64,000 nt of DNA from positions 10,373-74,372 of the forward strand of contig JACRLB010000032.1 in assembly GCA_016235445.1 (NCBI GenBank). The letters are read 5' to 3'. A program made the position numbers and the translations under genes. Origin of the DNA: Chloroflexota bacterium (GTDB taxonomy: Bacteria; Chloroflexota; Anaerolineae; Anaerolineales; Villigracilaceae). Shown one piece after another: positions 1 to 64,000 of the stretch. Within the stretch, counting starts at the first letter, position 1. The number at the start of each line of letters is the position of its first letter. The notes under the pieces were generated by a model, which saw only the letters and a program-made list of their open reading frames with translations, made no database searches and was not told the DNA's origin.

Positions 1-1590
1 ATTCAAATTCTAAATGTATCTGACTGGCATGGCCAGCTTGACCCACTGGTAATTGGCACTTCCCAGGTAGGCGGAGCCGCTACCCTTGCGGCGTATTTCC
101 AGGCTGAACGCGCGGCCAACCCGAACACACTCACGCTCACAGGAGGCGATGCAGTGGGCGCCACACCTCCTGTCTCCAGTTTTTTTGCAGACACGCCCAC
201 GATAACCGCCATGAACATGATGGGATTCCAGGTGGATACATTTGGCAACCACAACTTTGACGGTGGCATTGCCCGTTTGCAAAGCCAGATCAATCAGGCA
301 AACTTCCAATACGTTTCCGCCAATTTGAAAAACCGCAACAACAACCTGAGCGGTGTTAAAGACTTCCAAATCTTTAATCTTGGAGGAGTAAAAGTTGCAG
401 TGATTGGCATCACCAATCCCGAAGCGCCTACGCTGGTATTCCCGGGCAATTTCGGCACGATCACTCCGACCGACCCTGTCAAAGCCGCACTGAAGGCGCG
501 CGACAAAGCTGAAGATCAGGACGCCGACGTTATCGTCGTTATCTGCCATATGGGCGTAACCGGCTTCGATGCGACTGGCGCCCCCTTTGGCCCGCTGATC
601 GATTTTGCCAAAGCCGTTAATAAAGAAGGCAAAAAACATCCGAAGATCGATATCATCATCGGCGACCATACAGACATCCAGTTTAGCGGGATCATCAACG
701 GCGCCATGGTATACGAGAACCGCAGCAAAGGCCTGACCTATGCCAAGGCGGATTTGACAGTCGACACCAAAGAGCACAGGGTTGTGAGTCAGTCAGTCAC
801 ATTTGTAACCCCAACTGTTGCGGCGGTGACACCAGATGCGGCGATTGCCGCAATGGTTGATTCCTATCGCCAACAACTTGCGCCCATTCTAAATGTACCC
901 GCAGGCTCATCGTCACGCTTTATTCCTCGCGCAGATGCCTGCGGCCAATCTGCGGGACGCACTTGCGAATCGCTCGTTGGCAACGTAGTGACAGACTCAA
1001 TGCGTTTTCGTTATGGAGTTGACTTTGCGCTGACCAATTCAGGTGGGTTGCGGGCCAACCTCACCTGCCCAACAAGCGACCTCGCAACTGATTTCTGTCC
1101 TTCCTACGTTCCTCCCCCATACCCGGTCACTCGCGGACAGGTTCTGACTGTATTGCCATTTGGCAACGTGGTTGTGACCCTTTCCATTAATGGCGCGGAA
1201 TTAAAAACCATGCTCGAAAACGGAATCTCCAGGATGCCCGGTGTGGATGGGCGCTTCCCGCAAGTCTCAGGGTTATGTTTCAGCTACGATATTTCAGCGC
1301 CTGCTGGAAGCCGGGTACTCAGCGCCGTTCGCCAGGCGGGAGATGGAAGTTGCACTGGCGGCCCAGTGGACCTGACAGCCGCAACAACCTATACCATCGC
1401 TGAAAATGATTTCATGGCCAACGGCGGCGACGGTTACCCAAATTTCGCGAGCCGTATGGTAACCAGGGAAATCATGGACCAGGTACTTGCAGACTACATC
1501 ACAGCCGCCGGCACAATTGACCCCTCCATTCAAGGCCGGGTCGCTTGCACCACCGCTGGAGTGACAGCCTGCCCGATTGTTACGCCTTAA
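1..1590 (+). CDS. Bifunctional metallophosphatase/5'-nucleotidase, 5'-truncated by the window edge
   Basis: Frame is open from base 1 (IQILNVSDWHGQLDP, the D-x-H-G motif), then GDAVG, GNHNFD and GDHT metallophosphoesterase motifs. C-terminal 5'-nucleotidase domain motifs NSGGLRA, LPFGN, FPQVSG, NDFMANGGDGY. The ORF-track start at 154 is internal. Confidence 0.9.
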   Translation: MQILNVSDWHGQLDPLVIGTSQVGGAATLAAYFQAERAANPNTLTLTGGDAVGATPPVSSFFADTPTITAMNMMGFQVDTFGNHNFDGGIARLQSQINQANFQYVSANLKNRNNNLSGVKDFQIFNLGGVKVAVIGITNPEAPTLVFPGNFGTITPTDPVKAALKARDKAEDQDADVIVVICHMGVTGFDATGAPFGPLIDFAKAVNKEGKKHPKIDIIIGDHTDIQFSGIINGAMVYENRSKGLTYAKADLTVDTKEHRVVSQSVTFVTPTVAAVTPDAAIAAMVDSYRQQLAPILNVPAGSSSRFIPRADACGQSAGRTCESLVGNVVTDSMRFRYGVDFALTNSGGLRANLTCPTSDLATDFCPSYVPPPYPVTRGQVLTVLPFGNVVVTLSINGAELKTMLENGISRMPGVDGRFPQVSGLCFSYDISAPAGSRVLSAVRQAGDGSCTGGPVDLTAATTYTIAENDFMANGGDGYPNFASRMVTREIMDQVLADYITAAGTIDPSIQGRVACTTAGVTACPIVTP

Positions 1591-1612
1591 TTTCCGAACG
1601 ACATTTTCAACA

Positions 1613-1643
1613 AAGCATCCCGTCGCAAGGCGGGATGCTTCTT
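1613..1643 (+). terminator. Intrinsic terminator
   Basis: aagcatcccg/cgggatgctt 10-bp stem followed by ctt, just after the nucleotidase stop. Confidence 0.75.
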
Positions 1644-1691
1644 GTCATATCGATTTGTAAATTCAGCTTCCCTATTCAACGAAGTTAAAAA

Positions 1692-2174
1692 ATGAAAAAA
1701 ATCTTCCCGTTCATATTTTTGTACCTGGCCGCGTGCGCCCCTCTTTCAATGCCTACAGCCCCAACGCTTATTGTTGATCAATATCCAACCCTGCTTCCCA
1801 CCCCAACGCTGGCGGTTCAGATTAAAGTCATTGAAGGGGATGAAAGGGAGGAAGCTTTGAATTTTTTTTATGAATTGAAGATTCATATGGCGGCCGGGGA
1901 ATATCATCACCTCTCAGATGAAATTCGATATCCAATCACTATCAATGTGGACGGGAAGCCAAAATCTTTCGTATTCGCCGCTGAACTGGAGGCGAATTTT
2001 GATAAAATCTTCAGCAAAGAAGAAATTAAAACATTTATTTCCACCGACGAATCGGAGCTCACCTTCACGGCAAATGGCGTAAAGGTGGCGGACGGAATCT
2101 TATGGTTCGATCTGATCTGCATGGACCCTGCCTGTGAACATGCTGAGTTTTTGATTACAGAAATAGATAATTAA
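1692..2174 (+). CDS. Hypothetical lipoprotein
   Basis: MKK-hydrophobic-LAAC lipobox, Pro/Thr linker, acidic globular domain. Confidence 0.75.
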   Translation: MKKIFPFIFLYLAACAPLSMPTAPTLIVDQYPTLLPTPTLAVQIKVIEGDEREEALNFFYELKIHMAAGEYHHLSDEIRYPITINVDGKPKSFVFAAELEANFDKIFSKEEIKTFISTDESELTFTANGVKVADGILWFDLICMDPACEHAEFLITEIDN

Positions 2175-2261
2175 AAAACGTTCAAAAATCAACGGGCGGA
2201 GATACTGTTGATGAGACCCAGCACGATCACGAGTCCATACTTACGCAGTTCAAAATCTTTA

Positions 2262-2418
2262 GAGAGCGTTTCTTAAGTTCTTATCGCCTTCTTTTTGTAC
2301 ACGGATTTTCACGGAAAAGACGGAAAAGAGCGGCTTTTTTTATTGTTTCTTCCGTGAATTTCAGTACGCGAAGCATCCGTGCTGTCCATGTCCCAAAAAA
2401 GAGTTAAGAAATAGTCTC
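2262..2418. mobile_element. MITE-like element with IS5/IS1031-like ends
   Basis: Imperfect TIRs gagagcgtttcttaa / ttaagaaatagtctc, TTA on both flanks, internal 9-nt-periodic palindrome. Confidence 0.55.
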
Positions 2419-2559
2419 TTAGCCGCGAATTGCGTGAATTCCTGCTAATTTTTTCTCTACCGTACATGCAAATAAAGGCCTCCTTTTCCCTCACAGATTC
2501 CCGATTCGCCGAAAATATCTTTAGGGTTTCGTGTAAGGCAGAGAATTGAAAATTAGGGA

Positions 2560-2619
2560 AAATATTTATGATATTTATCTAATATATTGACAAGAAGATA
2601 CCGGGCAGTTATACTGCCC
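2560..2619 (+). promoter_or_regulatory. sigma70 promoter of sufR with two candidate operators
   Basis: TTGACA (2587-2592), 17 bp, TATACT (2610-2615). Palindrome AAATAT-N5-ATATTT at 2560-2576. GGGCAGT-tat-ACTGCCC (2603-2619) overlaps the -10. Confidence 0.8.
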
Positions 2620-2622
2620 AGT

Positions 2623-3249
2623 ATGAAATCTACGCGAGATAAAATTTTACAGACTTTACTGCGAAAACCACGCTCAACCATTAACGATCTCGCCGAAGCA
2701 GTCGGCATTAATCCCATATCCGTGCGCCATCACCTCACCAACCTCCAAATGGAGGGGCTTGTGGAAGGACAGGAAGAGCGCCATGGAGTGGGACGCCCGC
2801 GCCTGGTATATCTCCTCACCGATGAAGGCATGGAGCACTTCCCCACCCGCTACATGAAATTGACTACACGACTACTTTCTCAGATGAAGGAAACCATGCC
2901 GGGGCCGGTCGTGGCTAAATTATTCAACCAGATCGCTGAAGACCTGGCCAGCGAATATACCGAGGATATGAAAAATCTGAGTATGGAAGAACGCCTTGAC
3001 TTTGTCAAAGAAATGCTGGCGCAGGAAGGCTTCACCGTAGAATGGGAGAAAAAGGGCGGGCAGTATCATATCCACGAAATCTCCTGTCCATACTATCAGA
3101 TCGGCGTGGCGCATCCCGAAGTCTGCACCGTGGATCAGACCCTGATCTCAAAAATGCTCGCCCTGCCTGCCAACAAGGTGCAATGTATTTTGGATGGCGG
3201 CGCGCATTGCACCTATGTTGTACAGCCAGCGGAAGTAAAGAGCAAGTAA
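2623..3249 (+). CDS. sufR: SufR-like HTH transcriptional regulator with C-terminal Cys (Fe-S) motif
   Basis: N-terminal wHTH (VRHHLTNL, GVGRPRLVYLLT). C-terminal CPY-x10-C and CILDGGAHC. Followed by sufT. ATG 2623 preferred over TTG 2587, which is the -35 box. Confidence 0.75.
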   Translation: MKSTRDKILQTLLRKPRSTINDLAEAVGINPISVRHHLTNLQMEGLVEGQEERHGVGRPRLVYLLTDEGMEHFPTRYMKLTTRLLSQMKETMPGPVVAKLFNQIAEDLASEYTEDMKNLSMEERLDFVKEMLAQEGFTVEWEKKGGQYHIHEISCPYYQIGVAHPEVCTVDQTLISKMLALPANKVQCILDGGAHCTYVVQPAEVKSK

Positions 3250-3274
3250 ACACCCTTATTAACCCAGAGGAACT

Positions 3275-3619
3275 ATGAGCGAAGAAATTAAAGAAATTCA
3301 GTGGAGCATTCACACCACCCACCCTGAGATCGTGCAACAGGCTCGCGCAAGTCTGTCAGAGGTGGTAGACCCCGAAATTGGAATGACCATCATCCAGTTA
3401 GGTTTGATCCGAAACGTCGAAATTGAAAACGGCGTGGGGCATGTCAAGATGATCCTCACAACGCCCTTTTGCCCTTATGGCCCTGCCATGATCGAAATGA
3501 CCAAAGCCAAAGCCACCGAAGGACTGAACATGCCCGTCACCATAGACATGGGCATGGAAATGTGGGATTTCTCCATGATGGAAGACCCCTCCGCGCTGGA
3601 TTGGGGAATGTACGCGTAA
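3275..3619 (+). CDS. sufT: Metal-sulfur cluster assembly factor (DUF59/SufT/MIP18 family)
   Basis: VVDPEIG-x-IIQLGLI and MILTTPFCP motifs. Confidence 0.85.
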   Translation: MSEEIKEIQWSIHTTHPEIVQQARASLSEVVDPEIGMTIIQLGLIRNVEIENGVGHVKMILTTPFCPYGPAMIEMTKAKATEGLNMPVTIDMGMEMWDFSMMEDPSALDWGMYA

Positions 3620-3656
3620 CAAAAGTTACAAGTCGAAAATTGAAGGTCAAATGTCA

Positions 3657-3690
3657 AAAGACGCCATCCGATTTGGATAGGCGTCTTTCT
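3657..3690. terminator. Bidirectional terminator between convergent genes
   Basis: aaagacgcc ... ggcgtcttt stem with A/T flanks. Confidence 0.6.
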
Positions 3691-3751
3691 TCTTTCCTCT
3701 TTCCTCTTTCATTCACGCGAAGCGCTCATCCTTCACCCTTCATCCTTGCTT

Positions 3752-4399
3752 TCATTCTCCCTTTTTCCAGTGCATGGAATGTGGTTGTTCGCCTTCTGCG
3801 AAACCTGAAATGATGATCAAGGCGTTGGTCACATTCGTGCCAGGGTTTCGCCAGCGATGGCTTAGCTTGGACGCGAACAAAAGACTATCACCCGCTTCGA
3901 GGTGGAATAATTCCTTCTCTACATAATAATCCAACTGGCCGCGCAGGCAGAAGACAAACTCATGGCCGGTATGCACCATGCTGTGCGGGCCGCTGGAAGA
4001 GCCGCTTTCCAGCGTAAGCATGAACGGCTCCACCCTTCCTATAAACTGCTCCCCACCCAAAGCCTCGAACACGCCCCGCGTAAATGACATGCGCGTGCGC
4101 TCGTCCGATTTCAAGAACACCATCTGCTTCTTTTCAGTTTCCACACCGAAGAACGCAGTGATCGAAACCCCCAAAGCGTCTGCCAATTTATAGAGTGTGC
4201 TCACAGAAGGCGAGGTTTTCCCGCGTTCAATCATCGAAAGCGCGTTGGCCGACAAACCGCTTTTCGTGCCGAGCGTGCGCATGGAAATCCCCCGCGCCTC
4301 GCGCAGTTCACGCAAACGGGACGCCACATCCACTGATACTGCTTCTCGCTGAAATGCTTCCATTTGTTCCTCCGGGCTTGGGGGGTTGCAAATATTCAT
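3752..4399 (-). CDS. XRE-family HTH regulator with C-terminal cupin domain
   Basis: LRELREARG...LSMIERGKTSPSVSTLYKLA HTH and HTGHEFVFCLRG...H cupin motif. Exact start uncertain. Confidence 0.88.
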   Translation of the reverse strand: MNICNPPSPEEQMEAFQREAVSVDVASRLRELREARGISMRTLGTKSGLSANALSMIERGKTSPSVSTLYKLADALGVSITAFFGVETEKKQMVFLKSDERTRMSFTRGVFEALGGEQFIGRVEPFMLTLESGSSSGPHSMVHTGHEFVFCLRGQLDYYVEKELFHLEAGDSLLFASKLSHRWRNPGTNVTNALIIISGFAEGEQPHSMHWKKGE

Positions 4400-4538
4400 C
4401 CAAAGCCTGCCAAATTATACCCAATTTTTATATGACATTAAACGAAACTTAAGATGACACAATCCACTATTGTACAAACTGTCACAATATTATGATGGGG
4501 GTGCAAATATTCGTTTATTCACATATAAGCAGGCTCAC

Positions 4539-4886
4539 ATGGTCACCCCTACCCTAAAACAGGAAATCACCCAACTCGAAGCCAACTTCTGTGCGGCGCT
4601 TTCAGACCCGAATCGCCTTCTCATTTTATACTCCCTCAGCGAAGGGCCGCGCAACGTAACCGAACTTGGGATTGAACTCGGGTTGAACCAGCCCACTACA
4701 TCGCGCCATCTCAAAGTCCTGCGTGAGCGGGGGCTGGTACACACCGTCCGCACAGGCACAATCATCACCTATCATCTTTCCGATCCAAGACTCATTCAGG
4801 CGCTTGATTTATTACGAAACGCGATGCGCGACAGACTCGCACACCAGGCAAACCTGATTAATGAAGTTTCACAGGAGAATGTATGA
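4539..4886 (+). CDS. ArsR/SmtB-family transcriptional regulator
   Basis: ALSDPNRLLIL...NQPTTSRHLKVLRERGLV. Stop overlaps the start of the next gene (atga). ATG 4539 preferred over TTG 4470. Confidence 0.9.
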   Translation: MVTPTLKQEITQLEANFCAALSDPNRLLILYSLSEGPRNVTELGIELGLNQPTTSRHLKVLRERGLVHTVRTGTIITYHLSDPRLIQALDLLRNAMRDRLAHQANLINEVSQENV

Positions 4887-6319
4887 AAAACCGCTTCCCT
4901 TCATGGACCTTGGGACTGCTCGGCATAATTTTGCTGATTCTCGTCCCGGTCATTTACTACCTACCCCGCGCCCAATCCAGGAACGACCCTGCGGCTTACC
5001 TGCCCACAAAAGCCGTGCATGTGGATCACAAAGACATCGTCAACGGCGAATTCAAAACAGGGCAGGAAGTAACCCGCGCCTGCCTCGAATGCCACGAAGA
5101 CGCCGCAACGGAATTCATGAAAACCACACACTGGACATGGGAATCAAAACCCTTCGATGTCCCCTGGCGCGACGAAGATGTGACCATCGGCAAAGCCAAC
5201 CAGATCAACAACTTCTGCATCGGCTCACAAGGCAATGAAGTGACCTGCACCGCCTGTCATGCAGGCTACGGCTGGGAGCAGGGGCGCGAAGCCCAGCAAG
5301 CCAACCCCGAAAATGTGGACTGCCTCGCCTGCCATGCCGACCTCGGCTCATACACAAAGAGCAAATACGGCAACCCCGCCGAAGGCGTTGACCTGCTCGC
5401 CGCGGCGCAAAGCGTGCGCGCTCCCACCCGCGAGAACTGCGGAAAATGCCACTTCGATGGCGGCGGCGGCAACGGCGTCAAACACGGCGACCTCGACGAG
5501 AGCCTGTACTTCCCTGGCGAATCACTCGATGTTCACATGGGCGGCGAAGCAAACATGCAATGCACCGACTGCCATTGGACGGAAAACCACCAAATTCTCG
5601 GGCGCATGATCGCAGATAATTACACCATCGACCCCGAAGAACAAGTTTCCTGCGAACAATGTCACGTCGACCAACAGCACAAAGATGAACGCATCAACAC
5701 CCACCTTGCATCCGTTGCCTGCCAGACCTGCCACATTCCCGCAATCGCTCTCGAAGACCCCACCAAAGTCACTTGGGACTGGTCACAAGCGGGTCAGGAA
5801 GGACGCGAGGACGACCACTTCACCTACCTCAAGATCAAAGGCGAATTCGTCTACGAAAAGAACTTCACGCCCACCTATCTTTGGTTCAACGGCAATAACG
5901 AATATCGCTACATCCTCGGCGACCCGCTCGGCAAAGACGGCATCACCTACATCAACAAGCCTGCTGGAAATATCGAAGATGTAACTGCAAAGATATTCCC
6001 GTTCAAACTGCACATCGCCAAACAACCCTACGATGTAAAAAATAATTACCTGCTTCAACCCGTCACATCTGGCAAGGATGGATTCTGGACCACCTTCGAT
6101 TGGAACAGCGCCTTCGAACTCGCCGTACCCATCACAGGCCTCGCTTACAGCGGCGAATACGGCTTCACTGAAACCTACATGTACTGGGCAACCACCCACA
6201 TGGTGCAACCCGCAGACAAAGCCTTGCAATGCGAATCATGTCACGGCGAAAACGGCCGCATGGACTGGGCCGCCCTCGGTTACCCTGGCGACCCAATTGA
6301 ATGGGGCGGAAGAAAATAA
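4883..6319 (+). CDS. otr: Octaheme c-type cytochrome, tetrathionate reductase (OTR) family
   Basis: Eight CxxCH motifs (CLECH, CTACH, CLACH, CGKCH, CTDCH, CEQCH, CQTCH, CESCH), OTR signatures IGK-x5-NNFC and GGGG-x3-KHGDL, N-terminal membrane anchor/signal. Confidence 0.88.
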   Translation: MKNRFPSWTLGLLGIILLILVPVIYYLPRAQSRNDPAAYLPTKAVHVDHKDIVNGEFKTGQEVTRACLECHEDAATEFMKTTHWTWESKPFDVPWRDEDVTIGKANQINNFCIGSQGNEVTCTACHAGYGWEQGREAQQANPENVDCLACHADLGSYTKSKYGNPAEGVDLLAAAQSVRAPTRENCGKCHFDGGGGNGVKHGDLDESLYFPGESLDVHMGGEANMQCTDCHWTENHQILGRMIADNYTIDPEEQVSCEQCHVDQQHKDERINTHLASVACQTCHIPAIALEDPTKVTWDWSQAGQEGREDDHFTYLKIKGEFVYEKNFTPTYLWFNGNNEYRYILGDPLGKDGITYINKPAGNIEDVTAKIFPFKLHIAKQPYDVKNNYLLQPVTSGKDGFWTTFDWNSAFELAVPITGLAYSGEYGFTETYMYWATTHMVQPADKALQCESCHGENGRMDWAALGYPGDPIEWGGRK

Positions 6320-6366
6320 ATGGTAATTAGTAATCGGTAATTACCATTTACCAATTACTAATCCAA

Positions 6367-9075
6367 ATGGAACCGACTATGAAACGATACTCCCTCACAA
6401 TCATTGGACTTCTCCTCCTCGCCCTCGCCATTGGATTTGGCCCCGCTCTCGCCTCGTCCGCGCCTGCTCCAGCCTCACAGGCTTCGACACTACACCCGAA
6501 CTTTATCCTGCTCGATGCAGACGGCGCGAACGTGCTCGAAAGCGGCAGTGCCGTCTCCACCATGCAAACCTGCGGACAATGCCACGACACCGATTTCATC
6601 GCCTCGCACGCATTTCACTCCGACCTGGGATTGGCTGATTATGCCGCATCGAAAGAATCATGGGATGCAAGCACAGGCACGTTTGGTCAATGGAATCCGC
6701 TCACCTATCGCTACCTCTCGCAAGACGGCGATGAACGGCTGGACCTCTCCACCGCTGAATGGTTAATGCTGAACGGCGAAAGAGTCGTCGGCGGCGGACC
6801 AGCTACAACGTCACGCAATGATGCGCCGCTCGCAGATGTAAAAGTCAGCAGGGAAAATCCCGAAACGTCCATCTTGAAAAATGGAAGCCCCACAACCTGG
6901 AACTGGGACAAATCCGGCACGATGGAAATGAACTGCTTCCTCTGCCACCTTGAAACTCCCAACACCGAAGCGCGCGCTGAAGCCATTCACGCAGGCGAGT
7001 TTGGCAATGCCAACACCGCCACTTTGATTGGCTTGAATGTGGTCAATAAATCCAGCGAAGGCTGGGTATGGAATCCTGAATCCTTCAACGAGAATGGCGA
7101 ACTCAAAAGCGAGTTCATCGGCATTCAAGACCCCACCAATGCAAACTGCGCCACCTGTCACGGTGAAGTTCACCCCGAAACGGAAGAGCCGCTCACCCTC
7201 AACGCCTGTGATTTGGATTATCCACAAACTGCCACAACAGGCCAGGTCGTCAGCGGACAGCGCATCAACGAGTCTGGCGTAAACCTGACAGACAAAAATA
7301 ATATCGAGCGTTCATGGGATATTCACGCCGAACGACAACTGCAATGCACAGATTGTCACTACGCTTTGAACAACCCTGCACATGCCAGCGAATTGCAAAG
7401 CAATAATCCCGAGCATCTCGTCTACGACCCGCGCTCGCTGGAGATTGGTGAATATCTCGAAAGACCAGACCATAACTTCGCGCGCGGCGAAAGCGCACAA
7501 TTCAACGTGGCTCCCGAATACAAGGGCACCATGCGCCGCTGTGAAAACTGCCACGACGCCAGCAAGGGACATGCAAACTGGCTTCCATACATCGGAACGC
7601 ACATGGACGCAGTCGCCTGCGAAACCTGCCACATCCCGCAGATGTACGCGCCTGCCATCCAAACCTACGACTGGACTGTCATCACGACAAGCGGTACAGC
7701 GGTTGAAACCTGCCGCGGCGTGGATGGCGACCCGAACGCAGTGACATCTCTGGTGACTGGCTACGAGCCTGTTCTGCTCAACCGCACGAACATCGACGGC
7801 GACACTTTGCTCGCGCCGTACAATCTGATTACGTCCTTCTACTGGGTGTACGATGACGCCAATGGAAACAAACGCCCCGTCCGCCTGGTTGATCTCGAAG
7901 CCGCGTATCTCGAAGATGGAAAATATGCGGCAGACATCGCCGCCGCATTTGACTCAAACGGCGACGGCAAACTCGCCTCGAATGAATTAACGCTTGACTC
8001 TGCCGCAAAGACCGATGTGGTCAAAACAAAACTTGCCGCGCTGGGTTTGAACAACCTGCGCATCGAAGGCGTGGTACAGCCGTACAGCATCAACCACAAC
8101 GTCACACGCGGAGACAGCGCCATCAATGACTGCAAAGCCTGTCACAACGAAAACTCACGCATGTCACAGCCGATCAAACTCACAGACTCTGCGCCCGTCC
8201 TGCCTATTTTTGACGCGGCTAACAACGTCAACAACAGCGGCGAATTTGTCACGGACGCGGATGGCGCGTTGTATTACCAGCCCATGCCCGCCGAAGACAA
8301 CTTGTATGTCTTCGGCTCCAGCCGCGTCAATTGGGTGGATTGGTTCGGCGCGATTGCATTTGCGGGTTCGCTCTTAGGTGTGATCGGGCATGGGACGCTG
8401 AGATATCTCTCGTCGCAGAAACAGCCCAAGGGTCAGAAAAGAACCGAGCGGATTTATATGTACGACACGTATCGCCGCTTCTGGCATTGGTTACAGACCT
8501 CGTCCATCGTCATCCTGTTGTTTACAGGCTTGATCATTCACAGACCCGATATTTTCGGTGCGTTCTCGTTCCGCGGTGTGGTGACGGTGCATAACGTGGT
8601 GGCGGTCATCCTTGTGATCAACGCGGCGTTGTCGTTGTTCTATCACATCACGACGGACAGAATTCGGGAGTTCATTCCGCATCCGTATGGGTTTTTCGAT
8701 GATGCGATCGTCCAGGCCAGGTATTACATCGGTGGAATATTCAAGGGCGAAGCTCACCCCTTCGAAAAACTGCCAACCAGCCGCATGAATCCCATTCAGA
8801 AAATGACCTACTTCATGATCTTGAACGTGCTGTTGCCTTTGCAAACCATCACAGGCGCGTTGATGTGGAGCGTGCAAAAGCGGCCTGAGTTCGCAAATGC
8901 GCTCGGCGGACTGCCTTTCCTTGCGCCGTTCCATTCGCTCGTGGCGTGGATGTTTGGCACGTTCATCCTCGTGCATGTGTATATGACCACCACTGGCGCA
9001 ACTCCGCTCGAAGCGATGCGCGGGATGGTGACGGGGTATGAAGAAGTGGAAGTGCATGAGAGCAAGGATGAATGA
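6367..9075 (+). CDS. Heptaheme cytochrome c fused to a C-terminal cytochrome b (FdnI/PhsC/HupC-like) membrane domain
   Basis: Signal peptide; seven CxxCH motifs; C-terminal TM domain with RFWHW, TVHN, NPIQK, FHS and VHVY His motifs. Start may be 6379 (MKRYSL). Confidence 0.85.
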   Translation: MEPTMKRYSLTIIGLLLLALAIGFGPALASSAPAPASQASTLHPNFILLDADGANVLESGSAVSTMQTCGQCHDTDFIASHAFHSDLGLADYAASKESWDASTGTFGQWNPLTYRYLSQDGDERLDLSTAEWLMLNGERVVGGGPATTSRNDAPLADVKVSRENPETSILKNGSPTTWNWDKSGTMEMNCFLCHLETPNTEARAEAIHAGEFGNANTATLIGLNVVNKSSEGWVWNPESFNENGELKSEFIGIQDPTNANCATCHGEVHPETEEPLTLNACDLDYPQTATTGQVVSGQRINESGVNLTDKNNIERSWDIHAERQLQCTDCHYALNNPAHASELQSNNPEHLVYDPRSLEIGEYLERPDHNFARGESAQFNVAPEYKGTMRRCENCHDASKGHANWLPYIGTHMDAVACETCHIPQMYAPAIQTYDWTVITTSGTAVETCRGVDGDPNAVTSLVTGYEPVLLNRTNIDGDTLLAPYNLITSFYWVYDDANGNKRPVRLVDLEAAYLEDGKYAADIAAAFDSNGDGKLASNELTLDSAAKTDVVKTKLAALGLNNLRIEGVVQPYSINHNVTRGDSAINDCKACHNENSRMSQPIKLTDSAPVLPIFDAANNVNNSGEFVTDADGALYYQPMPAEDNLYVFGSSRVNWVDWFGAIAFAGSLLGVIGHGTLRYLSSQKQPKGQKRTERIYMYDTYRRFWHWLQTSSIVILLFTGLIIHRPDIFGAFSFRGVVTVHNVVAVILVINAALSLFYHITTDRIREFIPHPYGFFDDAIVQARYYIGGIFKGEAHPFEKLPTSRMNPIQKMTYFMILNVLLPLQTITGALMWSVQKRPEFANALGGLPFLAPFHSLVAWMFGTFILVHVYMTTTGATPLEAMRGMVTGYEEVEVHESKDE

Positions 9076-9124
9076 TGAATTATGAAGGATGAATTTTCCT
9101 TCGTGTTTAGAAAAGGAATCTGAA

Positions 9125-9670
9125 ATGACCACTCAAACGAGAAAATCAATATTCAACCGCCCTGAAAAATCATACGTGCATCCATACTTTGGCGGAGTTG
9201 TACTTGGAATTGTGTTGTTCCTGGCCTTCTTCCTCACCGGCAACGGGCTTGGCTCATCGGGCGCAACCAGCCGCATCGACGCGGCTATCGTGGATGCGAT
9301 CTCCCCCTCGCACGTGGATAACAACCCCTATCTATTGAAGATGGCGGGCGGCGAGAAGAATCCGCTGGATGATTGGATCGTGCCTGTATTCTTCGGCGCA
9401 CTGCTCGGCGGCTTTTCATCAGGCTTTTTCAATGGACGCTTGAAATTCATGACCACCAAAGGCCCCAACATCTCGGACCGCACCCGCTGGTTGATGGCTT
9501 TCCTCGGCGGTGTGATCTTTCTCTACGGCGCACGCCTGGCTCGCGGATGCACCTCCGGACAGGCGCTTTCGGGCGGGGCAACTCTCTCGGCAGGTTCGTG
9601 GGTGGTCATGTTCGCCATCTTCGGCGGAGCGTACGGCGTGGCGTATTTTGTTCGGAAATTTTGGAACTAA
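9125..9670 (+). CDS. YeeE/YedE (TsuA-like) sulfur-compound transporter, half-size
   Basis: Hydrophobic protein with GLGSSG and GARLARGCTSG motifs. ATG 9125 follows aaagga. Confidence 0.85.
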   Translation: MTTQTRKSIFNRPEKSYVHPYFGGVVLGIVLFLAFFLTGNGLGSSGATSRIDAAIVDAISPSHVDNNPYLLKMAGGEKNPLDDWIVPVFFGALLGGFSSGFFNGRLKFMTTKGPNISDRTRWLMAFLGGVIFLYGARLARGCTSGQALSGGATLSAGSWVVMFAIFGGAYGVAYFVRKFWN

Positions 9671-9788
9671 CATGGAACTTTTTACCACAAAGTGTCACGA
9701 AGGTACACAAAGTATTACTTGGGGTTTCCTTTGTGACCCTTCGTCTCCTTCGTGGTAAAGATTTTCCAACACCTTCAGGAGAAACATA

Positions 9789-11090
9789 ATGAACTTTCCC
9801 CTCCCCTCTCTCAACGCAGTCAGCGCAGCCAACCCGTGGACGTACGTTCTCTTCGCCGCCATCGGTTTCGCGTTCGGCTACACACTTGAAATGTCTGGCT
9901 TTGGCGATTCGCGCAAACTCGCCGCGCAATTTTATTTCACAGAGATGACCGTGCTCAAGGTCATGTTCACCGCCATCACCGTGGCAATGGTTCTGCTCTT
10001 CGGCGCGGTCGGCCTCGGCCTGCTGGATTTCAGCCAGGTCTGGGTCAACCCCACCTACCTCGCCTCTGGCATCGTCGGCGGACTCATCATGGGCGTGGGC
10101 TTCATCGTCGGCGGGTTCTGTCCCACCACCTCGCTGGCCTCCGCATCCACAGGCAAGATCGACGGCATGTTATTCATGCTCGGCGGATTTGTCGGCGCGT
10201 TCCTCTTCGGTGAAACCGAAAAATATTTCGACGGCTGGTACACCAACGCAGGCTATTTCGGACGCCTCACCCTCGACCAGGTCTTCGGCATTCCCGTCGG
10301 CGCGGTGGTGCTGATCGTCATTTTGATGGCTCTGTTTATGTTCTGGGGTGGGGAACAATTGGAGCGCATCTTTGGTAAAAGGGATTTGGCAAAGGAACCC
10401 AGGCTGAGGGTCGTCGGAGGCGTGGCCCTCTTCGCGGCGGCAGTGGCAGTGCTGGCAATCGGCAGTCCCTCACTCGCAGACCGTTACAACAAAGTCACCT
10501 TCACCCGCACCGAAACCGTCGAACAGTTGAACGCAGACCCCATCGTCAACACCTATGTTTACACTGCGGACGAAATGCTCGCCAACCGACTGGTCTTCAC
10601 CTCGCCTGCCGAGGCCTTCAAGGCAAAATACAACCAGTCCATGAATCCCGTTTATCTCGATGTGCGCTCCGAAGCGGACTACAACCTGTATCACATCGAA
10701 GATGCGGTCAACGTGCCGCTCGAACGAATGCTGGAAGTTGTGCCCGTGCTGTTGAGTGAGCCGCCCGCGAACACGGTTTTCATTTTGATAAGCAACGATG
10801 AAGCCGCCGCCGTGGATACGTGGAAACTGCTGGTAGGATCGAGCGTGCAAAATGTGTACATCCTCGAAGGCGGAGTGAATAACTGGATCGCGTTCTTTGG
10901 CAACGATGACAAAACGCTTCATCCCAACCCGAATGCTGGTGACGACCAATTGGGCTATCTCTTCCCTGCCGCATTAGGCAGTCGCTACGAGTCATGCTCG
11001 CCAGACCCGATCGAATATGAAAAACTTGAATTCGAGCAAAAGATCAAATTGCAATTGAAGCGGGATAAAAGCGGAGGCGGGTGCGGGTAG
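9789..11090 (+). CDS. YeeE/YedE protein fused to a rhodanese-like domain, C-terminal GGGCG
   Basis: FGYTLEMSGF and GFIVGGFCP YeeE motifs; LDVRSEADYNLYHIEDAVNVP and VYILEGGVNNW rhodanese motifs. Confidence 0.82.
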   Translation: MNFPLPSLNAVSAANPWTYVLFAAIGFAFGYTLEMSGFGDSRKLAAQFYFTEMTVLKVMFTAITVAMVLLFGAVGLGLLDFSQVWVNPTYLASGIVGGLIMGVGFIVGGFCPTTSLASASTGKIDGMLFMLGGFVGAFLFGETEKYFDGWYTNAGYFGRLTLDQVFGIPVGAVVLIVILMALFMFWGGEQLERIFGKRDLAKEPRLRVVGGVALFAAAVAVLAIGSPSLADRYNKVTFTRTETVEQLNADPIVNTYVYTADEMLANRLVFTSPAEAFKAKYNQSMNPVYLDVRSEADYNLYHIEDAVNVPLERMLEVVPVLLSEPPANTVFILISNDEAAAVDTWKLLVGSSVQNVYILEGGVNNWIAFFGNDDKTLHPNPNAGDDQLGYLFPAALGSRYESCSPDPIEYEKLEFEQKIKLQLKRDKSGGGCG

Positions 11091-11137
11091 GGGTGGTTGG
11101 AGATTAGAGAATTAGAGATTAGAGATTGGTAATTGAG

Positions 11138-11173
11138 GAAGACTCCTGAGGTTTCGGGAGTCTTCTTTTTTTT
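11138..11173 (+). terminator. Intrinsic terminator closing the otr operon
   Basis: gaagactcc/ggagtcttc stem followed by a T8 tract. Confidence 0.85.
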
Positions 11174-11197
11174 GGAAGATATACTTCACGCGGGTCG

Positions 11198-11412
11198 GGG
11201 TGCGGACTAAAGTTTCGGAAATGTGGCGCAAGTCTCTGACTTGCGAGGCAAATCAGAGATTTGCCTCGCGCGGAGTGCCGAAAAAATATTCCACACCCAG
11301 TCCCCGGGTGCGGACTAAAGTTTCGGGAATGTGGCGCAAGTCTCTGACTTGCGAGGCAAATCAGAGATTTGCGCCGCGCGGAGTGCCGAAAAATATTCCA
11401 CACCCAGTCCCC
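11198..11412. repeat. Tandem dimer of a ~101-bp palindromic element (period 108 bp)
   Basis: Near-identical units start at 11198 and 11306. Each has imperfect terminal IRs and, in unit 1, a perfect 12-bp hairpin gcgaggcaaatc/gatttgcctcgc. Confidence 0.9.
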
Positions 11413-11582
11413 GGTATCGCTTGAATTTTGAGTGGGCTCGTTGTATAGTGATTATGCTGCTTTTATCCTAATTTTCTCTACCGTACATGGAAAACCTAAA
11501 GGTCTCCTTTCCCTTCGCAAAAACACCGATTAACAGAAAAGACCTTTAGGGTTTTTACGAGAGAGATGTACGACAGCAAGTC

Positions 11583-13118
11583 TTGGAAAACACAATGAGA
11601 GAAAAACACAGCCCCGGTTCCATCCCGACGCTCATAAAATCAATCACCGACATTGCCTCCTCGGTTGGGGCGGTGACGGCCTACCTGGTGGCCATCTTTG
11701 GAATCGGGGATATTCCCTACCCCAAAACCACCTCCCTGCTGACTATATTGGCTACTTCGGTTCTGGTGGTCAACTGGCGCTGGGGCAAACTCAGAAGCAG
11801 GAAGAAAGGCTCGAAAATGCCGCCAGCCCGCTCATTGTTTGAGCGGCTGTTGAACCCGATCCAAAAGACCGCTGACGAAAGCTACACCCTGTCTCTGACT
11901 CGGCGGCGCATCGAGGCGGGTTTGGTTTTATCCCTGAGCGTCTTCACCCTCGGCTGGACGGGCATCAACCTTACAACAGTTATCAATGAATTGACCACGA
12001 ACCCGGCCCTCACCTGCAACGACCCCGGCGAAGCGGCCACACTGCGAATTCTCATCGCCGATTTACATGAGATAACCCCCGAACCGCAATTACTGATCTC
12101 CGACAAAATCTCCGATTCATTGGCCGAATACCCGGCGGGAGACTTCTACAAAGTCTGCCGTCTTGCCGAGCCGCTCGAAACAATCACCCGGGCGAACAAG
12201 GCGGCAAAGACGTATGAGGCCGATATTGTGATCTGGGGCCAAAGCGATGCGGCCACCTACGAAATCCACCTCGAGGCGCCCGCCCTCGGCGACCCGCACC
12301 AGAACCTTTCGGCGCTTGGCATCGAGGAAGCCACCTCGCCTGAGTTTCAATTGAAGGAACCGGAGCATGTTTCCTTTGTCTCTCAGTTTGCCCTCGCTGA
12401 ACTCCTGCTGTTGAACGGGCAAGTGACCGAAGCCCAGGCCCGGCTGGCTGGCGCCCTTGCCGATGCAGATCGTGAAAAGCTCGATCCGTTGGATATTGCC
12501 AAAGGGTATTACCTGCTTGGATTGTTTTACGATCCCCATTATTCCCCGTCTCCCGATGAAGAATTATCCATTGCCGCGTATTCAAAGTCCATCGAAAGGA
12601 ACGGTAACCTGCACAAAGCCTGGTTGAACCGCGGATATGTGCATATGCTCCTCGGCATGGACGAGGAAGCCATGGCCGACTTCAACCATCTCATTGACAA
12701 CGACACCCCCTTTAAGGGCATGGCGTACGTAAACCGCTCCAGCCTGCAAAGCGATCCCGATGCGGTCATGAGCGACCTGGACGCCGCCGTAAAATTCGCG
12801 CCAGAGGAAGGCTATTTCTTTCGCGGCATCGAACGCATGAATCGCAGGGATTTTCAGGGCGCCATCGAAGACCTGAAAAAGGCCGTTGAGGTGGACTCCG
12901 CGGGCTGGGAAAACTATCACTACCTGGGGCTGGTGCAGTTGTATAACGGCGAGTATGAAGCGGCAAAGAAAACCTACGTTCGCATCCTGCCCTACCTGGA
13001 TGCCGCGACTCGCGACGATGTAATCGTTGACCTGCAAGACAGCGCGGAGGTATTCCCCGAAAGCAAACCCACAATCGACGAAATCATTCAATCCCTGCAA
13101 GCCGCCAACCTGCCGTAG
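11583..13118 (+). CDS. Membrane-anchored tetratricopeptide-repeat protein
   Basis: N-terminal hydrophobic segments; C-terminal TPRs (AWLNRGYVHMLLG, AYVNRS, YFFRG, NYHYLGLVQ). Confidence 0.8.
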   Translation: MENTMREKHSPGSIPTLIKSITDIASSVGAVTAYLVAIFGIGDIPYPKTTSLLTILATSVLVVNWRWGKLRSRKKGSKMPPARSLFERLLNPIQKTADESYTLSLTRRRIEAGLVLSLSVFTLGWTGINLTTVINELTTNPALTCNDPGEAATLRILIADLHEITPEPQLLISDKISDSLAEYPAGDFYKVCRLAEPLETITRANKAAKTYEADIVIWGQSDAATYEIHLEAPALGDPHQNLSALGIEEATSPEFQLKEPEHVSFVSQFALAELLLLNGQVTEAQARLAGALADADREKLDPLDIAKGYYLLGLFYDPHYSPSPDEELSIAAYSKSIERNGNLHKAWLNRGYVHMLLGMDEEAMADFNHLIDNDTPFKGMAYVNRSSLQSDPDAVMSDLDAAVKFAPEEGYFFRGIERMNRRDFQGAIEDLKKAVEVDSAGWENYHYLGLVQLYNGEYEAAKKTYVRILPYLDAATRDDVIVDLQDSAEVFPESKPTIDEIIQSLQAANLP

Positions 13119-13181
13119 CGAAGTTCACATCCATCGCGCCGCGAAGTTCCATCTGTTCATCAAACAACAAAAGGAGAGAAA

Positions 13182-13703
13182 ATGAACCCAGCCTTTCAAA
13201 CCCCGATTGGCCCCGTCCCTTTGGAGAAGCACTACGAAGTTTTCAAAACCATCGAAGACAAAATTATGAACCACTTGGAAAGCCTCGCGCAGGGCTACCT
13301 CCTGATTGGCCTGCGGGTGGCGTACGATGAAAAGGATTCAAGCAACGAGCCGGGCCAACTGCCGTACTCGGTTGAATTTGGCTATCTGGGACTGGTGGAC
13401 CTTGCCGCCCGATGCTTGCGGGAGAAAGAAGAGACGAGCGAGGAGGAACTGATCCAAAGCGCCATGCAATCCCCCACGCCGATCCAACTGTTGGATGATC
13501 TCTACGAGTACGCAAAAGCCGAATTGCAATCCGCCGCCGGCGCCGACTTGATTGTGGGGGTCTCTCTCGAATTAAAAAGCAGTCTTTCCAACATCGCCGC
13601 AATCGTGGTGTGCTCCTGCAACGGAGTGCCTGGTAGAAAGTTAAGGCTCGTGTACAACAGCATCCTGCGAAGATACAGATGGGTTTGCAGGGCTGGGTGT
13701 TGA
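13182..13703 (+). CDS. Hypothetical protein with acidic body and cationic 4-Cys C-terminal peptide
   Basis: aaggaga SD before the ATG; hairpin after the stop; no recognisable family. Confidence 0.7.
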   Translation: MNPAFQTPIGPVPLEKHYEVFKTIEDKIMNHLESLAQGYLLIGLRVAYDEKDSSNEPGQLPYSVEFGYLGLVDLAARCLREKEETSEEELIQSAMQSPTPIQLLDDLYEYAKAELQSAAGADLIVGVSLELKSSLSNIAAIVVCSCNGVPGRKLRLVYNSILRRYRWVCRAGC

Positions 13704-13719
13704 TTCGATAACCATCCAC

Positions 13720-13765
13720 ACACGAAGAACCGCCCATCCCTGAGTGGATGGGCGGTTCTTCGTGT
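13720..13765 (+). terminator. Strong stem-loop after the TPR/hypothetical gene pair
   Basis: 20-bp perfect stem acacgaagaaccgcccatcc / ggatgggcggttcttcgtgt; weak U tract. Confidence 0.65.
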
Positions 13766-14016
13766 TGAGAGCGAAGCTAATATTACTGCGCAAGGTTGCC
13801 GTGATATGTCATGCTGAGCGAAGCATCACTATCACAGCGAAAGAGGTTCTTCGGTGGCTGAAAATAGCCCCAACCTGTGGGAAGAAATCCGTAATTATTT
13901 AATTCACTCAGGACTTACGCAAGAGGCTTTATGACCCCGAAGGGGTCAAATGATTATAGTTTTTGGAATACAGCGAATTCAACCCCGAAGGGGTGTCATC
14001 ACTCGTAAAATCAATT

Positions 14017-14127
14017 GGGTGTGTTTCAAACGAGTTGAAGGATAGAACGTCCCGAAGGTTTTCTCGAAGACTTTGACCCTTTTTCAAACCTTCGGGACGG
14101 TTGTTTCAACTGAAATGAAACACACCC
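14017..14127. mobile_element. MITE-like element nested in a REP-like cluster
   Basis: Perfect TIR gggtgtgtttca/tgaaacacaccc; flanks aaatcaatt and aaatcaatc (8/9 direct repeat); internal cgtcccgaaggttt/aaaccttcgggacg hairpin. Confidence 0.65.
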
Positions 14128-14250
14128 AAATCAATCTCATCCCTTGGGGATTTGGATTCTTTCGCGCCATTTTCTATAATCCTGCCATCCCTTTGGGATT
14201 ATGAACTTCGTACGGTGAGTAAATAAACTGCGTAACATCCGTTAATATCC

Positions 14251-14298
14251 TTGACACCTCCTCTCACCCATCGTAAAATAGGATTAATCGGATTAATC
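14251..14298 (+). promoter_or_regulatory. sigma70 promoter and tandem palindromic operator of the GntR-korAB unit
   Basis: TTGACA (14251), 17 bp, TAAAAT (14274-14279); GGATTAATC twice at 14281-14298. Confidence 0.75.
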
Positions 14299-14305
14299 AA
14301 CTTTT

Positions 14306-15001
14306 ATGTTGCGTGATCGTACTTCCTCGAACATCTCTGAGTTTTTTCGTTATCTAGCTTCACACCCCGAAGCGGATGACAAACTCCCCTCTTTAACCGA
14401 ACTTAGCAAAGAATTGGATATCAGCCTGGCATCTCTGCGCGAACAACTTGAAGTTGCTCGCGCGCTTGGCTTTGTGGAAGTGCGCCAGAAGACGGGCACA
14501 CGCAGGTTGAAATACTCCTTCACGCCAGCCATTCGTCAAAGCCTGGGATACGCACTGGCGTTGAACAACGATCACTTCCGCAAATTTGCCGAGATGCGCA
14601 ATCATCTCGAAGCGGCGTACTGGCATGAAGCCGTCAAATTGCTGACTGCCGAAGACAAGCAGGAACTCGAAGCCATCATCACCCGCGCGTGGGACAAGAT
14701 CCGCGGCACGCCACAGCGTCCTGATGCTTTTTCGGGAGTGCAAGTGCCACACGAAGAGCACCGCAAACTTCACCTCACTATTTTCAGCAGGCTTGATAAT
14801 CCATTTGTAATCGGTGTGCTCGAAGCCTACTGGGAGGCGTACGAAGGCGTTGGCCTGAATGTCTTCGCGGGCGGCTATGAATATTTGCAGGAAGTGTGGA
14901 GATACCATCAGGTGATGGTCGAGTCAATTTGCAATGACCAGTTCGAGGTCGGGTATGATGCGCTCGTCAAGCACACCGATCTTTTGTATCATCGTCCGTA
15001 A
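14306..15001 (+). CDS. GntR/FadR-family transcriptional regulator
   Basis: LPSLTELSKELDISLASLREQL...LGFVEVRQKTGT wHTH plus FCD-like domain (EMRNHLE, HRKLH, H...ESI). Confidence 0.85.
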   Translation: MLRDRTSSNISEFFRYLASHPEADDKLPSLTELSKELDISLASLREQLEVARALGFVEVRQKTGTRRLKYSFTPAIRQSLGYALALNNDHFRKFAEMRNHLEAAYWHEAVKLLTAEDKQELEAIITRAWDKIRGTPQRPDAFSGVQVPHEEHRKLHLTIFSRLDNPFVIGVLEAYWEAYEGVGLNVFAGGYEYLQEVWRYHQVMVESICNDQFEVGYDALVKHTDLLYHRP

Positions 15002-15013
15002 ATTAATAATTTA

Positions 15014-15106
15014 CGTCATTGCGAGAGTGATGCTCTTTCGCTCGAAGCAATCTCCATAATATGAGGAGACTGCTTCGTCGCCAAAAAGCGTCTCCTCGCA
15101 GTGACG
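15014..15106. repeat. REP-like palindromic element (gtcattgcgag...gaagcaatctc family)
   Basis: cgtcattgcgag/ctcgcagtgacg outer arms and gaagcaatctcc/ggagactgcttc inner arms; second copy at 17083-17199. Confidence 0.8.
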
Positions 15107-15126
15107 GATAATCAAAGAGGAGTTTC

Positions 15127-17079
15127 ATGAATAAAATAGTGAATGATTTTTCGATCACCGTTGGCACAAAGAACGGCTCCGGCAGTTCCACAGCCAACAA
15201 CACCATCCTGCGTTCTGTTTTCAAGATGGGCATTCCCGTTTCGGGCAAGAACCTGTTTCCTTCCAATATTCAGGGCTTGCCGACCTGGTACACCATCCGT
15301 GTGAATAAGGATGGATTTATTGGTCGACAGGATGTCAACGACATCGTGATTGCGATGAACCCCGATTCGTTCGTGCGGGACCTGGCATCTGTTGCGCCGA
15401 ACGGGGCTTTTTTCTACTCTGACGATATCAAGCAGCCCATCACCCGCACAGATGTCGCCGTCTACCCGATGCCGATCAAAACCATCGTGAAGAACGACCC
15501 GAACGTGCCCACGGATTATCGCGACCTCGTAGGCAACATGGTGTATGTAGGCGTGCTGGCCCAAATGATCGGCATGGATATGGACAAAATCCTTGCCGCG
15601 CTGACCTTTCATTTCAAGGGCAAACAAAAACCCATTGACATGAACTTCAACGCCCTGAAAGCAGGCGCAGAATGGGCGAAGGCGAATCTCGAAAAGAAAG
15701 ACCCCTATTTTGTCGAAGCCATGAACAAGACAGATGGCCTCATCATGGCAGATGGCAACACCGCAGGCGCGCTTGGCTCCATTTTTGGCGGCGTGCAATT
15801 TGCGGGCTGGTATCCGATTACGCCTGCCACTTCGTTGGCCGAAGGCTTGAACGATTATTTGCCTGTGCTCCGTAAACGCGAAGATGGCAAACACACCTAT
15901 GCCATTGTGCAGGCAGAAGACGAACTCGCCGCGCTCGGCATGGCAATTGGCGCGGGCTGGGCTGGCCTGCGCTCGATGACATCCACCTCTGGCCCCGGCC
16001 TTTCGTTGATGACCGAGTTTGCCGGGCTGGCTTATTACGCCGAAGTGCCCGTTGTCATTTGGGATGTACAGCGCATTGGCCCCAGCACTGGTTTGCCCAC
16101 CCGCACCTCACAAGCTGATTTGACCTTTACCCATTTTATCGGTCACGGTGATTCTCATTCCATCATCCTGTTGCCCGGTGACGTGTACGAGTGCTTTGAG
16201 TTTGGCTGGCAATCCTTTGACATTGCCGAACGCGCGCAGACTCCCGTGTTCGTGTTGAGCGATCTCGATATGGGCATGAACCAGTGGATGAGCAAGCCTT
16301 TCAAATACCCCGAAACTCCGATGGATCGCGGCAAGGTTCTCTGGGAAAAAGACCTTGAAGAGATCAAAGGCAACTGGGGACGTTACCTTGATAAGGACGG
16401 CGATGGCATTCCCTATCGCACCTTCCCCGGCAACAAGCATCCGTTGAGCGCGTACTTCACCCGCGGCACAGGTCATGATGAATATGCAAAATATTCTGAA
16501 GATGCCGGCGCGTACATGCGCAATATGGAGCGGTTGAAACTGAAGCATTACAACGCGGCAAACTACATGCCCAAGCCTGTTAATCACCCGATCAAAGGCG
16601 CAACAGTCGGCATCATCGCTTATGGCTCAACGGAAAATGCGGTGCTCGAGGCGCAACATCATCTGGCAAAGGATGACGGCATCCATGCGGATTTTCTGCG
16701 CGTGCGCGCCATTCCTTTTACGGAAGAAGTTACACAGTTCATTGAAAAATACGATCAGGTCTTCATTGTGGAAATGAACCGCGACGGGCAGATGTACCAG
16801 ATCCTGCTGACGGAGTATCCACAGTTTGCCGGGAAGTTCAAGTCTGTGGCGTATCATGATGGTTTGCCTGCGGCGGCGAAGTGGGTTCGCGAGGGAATTC
16901 TTCAAAAGTATGAAGGCGGAAGGATGAAGGATGAAGGTGGAAAGCGAAAGAAAACGTCTGCCAAGAAAATGACGACGAAAGCTGTAGCAGGCTCAAAGAT
17001 TAAGAAAGAAGCGAGCAAGAAGCCTGTCAAGAAATCTGTTGCCAAGTCCAAGTCAACTGCGAAGGCGAAGAAGAAATAA
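15127..17079 (+). CDS. korA: 2-oxoacid:ferredoxin oxidoreductase alpha subunit with Lys-rich C-terminal tail
   Basis: N-terminal gamma-like domain (NGSGS), AGWYPITPAT, QAEDELAA, TSTSGPGLSLM, DVQRIGPSTGLPT. Substrate specificity is not determinable from sequence. Confidence 0.9.
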   Translation: MNKIVNDFSITVGTKNGSGSSTANNTILRSVFKMGIPVSGKNLFPSNIQGLPTWYTIRVNKDGFIGRQDVNDIVIAMNPDSFVRDLASVAPNGAFFYSDDIKQPITRTDVAVYPMPIKTIVKNDPNVPTDYRDLVGNMVYVGVLAQMIGMDMDKILAALTFHFKGKQKPIDMNFNALKAGAEWAKANLEKKDPYFVEAMNKTDGLIMADGNTAGALGSIFGGVQFAGWYPITPATSLAEGLNDYLPVLRKREDGKHTYAIVQAEDELAALGMAIGAGWAGLRSMTSTSGPGLSLMTEFAGLAYYAEVPVVIWDVQRIGPSTGLPTRTSQADLTFTHFIGHGDSHSIILLPGDVYECFEFGWQSFDIAERAQTPVFVLSDLDMGMNQWMSKPFKYPETPMDRGKVLWEKDLEEIKGNWGRYLDKDGDGIPYRTFPGNKHPLSAYFTRGTGHDEYAKYSEDAGAYMRNMERLKLKHYNAANYMPKPVNHPIKGATVGIIAYGSTENAVLEAQHHLAKDDGIHADFLRVRAIPFTEEVTQFIEKYDQVFIVEMNRDGQMYQILLTEYPQFAGKFKSVAYHDGLPAAAKWVREGILQKYEGGRMKDEGGKRKKTSAKKMTTKAVAGSKIKKEASKKPVKKSVAKSKSTAKAKKK

Positions 17080-17082
17080 CCC

Positions 17083-17199
17083 GTCATTCCCCGTTCGGGG
17101 ACGATGTGCGAGCCGCGCTCTTGCACTTTGCGGCGAAGCAATCTCGGCAACAGTGTTGGAGATTGCTTCGGGCAAAAACAAGAGCGCCCTCGCAATGAC
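17083..17199. repeat. REP-like palindromic element, second copy, in the korA-korB spacer
   Basis: gtcatt...gcgag, gaagcaatctc/gagattgcttc, ctcgcaatgac; extra ccccgttcgggg hairpin in the left arm. Confidence 0.75.
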
Positions 17200-17226
17200 A
17201 AATAGAGAAAAACAGGAGTAAATAAA

Positions 17227-18282
17227 ATGACAGAAACTCTCCCCATGGCTGGCGTGACGGCAAACGTCAATCTCGCTGGCTTATCCAAAAATGATTATCG
17301 TGGCGCGCCCACCACTTTGTGCCAGGGCTGTGGACATAACTCGATCTCGAACCAGATCGTGACCGCGCTGTATGAAATGAACACCGTGCCCGAAGATGTG
17401 ATGAAGTTCAGCGGTATCGGGTGTTCGTCTAAATCACCCACTTACTTTTTGAACCGTACTTTTGGATTCAACAGCCTGCACGGACGGATGCCGTCCATTG
17501 CGACGGGCGCGTTATTTGCGGATGCGCGCATGAAAGGCATTGGCGTTTCAGGCGACGGCGACTCTGCCAGCATTGGCATGGGACAGTTCAAGCACATCAT
17601 GCGCCGCAATGTAAACATGGTGTACATCGTTGAGAATAACGGCGTGTACGGCCTTACCAAAGGTCAGTTCTCGGCCACCGCTGAAAGGGGCTTGCAGTTG
17701 AAGAAGCAGGGCGAGAATCCTTACATGCCCGTTGATATTTGCATGGAAGCGCTCGTCTCCAATGCGACTTTTGTGGCGCGTTCTTTCGCGGGCAACCCCA
17801 AACAAGTGAAGGAATTGCTCAAGGTTGCGCTCGCTCATGATGGCATCGCCGTGCTGGACATCATCAGCCCGTGCGTGACTTTCAACAATCAGGAAAACGC
17901 TTTCCATTCCTACGCTTGGGGCAAGGATCACGAAGAACCCCTGCACGAGATTTCGTACATCGCCCCGCGCAATGAGATCATCCTCGAACGCGAAATGGAA
18001 GATGGCGAAGTGCGTGAAGTTGCCATGCACGACGGTTCGACGGTCATCTTGAAAAATCTCGAAAGAGGGTACGATCCTACCAACCGCTACGAAGCCCTGC
18101 GTGTGATGGAAGAAGCCCAGCGCAACAACTGGCTGGTGACGGGTATCCTGTACGTGAACACCACCAAGCCGAATCTGACGTCCATCTACAATTTGGTGGA
18201 TACTCCGCTCAACCGCCTCACTGAAGTTGACCTGCGGCCTGAGCGCGCGATGATAGACAAAATCAACTCGTTGATGTTCTAA
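17227..18282 (+). CDS. korB: 2-oxoacid:ferredoxin oxidoreductase beta subunit
   Basis: LCQGCGH, SGIGCSSK, GDGD...ENNGVYGLTKGQ TPP-binding motif, SPCVTFN. Confidence 0.92.
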   Translation: MTETLPMAGVTANVNLAGLSKNDYRGAPTTLCQGCGHNSISNQIVTALYEMNTVPEDVMKFSGIGCSSKSPTYFLNRTFGFNSLHGRMPSIATGALFADARMKGIGVSGDGDSASIGMGQFKHIMRRNVNMVYIVENNGVYGLTKGQFSATAERGLQLKKQGENPYMPVDICMEALVSNATFVARSFAGNPKQVKELLKVALAHDGIAVLDIISPCVTFNNQENAFHSYAWGKDHEEPLHEISYIAPRNEIILEREMEDGEVREVAMHDGSTVILKNLERGYDPTNRYEALRVMEEAQRNNWLVTGILYVNTTKPNLTSIYNLVDTPLNRLTEVDLRPERAMIDKINSLMF

Positions 18283-18293
18283 GCCGCCAACCT

Positions 18294-18334
18294 AACCCTC
18301 ACCCCTACCCCTCTCCCTAAAAGGGAGAGGGGTT
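18294..18334. repeat. REP-like ccctcacccc...ccctctccc/gggagaggg hairpin
   Basis: aacc-ctc...ccctctccct/agggagaggggtt. Confidence 0.6.
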
Positions 18335-18343
18335 TTGATAAAT

Positions 18344-19666
18344 ATGACAACAGAAACCACAACCGAAAAACTTGATTTCAAAAAAATCCTGCCCGTGCTC
18401 GTCATCGTCCTCGTGGACTTGATGGGGCTTTCGATCATCATTCCGCTACTCCCTTTGTACGCGGCGCGCTTTGGCTCCTCGCCATTGGTGATCGGAATTT
18501 TGCAGGCCACGTATCCGTTCATGCAATTTATTGGCGCGCCCATCCTGGGAAGGCTTTCAGACCGTTTCGGACGGAAACCAATTCTGGTCGCGAGTCAGAT
18601 CGGCACACTGGCTGGCTTCATCCTGCTCGGGTTTGCGGATTCGCTCTTTCTGCTTTTTGTCTCCCGCATCATTGACGGTCTCTCTGGCGCGAACATCGCC
18701 ACTGCCCAGGCCGCCATCGCAGACAGCACCACCGAAAAGACGCGCACTCAAGGACTGGGACTCATCGGCGCATCGTTCGGTGTCGGCTTTGTACTTGGCC
18801 CCATTATCGCATTCATCGTTCTTGCCGCCACGGGACAAAATTATCGCGCCGTCGCTTTCACTGCCGCGCTGTTCTCGCTCGTCTCAATTTTGCTGACGGT
18901 ATTCTGGTTCAAGGAAACGTACGCGGAAGTTGAAAACCCCGAAGCATCACGCAAGCGGCGTCCTTTCACCTTCACTATCATGCGCAACGCCCTCAACCGT
19001 CCCGCCATCGGATTCCTCCTTATCATCATGTTCTTCTATCAGGTGGCCTTCGGCGGCTACGAACAACTCTTTTCATTGTTCACCCTCACCCGCCTCGGCA
19101 TGGACGCGCGCGACACATCGGGTCTCTTTGCGCTGGCAGGCGTTTTGATCATCGTTGTGCAAGGCGGGCTGGTTGGGCGCTGGTCGAAAGTAAAAGGTGA
19201 TCGTTGGCTGGTTCTCATGGGGCTGGGCGCGCTCGCCGTCGGGTTGATCGGAACCGCACTCACACCCGCCATTCCCGTTCCATGGTATGAAAAAGCAAAG
19301 GTTCTCGAAAGCATGGCAGGGCAGGGCAGTTTCCGCGTCTCCATTCAAAGCATCAACATCAATCTGCCCGATGAAGCCGCACGAAGCTGGTTCGGCATCC
19401 TTTGGCTGATGGTTGCCAGCATCCCTGCCGCATTGGGTGGCGGCGTCCTGCATCCCGCCATCAACAGCCTCATCACCAAAACTGCTGATAAAAGCGAAGT
19501 GGGCGGCGCATTGGGTGTTTCCACTGCGGCATACAGTGCAGCCAATGCGGTTGCCCCACTTTTTTACGGCGCGCTATTTCAATATTTCGGCGGGCCTGTT
19601 CCATTTTTTGTAGGCGGGTTGATCCTGGCAATTTTATGGTTCTTCGCGCCGAGGGTTGTCAAGTAA
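18344..19666 (+). CDS. MFS transporter (TetA/DHA1-like)
   Basis: GRLSDRFGRKP motif A, GFVLGPIIA motif C, about 12 TM segments. Start at 18335 or 18344. Confidence 0.9.
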   Translation: MTTETTTEKLDFKKILPVLVIVLVDLMGLSIIIPLLPLYAARFGSSPLVIGILQATYPFMQFIGAPILGRLSDRFGRKPILVASQIGTLAGFILLGFADSLFLLFVSRIIDGLSGANIATAQAAIADSTTEKTRTQGLGLIGASFGVGFVLGPIIAFIVLAATGQNYRAVAFTAALFSLVSILLTVFWFKETYAEVENPEASRKRRPFTFTIMRNALNRPAIGFLLIIMFFYQVAFGGYEQLFSLFTLTRLGMDARDTSGLFALAGVLIIVVQGGLVGRWSKVKGDRWLVLMGLGALAVGLIGTALTPAIPVPWYEKAKVLESMAGQGSFRVSIQSININLPDEAARSWFGILWLMVASIPAALGGGVLHPAINSLITKTADKSEVGGALGVSTAAYSAANAVAPLFYGALFQYFGGPVPFFVGGLILAILWFFAPRVVK

Positions 19667-19706
19667 GGGCACAGCAACGCCGTGCCCCAACGGTATAATC
19701 GGGGAA

Positions 19707-20111
19707 ATGAAAAATCTCGACTCAGAAATCTCGCTCGAATACATCCGATCCTCAGGCCCCGGCGGACAAAACGTCAACAAAGTTGCGACAGCCGTCCAAC
19801 TGCGCTTTGACGTAACCAACTCCCCCACCCTCGCCTCAGACCTAAAGGGACGGCTGACTCTGCTTGCTGGTAAACGCCTCACCGCTGACGGTGTCCTCAT
19901 CATCGAAGCAAAGAAATTCCGCACGCAGGAACAAAACCGCGAAGACGCCATCCAGAGATTCTATGAATTGATTCGCAAGGCAGGCGAAAAACCAAAGCCG
20001 CGCCATAAAACAAAGCCAACAAAAGCGTCGAAAGAGGAAAGACTAAAGGGGAAAAAGAAACGGGGCGAGGTTAAGAAAATGAGGCGGGATAAGAAAATTT
20101 TTGAAGAATGA
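19707..20111 (+). CDS. arfB: Alternative ribosome rescue factor B (peptidyl-tRNA hydrolase YaeJ)
   Basis: RSSGPGGQNVNKV, RTQEQNREDA, basic C-terminal tail (KTKPTKASKEERL). ATG 19707 preferred. Confidence 0.93.
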   Translation: MKNLDSEISLEYIRSSGPGGQNVNKVATAVQLRFDVTNSPTLASDLKGRLTLLAGKRLTADGVLIIEAKKFRTQEQNREDAIQRFYELIRKAGEKPKPRHKTKPTKASKEERLKGKKKRGEVKKMRRDKKIFEE

Positions 20112-20175
20112 TTTGTGAATTTATGCGGCGCTCTGTAATTCAATCAACTTCGCCTTCAATAGCTTGAAAGAGTAT

Positions 20176-20294
20176 AGGACTTACGCAGAACGCTTTTTTG
20201 TCCGCTAATCTACGCCAATCCACGCGAATTTTTAAAAGGATTAGCGTAAATTCGTGGAGATTAGTGGACTCAATCAAGGTTTTGCGTAAATCCT
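20176..20294. mobile_element. MITE-like element
   Basis: TIR aggacttacgcagaac / gttttgcgtaaatcct (14/16), gagtat on both flanks, internal 9-nt-periodic palindrome. Confidence 0.65.
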
Positions 20295-20300
20295 GAGTAT

Positions 20301-20331
20301 AAAAAAACGCCCTTTGATCAGGGCGATTTTT
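20301..20331. terminator. Bidirectional terminator
   Basis: A7-cgccct/agggcg-T-rich, between convergent arfB and the DUF2283 gene. Confidence 0.65.
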
Positions 20332-20337
20332 ATCATT

Positions 20338-20706
20338 TTATGCCGCCACCAAGATTGGTGGTTTTTCCACAGAAGTAATCGGCACGATCTCGGCAGATGA
20401 AGGCATATAACTGGAAACCTTCAAAATCTGATTAACGGGCAGGGAAGTGATAATTTCAACCACTGTCTCCCGCCATTCAGGTTCAAGGTCCTTCAAGCCA
20501 CTCAAAGGAAAACTGCGCGGGCCTAATGTGGTGAGCTGTACCAGCACGGAAAAATCCATTAGTGTTAAGCCAATTGCGCGTTTCTCAGCCCGGTTGAAAC
20601 GCAAAAGGATGTTTTCGTTCAACTCCACTGCGGCAGTTGGCTTTTCACCTGGTGAAAACGAGATATATAAAACGTCCGCTTCTTTATCATAGGAATAAGT
20701 TGACAT
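20338..20706 (-). CDS. DUF2283 domain-containing protein
   Basis: YDKEADVLYISF...ILLRFN...IGLTLMDFS pattern. Confidence 0.75.
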   Translation of the reverse strand: MSTYSYDKEADVLYISFSPGEKPTAAVELNENILLRFNRAEKRAIGLTLMDFSVLVQLTTLGPRSFPLSGLKDLEPEWRETVVEIITSLPVNQILKVSSYMPSSAEIVPITSVEKPPILVAA

Positions 20707-20732
20707 TCAATTCATCCTTCATCCTTCATAAT

Positions 20733-22556
20733 TCATCCTTTCTCCCACAAATCCTGCGCCGCTTCATCCAATCCCAACTCCGTCAACTTCTTCCTTGTTG
20801 GTTTGCCCGTTTCCCAATCCCAGCCGCGGGCTTCATAATAAGCCGCCAGCATGGATTGGAAATCCAGCACGAAGCCTGCCGCGCCGCCTTCATTGTACGG
20901 CTCTAGAAATGCCTTGGGGAGTTTGTCATTCGCGCGAGTCAGCCCCATGCGGTTGTTGATGGCGCGTTTCAAATTCCAGCCGCGCTCGCCAGTTTTCATC
21001 ATATCTTCGAGAGTCCACTCATAGCCGCAGGCCGCGTTGATTAAGCTCACCTGCTCATTCGGGTCAATCGTCGCAAAGATGCACATCACAAAGGCATTGG
21101 AAACGGTGCGCCAATCCTGGTGTTTCGCAACATTCGCCGCCTTCTCCGCCTGCGCGTGACGGTCAAAATAGTTGATGCCGATACGCTCTTCGATATGACC
21201 CAACTCCACCATGAAATAATCCGATTGATTGTGGCACGCCCCGCGCGGACTGGTCGCATACGACAAAGCCATCCCTGAAACGCCGCGCGGATCGTGATAC
21301 GCAACTTCGAGTCCATTCACTTGCACGGCTTCATCTTCCGCACCGAACGCCGCGCCAACTTGGCGCGACCCACGCGAAAGCAATTCGCCAATCCCTTCAC
21401 GGCGCGCGATCATGTGAATTAATTGTCTCACAGCCAGCATATCTCCCCACTTCAATTCAAGCCCGCCAGTATCCTGCTTCGTTAATTTGCCCGTCTCGAA
21501 AAGATGAAACGCGAGTCCAATCGTGTTGGCCGCGCTGATCGTGTCCATGCCGTAGCGGTCGCACAACTCGCCGAGGCGGGTAATTTCTGCCAAATCATCA
21601 TTCAACAAATTCGGCCCAAAGCCCACAATCGTTTCCCACTCCGGCCCTTTGCGTTTCGCGCCATCATCCAGCTTCACCACACGCCCGCACGCAATCACGC
21701 ATCCCTGACACGCGTGATATCCAACCAAAATAGACTCGGCCATTTTCGCGCCAGAGATATGATCCACATTCGGGAACGAACCCTGGTGATAATATTTCGA
21801 CGGCATCGAACCCATATACTCAAATAAATTCGCCGTGCCTGCCGTGCCAATCTCATGAAAGAACTTTGTCTCGTTGCTCTGCTTGAGCGTACGATTCGAC
21901 TCTGATCGCAAAGCCGCATATTGCTCTTCGCGTGCGACACTGAATTTCTTCGTCCCATGCACCGCAACGGCTTTGAGATTCTTCGACCCCATCACCGCGC
22001 CAAGCCCCGTGCGCCCCGCCATGCGCCCGTGGTCACAGCAAATGGACGCGTACAAAACTCCGCGCTCCCCCGCCTCGCCAATCACTGCGACTCTCGCTCC
22101 TTTGACTCCAACTTCCTCTTTGACAATTTCCTGCGTCTGATAGACATCCTTCCCCCAAACATTCGCCGCATTCCTAACCTCAAACCTGCCTTCTTCAACC
22201 CAGACATATACCGGGCTTTGAGCTTTTCCTGTGATCCACAAACCGTCATATCCAGCCTTGCGCAGTTCAGGCCCCCAGAATCCACCGATATTTGATTCAG
22301 CCCAAAGGTGAGTAGCGGGGCTTTTCCCGCAAATGACAAAGCGGCCTGTGGTCGGCCCGTTCGTACCCGTGAGCGGCCCGTTGATGAACAGCAAAGGCGA
22401 CTCAGCCGAAAGTGGGTCGAGTTCCTTCGTTAAGTATGGATACAAAATCCGAGCGGCCAGCGATGCGCCGCCAAGATAATCACGCTCCCATTCTTTGGGG
22501 ATGATGAATTCTTCGGTTGTGTTGTCGGTGAGGTTGATTTTTAATATCGGTAACAT
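20733..22556 (-). CDS. aor: Tungsten-dependent aldehyde:ferredoxin oxidoreductase family protein
   Basis: GRTGLGAVMGSKNLKAV, CQGCVIACG, GPEWET, CDRYGMDTIS, DPRG, TSPRGACH. Confidence 0.92.
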   Translation of the reverse strand: MLPILKINLTDNTTEEFIIPKEWERDYLGGASLAARILYPYLTKELDPLSAESPLLFINGPLTGTNGPTTGRFVICGKSPATHLWAESNIGGFWGPELRKAGYDGLWITGKAQSPVYVWVEEGRFEVRNAANVWGKDVYQTQEIVKEEVGVKGARVAVIGEAGERGVLYASICCDHGRMAGRTGLGAVMGSKNLKAVAVHGTKKFSVAREEQYAALRSESNRTLKQSNETKFFHEIGTAGTANLFEYMGSMPSKYYHQGSFPNVDHISGAKMAESILVGYHACQGCVIACGRVVKLDDGAKRKGPEWETIVGFGPNLLNDDLAEITRLGELCDRYGMDTISAANTIGLAFHLFETGKLTKQDTGGLELKWGDMLAVRQLIHMIARREGIGELLSRGSRQVGAAFGAEDEAVQVNGLEVAYHDPRGVSGMALSYATSPRGACHNQSDYFMVELGHIEERIGINYFDRHAQAEKAANVAKHQDWRTVSNAFVMCIFATIDPNEQVSLINAACGYEWTLEDMMKTGERGWNLKRAINNRMGLTRANDKLPKAFLEPYNEGGAAGFVLDFQSMLAAYYEARGWDWETGKPTRKKLTELGLDEAAQDLWEKG

Positions 22557-22568
22557 GTATAAATTCTT

Positions 22569-22768
22569 GGCTCATGTGTAGACTCTGTGCAAGAGAGCAA
22601 ACCCTTTAACGCGAACACTTGCGCCGCGCGCCAGTGCGGTGTTACGCATAGCGGGCGAATAACTCGAATTTTTTCGCGTTATTCGCTACATTCGGAAAAT
22701 TCGCGTTAAGATTTTCGGTTTTTAAAGGCATTGCGTATGGCCGCATGCATACTCTTTACACATGAGCC
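22569..22768. mobile_element. ISL3-like MITE (200 bp) immediately upstream of aor
   Basis: Ends GGCTCATGTGTA / TACACATGAGCC with a perfect 8-bp direct repeat aaattctt (22561-22568 and 22769-22776). Confidence 0.8.
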
Positions 22769-22834
22769 AAATTCTTTCTTCTTTCTTCTTTGCGCCATGA
22801 AAGACGAAAGAAGAAAGAAGGTGAACACAAGTAA

Positions 22835-23245
22835 TTACAGAATATCCGTTGTCACTTCCTGCGCCACGCGGACAAAGTCCAACACGGTGGGGACGTTTCG
22901 CATCATGTAGCCCATACTGCCGTTGACCTTTAATTTCATGGTCATCATGGCGGTCATCGGATTCAGTTTGCCTGTCAACACGGCGGTGATGTTGTTGTAG
23001 CTTGCGGTTAACGTGAAGGTTGGTTTTGGGTAGGCGGATGCCTCAGGGTTGTAGACTGTTTTTCGGCACGCCCCATGCCACAGGTCCAGGTAGAAGCGGA
23101 GGGGTTCTTTCAGGTTGCCTTCCGGTTCGATATCAAAGAACAAATCCCCCTCCCAATTCCTTGCAATCTCGCTATATTTTTCATCCGAATTCAGCTTAAC
23201 TTCCAGTTCTTTCAACCATTGTTCACTGGGAAAAATTGCAGACAT
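22835..23245 (-). CDS. SCP2 sterol/lipid-binding domain protein
   Basis: FPSEQW...GKLNPMTAMMTMKLKVNG SCP2 pattern. Start 23245 preferred over the ORF-track start 23485. Confidence 0.85.
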   Translation of the reverse strand: MSAIFPSEQWLKELEVKLNSDEKYSEIARNWEGDLFFDIEPEGNLKEPLRFYLDLWHGACRKTVYNPEASAYPKPTFTLTASYNNITAVLTGKLNPMTAMMTMKLKVNGSMGYMMRNVPTVLDFVRVAQEVTTDIL

Positions 23246-23408
23246 GACGCCGCCTCCAAACAGGATTTGACGCAATTGTACCATTCTGAAATAGATGCCG
23301 AAATATCCTTGCGTAAATAAAAAAAATGGTCTATGCTTAAAGCACGGGATGGGATCATCCCGTGGCAATTTAATAATTGCCCAATTTTTATTTCTCTTGG
23401 AGGAGCAA

Positions 23409-24227
23409 ATGAAAAAACTGTTTACGCTGGCCAGCCTGTTGGTTTTGGCCTCTCTTGTTCTTGCCGCTTGTGGCACACCAGCCACCGAAGCCCCCGTTGC
23501 GCCCGCCCCCTCTACCGGCGGAATGCCCGACCTGGGCGGACGGGAAATTCGGATTGCCGTGGAGAACGCCTACAATCCGTTCAACTTCATCGATGAAGCT
23601 ACAGGAACGGGCGTCGGGTACGATTACGATCTATTTGCCGAAGCCTGCAAGCGGCTGAATTGCAAGCCCACTTTCGTGCAGACAAGTTGGGATACGATTG
23701 TGGCTGTAATGGGCGGCACCGGCCAGGCTGAGTTCGACATCGCCGCCGATGGCATCACCATCACCGCCGAGCGCGCCGAGAAAGTGGATTTCTCCACGCC
23801 CTACATCAAACTTGCCCAGCAACTGCTTGTGCAAGCGAACGAAACCCGCTTCACCAGCCCCGATGAATTGAAAGCTCTGGGCGAATTCAAAGTAGGCGCA
23901 CAGCCCGGCACAACCAACTACGATCTGGCTGTTGAATTGTTCGGCGAAGAAAACATCGTCGCATTCGACCAATATGGTCTGATCGTGCAGGCTCTGATCA
24001 ACGGCGATATTGACGCCACAGTCATGGACAACGTCGCTGGCGAAGGCTACATCGGCGCAAACCCCGATAAGCTCAAACTTGTCGGCGACGAGCTTACCAG
24101 CGAAGAACTGGGCTTCGTCTTCCCCAAAGGCAGTGACCTGCTCGAGCCGATCAATCTCGTGCTCGCTGAAATGAAAGCCGATGGCACTCTCGACACAATC
24201 TATGCCAAGTGGTTCCTCACTGAATAA
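23409..24227 (+). CDS. Polar amino-acid ABC transporter substrate-binding lipoprotein
   Basis: ggagga SD, LVLAAC lipobox, PBP3-type motifs ([31 protein letters not shown]). Confidence 0.92.
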
Positions 24228-24242
24228 GTAATTCAGATAACC

Positions 24243-24280
24243 GAGACCTGCCGGGAAAATCATCTCGGCAGGTCTCTTTC
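24243..24280 (+). terminator. Stem-loop between the SBP and permease genes
   Basis: gagacctgccg/cggcaggtctc 11-bp stem followed by tttc. Confidence 0.6.
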
Positions 24281-24313
24281 CTTCCACCCACTTTTCTGCC
24301 GGGATAATTCTCC

Positions 24314-25126
24314 ATGCCCCCTGAACAATCCGACACATTCGATAATAAATCGCGCCAGTCGCGCATTGCGCCGTCTCTCGAGCGTATGTCTGAATGGCCC
24401 TGGTGGTTGATCGTCGCCATTCTGATCGCGCTGTTCATCGTTCTCCAAATCGTCACCAACCAGCGCATGTCCGTTATTTTCAGCGCAATTGCCGCCGGGA
24501 TCGGCGTCACCATCCGGGTCACACTGACGGCATATTTTATGGCGGTATTCATTGGGCTTATCGTCGGGTTTGCGCGCGTTTCCAGCAACAAGTTCATCCT
24601 CAACGTGGCGTCGTTCTACGTGGAGGTGGTGCGAGGCGTCCCCATCCTCGTCTTGTTGATGTATATCGCCTTCGTGGCCGTGCCGATCATCGCCGAGATG
24701 CTTGGCGTTCGGACCCGCGACTTTCCCAACGAGTTGCGCGTGATTTTGGGGCTGGCCATCGCCTACGGCGCGTTCGAGTCCGAGATTTTTAGAGCTGGCA
24801 TCCAGTCCATCGAAAAGGGACAAATGGAAGCGGCGCGGGCGCTCGGCATGAGTTACTTTCAAGCAATGCGCCACATCATCCTGCCGCAGGCCATTCGCCG
24901 GGTTCTGCCCGCGCTCGGCAATGATTTTGTCGCCATGCTCAAAGATTCGTCGCTGGTTTCCGTGCTCGGCGTCGAAGACATCACCCAGATCACCAAGTTA
25001 TATGCCGCCAGCACCTTTTTGTTCTTCCAGTCCTACAGCATTCTCGCATTCATCTATCTCTCCATGACCATTCTGCTGTCGCGGCTGGTTCGCTCACTCG
25101 AAACCAGGCTTTCGGCACACCGATAA
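24314..25126 (+). CDS. Polar amino-acid ABC transporter permease
   Basis: RGVPILV and [23 protein letters not shown] (EAA motif). Confidence 0.95.
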
Positions 25127-25135
25127 CCAAACCCT

Positions 25136-25900
25136 ATGCAAACTCCAATTATCAAACTCACAAACCTTCATAAGTTTTTTCATCACCTGCATGTGTTGAA
25201 AGGGATTAATCTGGAAGTCCACGAGCGGGAGGTAATTTGCGTCATTGGGCGAAGCGGATCGGGAAAAAGCACAATGCTGCGGTGTATCAATTTTCTCGAG
25301 GAACCTTCGGAAGGAGAGATCGAAATAGGCGATCTCAAGATTCCAGCGGGAGCCAAGGGCAAAGAACACCAGGCGCTTGTCCACCAGGCACGCCTTCTGA
25401 CCGGCATGGTATTTCAGGATTTCAATCTCTTTCCTCATTACACCGTGCTCGAAAATGTCATGCGCCCCCCCATCATCGTCAAGCGCATGGACGCCGCGCG
25501 CGCGCGCGAAATCGCAGAAATGAACCTGGACCGCGTGGGAATGCTATTCAAAAAGGATGAATATCCCAGCCGAATTTCAGGCGGACAAAAACAACGCGTC
25601 GCCATCGCGCGCGCGCTCGCCATGGAACCCAGGGTCATGCTCTTCGACGAACCCACATCCGCGCTCGACCCCGAACTCATCGGCGAGGTGCTCAACGTAA
25701 TGAAGAAACTCGCCAAAGATGGCATGACCATGCTCGTCGTCACTCACGAAATGGGGTTCGCCCGCGAAGTGGCAGACCGCGTGCTTGTCATGGCAGATGG
25801 CGAGTTAATCGAAGATGGCAAACCAGAGCAGATCTTCAACGCCCCCAAAGATCCGCGCACCGAAGCCCTCATCGTCCGATACAGGACGGGCGGCAATTAA
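25136..25900 (+). CDS. Polar amino-acid ABC transporter ATP-binding protein
   Basis: [36 protein letters not shown]. Confidence 0.95.
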
Positions 25901-26661
25901 TGGTTATCGCCATCACGCGCCAGGTCAGTTCCCGCTTCAACGAATGCGAAATCACACATATTGACCGCACGCCAATCGATCTCAACATCGCCCGCGCACA
26001 ACATCACGAATACGTTCAGGCGCTTGCAAAAATCGGCTGTCAGGTGATTGAATTGCCCGAAGAGCAGGATTTGCCCGATTCAGTCTTCGTGGAAGATGCG
26101 GCCTTTATTTTGGATGAAGTGGCGGTCATTACCCGGCCCGGGGCTGATTCACGTAAACCTGAAACAGAATCCATCATCCAGGCATTATCCCCCCACCGCC
26201 CGCTCGTACATGTCGCCGCCCCCGCCACAGTCGACGGCGGCGATGTGCTCGTGCTTGGAAAAAATATTTACGTGGGCCTGTCCACCCGCAGTACGCCCGA
26301 AGCAGTCAACCAACTCCAAAGCCTGTTGAATAAATATGGCTATAAAACTGCAGGGGTTGAACTGACCGATTGCCTGCACCTGAAAACTGCCGTCACCCGC
26401 GTCGATGACAAAACATTGCTCATCAACAAAAAATGGGTTGACCCCATCATTTTCGAAGGATACGAGTTAATGGAAGTTGACGAGTCAGAACCATTTGCGG
26501 CAAACTGCCTTCCCGTCAAAGATGCCATCGTCTACCCGACTGCATTTCCCAAGACGCAGGCAAAGCTCGAGCAAAAGGGCTTCCAAATCGTCAACGTCAA
26601 CCTGGCTGAGTTGGCGAAAGCGGAAGGGGCGGTCACTTGTTGCAGTTTGATCATCGATTGA
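25900..26661 (+). CDS. ddah: Dimethylarginine dimethylaminohydrolase (amidinotransferase superfamily)
   Basis: PDSVFVED, DGGDVL, LHLKT and GAVTCCS catalytic motifs; taatg overlap with the ATPase gene. Confidence 0.9.
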   Translation: MVIAITRQVSSRFNECEITHIDRTPIDLNIARAQHHEYVQALAKIGCQVIELPEEQDLPDSVFVEDAAFILDEVAVITRPGADSRKPETESIIQALSPHRPLVHVAAPATVDGGDVLVLGKNIYVGLSTRSTPEAVNQLQSLLNKYGYKTAGVELTDCLHLKTAVTRVDDKTLLINKKWVDPIIFEGYELMEVDESEPFAANCLPVKDAIVYPTAFPKTQAKLEQKGFQIVNVNLAELAKAEGAVTCCSLIID

Positions 26662-26674
26662 CTTGATTTCGGTT

Positions 26675-26706
26675 AAAATCTCCATCTGAACAGATGGAGA
26701 TTTTTA
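26675..26706 (+). terminator. Intrinsic terminator
   Basis: aaaatctccatctg/cagatggagatttt stem with T tract. Confidence 0.8.
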
Positions 26707-26745
26707 TTTCTGCCATACCTGGATTTTTATTCACAAGGCGCAATC

Positions 26746-28344
26746 ATGAATAACAGCAAAAGCGATGCTCTTTTGAGCGCCATCGCCCAATCTGCATTGA
26801 AACTGCTGGAAGCGCCCGACTGGCGGGCCGAAATAAATAACCTGTTGATGCTTTTGGGTGAAGCCACAAACGCCAGCCACGCGTATTTATTTGAAAATCA
26901 CCTGGACGAAAACCAACAACTCCTGACAAGCCAAAAATATGAATGGGTGGGACCAGGCCAGCAGGTTGAGCTGAAAAACCCCGACTTTCAGAATATCCCC
27001 ATCCTTGAAGACGGATTATCAGAATGGTATCAAAAATTAAGCCAGGGAAAGCCATTCTACAATTCGACAAAAATCTTCCCAGATGGCTGGACAAATACAG
27101 CCAGCCGTCAGGAGATCAAAACCCTTTTGGATGTCCCCATTTTTATGGATGGCATCTTCTGGGGCATCATTGGTTTCGACGATTGCCTGCGTGAAATGCC
27201 ATGGTCACAGGCGGAAGTGGATGCTTTGCAGGCCGCCGCCGGAATGTTAGGCGCCGCGATCAAGCGTCAAAAAGCCAATGAAAATCTCAGGGCTTCCGAG
27301 GATAAATTCCATTCGGCATTCCACCATACCTTTGTCCCTATGATCATAGGCCGCCTGTCAGACAGGGTGATATTGGATATAAACGAAGCGTTCAGCGCTG
27401 AAATGGGATATAAACCAGCCGAAGCAATGGGCAAAAAAGCCAGCGACTTAAAGTTATGGGTAAACCCTGAAGAACAAACACGGCATCATCAATTGATTGA
27501 AACACAGGGGTACATCCGCGAGTTCAAGGGAAAATTCAGGCGAAGCAACGGAGAGACGGGGGTGGCGCTTGTCTCTGCAACGCCCATTATGGTCAACGAA
27601 GAGGCCTGCCTGCTGTACACCTTATACGATATCACAAAGATCGAGGAACTATTGGTTGAGTTGCAAAACAAGAACAATGAATTGGAAAGCTTTACCTACA
27701 CGGTATCGCATGATCTCAAAGCCCCGCTGATCACCATCGGCGGCTTTGTCGGATATCTCGAAAAGGCTATTTTGGCGGGTAACCCGCAACAGGCTCGCAA
27801 GGATGTTCAGCGCATCACCCATGCGGTTATTAAAATGCAAAGGCTTTTGAATGAACTGCTTGAACTTTCACGCGTCGGAAGATTTACCAACCAGCCAACC
27901 ATTGAAAACATGGGCAATATCGCAATGGAGGCTGTTCGAATGCTTGATGACCAATTACGCAGAAACAACATTGATATCCAGATCGAGGAAAATATGCCTA
28001 CATTGGAGGTTGACCGCATTCGCTTTGTCGAGGTTTATCAAAACCTTGTGGAGAACGCGATCAAATTCATGGGCGGGCAGGCCAGCCCGGAAATCAGAAT
28101 CGGGGCGGAGAGGAACGCGGAAGGGCTTGTGTTCTTCGTCAGCGACAATGGGACGGGGATCGAACCGGTGTATCATGAACGCATATTCGGTTTATTCAAC
28201 AAGCTGGATGCCAAAACAGATGGAACTGGGATCGGTCTCGCGTTGGTAAAACGGATCATTGAGTTCCATGGCGGCAGGGTCTGGGTGGAATCGGATGGGG
28301 AAAACGGCGCGGATTTCCGCTTCACTTTGAGGAAAGGCGCCTGA
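26746..28344 (+). CDS. Cytoplasmic GAF-PAS sensor histidine kinase
   Basis: GAF (IIGFDDC...W), PAS, H-box [30 protein letters not shown]. Confidence 0.92.
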
Positions 28345-28367
28345 CAACCTCAGGCAAAAGGCGCGAT

Positions 28368-29693
28368 ATGGACAAGACCCCAGCCTACAAAGAACCACTT
28401 TCAACGGCATTAAGAAGGCGCGCTTACGGCAACGAAGCGCAAATTGCGGAAATCATGCGCTGGGTGGCTTTTTCATCCATCTTTATCCTGCTGGCGTTGA
28501 TCATTACAAAATTATTGGAAGGCCTGTACACTGAAGCGCTGGTGATTCTGTGCGGCACCCTGCCGATCATCGCGTGCCTGATATTGATTCAGCAGGGGAA
28601 ATTGACGCTTCCAATTGCTGTCTTTGCGATCAATACAATTCTATTGATCACATATATTTCTGCCAGCGGGTACGGCATTTATGATGTTGCCATCCTGAGT
28701 TTTCCAGTTGTGCTGATCGTAATAGGATTGGTGTTTCGGGGGAGGGTAATTCCCTACCTGACCAGTTTCATCATTTTATGCCTGGCATGGCTGGTCTTTG
28801 GGAATATTCTGGGGCTCTATACCCCTGCAAAAATCACGGATAGCAAAGTGGAGGATTTTTTATTTGCAAGCGCGATCATATTGGTAACCAGCAACGCCGT
28901 CCATCTTCTGGTGAGAACCATTTACCAAAGCCTGGCCCGGGCGCAGGAGGAAATTGCGGAACGTGAGAAGGCAGAAAAACAACGTGAGGAGCTTGTACAG
29001 CAATTGAAATTAAAAAACCAGGAATTGGATCGGTTTGCCATCACGGTTTCACACGACCTGAAAACGCCCTTGATTACCATTGCGGGCTACCTGGGGTATT
29101 TGGAAAAGGATATACGGAATGGGAACAAGGAAGGGGTTAATAAAAGCATTGGGCAGATCAATCATGCGGCTCAAAGCATGGGGAAACTGGTTGATGAAAT
29201 TCTCGATCTCTCCAGAATTGGGCGGATTATGAATCCGCCAAGGGCAGTTTCGTTCGAGCGGGTTGCGCAGGAAGCTCTAAAAGCGGCGGAGGGGCTGTTG
29301 CGGGTGAAACAGGTAAAGGTTAAAGTGGGAAGCGGGTTCCCCATCATCTATTGCGACTTTGCGCGAATCGTTCAGGTCGTTCAAAACCTGGTAACGAATT
29401 CGGTCAAGTTCATGGGGGAACAAACCCACCCGACGATAGAGATCGATTGGGAGGAACGGGATGGCGAACCTATATTTTTCGTGAAGGACAATGGGGTTGG
29501 GATCGACCGCATATATCATGAGCGGATTTTTGAGTTGTTCAATAAACTCGATGCAACCATTGACGGCCTGGGCATCGGCCTGGGGATTGCCAGGCGTATT
29601 ATTGATGTGCATGGAGGCAGGATTTGGGTTGAGTCGGAATTGGGAAAGGGTGCGGGGTTTTACTTTACTCTGCCCGGTCAACCCATCGTTTAA
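28368..29693 (+). CDS. Membrane sensor histidine kinase
   Basis: About 6 N-terminal TM segments, [30 protein letters not shown]. Confidence 0.92.
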
Positions 29694-29696
29694 AAT

Positions 29697-29726
29697 AAAA
29701 CATTCCCGTTGTGACGGGAATGTTTT
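29697..29726. terminator. Bidirectional terminator between the kinase gene and the tRNA
   Basis: aaaacattcccgt/acgggaatgtttt. Confidence 0.85.
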
Positions 29727-29727
29727 G

Positions 29728-29809
29728 TGCGCTGGAGAGGACTTGAACCTCCACGTCTTACGACACACGCACCTCAAGCGTGCCTGTCTGCCAATTCCAG
29801 CACCAGCGC
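29728..29809 (-). tRNA. tRNA-Leu (anticodon GAG), CCA not encoded
   Basis: Reverse complement gcgctggtgctggaattggcagacaggcacgcttGAGgtgcgtgtgtcgtaagacgtggaggttcaagtcctctccagcgca: acceptor stem, long variable arm, GGTTCAA T-loop. Confidence 0.95.
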
Positions 29810-29874
29810 AAGCAGGGCGTATTATAATCGGCTTGCTTTTCTTGTCAAGCACATAAAATTAGAGGAGTAATGGG

Positions 29875-30891
29875 ATGGCCCGAATTGTTGTAGATGCAAT
29901 GGGAAGTGATAATTACCCCACACCCGAGGTGGAAGGCGCAATTCTTGCGGCGCGCGAATATGGAGTGGAGATCATTTTGGTCGGCGATGAGGCGCTGATA
30001 AAACCCGCGCTTGATTCCCAAAACATAGACGGGTTGAACATAAGGGTTGTTAATGCGCCAGAAGTATTGACAATGGAAGACAAAGGCGAAAACCTTGTTT
30101 TGAAGGCGCGCGCAAAGGATGCCAGGAACTCAATGGCGGTTGGCATTGACCTTGTAAAGAACGGAGAAGCCGATGCCTTTGTGAGCGCCGGGAACACTGG
30201 CGCAGGGATGGTGACAGCGCTGTTCAGGCTGGGGCGCATCCGCGGCGTGGATCGGCCCGCGCTTGCGCCGATCTTCCCCACTGCCACAGGTTCATGCGTG
30301 GTTCTCGATATTGGCGCAAACCCCGACTGCAAGCCGGAGAACCTGTATCAATTTGGAATCCTTGGGAGTATTTATGCCGAAAAAGTGCGCGGGGTTAAAA
30401 ACCCGAAAGTTGGGTTGATCTCCAACGGCGAGGAGGAAGGCAAAGGTAATGAATTAGTGAAAGCCGCAACGCCTTTGTTCAAATCTTCAAAGTTGAATTA
30501 TTTTGGGAACGTGGAAGGCAAGGAAGTGATTGGCGGCAAAGTGGATGTGGCTGTCACAGACGGCTTCACTGGCAATGTGATGCTCAAATCGTCTGAGGCG
30601 GTTGCCAAATTAATCACGGATAAGATGCGCGAGATCATCAAAAATGGCGGCCTGCTTACGAAGATCGGCGGCCTGCTCGTCAAGCCAGCGCTTGGGGAGA
30701 TCAAGAAATTGCTCGACCCCAGAGAGCAGGGCGCGGCGCCCATGCTTGGCGTGAATGGGCTTGTCTTCATCGGCCACGGGCGTTCAGACGCGACCGCAAT
30801 TAAGAACGCTGTCCGCGTGGCAAAACATGCCGTGGATGTAAACGTGCTGGACGCAATGAAATCTGCAATCGAAGAGAGTTTAAAAAATTAA
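29875..30891 (+). CDS. plsX: Phosphate acyltransferase PlsX
   Basis: VVDAMGSD, SAGNTGA, DIGANPD, NVEG, VTDGFTGNV, GHGRS. Confidence 0.97.
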   Translation: MARIVVDAMGSDNYPTPEVEGAILAAREYGVEIILVGDEALIKPALDSQNIDGLNIRVVNAPEVLTMEDKGENLVLKARAKDARNSMAVGIDLVKNGEADAFVSAGNTGAGMVTALFRLGRIRGVDRPALAPIFPTATGSCVVLDIGANPDCKPENLYQFGILGSIYAEKVRGVKNPKVGLISNGEEEGKGNELVKAATPLFKSSKLNYFGNVEGKEVIGGKVDVAVTDGFTGNVMLKSSEAVAKLITDKMREIIKNGGLLTKIGGLLVKPALGEIKKLLDPREQGAAPMLGVNGLVFIGHGRSDATAIKNAVRVAKHAVDVNVLDAMKSAIEESLKN

Positions 30892-30893
30892 CC

Positions 30894-31589
30894 ATGAAAA
30901 TCATCAAGAACGAAAAACTAATTAAACGCAACGGCATTATCGGGCAGTGGTTGAGCCTTGGCGCATTGGGTGTGCTTGGATTGGGAATGTACATCTCGTT
31001 CGCCAAACCTGACTTATTCACATATTCCCTCATTTGCCTTTTGATCGGCTTTATCATGACGCAGGTTGGCATGTATATGGGCAGTCGCTGGGGACGGTCT
31101 CCCCGCCCGGACGAGAAATTTGACAGCGGGTTGAAAGGCCTGCACAGCGAATTCTCGCTGTATCACTATTCTTCCCCTGTTTCCCATTTACTGGTTGGCC
31201 CCTCTGGCGTCTGGGCGCTGTTGCCTTATCATCAGCGCGGGAAGGTGTATTTTGAAAAGAACCGCTGGAAGGTAAGCGGCGGCGGCTTCTTGCAGGCATA
31301 CATGAGAATTTTCGGCCAGGAAGGCATTGGACGCCCGGACATCGATGCTGAGAACGATGTGTACCAATTAAGAAAATTCTTCAAGAAGAATTTGGGAGAA
31401 TCGCCCATCCCTGAGATCAGATCCATTTTGGTTTTCACCCATGACGAACTGGAGTTGGATGCGGGCGATTCGCCCATCCCTGCCATGAAGTTGAAACAGG
31501 TCAAGGAATTCATGCGGCAGGGTTCAAAAAACCGAGTCCTTTCCAGTTTGCAGATCGCGGAAATCGGCGGCGTGTTGCCGAAGGAATAA
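30894..31589 (+). CDS. Membrane protein with a degenerate NERD-like domain
   Basis: Two TM helices, then HLLVGPSGVW (NERD-like, but lacking the usual D/E/K residues). Confidence 0.6.
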   Translation: MKIIKNEKLIKRNGIIGQWLSLGALGVLGLGMYISFAKPDLFTYSLICLLIGFIMTQVGMYMGSRWGRSPRPDEKFDSGLKGLHSEFSLYHYSSPVSHLLVGPSGVWALLPYHQRGKVYFEKNRWKVSGGGFLQAYMRIFGQEGIGRPDIDAENDVYQLRKFFKKNLGESPIPEIRSILVFTHDELELDAGDSPIPAMKLKQVKEFMRQGSKNRVLSSLQIAEIGGVLPKE

Positions 31590-31790
31590 ATTCGCAAACC
31601 CAAAAACTATTTGATCTTTTGAATAAATAGAAGCAAGACAGCCACAGAGCGCACAGAGATTTCTAAGAGTTTTTCTCCGTGACCTCCGTGTGCTCCGTGG
31701 TTAAATCTTTTGGCAAACCCACTACATTAGCCACTCCCGAATTTTTGCAAGAAATTTATCAAACACCAACTATGGTACACTTGTTCTAAC

Positions 31791-34589
31791 ATGACCATCA
31801 TTGTCTCTCTTGATATCGAAACCACTGGCCTCGATGAAAACCGCGAGGCCATTATTGAAATCGCAGCCGTCAAGTTCAACGGCCGCCGCGTGGAGGATGA
31901 ATTTTCGACGCTCATCAACCCTGGCAAACACATCCCCGATTTCATCAGCGGGTTGACGGGCATCGATGATGCCATGGTGCGCCAGGCTCCGCGCCTGCGC
32001 GACATTGCCCACGAACTCACCGCCTTTGTCGGCGACGCCCCCATCCTTGGGCACAACGTCAAATTCGATATTGGCTTTCTCCGCAAGGCGGGCTTGTTCG
32101 AGTATCAGCAAACGCTCGACACCTACGAACTCGCCTCCGTGTTGATGCCAACCGCAAGCCGCTACAACCTCGGCTCGCTCGGCCAGCAACTTAACATTCC
32201 ATTGCCAGCCACCCACCGCGCGCTGGACGATGCCCGTGTAACGCAAGCCGCTTACGTGCGTCTCTTCGACATGGCTTGTGAAGTTCCAATTGATACCCTC
32301 AATGAAATCGTCCAGCTTGGCGACTTTGTGGATTGGGACGCCGGCTGGGTTTTTCAACAAGCCTTGCAGATTCGCGCCAAACAGGGGACGCAAGCCAAAC
32401 GAATCAAAACCGCCTCTTTTTCTGGACCTTTATTTGATTCGCCCAAAAAAGAATCATCCACGCCGATACAGAAGAACGAAGAGCCAACACCGCTCGACCC
32501 CGAAGAAATCGCCTCGGTCTTGGAATATGGCGGGCCATTCTCGCAATATTTCGAATCCTACGAACACCGCCCCGAACAGGTGGAAATGCTCAAAGCGATA
32601 ACGAATGCCCTTTCAACCGGCAACCATCTCATGGTCGAAGCGGGAACCGGTGTTGGTAAATCCTTTGCATATCTTGTGCCAGCGGCATACTTCGCAACTC
32701 AAAACAACACCCGCGTAGTCGTCTCCACCAACACGATCAACTTGCAGGATCAATTGATCAAAAAAGATTTGCCCAGTTTGAAGGCCGCGCTTAATTTGGA
32801 TCTGCGCAGTGCGATCATGAAAGGCCGCAGTAATTATCTTTGCCCGCGCAGGTTGGATTACATGCGCTCGCACGGCCCCAAAGACGCGACGGAAATGCGC
32901 GTGCTCGCAAAAATTTTAGTGTGGATGCTGGACAACGCCAGCGGCGACAGGAATGAACTCAACCTGACCGGCCCCACAGAACGCGAAGCATGGATGCGGC
33001 TTTCAGCAGAGGATGATGCCTGCACCACCGAAACCTGCATGGGACGCATGGGCGGCTCGTGCCCGTTCCAGCGCGCAAAGCAGGCGGCGCAAAATTCACA
33101 TTTGCTTGTTGTCAACCATGCGCTCCTGCTTTCGGATGTGGCATCGGGCAGCAGGGTTTTGCCCGAATACGATTATGTGATCGTGGACGAAGCGCATCAC
33201 ATGGAATCGGCCATCACGGGTGCGTTGTCTTTCCGTATGACCCAAAACGATATCGAGCGCATGATGAAGGAACTGGGCGGGTCTTCTGCGGGGTTGCTTG
33301 GCCGCATCCTGACAGACTTGCACCAATCGCTTCGCCCCTCGGAGTTTGGCCTGCTCCAGCAAAAAATCAAACACGCCACCGACCAGGCTTTCCGCGTGGA
33401 ACAACTTGCCAAACAATTCTTCAATGTGCTCAGCGATTTCATCGCCACCCAGCGTGAGGGACAGCCGCAAAGCAATTATTCGTGGCAATTACGGATACAG
33501 CCCGCAACGCGCACCCTGCCCGGCTGGGACGATGTCGAGATGATGTGGGGGCAAACGGGTGAAACGCTGGCGTTGCTCGTCAAATCTCTCGAAGAAATCT
33601 ACAAGGGACTCGGCGAACTGCTGACCGAAGGCCATGACAGCGTGGAAGATATTATGGGAAACGTGAGCAGTCTCATCCGTCGGATGACCGAAGCGGAGGC
33701 GGCGGCCTCAGGCTTGATGCACAAACCATCCAACGAATTGATCTATTGGGTGGAAGTGAATCCACGCGGCGAGAGATTATCTTTGAACGCCGCGCCCTTG
33801 CGGGTTGGGCCGCTTGTGCAAAAACATCTCTGGCATGAAAAAGCCAGCGTCATCATGGCCTCTGCCACCCTGACCACACACGGCGAATTTCAATATATCC
33901 GCAATACGCTCTCCGCAGAGGATGTGGACACGGTTGCGCTTGGCTCGCCTTTCGATTACGAATCAAGCACCCTGCTTTACGTGGCAAATGACATGCCTGA
34001 GCCAAACGCGCAAGGCTACCAGCAAATGTTGGATAAAACCATCCTTGCCACCGCCAAAGCCACCGGCGGACGAATGCTCGTGCTGTTCACGTCCTATGCC
34101 GCGCTCAAGAAAACGGCGCAGGCCATCACAGGTCCGCTGGCGCGCGAGGATATTTTTGTGTACGAGCAGGGTGAAGGCGCTTCGCCGAATGCGTTGCTGG
34201 AGTCTTTCAAAACCACGGAACGCGCCGTCTTGCTTGGCACCCGCTCTTTCTGGGAAGGCGTGGATGTGCCCGGCGATTCGCTCTCTGTGGTCGTCATCAC
34301 CAAACTTCCCTTCGGCGTGCCGTCTGACCCGATCATCGCGGCGCGCTCTGAGTTGTACGAAGATTCGTTCAACCAGTATTACCTACCTGAATCTATTTTG
34401 AAATTCCGCCAGGGATTTGGCCGCCTGATCCGCACCGCCTCAGACCGCGGCATCGTTGCCATTTTAGACCGGCGCGTGCTGACGAAGCAATATGGGCGGC
34501 TATTTTTAGAATCACTCCCGCCATGCACAGCCCGCCAGGGAGCATCCGCCGGGCTGTCTCGTATGGCGGGTCAATGGCTGGGGATGTAG
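31791..34589 (+). CDS. dinG: DEDDh 3'-5' exonuclease-fused DinG-family helicase
   Basis: DIETTG, GHNVKFD and HRALDDA exonuclease motifs; EAGTGVGKS, DEAH, SATL, FWEGVD, QGFGRLIR; four Cys compatible with a 4Fe-4S cluster. Confidence 0.95.
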   Translation: MTIIVSLDIETTGLDENREAIIEIAAVKFNGRRVEDEFSTLINPGKHIPDFISGLTGIDDAMVRQAPRLRDIAHELTAFVGDAPILGHNVKFDIGFLRKAGLFEYQQTLDTYELASVLMPTASRYNLGSLGQQLNIPLPATHRALDDARVTQAAYVRLFDMACEVPIDTLNEIVQLGDFVDWDAGWVFQQALQIRAKQGTQAKRIKTASFSGPLFDSPKKESSTPIQKNEEPTPLDPEEIASVLEYGGPFSQYFESYEHRPEQVEMLKAITNALSTGNHLMVEAGTGVGKSFAYLVPAAYFATQNNTRVVVSTNTINLQDQLIKKDLPSLKAALNLDLRSAIMKGRSNYLCPRRLDYMRSHGPKDATEMRVLAKILVWMLDNASGDRNELNLTGPTEREAWMRLSAEDDACTTETCMGRMGGSCPFQRAKQAAQNSHLLVVNHALLLSDVASGSRVLPEYDYVIVDEAHHMESAITGALSFRMTQNDIERMMKELGGSSAGLLGRILTDLHQSLRPSEFGLLQQKIKHATDQAFRVEQLAKQFFNVLSDFIATQREGQPQSNYSWQLRIQPATRTLPGWDDVEMMWGQTGETLALLVKSLEEIYKGLGELLTEGHDSVEDIMGNVSSLIRRMTEAEAAASGLMHKPSNELIYWVEVNPRGERLSLNAAPLRVGPLVQKHLWHEKASVIMASATLTTHGEFQYIRNTLSAEDVDTVALGSPFDYESSTLLYVANDMPEPNAQGYQQMLDKTILATAKATGGRMLVLFTSYAALKKTAQAITGPLAREDIFVYEQGEGASPNALLESFKTTERAVLLGTRSFWEGVDVPGDSLSVVVITKLPFGVPSDPIIAARSELYEDSFNQYYLPESILKFRQGFGRLIRTASDRGIVAILDRRVLTKQYGRLFLESLPPCTARQGASAGLSRMAGQWLGM

Positions 34590-34649
34590 CGCGAGATAAC
34601 ATCTCGCGCTACGGTTGCCAGCATTTATTTCGACCCGCTCCAATTTAAT

Positions 34650-35945
34650 TTATACTGCCTTCAATTTCCTTAGAATGGTCGAAAGATCATCCAGCGAAAG
34701 GAAGGCGTCCACAATGCGGGGGTCAAAATGCGAGCCTGAAAGTTCGCGGATATTCTTTTTCACTTCCGAAGGCTGAATGCCCTTGCGGTAAGGGCGGTCG
34801 GATACGAGCGCATCCCAAACATCCACCACCGCAAAGATGCGCGCCGCAAATGGAATGCCCTCACCCTTCAAGCCGCGCGGGTAGCCCGTGCCGTCCCATT
34901 TTTCGTGATGGCAATAGGGTATATCCAGCGCAGGGTGCAAAAATTTAATCGGACTTAACATTTCATATGCATACATGGGATGTTTTTGAATCAAAGCCCG
35001 CTCGTCATCCGAAAGCTGCCCGGGTTTGAGCAAAATCCCATCTGGAATGGCCATCTTCCCAATATCATGCAAGAGCGCCCCGCGGGTGATGTGAACGATC
35101 TCATCCTCCTTCAATCCCATTCCCCTGGCCAGGGTTTGAGTCAACGCAGTGACACGCCGGGTATGGCCTTCCGTTTCCTTGTCCCGCAGATCCAGCGCGC
35201 GCACCCATCCTTCGAGCGTGGCCTGGTAGGCAATCTCCAGCTCTTCGTTACTCGCCTGAAGGTCATCGAACAGGCTCGCATTATGAATGGCAATCGCGGC
35301 CTGGTTTGCAAATGCAGAGATCAACTCAAAATTTTCCTGCTGGAACACCCCCGTATGCGCGCGGTTATCCACATAGATGACGCCGATCAACTGGTCTTTA
35401 ATTTTCAGCGGCACGCACAAAATAGATAACAAATGATAAGCCGCCACACTGAACTGCGCCTCGAAGCGCGGGTCTTCCTGGGCGTTCGTGGTCAGCACAA
35501 GCCTGCCCGTTTCCACCACGCGGTTAACCACCGTTTTGCTGACGGCAAATTGATCCTCGTCCAAATCCACGTGATCCAACCCGCGCGCCACATGGACTTT
35601 CAAATTCCCGTCAGACTCGCACAACATGAGGAAGCCGCGCTCGGCGCGCATCAAACGTATCAGCCTGTCCATCACCTCGGATAAAACCCGCTTCAGCCCT
35701 ACCGAAGAGTTGATCGTGCTCCCAATCTGCACCAACGCCTCGAACTGGGTTTCATGCCTTTGCATCTGTTTAGATACGGCATTCTTTACCTTGTTCAAAG
35801 TACTTGCCGCCTGCGTTAATTCCCGCAAAACCTGGGGAGTCTGGCTGTCGCTCGTTTGGGCAAGACTCTTCATTGCGTTGGAGAGTAGGTTGCCTATCTC
35901 CCAAAGCTGTTCTTGAATAACGTTTGAGTCGGATGGTTGTTTCAT
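34650..35945 (-). CDS. GAF and HD-GYP domain phosphodiesterase
   Basis: GAF domain, HDIGK, HHEKWDGTGYP, VDVWDAL. Start 35945 preferred. Confidence 0.92.
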   Translation of the reverse strand: MKQPSDSNVIQEQLWEIGNLLSNAMKSLAQTSDSQTPQVLRELTQAASTLNKVKNAVSKQMQRHETQFEALVQIGSTINSSVGLKRVLSEVMDRLIRLMRAERGFLMLCESDGNLKVHVARGLDHVDLDEDQFAVSKTVVNRVVETGRLVLTTNAQEDPRFEAQFSVAAYHLLSILCVPLKIKDQLIGVIYVDNRAHTGVFQQENFELISAFANQAAIAIHNASLFDDLQASNEELEIAYQATLEGWVRALDLRDKETEGHTRRVTALTQTLARGMGLKEDEIVHITRGALLHDIGKMAIPDGILLKPGQLSDDERALIQKHPMYAYEMLSPIKFLHPALDIPYCHHEKWDGTGYPRGLKGEGIPFAARIFAVVDVWDALVSDRPYRKGIQPSEVKKNIRELSGSHFDPRIVDAFLSLDDLSTILRKLKAV

Positions 35946-36044
35946 TTTGGCTGTTCCTTCTCGAATCCACAATGAATTATGAACATAACAATAAAATAGC
36001 CGCGCTTCGACAATGTCACATTAGGCTTTATCGGTAATTAGAAA

Positions 36045-36101
36045 AAACGTCCCGAAGGTTGCCGTCAGGCGCCTAAATTTGTAGAAACCTTCGGGGCGTT
36101 T
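36045..36101. repeat. REP-like ccgaaggtt/aaccttcgg hairpin (same family at ~14047-14102 and a half copy at ~49781)
   Basis: aaacgtcccgaaggtt ... aaccttcggggcgttt. Confidence 0.7.
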
Positions 36102-36174
36102 CCCATGATTATTGAGAAGATACCCTTTGTGGACTTTGTGGTAAAGGTTTTGAAATGCGACATTGTCAAAGTAC

Positions 36175-36729
36175 CTACAATTTGGGCAAAACAATGGATT
36201 GCTGTTTCTGGTATTTTCCCTTTTTATCCGCGTAAGAGATATTGCATTCTTCATCTGCCTCGAAGAACAGCACCTGCGCCAGGCCTTCGTTTGCATAGAT
36301 TTTGGCAGGGAGCGGCGTGGTGTTGGAAATCTCAAGCGTCACAAACCCCTCCCACTCAGGCTCGAACGGCGTCACATTGACGATGATCCCACAGCGCGCA
36401 TAAGTAGACTTGCCCAGGCAGACCGTCAACACCTTGCGCGGGATGCGGAAATACTCCACCGTGCGCGCCAGGGCAAAGGAATTCGGCGGGACAACACACA
36501 CATCCCCCACAAAATCCACCATAGATTTTGTATCGAAATGCTTCGGGTCAACCGTGGCGGAGAAAACATTGGTAAAAATCTTGAACTCGTTGGCAACGCG
36601 CACATCATAGCCGTACGATGAAACCCCGTACGAAATCACCCCTTCTCGAACCTGATTTTCAATAAATGGTTCGATCATCTTGTGTTCGTGCGCCATCTTG
36701 CGGATCCAGTGATCTGGCTTTAAACCCAT
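36175..36729 (-). CDS. dcd: dCTP deaminase
   Basis: [40 protein letters not shown]. Confidence 0.97.
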
Positions 36730-36875
36730 TTTTTCTCCTTGACCTCGGTTGGATAAAATAGTACTCCCCCGATTTTATAACAAAACTGCAAATACGCAAT
36801 TGCAACTTCCTGATATATAATCGCCGTCATGGCCTTCGGGCTAATTAATGTCAATACACAAGGAGAGAATTGATA

Positions 36876-37469
36876 ATGAAAAAGTTTTTGGGATTTCTTG
36901 GCAACGAGTTCCTGCTCGGCACGCTGATCGCCCTATTGAGCGTGCTCACGGCCCTAGCCAGTTATCAGGGCGCGCTCGCCGGCGGAAAACAGAACGATTA
37001 CGAGATCGAAGGCATGAAAAGCCTCAATGACGGCAATGCCGAGTATCTCACATCCAACCAGGAAATTACACAGGACTACAGTTATTACGACACCTGGTAC
37101 ATTAATCAGGAAACCAACCCCGATATAGCGGATTATTTTCAAGCCGAATTTTCGGACGAACTGTTGGACGCCATTGAACGTTCGGGAAGTGAAAACCCCT
37201 TTGACGAGGAATATTACAACGCAAAATATCAGATCCCAAGCGAGTATTTTGACGAATCTGACATCAACTTCGAAACCGCCGGCGATTGGAATGAGCGCGG
37301 CGATCAACTTCAGCTCGTTTTGACGATCATGGCAATTGGCCTGGCATTCGCCGCCTGGGCATCCCTGATGAAAGAGGAAAGCAACTTGCGGGTCTTCTTC
37401 TCCCTATTCGCGATCATCACACTGCTAATAGGATTAATCACATACTTGAGCGTTCCTGTTATCGGATAA
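36876..37469 (+). CDS. Hypothetical membrane protein (possibly DUF4337-like)
   Basis: aaggaga SD; one N-terminal TM segment, an acidic loop, two C-terminal TM segments. Family assignment tentative. Confidence 0.65.
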   Translation: MKKFLGFLGNEFLLGTLIALLSVLTALASYQGALAGGKQNDYEIEGMKSLNDGNAEYLTSNQEITQDYSYYDTWYINQETNPDIADYFQAEFSDELLDAIERSGSENPFDEEYYNAKYQIPSEYFDESDINFETAGDWNERGDQLQLVLTIMAIGLAFAAWASLMKEESNLRVFFSLFAIITLLIGLITYLSVPVIG

Positions 37470-37564
37470 CAAATATAAAATTCCAGGGACTCCGTCTTAC
37501 GAAGGCGGAGTCTTGTATTTACCAGGACTTTCAAAGTCTTTTTAATACAGGTACAATACGAGCC

Positions 37565-38392
37565 ATGACACCACAAACATACAGGCAAGCCGTCAACGAA
37601 TGGCGCAAAGAACGCGATGAAACCATCCGCAAGGAAAATGGATGGCTTGCGCTTTCAGGACTCTACTGGCTCAAACTTGGAAAGAATCAAATTGGTTCCG
37701 ACCCGAAATCTGAAATCCAACTGCCCGAACGCATCCCTGCCAACATCGGTTATTTCGACTACAACGGCAAATCCGTCACCTTTCGCGCGGCTTCGGGTCA
37801 CAAAGTTCAAGTAAACGACAAACAAACAGACTTTGCCATCCTGCAACCCGATATCTCAGAGAACCCCAGCTATATAAAATTGCAGGATGTTCAACTCGTC
37901 ATCATTCAACGCGGCAATCGGATGGGCGTGCGCATGTGGGACAACCAGCGCGAAGAGCGGCGCTCCTTCCCCGCCCGAAGCTGGTACGACATCGACGAAA
38001 AATTTCGCCTCCCCGCAACATACACCGCCTACGACCGCCCCAAGATGGCCTATTTCCCGGACATCACCGGTGAAAAATCCGAATTTCCCGTGGATGGATA
38101 TTTATCCTTCGCGTTTGAAGGAAATCATTATCAACTGGACATCAACAAGGAAAATGACGGCACCCTCTTCATCCGTTTCCGCGACCCCACCAGCAGGGAT
38201 GAAACCTACCCCACTGGCCGCTACCTCAGCGCAGACGCGGAATCGGACGGTAAAATCTTTCTTGACTTCAACAAGGCCTACTGCCCGCCCTGCGCCTTTA
38301 CAGATTTTGCCACCTGTGTCTTTGCCCCCGAACAAAACCTTTTGGATTTCAACGTAACCGCCGGCGAAACCTACCTCCGCCGCGAAAACTAA
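37565..38392 (+). CDS. DUF1684 domain-containing protein
   Basis: GWLALSGLYWL, FRDPTS...TYPTGRYL, DFNKAYCPPCAF, AGE. Confidence 0.88.
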   Translation: MTPQTYRQAVNEWRKERDETIRKENGWLALSGLYWLKLGKNQIGSDPKSEIQLPERIPANIGYFDYNGKSVTFRAASGHKVQVNDKQTDFAILQPDISENPSYIKLQDVQLVIIQRGNRMGVRMWDNQREERRSFPARSWYDIDEKFRLPATYTAYDRPKMAYFPDITGEKSEFPVDGYLSFAFEGNHYQLDINKENDGTLFIRFRDPTSRDETYPTGRYLSADAESDGKIFLDFNKAYCPPCAFTDFATCVFAPEQNLLDFNVTAGETYLRREN

Positions 38393-38414
38393 AAACAGAA
38401 ACAGCCGCCAGTTC

Positions 38415-38455
38415 AACAGAAGAGCCGGGAAATCCCGGCTCTTCTGTTTTTTTTT
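38415..38455. terminator. Bidirectional terminator
   Basis: 16-bp stem aacagaagagccggga/tcccggctcttctgtt with T tract. Confidence 0.85.
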
Positions 38456-38489
38456 CGTTTTTGCTTATTTCACATTCACAAGGCAGACG

Positions 38490-41157
38490 CTACGGCACGT
38501 AGTATTCGATGATGAGTTGTGGCCTGTTCGCCGCCGCGGCATTGCCGCTGTAAATCTTGAGGAAATCCGCTCCGAGATCGTTGTTGTCATCAATGGCGAA
38601 GCGCAGGCGGAATTGAGTAACGCCCAGCTTGTTGATGTATTGGAAGTTGGCGGCGCTGAACAACTTCGAATACCAGTTGTTGACCTTGGCGCTGGTATAG
38701 GACAGCACATTGTTCTTGCTGGCAGTGGCTTTGAAATCATTGAGTTGCAGGGCCGCATTATTGCTGAACGCTCCCTTGCGGACATCCACAAGCAGGTTGC
38801 CGTGGGCGGTGAATGGTGATGTGCCAGTGAAGTCGATATGCTTGAACTTGAGGGTGGCTTTTGTGATGACAGCATTATCGGGCAGGATGGATGTGTCAAA
38901 TGACAGGATGGCGCGATACTGTCTGTTGGCAGGATCATCTCCCAGATTAAGAGTCGAGGCGGTGGTGTTCACCGTCCCACCCAAGCCGCTGGTCTCCGTC
39001 AATTCAAGAATCCATCCATCCTGCGCGGCAGTGGATGTGACGGGTTATGGTTTTGTTGATATCGTAGGTTTCGCCATTTATATAAGGAAGGCCGCTGAGC
39101 GGGTTCCCGGCCAGGTCGGTGATGGTTGCCGTGTTGGGAACATCAAGGCGGATGGTTCCATTGCCAGAACCAGTGTTAACAGTGACTACATAGGTATCAC
39201 CTGAACCGCTGACGCCCGAAACAGATGCTCCTGTAACACCCGTTGAGGCGAGGGTAAAGTCGTTTGTATCGAGATTTATCACAGGTTTGGAGAATGTTAA
39301 ATTGAAATTCAAGCTACGGGCGCTTGCGGGGTTTGTGTTTGCGCGGGTTGAATTCCTTATGATCGGGTAATCTATTGGCGTGGAAGTTGGGGTAAAAGTG
39401 AATGTTGAAGTTGAAGTTGAAGTTGAAGTAAAAGTAAAGGTGGGGGAAGGCGTGAATGTGTAGGTAGGGGTTGGGGTAAACGTGAAGGTTGGCGTTGGGG
39501 TCGAAGTATCTGTTGGCGTTGGGGTATTGGTAGGTGTGTCGGTTGGGGTGGAGGTAGGAGTTGGCGTGAGTGTTATTGTGGGTGTGTTCGAAGGGGTCAG
39601 AGTGTATGTGGAAGTCGGCGGCACAGGGGTGGCTGTGGCATTCGAGTATGAGACATTCACAGAGACCCAGTCGAGTGAGAAATCACTTTCTGTATTGCTG
39701 GAAACATTGCGTATTCGCAGGCGGAAATTATTATTTGTGAAACTATCTGCGCTCCAGGATAATCCCCAAAGGTTGATGGCGCTGCCAACCAGGTAAGTAG
39801 TTTCGCTGGTACCCAAGGTTGGGGTGTTCTTCCAGGCTGAATACAACTGGCCGTTATTAGGCGAGATCGATACGCACATTTTTGGATCCCCCACTGCGGA
39901 ATCAGCCATTGCATCCAGGCGGACTTGAATGCCTTTAATAGTGGCGCCTGTTGGAATGGAAAAATTGTAGTTAAAGTATCTATGGGTATCTTTTCCTGAG
40001 GTGTCAGTATTACAGCTTGTGGTGGCGCTGGTACCGCTATCCACATCTATTGCAAACACGTCACCATCGCTAAAAGCGCCGACTGGATCAATCTCAAAGC
40101 CGTTCCCGTCGCCGCCTGAGGTTGTGGTCTGCTCACCTGGGTTGTTCCATCCCGTGGTAATGGTTGGAGGCGCGGGCGTTGCAGTGTTATGGGGCGTAGT
40201 GAGAGTGTAGGTGTCTTGCAGGGTTCCCCCGTTGCCAATTGAATAAAATTCAAACGTGAGAGCTGTGTCGCTGGCGGTGATTCGCTGGGCGCCACGATCC
40301 GCGTTATAGCGGAATTCACTGCCTACAACGTACAAAGGTGGTTCCACAAATGGATATGTTGAAGCGCCGCCCAGGCCGTTTACGAAATAAACGATGCCAT
40401 CCTTCAGAATGCGTTCGTACAGGTGTTCATTGCCCGACAAAACTGCGTCAGCCCCCCATTGAGCAAACGGCCATTGCATTCGCGTGGTCGAGCCATGCAC
40501 GATTCCCGAAGAATAGGGAGGGTCGGGGACGACGACAAGATTCCAAATGGAGGTTGAAGCGGCGAGTTGAGTTTGCAGCCACTGTGCCTGTACCGAGGCG
40601 CTGTCGTTGCCATCAGGCTCTGCACCCACAGCGTCGTAGCTGTTCAGAACGAAGAAATGCACCGGCCCGGAGACGAAATCATAATAGCGCTCATTATTGG
40701 AAGAACTGGTATAGCCGCCGCCGGGCAGGTTGAAATAATCTGTATAGGTTGTGGGCAGGCCGTTGGTTGTGCCTGCATCATCGTAATCGTGATCGCCCAG
40801 GGCTGGAAAAAATCTATTGACTGATGCCTGCCCCACAGGGCAAAATGTGCCAGCGGTGGTTATATCTTTCAGGAAAGCGCAGTAATATTTTCCAACAGCC
40901 ATGTCGTATTCTTGCGAGCCTTCCCCCAGCGCCTCGATATAATAATTATCGCCAAGGGTAATAACAAGTTCAGGATTCCAGCCGGCAACCATATTGGCAA
41001 CGGCCGCCTCCGATGAATTGTTCACGCCGTAATCCCCAATGGCGGCGAAGGTGATAACAGAGGATTGCGGCTCAACCAACCTGGGGGTATTTGTACTTAT
41101 AAAAAAAACAACGAACAATATTGTGGCAAAGGCAAAGGCAAAGCCCAGTCTTTTCAT
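38490..41157 (-). pseudogene. Secreted metallophosphoesterase + Pro/Thr linker + Ig-like + shared C-terminal (DNRLRE-like) domain, split by a 1-bp frameshift
   Basis: Signal peptide; GDYG, LGDNYY, GDHDY and GNEHLYER phosphoesterase motifs. Removing one base at 39042-39044 joins KTIT to VTSTAAQDGWILELTETSG and the 38490-39002 ORF, matching three neighbouring genes. Could be a sequencing error. Confidence 0.75.
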
Positions 41158-41210
41158 GTATTTCCTCTCAACACTTCTTGACAACATGGTTGTTCGCCAT
41201 ATCCGGGAAA

Positions 41211-41220
41211 ATTATAACAA
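41211..41220 (-). promoter_or_regulatory. Extended -10 promoter of the phosphoesterase gene
   Basis: TG-t-TATAAT on the minus strand, about 54 bp upstream of the ATG; palindrome acaac-atg-gttgt at 41181-41193. Confidence 0.5.
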
Positions 41221-41372
41221 TGAATTTCCACCTATTCGTTGCAGATATCTGGCTAACTGGTGAGGCCTTGAATTTGCGGCTTGATTACCGCAAACAGAAA
41301 CACCCCCACGATACACAGCGGGGATGTTTCTGCGGCTGGTAAATCTCTCAGGATGAAAACCCGCATCCCCCT

Positions 41373-43832
41373 CTACGGGACGTAGTATTCAATTATCAAC
41401 CGAGGGCGGTTCGCCGCCGCGGCATTCCCGCTGTAAATCTTGAGGAAATCCGCGCCATTGTCGTTGTTGTCGTCTATCTTGAAGCGCAGACGGAATTGAG
41501 TGGAGCCCCCCTTGTGAATGTATTGGAAGTTCACAGCGTTGAGCGCTTTGATATACCAGCTACTGACCGTGGCGCTGGTATAGACCAGCACCCCGTTCTT
41601 GCTGGCTGTGGCCTTGAAATCGTTGAGTTGCAGGGCCGCATTGGCGCTCAAGGGTCCCTTGCGGATGTCCGCTACCAGATTGCCATGTGTGGTGAAAGGT
41701 GACGTTCCTGTGAAGCCGATATGCTTGAACTTGAGATTGACCTTGGTGATAATGGCATTATCGGGCAGGGAAGCGGTGTTGAAAGAGAGGATGGCGCGGT
41801 ATTGCCTGTCGGCCGCATCGTCACCGAGGTAGAGTTGGGCGGCGGCGCTGTTCATGCTTCCGCCCGTGCCACTCGTTTCGGTGGATTCGAGTATCCATCC
41901 ATCCTGGGAGGCCGTGGGATAAAAGGCAACAGTTACATTGCTCTCCACCGAACCGATGTCGCAGTGCGTGCCTTGCGGACGGGTGCGTCCGTTTTGCGAG
42001 GTGTTATTGACCGGCGCGGCGGCGCAGACCGCATCGTTGCCCGCGTCGATGGCGGGGGAGCCAGGGTTGAGGGGCAGATAGGCCGGAGAACCAGTCAACA
42101 GACCGAGGTTTGGGTCTGAGTTGTCGGTCAAATCGCAGGGAAGACTGCCGTTGGATTCGATCAGGTTATTGAGCACAGTCACGGTAGCGGTGTTTGTACT
42201 GCAATCGCCGTCGCCGTTTATGGAATTGGCGATAATAGTGTTGTAGAGATTCAAAACGCCCACGTTTTTGATGCCGCTGCCCGATCCGGACGCAGAGTTG
42301 TTCGAGAAGGTGCTGTTGGTGACGGTGGCGGCGCCATTGTAGTTGTAAAACCCGCCACCATCGAAGCTTGTGGCGTTGTTACCGTAAAAAGTGCTGTTGG
42401 CAATGGTGACCGTGCCGCCATCATTATCCACGCCGCCGGAGCCATTTGCCACGTTGTTGAGAAAAGCGCTGTTGGTGATGGTGACCTGTCCAGAGATATT
42501 GGCAAGCCCGCCGCCGTATGCACCGCTGGCGTTGCCGTGCTCAACGGTGATGTTTTGCAGAGTAAAGGAAGAACTCGGTGAGACGACAAAGGGACGATGC
42601 AGATCGTTGCCGCTCACAGTGATGTCTCCACCGCCGTCAAGGATGAGACCCAGCCCGCCGTTGATATTCTGCAATCCTGAGCCAAGCGTTATGGTGGCTG
42701 TGCCGAGCGCATCACTAAAGAGGATGGTATCAAGGCCCGTCCCCGCGGCGCAGGCATCCACAGCGGAGTTGGTGTTGGCGGCTTCGATGGCTTCGCGCAG
42801 AGAGCAGTCGCCATCGCTGTTGAGTTCATCAGTGGCGGTGTTGACGGTGATGGTGGCGCTGGGAGTTTCAAAGCGGGCGACGTAATCGGCATTCGCATCC
42901 CCGCCCGCGTTGATGAAATCCCCGCCCGCGTACACATCCGCGCCGCTGATGGCGATGGCATTGACCGAGTTATCCAACGGCGTTGAACCCAGCGCTGACC
43001 ATACTCCGCCGCTGAAGTGGGCGATGTAGTCGGCATTCGCATCCCCGCCTGCATCAAGGAAACCCCCGCCCGCATAAACATCCGTCCCGCTGATGGCGAT
43101 GGCATAGACAGGGTTATTCAACGGCGTCGCGCCCAGAGCTGACCATACTCCGCCACTGAATTTAGCGATGTAATCCGCATTCGCGTCCCCGCCTGCATTG
43201 AAGAATAACCCGCCCGCGTACACATCCGCCCCGCTGATGGCGATGGCATAGACACTGTTATTCAACGATGTCGCGCCCAGAGCAGACCAAGCCCCGCCGC
43301 TGAATTTGGCAATGTAATCCGCATTCGCGTCCCCGCCTGCATCCGTGAAAGTCCCGCCCGCGTACACATCCGCCCCGCTGACGGCGATGGTATTGACAGT
43401 GTTATTCAACGGTGTCCCGCCCAGAGCTGACCATACTCCGCCGCTGAATTTGGCAATGAAATCCGCATTCGCATCCCCGCCTGCATTGAGAAATGCCCCG
43501 CCCGCGTACACATCCGCCCCGCTGATGGCGATGGTATTGACATAGTTATTCAATCCAGTTCCCAGTGCGTTCCACACATTGGGGGAAGCCAGCGGCTTGA
43601 AAGTCGGCCCAAGCGCTGGGTCGAGGCTGACATCGAAATTGGTGATGTCGAGCTCGCCGCTGTAGCCTGTGCTCAAATCCAGCGTGCCGTCTGCGTTGAG
43701 CAGGCGCTCCACGGGCAGGGATGCGGCGTTACCCTCCGCCGCCTGGGCAGGCGTGGCTCTGCCAAGCAGTGAAGCCAGCAGAACAAAGACAAACAAAAAA
43801 TTAAATGAAAACTTTGAAAAGCGGGATTTCAT
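41373..43832 (-). CDS. Secreted protein: five 48-aa beta-propeller-like repeats + CSLREA domain + beta-helix/choice-of-anchor-Q-like region + shared C-terminal domain
   Basis: Signal peptide after aaggaga SD; five 144-bp repeats; GDCSLREAI; GSPAIDAG...QNGRTRPQGTHCDIGSVE; ends RPRLIIEYYVP. Confidence 0.85.
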   Translation of the reverse strand: MKSRFSKFSFNFLFVFVLLASLLGRATPAQAAEGNAASLPVERLLNADGTLDLSTGYSGELDITNFDVSLDPALGPTFKPLASPNVWNALGTGLNNYVNTIAISGADVYAGGAFLNAGGDANADFIAKFSGGVWSALGGTPLNNTVNTIAVSGADVYAGGTFTDAGGDANADYIAKFSGGAWSALGATSLNNSVYAIAISGADVYAGGLFFNAGGDANADYIAKFSGGVWSALGATPLNNPVYAIAISGTDVYAGGGFLDAGGDANADYIAHFSGGVWSALGSTPLDNSVNAIAISGADVYAGGDFINAGGDANADYVARFETPSATITVNTATDELNSDGDCSLREAIEAANTNSAVDACAAGTGLDTILFSDALGTATITLGSGLQNINGGLGLILDGGGDITVSGNDLHRPFVVSPSSSFTLQNITVEHGNASGAYGGGLANISGQVTITNSAFLNNVANGSGGVDNDGGTVTIANSTFYGNNATSFDGGGFYNYNGAATVTNSTFSNNSASGSGSGIKNVGVLNLYNTIIANSINGDGDCSTNTATVTVLNNLIESNGSLPCDLTDNSDPNLGLLTGSPAYLPLNPGSPAIDAGNDAVCAAAPVNNTSQNGRTRPQGTHCDIGSVESNVTVAFYPTASQDGWILESTETSGTGGSMNSAAAQLYLGDDAADRQYRAILSFNTASLPDNAIITKVNLKFKHIGFTGTSPFTTHGNLVADIRKGPLSANAALQLNDFKATASKNGVLVYTSATVSSWYIKALNAVNFQYIHKGGSTQFRLRFKIDDNNDNGADFLKIYSGNAAAANRPRLIIEYYVP

Positions 43833-43934
43833 GAACATTTCTCCTTGTAGGTTGGATATACCAGAGTGGAAAGACTGCAAGAGATTTATCCCACGCCTTC
43901 GTTTCAAGTATATTGGAAGGTTTGAACAAGAGCT

Positions 43935-43963
43935 ATTGTATGAGAATTATCTGGATTGGACAA
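43935..43963 (-). promoter_or_regulatory. sigma70 promoter (duplicated at 46469-46497)
   Basis: TTGTCC-17-TACAAT here and TTGTCT-17-TAAAAT in the second copy; an upstream hairpin (43985-44016 and 46519-46550) separates it from the preceding gene. Confidence 0.6.
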
Positions 43964-44055
43964 CCATCCAAAAGGGGGAAAATTCAGCCCCCGCATCCTG
44001 CTGGATGTGAGGGCTGATTCTGTTTTCTCCATCAATTCCCCCGGCTGATAGTTTT

Positions 44056-44190
44056 CCAGCCACCTGACACTTTGTTTTTTTGGACGCAGATGAACGCTGA
44101 AAACGCTGATTCAAACCATTTTGCTCTTGTTTTCTATCTGCGTTCATCTGCGTTTATCTGCGTCCCATTTTTAAAACTGTCAGATGGATA
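44056..44190. mobile_element. 135-bp MITE-like insertion with 9-bp target-site duplication
   Basis: gatagtttt at 44047-44055 and 44191-44199; a single copy at the empty paralogous site (46581); imperfect TIRs cca(c/t)ctgaca. Confidence 0.88.
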
Positions 44191-44218
44191 GATAGTTTTT
44201 CAATTCACCGTCAACTTC

Positions 44219-46366
44219 CTACGGCACGTAATACTCAATCACCAACTGAGGCCTGTTCACGGCCCCCGCATTCCCGCTGTAGATCTTGAGGAAATTGGCA
44301 ACAGCGTTGTTGTTGTCATCCAGCTTGAAGCGCAGGCGCATCTGCGTCAGCCCTCCGCCCGTGCCAAGTTTATTGATAAAAGTTTTTGCAGGCGTCAGAT
44401 TCAAGTTGTACCAGCCTGCGGTCAATGCGGGGGATGTCGGTCCAACGGTCTTGCTGGCAGTGGCATTGAAATCCCCAAGCGCGAGTGGCGCAGTGCCGAA
44501 CATGCCTTTCTTGATGTCCACCACAAAGCCCTGGAACATGCCGACTGGGTTTCCACCGCCAACCACGCCCTGTCGCTTGAGTTTGAGGGTGACTTTGGTA
44601 ACGATGGCGTTATCAGGCAGGGTGGATGTGTTGAATGACAGGATGGAGCGATACTGTCTTTTAGCGGCATCATCTCCCAGATTAAGAGTCGAGGCGGCGC
44701 TGTTCATCGTTCCGCCCACGCCGCTGGTTTCCGTCGATTCGAGGATAAAGCCATCTTGAGCGCCGGTTGATTTGAAGGTAGTGATTATTGTCTTTTCGAT
44801 ATCATAGGTTTCGCCACTGGTAAAGGGCAGGCCGCTCAATGGATTACTTGACAGGTCAGTGATGGTAGCGGAGGCAGGCACATCGAGACGGATGGTGCCG
44901 TTGCCTGTGCCGGTGGAAACTGTCACAGTGTAGGAACTGCCCGTGCCGCTGACCCCGCTCACGGCGGCGCCAGAGACGCCGCTTGTCGTCAGGGTGAAAT
45001 CGCCCGTATCCACTCCCATTACAGATTCGGAGAAGGTGACGGTGAAATCTACGCTGGTGAGTGCGGTGGGGTTGGGGCTGGCAAGGGCGCTCGCAGTTAC
45101 AATAATTGGTTGAATCCCAAAGCGGGCAATATGATCCGCGTCCGCATTCCCGCCCGCGTTGGAGAAGTCGCCGCCTGCGTACACATCCGTTCCACTGATG
45201 GTAATGGCATAAACCCAGTTATTCAACGGCGTTGAACCCAGCGCAGACCATGCCGAGCCGCTAAATTTGGCGATGAAATCCGCGTTTGCATCCCCGCCTG
45301 CATTAGCGAAGGATCCGCCTGCGTATACATCTGTCCCGCTGATGGCGATGGCGTAGACAAAATTATCCAATGGTGTTGAACCCAGCGCAGACCATGCCGA
45401 GCCGTTGAATTTGGCGATGTAATCGGCATTCATATCCCCGCCCGCATCCGTGAAAGTCCCGCCCGCGTACACATCTGTCCCGCTGACGGCGATGGCATTG
45501 ACCGATTCATTCAACGACGTCGCACCAAGCGCAGACCAGGCAGAGCCGTCGAATTTGGCGATGAAATCGGCATTCACATCCCCACCCGCATTGAAGAAGG
45601 TTCCACCCGCGTATACATCTGTCCCACTGACGGCGATGGCGTTAACCTGCTGATTCAATGGCGCTGAACCGAGCGCAGACCATGCCGAGCCGTTCCATTT
45701 GGCAATGTAATCCGCGTTCGCATCCCCGCCTGCATCGAGGAATCTCCCGCCCACGTACACGTCTGTTCCGCTGATACCGATGGCATGGACAGCATTGCCC
45801 AACGGCACCGCGCCCAGCGCAGACCATGCCGAGCCGTCGAATTTGGCAATGTAATCCGCATTCGCATCCCCGCCTGCATTCGTAAACCAACCGCCCGCGT
45901 ACACATCCGTCCCACTGACGGCGATGGCAGTGACATAGCTATTCAACGGCGTCGCGCCCAGCGCAGACCAGGCAGAGCCGTCCCATTTGGCAATGTAGTC
46001 GGCGTTCGCATCATAGCCTGCATCGAGAAAGTAGCCGCCCGCGTACACATCCGTCCCGCTGATGAAAATGGTAATTACCGAGGACATCAGCCCGGTTCCC
46101 AGAGCATTCCAACTAATGGTGGTAGCCAGCGGCTTGAAAGTTGGCCCAAGAACGGGGTCGAGGCTGACATCGAAATTGGTAATATCGAGTTCGCCGCTGT
46201 AGCCTGTGCTCAAATCCAGCGTGCCGTCTGTGTTGAGCAGGCGCTCCACGGGCAGGGCTGCGTTACTCTCCGCGGCCTGGGCAGGCGTGGCTCTGCCAAG
46301 CAATGAAGCCAGCAAGACAAAGACAAACAAAAAATTAAATAGAAACTTTGAAAAACGGAATTTCAT
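44219..46366 (-). CDS. Secreted protein: seven 48-aa beta-propeller-like repeats + Ig-like + shared C-terminal domain
   Basis: Signal peptide near-identical to gene 41373; seven repeats ALG-x-PL-x3-V-x-AIAxSGTDVYAGGxF; ends RPQLVIEYYVP. Confidence 0.88.
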   Translation of the reverse strand: MKFRFSKFLFNFLFVFVLLASLLGRATPAQAAESNAALPVERLLNTDGTLDLSTGYSGELDITNFDVSLDPVLGPTFKPLATTISWNALGTGLMSSVITIFISGTDVYAGGYFLDAGYDANADYIAKWDGSAWSALGATPLNSYVTAIAVSGTDVYAGGWFTNAGGDANADYIAKFDGSAWSALGAVPLGNAVHAIGISGTDVYVGGRFLDAGGDANADYIAKWNGSAWSALGSAPLNQQVNAIAVSGTDVYAGGTFFNAGGDVNADFIAKFDGSAWSALGATSLNESVNAIAVSGTDVYAGGTFTDAGGDMNADYIAKFNGSAWSALGSTPLDNFVYAIAISGTDVYAGGSFANAGGDANADFIAKFSGSAWSALGSTPLNNWVYAITISGTDVYAGGDFSNAGGNADADHIARFGIQPIIVTASALASPNPTALTSVDFTVTFSESVMGVDTGDFTLTTSGVSGAAVSGVSGTGSSYTVTVSTGTGNGTIRLDVPASATITDLSSNPLSGLPFTSGETYDIEKTIITTFKSTGAQDGFILESTETSGVGGTMNSAASTLNLGDDAAKRQYRSILSFNTSTLPDNAIVTKVTLKLKRQGVVGGGNPVGMFQGFVVDIKKGMFGTAPLALGDFNATASKTVGPTSPALTAGWYNLNLTPAKTFINKLGTGGGLTQMRLRFKLDDNNNAVANFLKIYSGNAGAVNRPQLVIEYYVP

Positions 46367-47384
46367 AAACATTTCTCCTTGTAGGTTGGATATACCAGAA
46401 TGGAAAGACTGCAAGAGATTTATCCCACGCCTTCGTTTCAAGTATATTGGAAGGTTTGAACAAGAGCTATTTTATGAGAATTATCTGGATTAGACAACCA
46501 TCCAAAAGGGGGAAAATTCAGCCCCCGCATCCTGCTGGATGTGAGGGCTGATTCTGTTTTCTGCATCAATTCCCCCGGCTGATAGTTTTTCAATTCGCCG
46601 TCAGCTTCCTACGGCACGTAATACTCGATCACCAACTGAGGCCTGTTCACGGCCCCCGCATTCCCGCTGTAGATCTTGAGGAAATTGGCAACAGCGTTGT
46701 TGTTGTCATCCAGCTTGAAGCGCAGGCGGATTTGCGTCAACCCGCCGCCCGTGCCAAGTTTATTGATAAAGGTTTTTGCAGGCGTCAGATTCAGGTTGTA
46801 CCAGCCTGCGGTCAATGCGGGGGAGGATGGCCCGACGGTCTTGCTGGCGGTGGCATTGAAATCTCCGAGCGCAAGAGGTGCAGTGCCGAACATGCCTTTC
46901 TTGATATCTGTCACAAAGCCCTGGAACATACCGACTGGGTTTCCACCGCCAACCACGCCCTGTCGCTTGAGTTTGAGGGTGACTTTGGTAACGATGGCGT
47001 TATCAGGCAGGGTGGCAGTGTTGAATGACAGGATGGAGCGATACTGTCTTTTAGCGGCATCATCTCCCAGATTAAGAGTCGAGGCGGTGGCGTTCATCGT
47101 CCCGCCCACGCCGCTGGTTTCCGTCGATTCGAGGATAAAGCCATCTTGAGCGCCAGTTGATTTGAAGGTAGTGATTATTGTCTTTTCGATATCATAGGTT
47201 TCGCCACTGGTAAAGGGCAGGCCGCTCAATGGATTACTTGACAGGTCAGTGATGGTGGCGGAGACAGGCACATCGAGGCGGATGGTGCCGTTGCCTGTGC
47301 CGGTGGAAACTGTCACAGTGTAGGAACTGCCCGTGCCGCTGACCCCGCTCACGGCGGCGCCAGAGACGCCGCTTGTCGTCAGGG
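46125..47384. repeat. Direct repeat copy B
   Basis: Matches 43588-44994 (offset 2537 at the low end, 2390 at the high end). Confidence 0.9.
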
Positions 47385-49728
47385 CAAAGTCGTCAAACGC
47401 AGGTCCAACATTATCTACTCCCGTCACAGGTTTAGAGAATGTGACTGTGAAATCCACGCTGGAGGCAGGGGTGGGGTTGGAGTTGGCAAGCACGCTGGAA
47501 ACTATGGAAGGTGCAGGTTGGCATTCGTATATTTGCACGTCATCCAGCCACCAGCCATATCCGCCGCTATTGGATGAACCCATCCCAAAGCGAAAGCGGA
47601 ACATTATATTTTGACCCGCCAGCGAACTCAGGTCTAAGCGGGTGGAAATATATCCGTGACTGATGCCGAAAAATACCTGGCGGCCATTCAAAGGATTTGT
47701 GGCATTGGACAGCGTCATGTCATAGCCATTGCCGTCCATCAAGGAGCCGGCGTCGATCCACGAGGCTCCGTCTGTTGTGCTGTACTCAAGAACACTGCCA
47801 GCCCCGGTTGCGTAGGCATGATGAAAGATCATTTTTCCGTTGGCTGGTACGATGACGCTATTGGCCATTTGTATGGTTGTATCTGCAACTTGCACAGGCA
47901 AAATATCGGCAAAGAGAAAATGATCGCCTGAGTGGGCAAAGATGCCGAGCGTGGCTTCGTAGGGCCAGTCGTAGGTCCAATGATTTGCGCCAACTGCAGC
48001 GCCGCTTATCCAATTGGCGGGGCCGCTTTCCATATCATCGTAAAAGCTGTTGAATGGGAGTTCCCCGGCAACATCACAAGCCGCGACATCGGGGTTATAT
48101 CCGCCAGCAGGCAGGAGAGGTTGGAGATTCATCTCGACTGCGGTGATGGCATCCAGAACTTCCTGGCAATCCGCGGGGGTGATTCCAGCAATGCCGATCT
48201 GTGCGGCGCAGGATGCTTGCAAGGCGTAATACAGGTCGGCATAATCTGCCCCGGAAGTGAGCAGGTTGGTTTGGACGTAATAATATATCTTGGCAACTTT
48301 GGTGATGCCCAACCCGGTAATGGTTTGTCCGTTAAAAGTTCCGCCATCTACCATTAAAGCGACAGCCTTGTTATTTACGCCGCTATTAACATGGACGCCA
48401 ACGGCTTCGCTCGCTCCGGTATAGTAAAACGGGCTGGTCATTTTATCTGGGTTTGAAAAAAGGGCGGGGTTGTTCATATCGCGCACGGCGCCGCCGGGAG
48501 CATCTTCGGCAATTTTCCAACGGACGGCTGGGGTGTCGGTGCCTGATCCATTGGTTAAGTCTACAAATTCCCCCCATATATCTGAAAACGACTCGTTAAT
48601 GGCGCCTGCCTGCCATAAAAGGAATAAGTCGGATGTGTAATCTGTAACTCCGTGGGTTAGTTCATGTGCCACAACATCATCCGCAACCCAGCCTGCGGCA
48701 TAGATCATCTGGGACCCAGTCCAGCGGGCAGTGGGAAAGGTGGACGTATTAGTGGTGGAGATGATACTCATGCCCGCGCCGTCAATGCTGTCGCGTCCGT
48801 GATTGGTCATGTAAAAATCATAGACATCACCTGCGTACTCGTGAGCCTTGATTGCATCGGGTGTACCGCCTGCGCACGTGGGGTTGCTCTCATCGCAGGC
48901 AAGCGTGCCGGGTATTGCGGCGGTGCCGGCGGCATCATAGGTTTTACGATCCATGATCTCTGCGATCTGATTAGTGGAGAGCACAATATCGCCGTGTTGT
49001 GCATCCACCAAAACCAATTGACGGATTGGGCCGAGACTATTTTTTGGAGTTACTTCAATGCGCCAAACCAAAACGGTTTCACCATTGTAGGGAGTCAACA
49101 ATACCGGGTTGTAGATCCACAATTCAGGGACGCTGGTTTGCAGTCCTTCGATACTGACGCCGTTTTCCAAAGCAGTTGCGACGAGGGCAGTTTGAATAGA
49201 AGTGGCTTCATCCACCATGGGGGTGGTGTCCAGTTCAATATTGGGGAGAATATCTCCGCTTGCGGAGAGCACATTGTTGGCAGAATCCATGTGGACAATC
49301 ATTTCGCCAGCCAGGATGGGGACGCCGTGATATGTTTGCTGGAAGCGCACAGCGCTTGCGCCATTGTCGATTTGTGTTTTGAGCAAGACCTTGAGGTCTT
49401 TCGCGGGGTCTGCAAGCCCAAATTCACGCCCGCGTACTTCGAGGAATGAGGTGGCGGCTTTTTCCGGGGTCGCGTTACTCATCAAAGCAGTTGCTTTTTT
49501 AATGGGAGCCCCGGATTGCGCGCCCATGAAACGCGCCATTCCTGTCAATGGATGGTAGGCAACCACTTCCCCTTGTTCGCGAGGATGACCTTCAAGCAAA
49601 ATACCTGCACCGTTGGCAGGGCTGTTTGGCCTTAAATCAAATGCCGCCTGTGTCGGAGTCGCCATCACCACACTCAACACAAGGCTTGATAATACCGCCA
49701 TACGTACAAGAGTATTCATGATTTTCAT
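46609..49728 (-). CDS. Secreted M4 (thermolysin-family) metallopeptidase + MAM/InhA-like + Ig-like + shared C-terminal domain
   Basis: Signal peptide; FTP/PepSY propeptide (VRFQQTYHGVPI, LVWRIEV); HELTH, GAINESFSD, VHVNSGVNNK; ends RPQLVIEYYVP. Confidence 0.9.
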   Translation of the reverse strand: MKIMNTLVRMAVLSSLVLSVVMATPTQAAFDLRPNSPANGAGILLEGHPREQGEVVAYHPLTGMARFMGAQSGAPIKKATALMSNATPEKAATSFLEVRGREFGLADPAKDLKVLLKTQIDNGASAVRFQQTYHGVPILAGEMIVHMDSANNVLSASGDILPNIELDTTPMVDEATSIQTALVATALENGVSIEGLQTSVPELWIYNPVLLTPYNGETVLVWRIEVTPKNSLGPIRQLVLVDAQHGDIVLSTNQIAEIMDRKTYDAAGTAAIPGTLACDESNPTCAGGTPDAIKAHEYAGDVYDFYMTNHGRDSIDGAGMSIISTTNTSTFPTARWTGSQMIYAAGWVADDVVAHELTHGVTDYTSDLFLLWQAGAINESFSDIWGEFVDLTNGSGTDTPAVRWKIAEDAPGGAVRDMNNPALFSNPDKMTSPFYYTGASEAVGVHVNSGVNNKAVALMVDGGTFNGQTITGLGITKVAKIYYYVQTNLLTSGADYADLYYALQASCAAQIGIAGITPADCQEVLDAITAVEMNLQPLLPAGGYNPDVAACDVAGELPFNSFYDDMESGPANWISGAAVGANHWTYDWPYEATLGIFAHSGDHFLFADILPVQVADTTIQMANSVIVPANGKMIFHHAYATGAGSVLEYSTTDGASWIDAGSLMDGNGYDMTLSNATNPLNGRQVFFGISHGYISTRLDLSSLAGQNIMFRFRFGMGSSNSGGYGWWLDDVQIYECQPAPSIVSSVLANSNPTPASSVDFTVTFSKPVTGVDNVGPAFDDFALTTSGVSGAAVSGVSGTGSSYTVTVSTGTGNGTIRLDVPVSATITDLSSNPLSGLPFTSGETYDIEKTIITTFKSTGAQDGFILESTETSGVGGTMNATASTLNLGDDAAKRQYRSILSFNTATLPDNAIVTKVTLKLKRQGVVGGGNPVGMFQGFVTDIKKGMFGTAPLALGDFNATASKTVGPSSPALTAGWYNLNLTPAKTFINKLGTGGGLTQIRLRFKLDDNNNAVANFLKIYSGNAGAVNRPQLVIEYYVP

Positions 49729-49896
49729 TTGAAGTTTCCTTTTTTGTAAATTAATTTTGTATCTTCTCAATAATCAGGGGAAACGCCCCGAAGGTTTCGT
49801 TACATTTACTACATTACTGTTCGAGTTTACCCAAAGTATCGATTAATTCTGTTGCCAATTTGTTGACAAATCAATCGGGTAAAATTGCTCTTAACA

Positions 49897-52509
49897 ATGG
49901 CTAAACGCAGGGCTGTGCTCAGTCGTTCTGAATTCACCACCTTTGGCGAATTGTTGCGCTATTTACGCGAACGCGTCAGGCTTTCTCAACGTGAACTGGC
50001 TCAAAAGGTCGGCTATCACTATAGCTACATCAGCCGCCTGGAGAGAAATTCGCGCACGCTCGATGTGCTCACTCTGCGTACGCGCTTCATCCCCGCCCTT
50101 CGGATTCAGAACGAACCTGCCTGGGTCGAGCGTCTGCTCGAATTAGCAGACGGCCCAAATGACTCAGCGGAAGATCAGGCTCTGGTTGCAGAACCAGCTC
50201 GAAGCGCGGGGCGAAGCGTGAGTCGGCCTGTCAGCCTGACGCCACTATTGGGGCGCGAATCCGAATCTGAGGCATTGTTCCAAATTCTATTGGACGAAGA
50301 AGTACGCCTGGTTACGTTGATCGGCCCGCCTGGGGTGGGAAAAACCCGCCTTTCCATTCACATCCTCGAACAGCTTTCATCCATGTTTGCAAACGGAGCG
50401 GTGTTTGTCGATCTCATGCCTGTTTTAGATGCTGGGCAGGTGATCACTGCCCTCGCCGCAGTTTTGGGCACGCAGGAAACCATTAAAGCGTCGGCGCTTG
50501 AAAATGTGAAGTCCGCTTTGCAGGGCAGCAGTTTGCTGATCGTGATGGATAATTTTGAACAGGTGCTGGCCGCCGCGCCGCAATTGCTTCCAATTTTGGG
50601 AGCCGCGCCCGGGGTGAAAATTCTAGCGACCAGCCGCGAAGCATTGCGTTTGCGCGGCGAGCAGGAGTTCCCGCTTGCGCCGCTGGCAGTGCCGGATGAA
50701 AAAAGCCAGTCTGTTTTGGATTTCCCCTCCGTACAGCTTTTCATGCAACGGGCACATTCCGCCAAACCAGATTTTCAACTTGATGAAGAAGACGCTTCGC
50801 GCGCCGCCGAGATATGCCGCCGTTTAGACGGTTTACCCCTCGCTATTGAATTGGCCGCCGCGCGCATTCGCACCTTCTCCCCTGCCGATATGCTCGAACA
50901 GTTCGACCGTCGCTTTCAGTGGTTGGCGCATACCAGCAGGGATATGCCCGAATGGCGCAGAACCTTATGGTCCACCATCGAATGGAGCTACAACCTGCTT
51001 TCAGAAAAAGAACGCGCCTTGTTTGAGCGTCTCTCCGTTTTTACAGGTGGCTGGACAATTGAAGCCGCCGAGGCCCTGTGTAGTGACGGGAAATTTTTCC
51101 CGCAAACCGAAACATTAACCATACTGATGCAATTGGTGGGCAAATCGCTGGTGGCGTCAGAGACAGGTGGGCGTTATCGGTTTCTGGATACGATTGAAAA
51201 ATTTGCGCACGAGAAACTTATCGAAAGCGGCGGCCTGGAAGAAATGAACAACAGCCACCTGCGTTATTTTGCAGATTGGGCTGAAGCTTTGGAAGCACAA
51301 TTCAACACGATCACGCCGCTTATTTTTCAATCGCGCGCTGCGCCGGAATTGACGAATATCCGCGCCGCGCTGGAATGGGCGCTGCACCACCGCGAGGCTT
51401 TTGTCGATGGGTTAAGGCTTTCAATTCCTACGAGCTTGATATGGCTCGAGCTTGGCCAAATCCGTGACGAGTACGAGCGCGCCCGGATATTCCTGCGAGG
51501 CATTACCGATCCTGCACTGCAACCTTTGCAGGTTCGCCTGCTCCTGCGAACCGCCGCGCTTGGATTCCGTATTGAGTCAGGGGGTATACCCTACGAAGAC
51601 TGCTTGAACGCGGAGCGTATTGCGCGCAGTTTGAATGATATGAAACTGTTGGCTGATGTGCTATTCGCGCTAGGTGATATGGATCGTGAATTAAGAAGAT
51701 TCGATTCTGCGGATAAATATTTAACGGAATGCGTGGCGATGTATCGTGAACTCAACCTGCTGGCAGAGTTGAATCACAGCCTCTCCAGCATGGGAAATAA
51801 TCTTTATCATTTGGGCAGATTTGCAGGGTCGCGGGCTGCGTTGGATGAAGCGCTGGAAATAGCCATTCAAATCAGCGACCCCACCGGGCTGGGTTCCGCA
51901 TTGCGTGTACGGGCCACCAACCTTCGTTATGATGGGAAGTATCTCGAAGCGCTTGAGGCGTTTAAGAGCGCATTGGATGTGGCGCGCACCAACGGAGATC
52001 GTCCAAATGTTGCCATCAACCTGGCAAACTTATGTGTGCTCGCAAATTTGTTGGAAGATTACCCCGCGTCTGCCGATTATGCCGAAGCGGCGATCATGGT
52101 TTTCCAATCCCTTGGCAATAGAGATCAGCAGGCGTTTCCAAAACGGATGCTGGCGTATGCGTTGCTACAGCAGGGATTTTCCGCCAGAGCAAAGGTTTAC
52201 GCATTGGAAAGTTTACACATCAATCTTGAAGCCGGCACACGAGGGATGGGGACTCTGCCCAGTTTGCTTGCCCTTGCTGAAATAGAACTGGCCGAAGGAA
52301 ATCTGGAGACCCCAGCGCGCATCTATGGATTCCTGAAGCCCCAGCTTGAAGGGAAGTTCCTTGTAGTCAATCCCGACTCACGTTCATTTGATAGGGTTGG
52401 CTGTAAACTAGTTGGGAAAGGGACTGAAGCCTGGCAGATCGAAGGCGCATCCATGCTGCTGGATGAGGCAGTCATCAGTTTTGATGGAAGCAGTTCAGCA
52501 AGCCCGTAG
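49897..52509 (+). CDS. XRE-HTH + STAND (NB-ARC-like) ATPase + TPR transcriptional regulator
   Basis: LRYLRERVRLSQRELA HTH, GPPGVGKT, LIVMDNFEQ, LDGLPLAIELAAAR, WSYNLL, C-terminal TPR-like helices. Confidence 0.9.
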   Translation: MAKRRAVLSRSEFTTFGELLRYLRERVRLSQRELAQKVGYHYSYISRLERNSRTLDVLTLRTRFIPALRIQNEPAWVERLLELADGPNDSAEDQALVAEPARSAGRSVSRPVSLTPLLGRESESEALFQILLDEEVRLVTLIGPPGVGKTRLSIHILEQLSSMFANGAVFVDLMPVLDAGQVITALAAVLGTQETIKASALENVKSALQGSSLLIVMDNFEQVLAAAPQLLPILGAAPGVKILATSREALRLRGEQEFPLAPLAVPDEKSQSVLDFPSVQLFMQRAHSAKPDFQLDEEDASRAAEICRRLDGLPLAIELAAARIRTFSPADMLEQFDRRFQWLAHTSRDMPEWRRTLWSTIEWSYNLLSEKERALFERLSVFTGGWTIEAAEALCSDGKFFPQTETLTILMQLVGKSLVASETGGRYRFLDTIEKFAHEKLIESGGLEEMNNSHLRYFADWAEALEAQFNTITPLIFQSRAAPELTNIRAALEWALHHREAFVDGLRLSIPTSLIWLELGQIRDEYERARIFLRGITDPALQPLQVRLLLRTAALGFRIESGGIPYEDCLNAERIARSLNDMKLLADVLFALGDMDRELRRFDSADKYLTECVAMYRELNLLAELNHSLSSMGNNLYHLGRFAGSRAALDEALEIAIQISDPTGLGSALRVRATNLRYDGKYLEALEAFKSALDVARTNGDRPNVAINLANLCVLANLLEDYPASADYAEAAIMVFQSLGNRDQQAFPKRMLAYALLQQGFSARAKVYALESLHINLEAGTRGMGTLPSLLALAEIELAEGNLETPARIYGFLKPQLEGKFLVVNPDSRSFDRVGCKLVGKGTEAWQIEGASMLLDEAVISFDGSSSASP

Positions 52510-52624
52510 TGATGTATCCGAAAAATCAACGTAGAGTTGAAAAGACAAGGGGTAAATTAATCTCACGCGGCATTTTCCGAAAATATAGTGACTCTGAGCT
52601 AGGTTTAATCCCCCCCGAATATAC

Positions 52625-52672
52625 TAGAAAAATATCATAAATATTGACAAATCCCCCCAGCCCTGCTATAAT
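52625..52672 (+). promoter_or_regulatory. sigma70 promoter of the suf operon with a candidate SufR operator overlapping the -35
   Basis: TTGACA (52644), 17 bp, TATAAT (52667); 52625-52645 is the reverse complement (20/21) of 2561-2581. Confidence 0.82.
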
Positions 52673-52740
52673 GCCGCCGACCTGCAAAATACTGCATAAA
52701 AACGCCACTTCGTGGCTTGAATTCAGGAGTATACCCAAGA

Positions 52741-53520
52741 ATGTCGCAACTTGAGATAAAAAACCTACATGTGAGTATCGAAGACAAGGAAATTCTAAAA
52801 GGACTTTCACTCACGATCAACCAGGGTGAAATCCACGCAATCATGGGGCCGAACGGCACGGGCAAATCCACCCTGGCTTACACCCTCATGGGACACCCCA
52901 ATTACACCGTCACCGAAGGTGAGATCATCTTCAAAGGAAAAAACGTTCTCGAGCTGGAGCCAGACGAACGCTCCCGCGCGGGGATTTTCCTCGCCTTTCA
53001 ATACCCCGTCGCCATCCCCGGCGTCACCGTGGCCAACTTCCTGCGCACCGCCATCAACGCCCGCCGCCGCGCCGTCAACCCCGAAGACAAAGGCATGCCC
53101 ATCCCCGAATTCCGCAAGATGCTCAAGGAAAAGATGGACACCCTCAAGATGGATCACGCCTTTGCTGGCCGCTATCTAAACGACGGCTTCTCCGGCGGCG
53201 AAAAGAAACGCGCCGAAATTTTGCAGATGGCCGCCCTCAAGCCAGAGATCGCCATTTTGGATGAGACAGATTCAGGCTTGGATATTGATGCGCTCCGCAT
53301 CGTCTCGGAAGGCGTCAACGCTCTTTCCGGTCCCGAGCTTGGGGTGCTGGTCATCACGCATTATCAACGCCTGTTGAATTACATCAAACCGAATTTCGTC
53401 CATATCATGCTGGATGGCCGCATCGTTGAATCAGGCGCCGCCGACCTGGCCCTCCACCTCGAAGACCAGGGCTACGATTGGGTGCGTGAAAAGTATGACG
53501 CAGTAGCTGAAGAAAGCTAA
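52741..53520 (+). CDS. sufC: Fe-S cluster assembly ATPase SufC
   Basis: [38 protein letters not shown]. Confidence 0.97.
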
Positions 53521-53580
53521 GACTTAAACCTTAGTGACCCTTCATTCCCTTAATGGTGAAAGAATCCCCGGAGAATTCTC

Positions 53581-56109
53581 ATGACCGAAGAAACCAAACC
53601 TGACGACACCAAACTCCTCGAAGAGATTGGTGATTATAAATATGGTTTTCACGACCGCGACGATAATTACGTGTTCAAATCCGAACGTGGATTGAGCCGC
53701 GAAGTCGTTGAAAATATTTCCCGCATGAAAAACGAACCTCAATGGATGCTCGAATTCCGCCTCAAGGCGTATGAGCATTACATCAACCGCCCCATGCCAA
53801 ACTGGGGACCAACCCTCGACGAAATCGAATTCGACAATATTTTCTACTACGTCAAGCCGACCGAAAAAAGTGAAAAAAACTGGGACAACGTCCCCGATGA
53901 TATCAAGAACACCTTCAATAAATTAGGCATCCCCGAAGCCGAGCAAAAGTTTTTGGCAGGCGTAGGCGCACAGTACGAATCCGAAATGGTGTATCACTCC
54001 ATTTTAGAGCATCTTGAAAAGCAGGGCGTCATCTTCCTGTCCATTGAAGATGGCCTCAAACAATACCCTGATCTCTTCAAAGAATATTTCGGCACGGTCA
54101 TCCCCATTGAAGATAACAAATTCGCCGCGCTCAACTCTGCCGTTTGGTCTGGAGGTTCGTTCGTGTACGTGCCAAAAGGCGTCAAAGTGGACCTGCCCTT
54201 GCAGGCTTACTTCCGCTTGAACACCGCCAACGTCGGCCAGTTCGAACGCACCCTCATCATCGTGGATGAAGGCGCATCTGTGCATTATGTCGAAGGATGT
54301 TTCCTGGAAGGCGCACGGGTACGGATTCGCAATGGTGAAAAGCCAATTGAAGAAATCGAAGTTGGCGATGAAGTGATGACGCACCAGGGCCGTTGGCGCA
54401 ATGTTTATCACACCATGAAGCGAGCTTACCATGGAAATATTTTCAACATCAAAATCTATGGCGATAGTGGACGTGAGTTGAAAGTTACCGCAGAGCACCC
54501 TTTATTGGTTGCCTCCCGCCAAAGACAAAACGAACGCAACAAGGAGTTTCAACCCGTTTGGAAATTTGCTGAAAACGTTCAAGTCGGTGATTACCTTGTT
54601 ATTCCAATTCCTCAACCAGTTGCCGAACCTGCTCTTGCTCACAGCGTTACTGTCCCCCTGGGGCGCGGACGACATGCTCCAGTTGACCGCGAAGTGAATT
54701 TGCCTTACGAACCAGATTTCTTCCGCCTGCTTGGCTATTACTTTGCCGAAGGCCATGTGGACAACGAGCATTACATCTCATTATCTTTCCATGTGGATGA
54801 GACAGAATACCTTGCCGATGCGAAATCACTCATTGAACGATACTTTGGCAAATCACCCATTGAAAATACTCCGCGTCAAAACGGACAAACGCTGGTTCTT
54901 TCCTCCACCGAAGTTGCCCGAACTTTCGCGCGTGAATTCGGCTCGAATGTTTACGAGAAACACATTCCTGAATGGGTTTCCAGCGCCGATCCGGGTTTGC
55001 TTGCCGAACTTGTAAAGGGGATGTGGTGCGGCGACGGGAGTTACGACGCCAGAAAGAATATGTTCCGGTACAACACCGTCTCCGCCGACCTTGCGTATGC
55101 TTTCCGTGATGCTTGTTTGCGTCTGGGTATTGCCGCATCTGTGAATATGCAGGAAAGAGCCCTGCCTCGTAAAAATATTTATGCTGTTGTAATTCCCTCG
55201 CCTTTCAATCCGCAGTTTGGTGAAATTGTCGGCGTGGATGCGCCAGCGGGCGACCTCAGCGGCTCTCCCTTCTCGATGGATGAAAACTTCCTCTATGTTC
55301 CCATTAAAGAGATCACCGTTGAAGAAATGGAAACAGAAGTTTTCAACTTCTCTGTGGAAGAAGATGAGTCGTATGTCGCCGAAGGGGTTGTCTCACATAA
55401 CTGCACCGCTCCTCAGTACACCACCAACTCCTTCCATAGCGGCGTGATCGAGATTATCGTCAAGAAGGGTGCGCGCTCCCGTTATTCCACCATTCAAAAC
55501 TGGTCCACCAACGTCTTCAACCTCGTCACCCAGCGCGCAAAAGTCTTTGCAAACGCCTCCCACGAATGGGTAGATGCGAACCTCGGTTCCAAACTCACCA
55601 TGAAATATCCATCCTGCTATTTGATGGAACCCGGCGCGCATGGCGAAATGCTTTCCATGGCATTCGCAGGCCCCGGCCAAACTCAGGACGCAGGCTCAAA
55701 GATGATGCACTTCGCGCCAAACACCACCAGCAAGATCGTTTCCAAATCCATCAGCAAGAGCGGCGGACGCGCCTCCTATCGCGGCATGGTCAAAGTGTAC
55801 AAAGGCTCGAAGGGCGTCAAATCCAACGTGGTTTGCGACGCGCTTTTGCTCGACCCCAAATCCCGCTCCGACACCTACCCCACCATCGAGATCGACGAAG
55901 ACGATGTAACCATCGGCCACGAAGCCTCCGTCAGCAAAGTGGGCGAAGAACAACTCTTCTACTTAATGTCCCGCGGCCTCAGCGAAGAGGAAGCCACCAC
56001 CATGGTAGTCTCTGGCTTCATCGAACCCCTCGTCAAAGAACTGCCGATGGAATATGCCGTTGAAATGAATCGTCTGATTCAATTACAGATGGAAGGCTCA
56101 ATAGGATAA
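53581..56109 (+). CDS. sufB: Fe-S scaffold SufB containing an intein
   Basis: SufB motifs (GVGAQYESE, GQFERTLI, VHYVEG/CTAP, YSTIQNWS, EYAVE) interrupted by 368 aa. Confidence 0.96.
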   Translation: MTEETKPDDTKLLEEIGDYKYGFHDRDDNYVFKSERGLSREVVENISRMKNEPQWMLEFRLKAYEHYINRPMPNWGPTLDEIEFDNIFYYVKPTEKSEKNWDNVPDDIKNTFNKLGIPEAEQKFLAGVGAQYESEMVYHSILEHLEKQGVIFLSIEDGLKQYPDLFKEYFGTVIPIEDNKFAALNSAVWSGGSFVYVPKGVKVDLPLQAYFRLNTANVGQFERTLIIVDEGASVHYVEGCFLEGARVRIRNGEKPIEEIEVGDEVMTHQGRWRNVYHTMKRAYHGNIFNIKIYGDSGRELKVTAEHPLLVASRQRQNERNKEFQPVWKFAENVQVGDYLVIPIPQPVAEPALAHSVTVPLGRGRHAPVDREVNLPYEPDFFRLLGYYFAEGHVDNEHYISLSFHVDETEYLADAKSLIERYFGKSPIENTPRQNGQTLVLSSTEVARTFAREFGSNVYEKHIPEWVSSADPGLLAELVKGMWCGDGSYDARKNMFRYNTVSADLAYAFRDACLRLGIAASVNMQERALPRKNIYAVVIPSPFNPQFGEIVGVDAPAGDLSGSPFSMDENFLYVPIKEITVEEMETEVFNFSVEEDESYVAEGVVSHNCTAPQYTTNSFHSGVIEIIVKKGARSRYSTIQNWSTNVFNLVTQRAKVFANASHEWVDANLGSKLTMKYPSCYLMEPGAHGEMLSMAFAGPGQTQDAGSKMMHFAPNTTSKIVSKSISKSGGRASYRGMVKVYKGSKGVKSNVVCDALLLDPKSRSDTYPTIEIDEDDVTIGHEASVSKVGEEQLFYLMSRGLSEEEATTMVVSGFIEPLVKELPMEYAVEMNRLIQLQMEGSIG
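54298..55401 (+). mobile_element. Intein with LAGLIDADG homing endonuclease (368 aa)
   Basis: N-terminal CFLEG, block B TAEHP, LAGLIDADG-like RLLGYYFAEG and ELVKGMWCGDG, block F VFNFSVEEDESY, C-terminal SHN followed by +1 Cys. Confidence 0.95.
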
Positions 56110-56115
56110 TTCGCC

Positions 56116-56179
56116 CTGAGCGGAAGAGCCGAGTGCAAGCCGAGGCTTTGAAGTCGAAGGGCGCTTCGACCACGCTCAG
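56116..56179. repeat. REP-like ctgagcg...gtcgaag/cttcgac...cgctcag element
   Basis: Nested inverted arms in the sufB-sufD spacer. Confidence 0.65.
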
Positions 56180-56200
56180 CGCGAAATCTGGATAAAAACT

Positions 56201-57541
56201 ATGCAAGAGAAACCAAAAGTATCTGTCAATCGAACGCGACGTGAAACTGCCGCCAAGGAATTTACCTTCACACAGGCGGATATTCCCTCGTCGAGCAACG
56301 GACTCGCCTCTTTCCGCGCCTCCGCCTGGGACGCTTTCAAGAAGCATTCCCTCCCCGTCACCACAGACGAGGCCTGGCGCCGCACTGATCTGCGTTTGCT
56401 CCCCGCGTCTGATTTCAACCTTCCCAAGGAAGGGGCTTTCGAAGATCTGCCCGCTGTCCCCGAATATTTGCTCAAGTCATTGACGGGCGATCAGCACGGC
56501 CCTCCGCAAATCACCCTGCTCCCCGGCGGCTCCCAAATTCACTTGGATGAAGTTCTCGCTAAAAAAGGCGTGGTCTTCACCGACTTCCACAGCGCTGAAA
56601 AGAATCACGCCGACCTGCTCGCAAAGTTGATCGGACAGATTGTGAAACCCGAAGACGGCAAGTTTGCCGCGCTGGCTTCGGCTCTGGCTCAAAATGGAAT
56701 TTTGCTTTATGTTCCCAAGAATGTGCAAGTGGAATACCCGCTTCACTCTGTCTTGTGGGGTCCCGGTACTGACCTTGCCCATTTCTCACACCTGATTGTC
56801 TACGTGGAAGATGGCGCATCTGTCACCTACGTCCACGAAGCGGCTTCGCCCGATGAAGTGGGCCATGCCATGCACGCAGGCGTTGTCGAAATTTACGTTG
56901 GCAAAGATGCCAACCTGCGCTTCGTTGAATTGCAATCCTGGGGTCGGCATGTCTGGAACTTCTCACACGAGCGCGCCCGTGTGGAACGCGGCGGCAATTT
57001 GGACTGGATCTTCGGCGCGGTCGGCTCACGCCTCACCAAGAACTTCTCAGACCTAGACCTCGCTGGCGAAGGCGCACTGGGACGAATGTCTGGTTTCTAT
57101 TTCACAGACGGAACCCAGCACCTCGACCACGATACCCAGCAAAATCATCTTGCTCCGCACACCACCAGCGACCTGCTTTTCAAAGGCGCACTAAAAGGAA
57201 AGAGCCGTTCCGTCTGGCAGGGCATGATCTACGTTGCCCCTGGCGCGCAAAAAACGGACGGCTACCAGGCCAACCGCAATCTTGTCCTCGACGAACAATC
57301 GCGCGCAGACTCAATCCCGGGTTTGGAAATTCTTGCAGACGATGTGCGCTGTACACACGGCGCAACGGTTGGTAAACTAGAGGCGGAGCCGCTCTTCTAT
57401 TTGAAGTCACGCGGCATTCCCCAGCGCGAAGCGGAGCAATTGGTTGTGGAAGGCTTCTTCGACCCGATCATGCAGCGCATCCCATTTGAAGGTGTGCGCG
57501 AGAGATTTCAGCAGGCCATTCAAGATAAGTTATCGAAGTAG
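56201..57541 (+). CDS. sufD: Fe-S cluster assembly protein SufD
   Basis: EAWRRTDL, LFKGAL...SVWQG, KTDGYQANRNL, PGLEILADDVRCTHGATVG. Confidence 0.95.
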   Translation: MQEKPKVSVNRTRRETAAKEFTFTQADIPSSSNGLASFRASAWDAFKKHSLPVTTDEAWRRTDLRLLPASDFNLPKEGAFEDLPAVPEYLLKSLTGDQHGPPQITLLPGGSQIHLDEVLAKKGVVFTDFHSAEKNHADLLAKLIGQIVKPEDGKFAALASALAQNGILLYVPKNVQVEYPLHSVLWGPGTDLAHFSHLIVYVEDGASVTYVHEAASPDEVGHAMHAGVVEIYVGKDANLRFVELQSWGRHVWNFSHERARVERGGNLDWIFGAVGSRLTKNFSDLDLAGEGALGRMSGFYFTDGTQHLDHDTQQNHLAPHTTSDLLFKGALKGKSRSVWQGMIYVAPGAQKTDGYQANRNLVLDEQSRADSIPGLEILADDVRCTHGATVGKLEAEPLFYLKSRGIPQREAEQLVVEGFFDPIMQRIPFEGVRERFQQAIQDKLSK

Positions 57542-57547
57542 TTTATT

Positions 57548-57580
57548 AGACCTGACAGGTCTTTGGGATCTGTCAAGTCT
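57548..57580. repeat. REP-like agacctgacaggtct palindrome pair
   Basis: agacctgacaggtct...tctgtcaagtct. Confidence 0.6.
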
Positions 57581-57679
57581 TGAAAAAATATCAGCGTGGA
57601 CAATGTTTGGGGCGTCCGATCAATTGTCCCTTAAGAATGAGGCGGAGGGCGTCTCCATTTTCAAGACAGGATGTGTGTC

Positions 57680-58306
57680 ATGATCGTAAAATCAAAAGCG
57701 AAACCCAAACCAAAGTCAAAAGCAAAAGTAAGGGCAAAGGTAACACTCAAATCCAAGGTGGCGGTAAAGGCAAAGCCTGCCAGGAAATCAACCTCCAAGC
57801 CAAAAGTGAAGGCAACTATTTTGAAAAAAAAGATTGCGAAGCCCGGCGTAAAACCCAGTTCTGGCAGTGAATTAAAAACAAAGCCGCAAGTCAGCGCGGC
57901 CGCTTCTGCGATGGCAATGGCGGTGGTGAAACCTGTGCCCCCGGTGGTCAAGCGCACATTGACCCCGCTGGTGGACCGCCACAAACCGATGAAACGTTCA
58001 CTGCGCGTGAATCAATTTGCGTTCATGAAGGCGCCCGGCCTGGATCACGCTTTTGATGTGGGCGATAGCGTGGAGGTTTTTTGCGACCACGAAAAAAGCC
58101 GCGAGCGCATCCGTGGATGGGTCAGGGGCATTGTGGTGCAGGTGGATAATAAAATGGTTGCGGTGCAGTTCCGCTCGAACGTGTATCTCACCGACGGCTG
58201 GATGGTGCCTGACCGCATCCTTTGGTATCCGTTGACCTCCGAGCATATTCGCGCATTGCCGGGCAAGAAGGCGGCAGTGAAAAAAGATTTCATTCCTGAT
58301 TATTAA
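57680..58306 (+). CDS. Hypothetical protein: Lys/Ala-rich N-terminal tail + small beta-barrel-like domain
   Basis: Co-oriented within the suf operon; agga SD 8 nt before ATG 57680; globular C-terminus GDSVEVFCDH...WVRGIVVQVD. Confidence 0.7.
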   Translation: MIVKSKAKPKPKSKAKVRAKVTLKSKVAVKAKPARKSTSKPKVKATILKKKIAKPGVKPSSGSELKTKPQVSAAASAMAMAVVKPVPPVVKRTLTPLVDRHKPMKRSLRVNQFAFMKAPGLDHAFDVGDSVEVFCDHEKSRERIRGWVRGIVVQVDNKMVAVQFRSNVYLTDGWMVPDRILWYPLTSEHIRALPGKKAAVKKDFIPDY

Positions 58307-58382
58307 GATACGTAAACAAGCAGACGGGTAAACACGTATTTACCTGTCTGCTTGTTTACTTGTTTACCTGTCTACCTTTCCC

Positions 58383-59609
58383 ATGACTCTTAATGTAGAA
58401 CAAATCCGCAAAGACTTTCCCATTCTCGAGCGCGAGACGCAGAACGGCGCGCGCATTATTTATTTGGATTCCACGGCCACTTCGCAAAAGCCCGCGCAGG
58501 TGATCGAGGCGATGAATGATTATTATCGCCGCTCGAATGCGAACATCCATCGCGGCGTGCATACGCTGGCAGAGGAAGCCACATCCATGTATGAGGGCGC
58601 GCGCGAGAAGATCGCAAAATTCATCAATGCGTCGTCTTCGCGCGAGATCATTTACACGCGCAACACAACCGAATCGATTAATCTCGTTGCGTATTCATGG
58701 GCGCGCGCAAATTTGAAGGCGGGCGATCTCGTCGTTTTGACGGAGATGGAACACCACAGCAACCTCGTCCCCTGGCACATGCTGGAAGCGGAGCGGGGCA
58801 TCGAACTGGATTTCATCCCCGTGACGGAAGACGGCCTGTTGGATTTGGAAACCTACAAATCGCTTCTTGACCGCCGCCCGAAGCTGGTCTCGTTTACGCA
58901 CATGTCCAACGTCCTAGGCACGGTCAACCCCGCCGCCGAGATCATTCGTTTGGCGCATGAAGCGGGCGCAATCGTTTTAGTGGACGGGGCGCAATCCGTG
59001 CCGCATTTGACAGTGGATGTGCAGGCGCTGGATGCAGATTTCTACGCGTTCTCTGCCCATAAAATGTGCGGGCCTACGGGCATTGGCGCGTTGTATGGAA
59101 AATCGTCCCTGCTCGAGGCCATGCCCCCATTTTTGGGCGGCGGCGATATGATCAAGGAAGTGAAATTGCGTTCCTTCCGCGCGAATACCCTGCCGCATAA
59201 ATTCGAAGCGGGCACTCCCGCCATTGCAGAAGCTGTCGGCTTTGGCGCGGCTGTAGATTACCTCTCAGCCATCGGCATGGAAAGAATCGCAGAGCATGAG
59301 CGCGAGATCACCGAATATGCTTTGGATCGCCTGGAAGAAATCCCTGGCGTGAGGTTATTCGGTCCCTCTGCTGAGAAAAAAGGCGGGGTGGCGGCCTTCA
59401 CGCTGGAAGGCGTGCATCCGCATGATGTGGCGCAAATTTTAGACCGCGATGGAATTGCCGTGCGGGCGGGACATCATTGCGCCCAGCCATTGCATGAAAA
59501 ATTTGGCATCCCCGCCACGAGCCGCGCTTCGTTTTATTTGTACAACACAAAGGACGAGGTGGATATGCTGGTGAATGGGATTTATAAAGTGAAGGAAATG
59601 TTTGGATAA
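58383..59609 (+). CDS. sufS: Cysteine desulfurase SufS (group II)
   Basis: YLDSTATSQKP, NIHRG, EHHSN, DGAQSVPH, SAHKMCGP (PLP Lys), RAGHHCA (catalytic Cys). Confidence 0.97.
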   Translation: MTLNVEQIRKDFPILERETQNGARIIYLDSTATSQKPAQVIEAMNDYYRRSNANIHRGVHTLAEEATSMYEGAREKIAKFINASSSREIIYTRNTTESINLVAYSWARANLKAGDLVVLTEMEHHSNLVPWHMLEAERGIELDFIPVTEDGLLDLETYKSLLDRRPKLVSFTHMSNVLGTVNPAAEIIRLAHEAGAIVLVDGAQSVPHLTVDVQALDADFYAFSAHKMCGPTGIGALYGKSSLLEAMPPFLGGGDMIKEVKLRSFRANTLPHKFEAGTPAIAEAVGFGAAVDYLSAIGMERIAEHEREITEYALDRLEEIPGVRLFGPSAEKKGGVAAFTLEGVHPHDVAQILDRDGIAVRAGHHCAQPLHEKFGIPATSRASFYLYNTKDEVDMLVNGIYKVKEMFG

Positions 59610-59611
59610 AC

Positions 59612-59663
59612 GCAGGGGCGATCCTTGCGGTTGCCCTCGGATAGAGGCAAGCCCTATCCCTAC
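59612..59663. repeat. REP-like gcaggggcg...ccctac element
   Basis: gcaggggcgatccttgcggttgccct...ggcaagccctatccctac. Confidence 0.5.
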
Positions 59664-59672
59664 AGGAATATT

Positions 59673-60068
59673 ATGGACGATTTATATCGCGAAGTTATCA
59701 TCGAGCATTACAAGAACCCATCCTATCGCGGCAAGCTCGACCCGCACGACATTTCGTTTGCGGACAACAATCCGCTATGCGGCGACCACATCCAAATTGA
59801 CTTGCGCGTGGGTGACAACGGAATTGTGACCGAGGCGCTGTTCGACGGCCACGGCTGTGCCATTTCGCAAGCCTCTGCAGATTTGTTGATGGAATCCATC
59901 ATCGGAAAACCGCTCGAAGAAGTGAAGAAACTAAACAAGGATTCAATCCTCGAATTGCTCGGCATCGAGCTTGGTCCCGTGCGGTTGAAATGCGCCCTGC
60001 TTTCACTCAAAGTTTTGAAGGCTGGCGTCTATGGGTTGGGAGAAGCCAGTGACTCGCTGGTGGAATAA
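59673..60068 (+). CDS. sufU: SufU/IscU-family sulfur transfer/scaffold protein
   Basis: EHYKNP, NPLCGD, GCAISQAS, RLKCA. ATG 59673 follows agga. Confidence 0.93.
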   Translation: MDDLYREVIIEHYKNPSYRGKLDPHDISFADNNPLCGDHIQIDLRVGDNGIVTEALFDGHGCAISQASADLLMESIIGKPLEEVKKLNKDSILELLGIELGPVRLKCALLSLKVLKAGVYGLGEASDSLVE

Positions 60069-60136
60069 TTCGACGATGGACAACAGACCACGGAAGAATA
60101 TCGTCCACGGTCTATCATCCCCGGTCAGGAATATCT

Positions 60137-60484
60137 ATGTTCAATTACACAGCTTTTGATGAATCAAAAGTCGAGTTTGCGGAAATTGCTCCTGCCTCTG
60201 AACTGCCGAATGGGGAACGGCTGTTTGTTGATATTGGGGACAAGCCCATTGTCATTTTCAATATCGCGGGACATTTTTTTGCAATCGGCGATGTTTGCTC
60301 GCATGATGAAGGTCCGCTTGGCGATGGCACGGTCGAGGGAAATAATATAGTCTGTCCACGGCATGGCGGCGAGTTTGATATCCGCAGTGGGCAGGCGGTG
60401 CAAATGCCCGCCGTGGTGGACATCCCTGCCTACCCCGTGCAGGTTCGGGACGGGGTTATTTTTGTGGGTTTGCCAGCGAAATAA
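60137..60484 (+). CDS. Rieske-type [2Fe-2S] ferredoxin
   Basis: CSH-x-GPL and CPRHGGEF motifs. Confidence 0.92.
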   Translation: MFNYTAFDESKVEFAEIAPASELPNGERLFVDIGDKPIVIFNIAGHFFAIGDVCSHDEGPLGDGTVEGNNIVCPRHGGEFDIRSGQAVQMPAVVDIPAYPVQVRDGVIFVGLPAK

Positions 60485-60515
60485 ACTGGCGAAGATGTTC
60501 AAGTAATCTGGAATC

Positions 60516-60548
60516 AAAAAATCACCCCGCAAGCGGGGTGATTTTTTT
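60516..60548. terminator. Intrinsic terminator of the suf operon (bidirectional)
   Basis: aaaaaatcaccccgc/gcggggtgatttttt. Confidence 0.9.
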
Positions 60549-60798
60549 GAACTTCTACAATTACATCAAAACTACATACAAGGCATGGAGTATCCCTGGA
60601 ACGTCAAACATCAACGTCAGCACAACATTCAGCCAAAAAGTACCGTCGATCTTTCCCTTCTTCATATAAACTGCCAGCGGTGGGATGAAAAGGGCGGCGA
60701 TCACTTGCAAAACTTTGTTGTCCATTGTACATTCTCCTCTTTGGTTGGGGTTTACTTACGCCCCAATTATACATCTCACAACCAGTAAATACGCAAAC

Positions 60799-62031
60799 TC
60801 ATTCCAATTGATCAGGCAACGCCCTTGGAAAAACCACCTGAAAAGCGCAACCTTTCTGCAAATCGGGCTTCAAACGAATATCCCCTTTCAAAACATTCGT
60901 CACCAGGTTGTGGACAATTGCCAGCCCCAACCCCGTCCCGCCATTGGAACGGCCCGTGGTAAAGAACGGCTCGAAGATGCGGGGCAGGTTTTCTGTGGAA
61001 ATCCCCTTGCCGTAATCCTGCACGGTCAGGCAGTACTGTTTATCGTCTGCCATCTCAAGCGTCACATCCACATCACCGCCGACCCCGTTTGGGTAGGCGT
61101 GCCGCTCCACGTTGGTTAATAAATTAATCAGAATTTGAGAGAGCACACCGCGATACCCCGTCCAATTTTTCTGCTCCAAAGCCAGCCTGCTGGTAAAGTT
61201 CACCGCAACCTGGCCGCGCTTCAAACTGACCAGCATCAGGTTTACCGTCTCTTCCACAGCCTCAGAAATATCGAATAACTCCTTTTCATCCTTCAACTGG
61301 CTGACAGAAACCCTCTTGAAATCCTGCACCAGTCGATGGGCGCGCTCCACACTGCGGCGGATCAACTCCAACGACTCAGCAATATCCGCCGCCCGCTGGA
61401 CCGTAATATCTTTGGGAACAGCCAGCTCACGAGCCATCACACTCACCGCCGCGTTGATCACCCCCAAAGGAGTGTTGATCTCGTGCGCCACACCCGCCAC
61501 CATCTCAGTCAACGCCCGCTGTTTTTCCGCCTCCATTTGAGACGCCAGAGTCCGCCTCGAAAGCAACTGCCTGAACTCGCGGTCATTCGCCGCCCGCAGA
61601 TGCTCGCTCACCGTTGAAAATATCTCGATGATCTCATCAGGGCCAGCCATGCGGATGACATCCAGCATCAAATCACGGTCAATTGCCATAAACTCCGAAT
61701 CTTTCAAAGTAAACACCGTCGCATGGCGCGGCTGTCTGCTCAAAAGGGCGATCTCACCAAAAACCTCAGACTCGGACAACTCAGCCACAACAAACCTGCC
61801 CCTGCCCGCATCGCCGTGTTCTATCCGCACCCCTCCCCTGAGAATCAAATACATCGTGGCCGAATGATCCCCCTGACGAAAAACAACCTTATCAGCCTGC
61901 ACAAAAACATGCGAGGCCGCGCTCGAAATCGCGGCCAATTGCTCACCGGAAAACGAAGCAAAGAATGTGGACTTTCTCAAAAAATCAAGGCTGGATATAT
62001 TTTTTTCGCTGGGCATTGTATACATGAGCAC
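60799..62031 (-). CDS. Cyclic-nucleotide-binding-domain histidine kinase
   Basis: FRQGD, FGEIALL...PRHATV cNMP domain; AHEINTPL, NLLTN, FFTTGRSNGGTGLGL. Start may be 62016. Confidence 0.88.
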   Translation of the reverse strand: MLMYTMPSEKNISSLDFLRKSTFFASFSGEQLAAISSAASHVFVQADKVVFRQGDHSATMYLILRGGVRIEHGDAGRGRFVVAELSESEVFGEIALLSRQPRHATVFTLKDSEFMAIDRDLMLDVIRMAGPDEIIEIFSTVSEHLRAANDREFRQLLSRRTLASQMEAEKQRALTEMVAGVAHEINTPLGVINAAVSVMARELAVPKDITVQRAADIAESLELIRRSVERAHRLVQDFKRVSVSQLKDEKELFDISEAVEETVNLMLVSLKRGQVAVNFTSRLALEQKNWTGYRGVLSQILINLLTNVERHAYPNGVGGDVDVTLEMADDKQYCLTVQDYGKGISTENLPRIFEPFFTTGRSNGGTGLGLAIVHNLVTNVLKGDIRLKPDLQKGCAFQVVFPRALPDQLE

Positions 62032-62142
62032 CTGGGTGAACTTGAATGAATTTCAAGCATATTGTATTAGTTCTTCCCATTTGCGGCCTGCTTTGCAACT
62101 CTCTTAACAGGCTCGCCATTCGCCCATTTTCCGCCGTTTCCA

Positions 62143-63177
62143 TTACTCTTCGATCACGCCGATCAACGCCTCGTAATTTGCAGGTATAACCTTCGGGGAT
62201 TTAAAAGATTCAGTGATGATGGACGGATCCTTCATCCCATGACCCGTGCATACCACCACGATTCGCTTACCCCCCGCCTCAAACTTCCCGACAGTTGATT
62301 CAGCCAACAAGCCGCTCAGCCCCGCCGCAGACGCCGGCTCCACCCAAACCCCCTCCTCTGCCAAAATTCTCTGCGCAGACAAAATCTGCTCATCCGGCAC
62401 AGCAATAATCCTGCCCTTGGATTCCTGCGCCGCATCCAAAGCCTGCTCGCCGCGCGCAGGCTTGCCGATACGAATGGCAGTGGCGACGGTTTCAGGCTTT
62501 TCTACGGGATGCCCCAACACCAGCGGAGCCGCCCCTGCCGCCTGCACGCCCAACACTTGCGGCAATCCCTTTTGATATTGCTTGAAGCCCGCCCAGTACG
62601 AAGTGATATTCCCTGCATTGCCAACAGGCAGGCACAGCCAATCAGGCGCAGAGCCGAGATCGTCGCAAATTTCAAAGGCGGCGGTTTTCTGTCCCTCGAT
62701 GCGGAATGGATTGATCGAATTGACCAGCGCAATCGGCGTCTTTTGCGTAATCTCCACAACAAGAGAAAGCGCATCATCGAACGAACCCTGTATTTGGATC
62801 ACCTCGGCTCCATACGCAATTGCCCCGGCCAGCTTCCCCACTGCAACCTTGCCTTCGGGAATCAACACAATCGAGCGAAGGCCTGCGCGTGCGGCATACG
62901 CCGCGGCAGAGGCGGCTGTGTTGCCAGTGGACGCGCAAATCACCGTTTGTGCGCCGCGCCCAACCGCTTCGCTGATGGCGGCGGTCATGCCGCGGTCTTT
63001 GAAGGAACCTGTGGGATTCAAGCCCTCAAACTTGATGAACAACTCACAGCCGAGTTCCCTGCTGAGGCGCGGCATGGGAATCAGCGGGGTGTTCCCCTCG
63101 AGCAGGGAAATGGTTTTGATGTGGGCGGGTAAATCAAGATACTGCCCGTAGCGATGGATCAAACCCTGGTAAGTCAT
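62143..63177 (-). CDS. thrC: Threonine synthase
   Basis: EGNTPL, NPTGSFKDRG, ASTGNT, PVGNAGNI, VEPASAAG, CTGHGMKD. Confidence 0.96.
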   Translation of the reverse strand: MTYQGLIHRYGQYLDLPAHIKTISLLEGNTPLIPMPRLSRELGCELFIKFEGLNPTGSFKDRGMTAAISEAVGRGAQTVICASTGNTAASAAAYAARAGLRSIVLIPEGKVAVGKLAGAIAYGAEVIQIQGSFDDALSLVVEITQKTPIALVNSINPFRIEGQKTAAFEICDDLGSAPDWLCLPVGNAGNITSYWAGFKQYQKGLPQVLGVQAAGAAPLVLGHPVEKPETVATAIRIGKPARGEQALDAAQESKGRIIAVPDEQILSAQRILAEEGVWVEPASAAGLSGLLAESTVGKFEAGGKRIVVVCTGHGMKDPSIITESFKSPKVIPANYEALIGVIEE

Positions 63178-63292
63178 GTCAACTCCAAAGTTGCCGCTTG
63201 TTTATAATCTCCTAAACTTTTCGAATAAATTACGCGCTAATTTTTTATTCCAATTCAGGCTTTTTGCGGCACGACGTAAGAATGAGGCGATT

Positions 63293-63349
63293 ATACCTGC
63301 GGTGGAAATTGTATAAAAAATCCAATTTCCACCGCAGGTATTATATAAT
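63293..63349. promoter_or_regulatory. 19-bp perfect inverted repeat and TATAAT box between divergent thrC and thrB
   Basis: atacctgcggtggaaattg (63293-63311) / caatttccaccgcaggtat (63323-63341); TATAAT at 63344-63349. Confidence 0.65.
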
Positions 63350-63355
63350 GTCCAC

Positions 63356-64000
63356 ATGATAAAAATCCGAGTCCCTGCCACGTCTGCAAATTTAGGCCCA
63401 GGCTTCGATTGTCTGGGTCTTGCCTTGAATGTTTGGAATGAAATCACGTTCGAGGCTGCCAATAAACTGACATATCATGTCACAGGCGAAGGCGCAGAGA
63501 AATTGAATAAAGGGACGAGAAATTTGCTGACAAAGGCGTACGCGCTTTTGTATGAAATCTGCGGGGAAAAAATGAGCGGCGTACAAATTTGCGCCTACAA
63601 CAAAATTTTGATGAGCAGTGGGCTTGGCTCGAGCGCGGCGGCAATTGTAGCGGGTTTGTTCGGCGCAAACGAGATGCTGGGCAGGCCGCTGGATGAAAGC
63701 GAGATTTTGAAACTCGCCACAGATATGGAGGGCCACCCCGACAATGCAGCGCCTGCCCTGCTTGGCGGACTGGTGGTTTCAGTGATGGCGCGAAATGAAA
63801 TTATTACCAAACGGTATGAAATCCCAGATTGGGCTTTGGTGATCGTCAAACCCATCGTAGATTGGCCGACCCGTACCGCCCGCGCCGTTTTGCCAAAGTC
63901 CGTTTCGCGTGCGGACGCAATCCATAATATCGGACGCGCCGTTTTGGTGGTTGACTCATTACGCACTGGCGACCTTGACCTGCTCCAAAAAATAATGGAT
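63356..64000 (+). CDS. thrB: Homoserine kinase, 3'-truncated by the window edge (absent from the ORF track)
   Basis: MIKIRVPATSANLGPGFDCLGLA, GLGSSAAA, EGHPDNAAPALLGG; frame appears open to the window end. Confidence 0.96.
   Translation, partial: MIKIRVPATSANLGPGFDCLGLALNVWNEITFEAANKLTYHVTGEGAEKLNKGTRNLLTKAYALLYEICGEKMSGVQICAYNKILMSSGLGSSAAAIVAGLFGANEMLGRPLDESEILKLATDMEGHPDNAAPALLGGLVVSVMARNEIITKRYEIPDWALVIVKPIVDWPTRTARAVLPKSVSRADAIHNIGRAVLVVDSLRTGDLDLLQKIMD

Follow-up and report, generated by a model that had tools for sequence, protein, structure and literature searches.

Probable gene conversion between neighbouring gene junctions in a tandem array of secreted modular protein genes of an uncultivated Anaerolineales bacterium

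In a 64,000-nucleotide stretch of DNA from an uncultivated Anaerolineales bacterium (hereafter the window), a block of about 1.25 kb that spans a gene boundary is present twice in a tandem gene array. A sequence-only reading had taken this repeat as the footprint of an unequal crossover that created the gene lying between the two copies, called M. We consider instead, with a probability of roughly 0.7, that the block results from a recent gene conversion between neighbouring junctions of an older paralogue array, and is not the scar of M's birth. Divergence is distributed in two tiers, the edges of the block are sharp, three-taxon site patterns are incongruent between segments, and the architecture of M exists elsewhere.

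The array is composed of four tandem co-oriented genes, P, M, C and G1, all on the minus strand, which were delimited from open reading frames and, for their domains, from matches to Pfam and NCBIfam models. Their products are secreted modular proteins, in which the head varies and the tail is common. The heads are an M4 protease, a seven- or five-blade propeller, a propeller with beta-helix, or a metallophosphatase; the tails consist of an Ig-like domain and/or a DNRLRE (CBM96-like) domain, with two DNRLRE subtypes side by side. Gene P (46609-49770, the true start being likely at 49728) encodes a signal peptide, an FTP propeptide, an M4 (thermolysin-type) metalloprotease body ending in DDVQIYEC, an Ig-like domain and a DNRLRE 'beta' tail. 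Its Pfam scores (Peptidase_M4 68.5, Peptidase_M4_C 90.7 and FTP 48.9 bits) all exceed the gathering scores, and its translation shows HELTHG (HExxH motif) and GAINESFSD. Gene M (44219-46366, 715 aa from the ATG at 46366) encodes a signal peptide, seven 48-aa repeats (45116-46111), an Ig-like domain and a DNRLRE 'beta' tail. The repeats are predicted to form a seven-bladed beta-propeller; residues 90-410 are modelled by AlphaFold2 with a pLDDT of 85-95, and propellers are matched in the PDB. Gene C (41373-43832), for which a sister species was also used, has a signal peptide, five 48-aa propeller-type repeats (42870-43574), a CSLREA / choice-of-anchor-Q beta-helix and a DNRLRE 'alpha' tail. Gene G1 (38490-41187) encodes, at 39004-41187, a signal peptide, a calcineurin-like metallophosphatase head, a PT-rich linker and an Ig-like domain. 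Three-frame translation places its DNRLRE tail (38490-39002) in a different reading frame, which implies a 1-nt frameshift or a sequencing error near 39004-39040. Divergently transcribed from the array, on the plus strand, is a gene for an HTH-ATPase-TPR regulator (49885-52509). Elsewhere in the genus, homologues of this regulator adjoin genes for similar secreted proteins.

The DNRLRE domain (NCBIfam NF033679) was first described in PMC2447325, and shares about 30% identity with CBM96, an alginate-binding module (PMC9971899). Against the 34-bit cut-off of NF033679, the tails of M, P and G1 score 37.6, 35.0 and 38.4 bits. As in other proteins of this family, they form the C-terminal ~160 residues, end in IEYYVP and are joined to secreted enzymes or binding modules. 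The tail of C, at 30.1 bits, is under the cut-off, yet clearly homologous.

Self-comparison and global alignment confirmed that the block occurs twice, as copy A (43601-44997) and copy B (46138-47387), both on the minus strand; the limits given earlier for a ~1.26-kb block, 43588 and 47384, correspond to the outer edges of the copies. Over 1253 aligned nt, there are about 58 mismatches (~95% identity). Identity in 50-nt windows varies between 88 and 100%, and exact runs of ~100 nt are shared. Copy A extends from within the Ig domain of M, through its tail, to the first ~76 residues of C, and copy B from the tail of P to residue ~76 of M. Read in the direction of the genes, the block starts with the last ~260 codons of the upstream gene (the C-terminal two thirds of the Ig-like domain and the DNRLRE tail) and its stop codon. 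A terminator-like hairpin (43975-43992 in copy A, 46509-46526 in copy B) and a promoter-like site (43935-43963 and 46469-46497) are found at equivalent places. Next come the leader and an AAGGAG ribosome-binding site, and the downstream gene contributes its signal peptide and first ~76 residues. The content attributed to the block by the sequence-only reading, from upstream 3' end to downstream 5' end, is seen in both copies. A search of the genome found no further copy of the intergenic leader beyond these two, and the conserved leader had no Rfam match.

The copies differ by a 144-nt insertion in copy A (44047-44190) and a 3-nt indel at 43720; a third indel, 15 nt at 45006, falls just outside the block. 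The 144-nt insertion, for which no strand is assigned, consists of a 135-bp insert with a duplicated GATAGTTTT. It is missing from copy B and from the sister species, where the empty sites carry a single GATAGTTTT. About 25 near-full-length copies are found in the genome, at 82-90% identity, and the fold z-score is -9.1. Being dispersed and multi-copy, hairpin-forming, flanked by a target-site duplication and matched by an empty site, it is a miniature inverted-repeat / hairpin element.

M is indeed a mosaic, as had been proposed. Its head is nearest to gene C (98% identity in the intergenic region, 90-92% nt in the N-terminus, and the same 48-aa repeat type), and its tail is nearest to P (95% nt). 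Part of the 98% reflects constraint and not recency, because the leader itself is conserved at 88-94% between species, above the level of synonymous sites. However, homology persists past both edges of the block at only 72-84%. This weaker homology, not seen in the first reading, changes the interpretation of the block. Identity is 96% inside and 76% outside the edge at 44997; at ~43600 the corresponding values are 88% and 78%. The former breakpoint (~44997 / 47387) lies inside the Ig domain, and not at the propeller/Ig junction, so that within this single domain the amino acid identity of M and P rises from 54% N-terminally to 97% C-terminally. The linker and the N-terminal part of M's Ig domain (44998-45115, minus strand) lie outside the block and show an old divergence from P, with ~75% nt identity and a 5-codon indel. 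The 54% identity to P is no better than the 32-59% found against unrelated Ig domains. Beyond the other edge, the repeat array of M (996 nt) is 77-78% identical to that of C at the nucleotide level.

Synonymous divergence follows the same two tiers. In the block, dS is 0.14 for the tail (sub-windows 0.05-0.26) and 0.26 for the N-terminus. Outside, it reaches 0.66 between the M and C arrays, a value that internal shuffling of repeats, which blurs the register, could inflate, and 0.69 between M and P in the N-terminal part of the Ig domain, a segment of 33 codons that is too short for a firm dS. Mismatch density differs between the block and its left flank (p=4e-34), as do third positions between block and outside (Fisher tests, p=2.7e-4 and 1.6e-4). 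Within the tail block, third-position mismatches are clustered (p=0.0006), which suggests nested tracts of different ages. A third paralogue (C13:330-886 in the genome) was considered as donor of the more divergent patch of the tail block, and ruled out, its site patterns relative to the two copies being symmetric (7 vs 8). Diversifying selection behind the array divergence was also ruled out: dN/dS is ~0.25 and dS itself is high, so that selection at the protein level does not explain the excess. The five repeat units of C differ mutually by ~15%, more than the 5% of the block, hence they were already distinct when the block was copied. M has no close copy of any of them.

Contig L036 of a sister species, which derives from Hainich groundwater (assembly ERZ1292634 and co-assemblies), was used as a clock. 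Gene C is the orthologue of its protein P0017 (hereafter R); orthologue dS is 0.29-0.56. In the array, dS is 0.66 for M-C, 0.65 for M-R and 0.47 for C-R. The last value is matched by the rest of the gene (0.46), which rules out a faster neutral evolution of the array. Site patterns in the array (75/66/56, with 66 for the M-C grouping) are star-like, M, C and R being equidistant. In contrast to these, the patterns of the intergenic region favour a pairing of the two window copies, to the exclusion of the sister species, by 18 vs 4 and 1, and those of the N-terminus do so by 19 vs 10 and 11. Heterogeneity across segments is significant (chi-square, p=0.0017). This paralogue-versus-orthologue test covers the intergenic and N-terminal half of the block. 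In L036 itself, adjacent tails are ~97% identical over their last 140 nt, and ~75% upstream of this stretch, which is an independent conversion tract between neighbouring tails.

The sister species yielded no orthologue of M; its contig stops 4.8 kb upstream of the orthologue of C. In a collection of 5.8 billion proteins, no M-like protein exceeded 60% identity, and the only matches above 70% were C itself and P0017. Among 40 relatives in the genus and order nothing exceeded 67%, and that in tails only. The age of M is thus read from divergence levels, and not from an observed orthologue. Upstream of the C orthologue, L036 carries an unrelated 1395-aa gene. It was rejected as a counterpart of G1, having no similarity to it, and its faint Pfam 'phosphatase' matches were spurious. 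Matches of the repeat, Ig and tail type in G007 were likewise rejected as M orthologues, their heads being beta-helix proteins. In the next relative, G041, the protease head is at another location, and there is no C- or M-type gene. The sequence-only reading had proposed to look for relatives holding only the two parental genes; P and C side by side without M were found neither in L036, where the contig ends upstream of the C orthologue, nor in G041.

The order signal peptide, propeller, Ig, DNRLRE is kept over the full length of P0019, P0040 and P0066, at 51-56% identity to M. These proteins, from Anaerolineae-like genomes, resemble M in module order, in having seven to eight blades and 720-727 aa, and in their 'beta' tail. 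The domain combination, earlier regarded as new, is therefore not new. Unlike M, the genes for P0019 and P0040 are downstream of prepilin peptidase and TadE/Tad genes and beside glmS, in a conserved tad-pilus synteny, with no protease array; in the window's genome, the same tad site (contig C17) has no room for an M-type gene. A propeller-to-Ig linker, ARFG(I/L), and a motif, TFSESVxGVDTGDF, are common to M and to the propeller-Ig protein P0078 of another organism. The protease body of P has matches at 83-86% identity in proteins whose tails are quite different, and P thus looks like a head-tail mosaic whose own tail is a graft.

From these data we propose the following course of events. M would be a pre-existing paralogue that had a propeller array and an Ig domain of its own. 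Once the sister species had diverged, the P|M and M|C junctions would have mispaired, out of register, and some 1.25 kb would have been copied non-reciprocally from one to the other; the direction and the number of events are inferred. The tract stops within the Ig domain on one side and, on the other, about nine codons short of the first propeller blade. The likely mechanism is interlocus gene conversion of the RecA type, which amounts to a double-crossover patch. The hairpin element would have entered copy A after the exchange. Misaligned pairing of neighbouring array units, the process invoked by the sequence-only reading, is upheld; and gene conversion among old paralogues, which that reading had set against its own proposal, is essentially what the data show.

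Could a recent single unequal crossover, from inside C to inside P, have generated M by a ~2.4-kb tandem duplication, with the repeat as its footprint? The layout (a C-like head, a P-like tail and two copies of the junction) is exactly as expected, and the nearest relative showed no orthologue of M. However, such an event predicts a uniformly low divergence over the ~2.4 kb, whereas about half of the unit is only 72-84% identical, with dS of 0.66-0.69. Moreover, the array of M is no nearer to C than to the orthologue in another species, M lacks a close copy of any C unit although these differ by ~15%, the breakpoint falls inside the Ig domain, and the combination of domains was already known elsewhere. 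This makes a recent crossover very improbable as the origin of M. Even less credence is given to an assembly artefact, in which the P-M-C order, or the assignment of copies to genes, would be a mis-join at near-identical stretches. The genome is a MAG of 55 contigs, the copies share exact runs of ~100 nt, and the frameshift in G1 could be a sequencing error. Against this, the copies differ at ~58 positions and by three indels, including the mobile-element insertion, and the reading frames of M, C and P are all intact. The ~1.1 kb of unique sequence in M requires a head and a tail anyway, and its mosaic similarity is unaffected by swapping the block copies.

An older crossover between P and C, dating from the divergence of the sister species or earlier, could also have given birth to M, with later homogenisation of the central 1.25 kb. 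This agrees with gene conversion in an older array as to the block, and differs solely on the ultimate origin of M. It accounts for the roughly equal dS of the two old flanks (0.66 for the M-C array and 0.69 for the M-P Ig segment), and for the array of M being closer to those of C and R (74-77% aa) than to any other known propeller array (at most 63%). Against it, the second of these dS values comes from the short 33-codon segment, the N-terminal Ig segment of M shows no specific relationship to that of P (54%, versus 56-59% for the Ig domains of C22, P0078 and P0070), the propeller-to-Ig linker and the motif are shared with P0078, and the tail of P itself looks grafted. We regard this older birth of M as rather unlikely.

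Interlocus gene conversion between bacterial paralogues has been surveyed across prokaryotes (PMC6053082), and concerted evolution was described for release-factor genes (PMC4530459) and rRNA operons (PMC8022953). The locus studied here shares several traits with such cases: paralogues are more alike than orthologues within the tract, the edges are sharp in continuing homology, tracts are nested or mosaic, and donor and recipient are close together. Unlike them, the host is an uncultivated Anaerolineales bacterium, and the tract crosses a gene boundary, comprising tail, terminator, promoter and signal peptide, so that one gene pair was homogenised at its 3' end and, at the same time, another at its 5' end. 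Other examples of concerted evolution are tufA/tufB, and babA/babB of Helicobacter. Chimeras born by tandem duplication also have head-to-tail units, and M carries the head of its downstream neighbour and the tail of its upstream neighbour, as they do. It departs from them by its uneven divergence, and by a high-identity tract that covers about half of the unit and ends within a domain. The locus is best read as concerted evolution by gene conversion in a recombining array, and such conversion is an ordinary route of evolution for these gene families. The finding opens no new mechanism, and settles no long-standing question.

A bolder proposal is that the junction is a maintained, portable recombination module for swapping heads in a co-regulated secretion array, that is, a natural domain-shuffling system. 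The cassette would comprise the second half of the Ig domain, the DNRLRE tail, terminator, promoter, leader, signal peptide and the conserved N-terminal ~85 residues. Some observations hint at it: the leader is more conserved between species (88-94%) than synonymous sites are; the protease head, which in the window is within the array, is found in a relative between response-regulator and histidine-kinase genes, and its break falls exactly after DDVQIYEC; sister species have different heads at the same junction; and independent conversion tracts are present in both species. We hold this to be unlikely, a speculation at this stage. If true, Anaerolineales would exchange catalytic or binding heads via the junction cassette.

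More generally, the locus exemplifies a trap: a high-identity repeat spanning a gene boundary in a tandem family can mimic the scar of a gene birth, while really stemming from a later homogenisation, and duplication dates taken from such tracts would be wrong. The locus also documents a rapid swapping of heads, tails and promoters, among adjacent genes as well as among sister species, in the secreted modular proteins of uncultivated Anaerolineales, whose Ig/DNRLRE tails bear protease, propeller, beta-helix or phosphatase heads. This is useful for annotating such very common 'hypothetical' surface proteins.

Four co-oriented genes lie on the minus strand of the window between 38.5 and 49.8 kb, in a MAG of 55 contigs that is 98% complete and that is assigned to the Anaerolineales (Chloroflexota) from the names which databases give to its close homologues. 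In order of transcription, and with domains assigned from Pfam and NCBIfam, these are P (46609-49770), with an M4 protease head, an Ig-like domain and a DNRLRE tail; M (44219-46366), with a signal peptide, seven 48-aa repeats, an Ig-like domain and a DNRLRE tail; C (41373-43832), with a signal peptide, five 48-aa repeats, a CSLREA / choice-of-anchor-Q beta-helix and a DNRLRE tail; and G1 (39004-41187), with a metallophosphatase head and a tail in a different frame (38490-39002). The G1 body ends in '...ETYDINKTITRHIHCRAGWMDS*'; what should follow, '...VTSTAAQDGWILELTETSGLGG...', is read in another frame, as is the DNRLRE tail. This frameshift (38990-39045) means either that G1 has recently become a pseudogene or that the assembly is off by 1 nt close to a CCC run. 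P adjoins an HTH-ATPase-TPR regulator gene (49885-52509) divergent from the array. For the M repeats, AlphaFold2 gives a confident propeller (pLDDT 85-95 at residues 90-410), which matches PDB propeller structures. The DNRLRE domain has been described in surface proteins of archaea and bacteria (PMC2447325), and is ~30% identical to CBM96, an alginate-binding module (PMC9971899). The family reaches beyond the four-gene array, since more intact Ig/DNRLRE genes lie on contig C13 of the same genome (C13:3993-10016). Also on C13 (330-886), ~9.5 kb before the window begins, a 'beta'-type DNRLRE tail survives in degraded form, 80% identical to the M tail in protein, with an internal deletion and stop codons upstream.

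BLAST self-comparison and global alignment confirmed the coordinates and description that the sequence-only reading gave for a repeated block at the P|M and M|C junctions. Copy A (43601-44997, M|C) and copy B (46138-47387, P|M) are ~95% identical over 1253 aligned nt, copy A carrying in addition a 144-nt insertion. In gene order, the block starts inside the Ig domain and continues through the DNRLRE tail, stop codon, terminator-like hairpin, promoter-like site, leader, signal peptide and first ~76 residues of the next gene. Identity falls abruptly at both edges, and homology goes on beyond them: on the left, identity is 72-84% over ~725 nt of repeat array, and on the right it is ~75% over ~100 nt from the start of the Ig domain, where there is also a 5-codon indel. 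Inside the block, dS was 0.14 for the tail (sub-windows 0.05-0.26) and 0.26 for the N-terminus, versus 0.66 for the arrays and 0.69 for the N-terminal part of the Ig domain outside it (third-position Fisher tests, p=2.7e-4 and 1.6e-4). Array dN/dS is ~0.25, so these two tiers are not due to selection at the protein level. With such sharp edges and such a contrast in dS, the block does not look like the scar of M's birth, as had been proposed. Third-position differences in the tail of the block are concentrated in codons 153-220 (p=0.0006), a pattern suggestive of nested tracts; a third paralogue, considered as the source of this divergent patch, does not account for it.

We aligned the Ig domains of this genome and of homologues. 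Over the first ~39 residues M and P are 54% identical, within the 32-59% found between M and unrelated Ig domains, and over the remaining 70 residues they are 97% identical, versus 51-73% for other Ig domains. This jump inside the domain indicates that M and P each owned an Ig domain before the exchange. On this alignment, the propeller-to-Ig junction of M was not a product of the block-forming event; P0078, a propeller-Ig protein from a different organism, has both the linker 'ARFGI' of M and its motif 'TFSESVxGVDTGDF'.

An external clock came from a protein search, which found a 917-aa orthologue of C (P0017) on a 21.8-kb groundwater contig, L036, of a sister species. The genes that flank it are in synteny with the window (DUF1684, 93% nt; GAF-HD gene, 90% nt), and orthologues of the two organisms differ by a dS of 0.29-0.56. 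Between C and P0017, dS is 0.46 for the beta-helix plus tail and 0.47 for the array, so that silent sites of the arrays are not unusually fast. The M array is equidistant, at dS 0.66 from the C array and 0.65 from that of P0017, and three-taxon site patterns are star-like (C=R 75, M=C 66, M=R 56, R being P0017). The two window copies group strongly in the intergenic segment (18 vs 4 and 1) and moderately in the N-terminus (19 vs 10 and 11), with significant heterogeneity among segments (p=0.0017). Thus the arrays split around the species split or earlier, and the block was homogenised afterwards. No M orthologue was seen on L036, a contig that ends. In the alignment, M and P0017 have seven collinear units each, and C (array at 42870-43574, five units) has cleanly lost exactly two (96 aa) via a hybrid first unit; repeat arrays can shuffle internally.

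We therefore favour, with a probability of about 0.7, a reading in which the array is older and actively recombining, and its P|M and M|C junctions underwent interlocus gene conversion recently. That a single recent unequal crossover gave rise to M, as first proposed, is very unlikely: tandem duplication of a C-to-P unit should leave similar divergence over ~2.4 kb, rather than the two-tier, non-uniform pattern observed. Moreover, the five units of C are ~15% apart from each other, more than the 5% of the block, and hence were already distinct when it was copied, yet none of them has a close copy in the M array (best M-C unit pair, 84%). For the ultimate origin of M, an unequal crossover long ago with later conversion is possible, if rather doubtful, and the N-terminal part of the Ig domain lends it no specific support.

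Nor is the domain combination of M new, as a creation by crossover had implied: P0019, P0040 and P0066 (720-727 aa), from other organisms, align with M end to end at 51-56% identity, with the same module order and tail subtype. P0019 and P0040, from two different assemblies, share one context (EPSP synthase, prepilin peptidase, TadE, Tad, TadE). The equivalent tad site of the present genome, on contig C17, has no room for an M-type gene. At L041 8001-10169, upstream of glmS, and at L042 7835-9997, genes for full-length M-type proteins of other Anaerolineae come immediately after prepilin peptidase and TadE/Tad genes, which hints at a link between the propeller-Ig-DNRLRE protein and tight-adherence pili.

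P, the supposed parent of M, appears to be itself a mosaic. Its protease body, to '...DDVQIYEC', is 83-86% identical to P0122-P0124, and the head-tail break falls exactly after this motif; in these homologues the body is joined to CARDB, or metallophosphatase plus CARDB, tails. In a relative's genome (G041), a P-type protease gene sits between response-regulator and histidine-kinase genes; between the equivalent neighbours on own contig C42 (23392-23668; 82-94% aa identity, 276 nt apart) there is none. At L037 10001-13333, in a related genome, a counterpart of the P protease head (85% identical) with a metallophosphatase+CARDB tail lies between such genes, flanked by two ~35-nt hairpin copies, of which the C42 site holds one.

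Conversion recurs in the DNRLRE-tail family. In L036, the 3' ends of two adjacent genes, one for a 1395-aa protein and the other P0017, are ~97% identical over ~140 nt (4420-4559 vs 7418-7557; 75-nt perfect run), versus ~75% upstream, an independent conversion tract between neighbouring tails. The G1 tail and sequence downstream are collinear with those of P0017 (87.5%); array membership beside DUF1684 has thus also been rearranged via tails. In cross-species comparison, the intergenic terminator-promoter-leader (43833-44046 and 44191-44218; 46367-46608; L036 4560-4803) is under constraint, its leader being 88-94% conserved versus 75-84% at third codon positions of flanking genes. The leader, present in only two copies in the genome and matching nothing in Rfam, is possibly regulatory and served by the adjacent HTH-ATPase-TPR regulator. 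The insertion in copy A (44047-44190) is a 135-bp miniature hairpin element plus duplicated GATAGTTTT. This element is dispersed in the genome (~25 near-full-length copies at 82-90%, many fragments) and folds far better than shuffles (z -9.1); the sites in copy B and L036 are empty, so it was inserted after the exchange.

There is ample documentation that gene conversion makes bacterial paralogues evolve in concert (PMC6053082, PMC4530459, PMC8022953), and the block would be a new instance of this known process.
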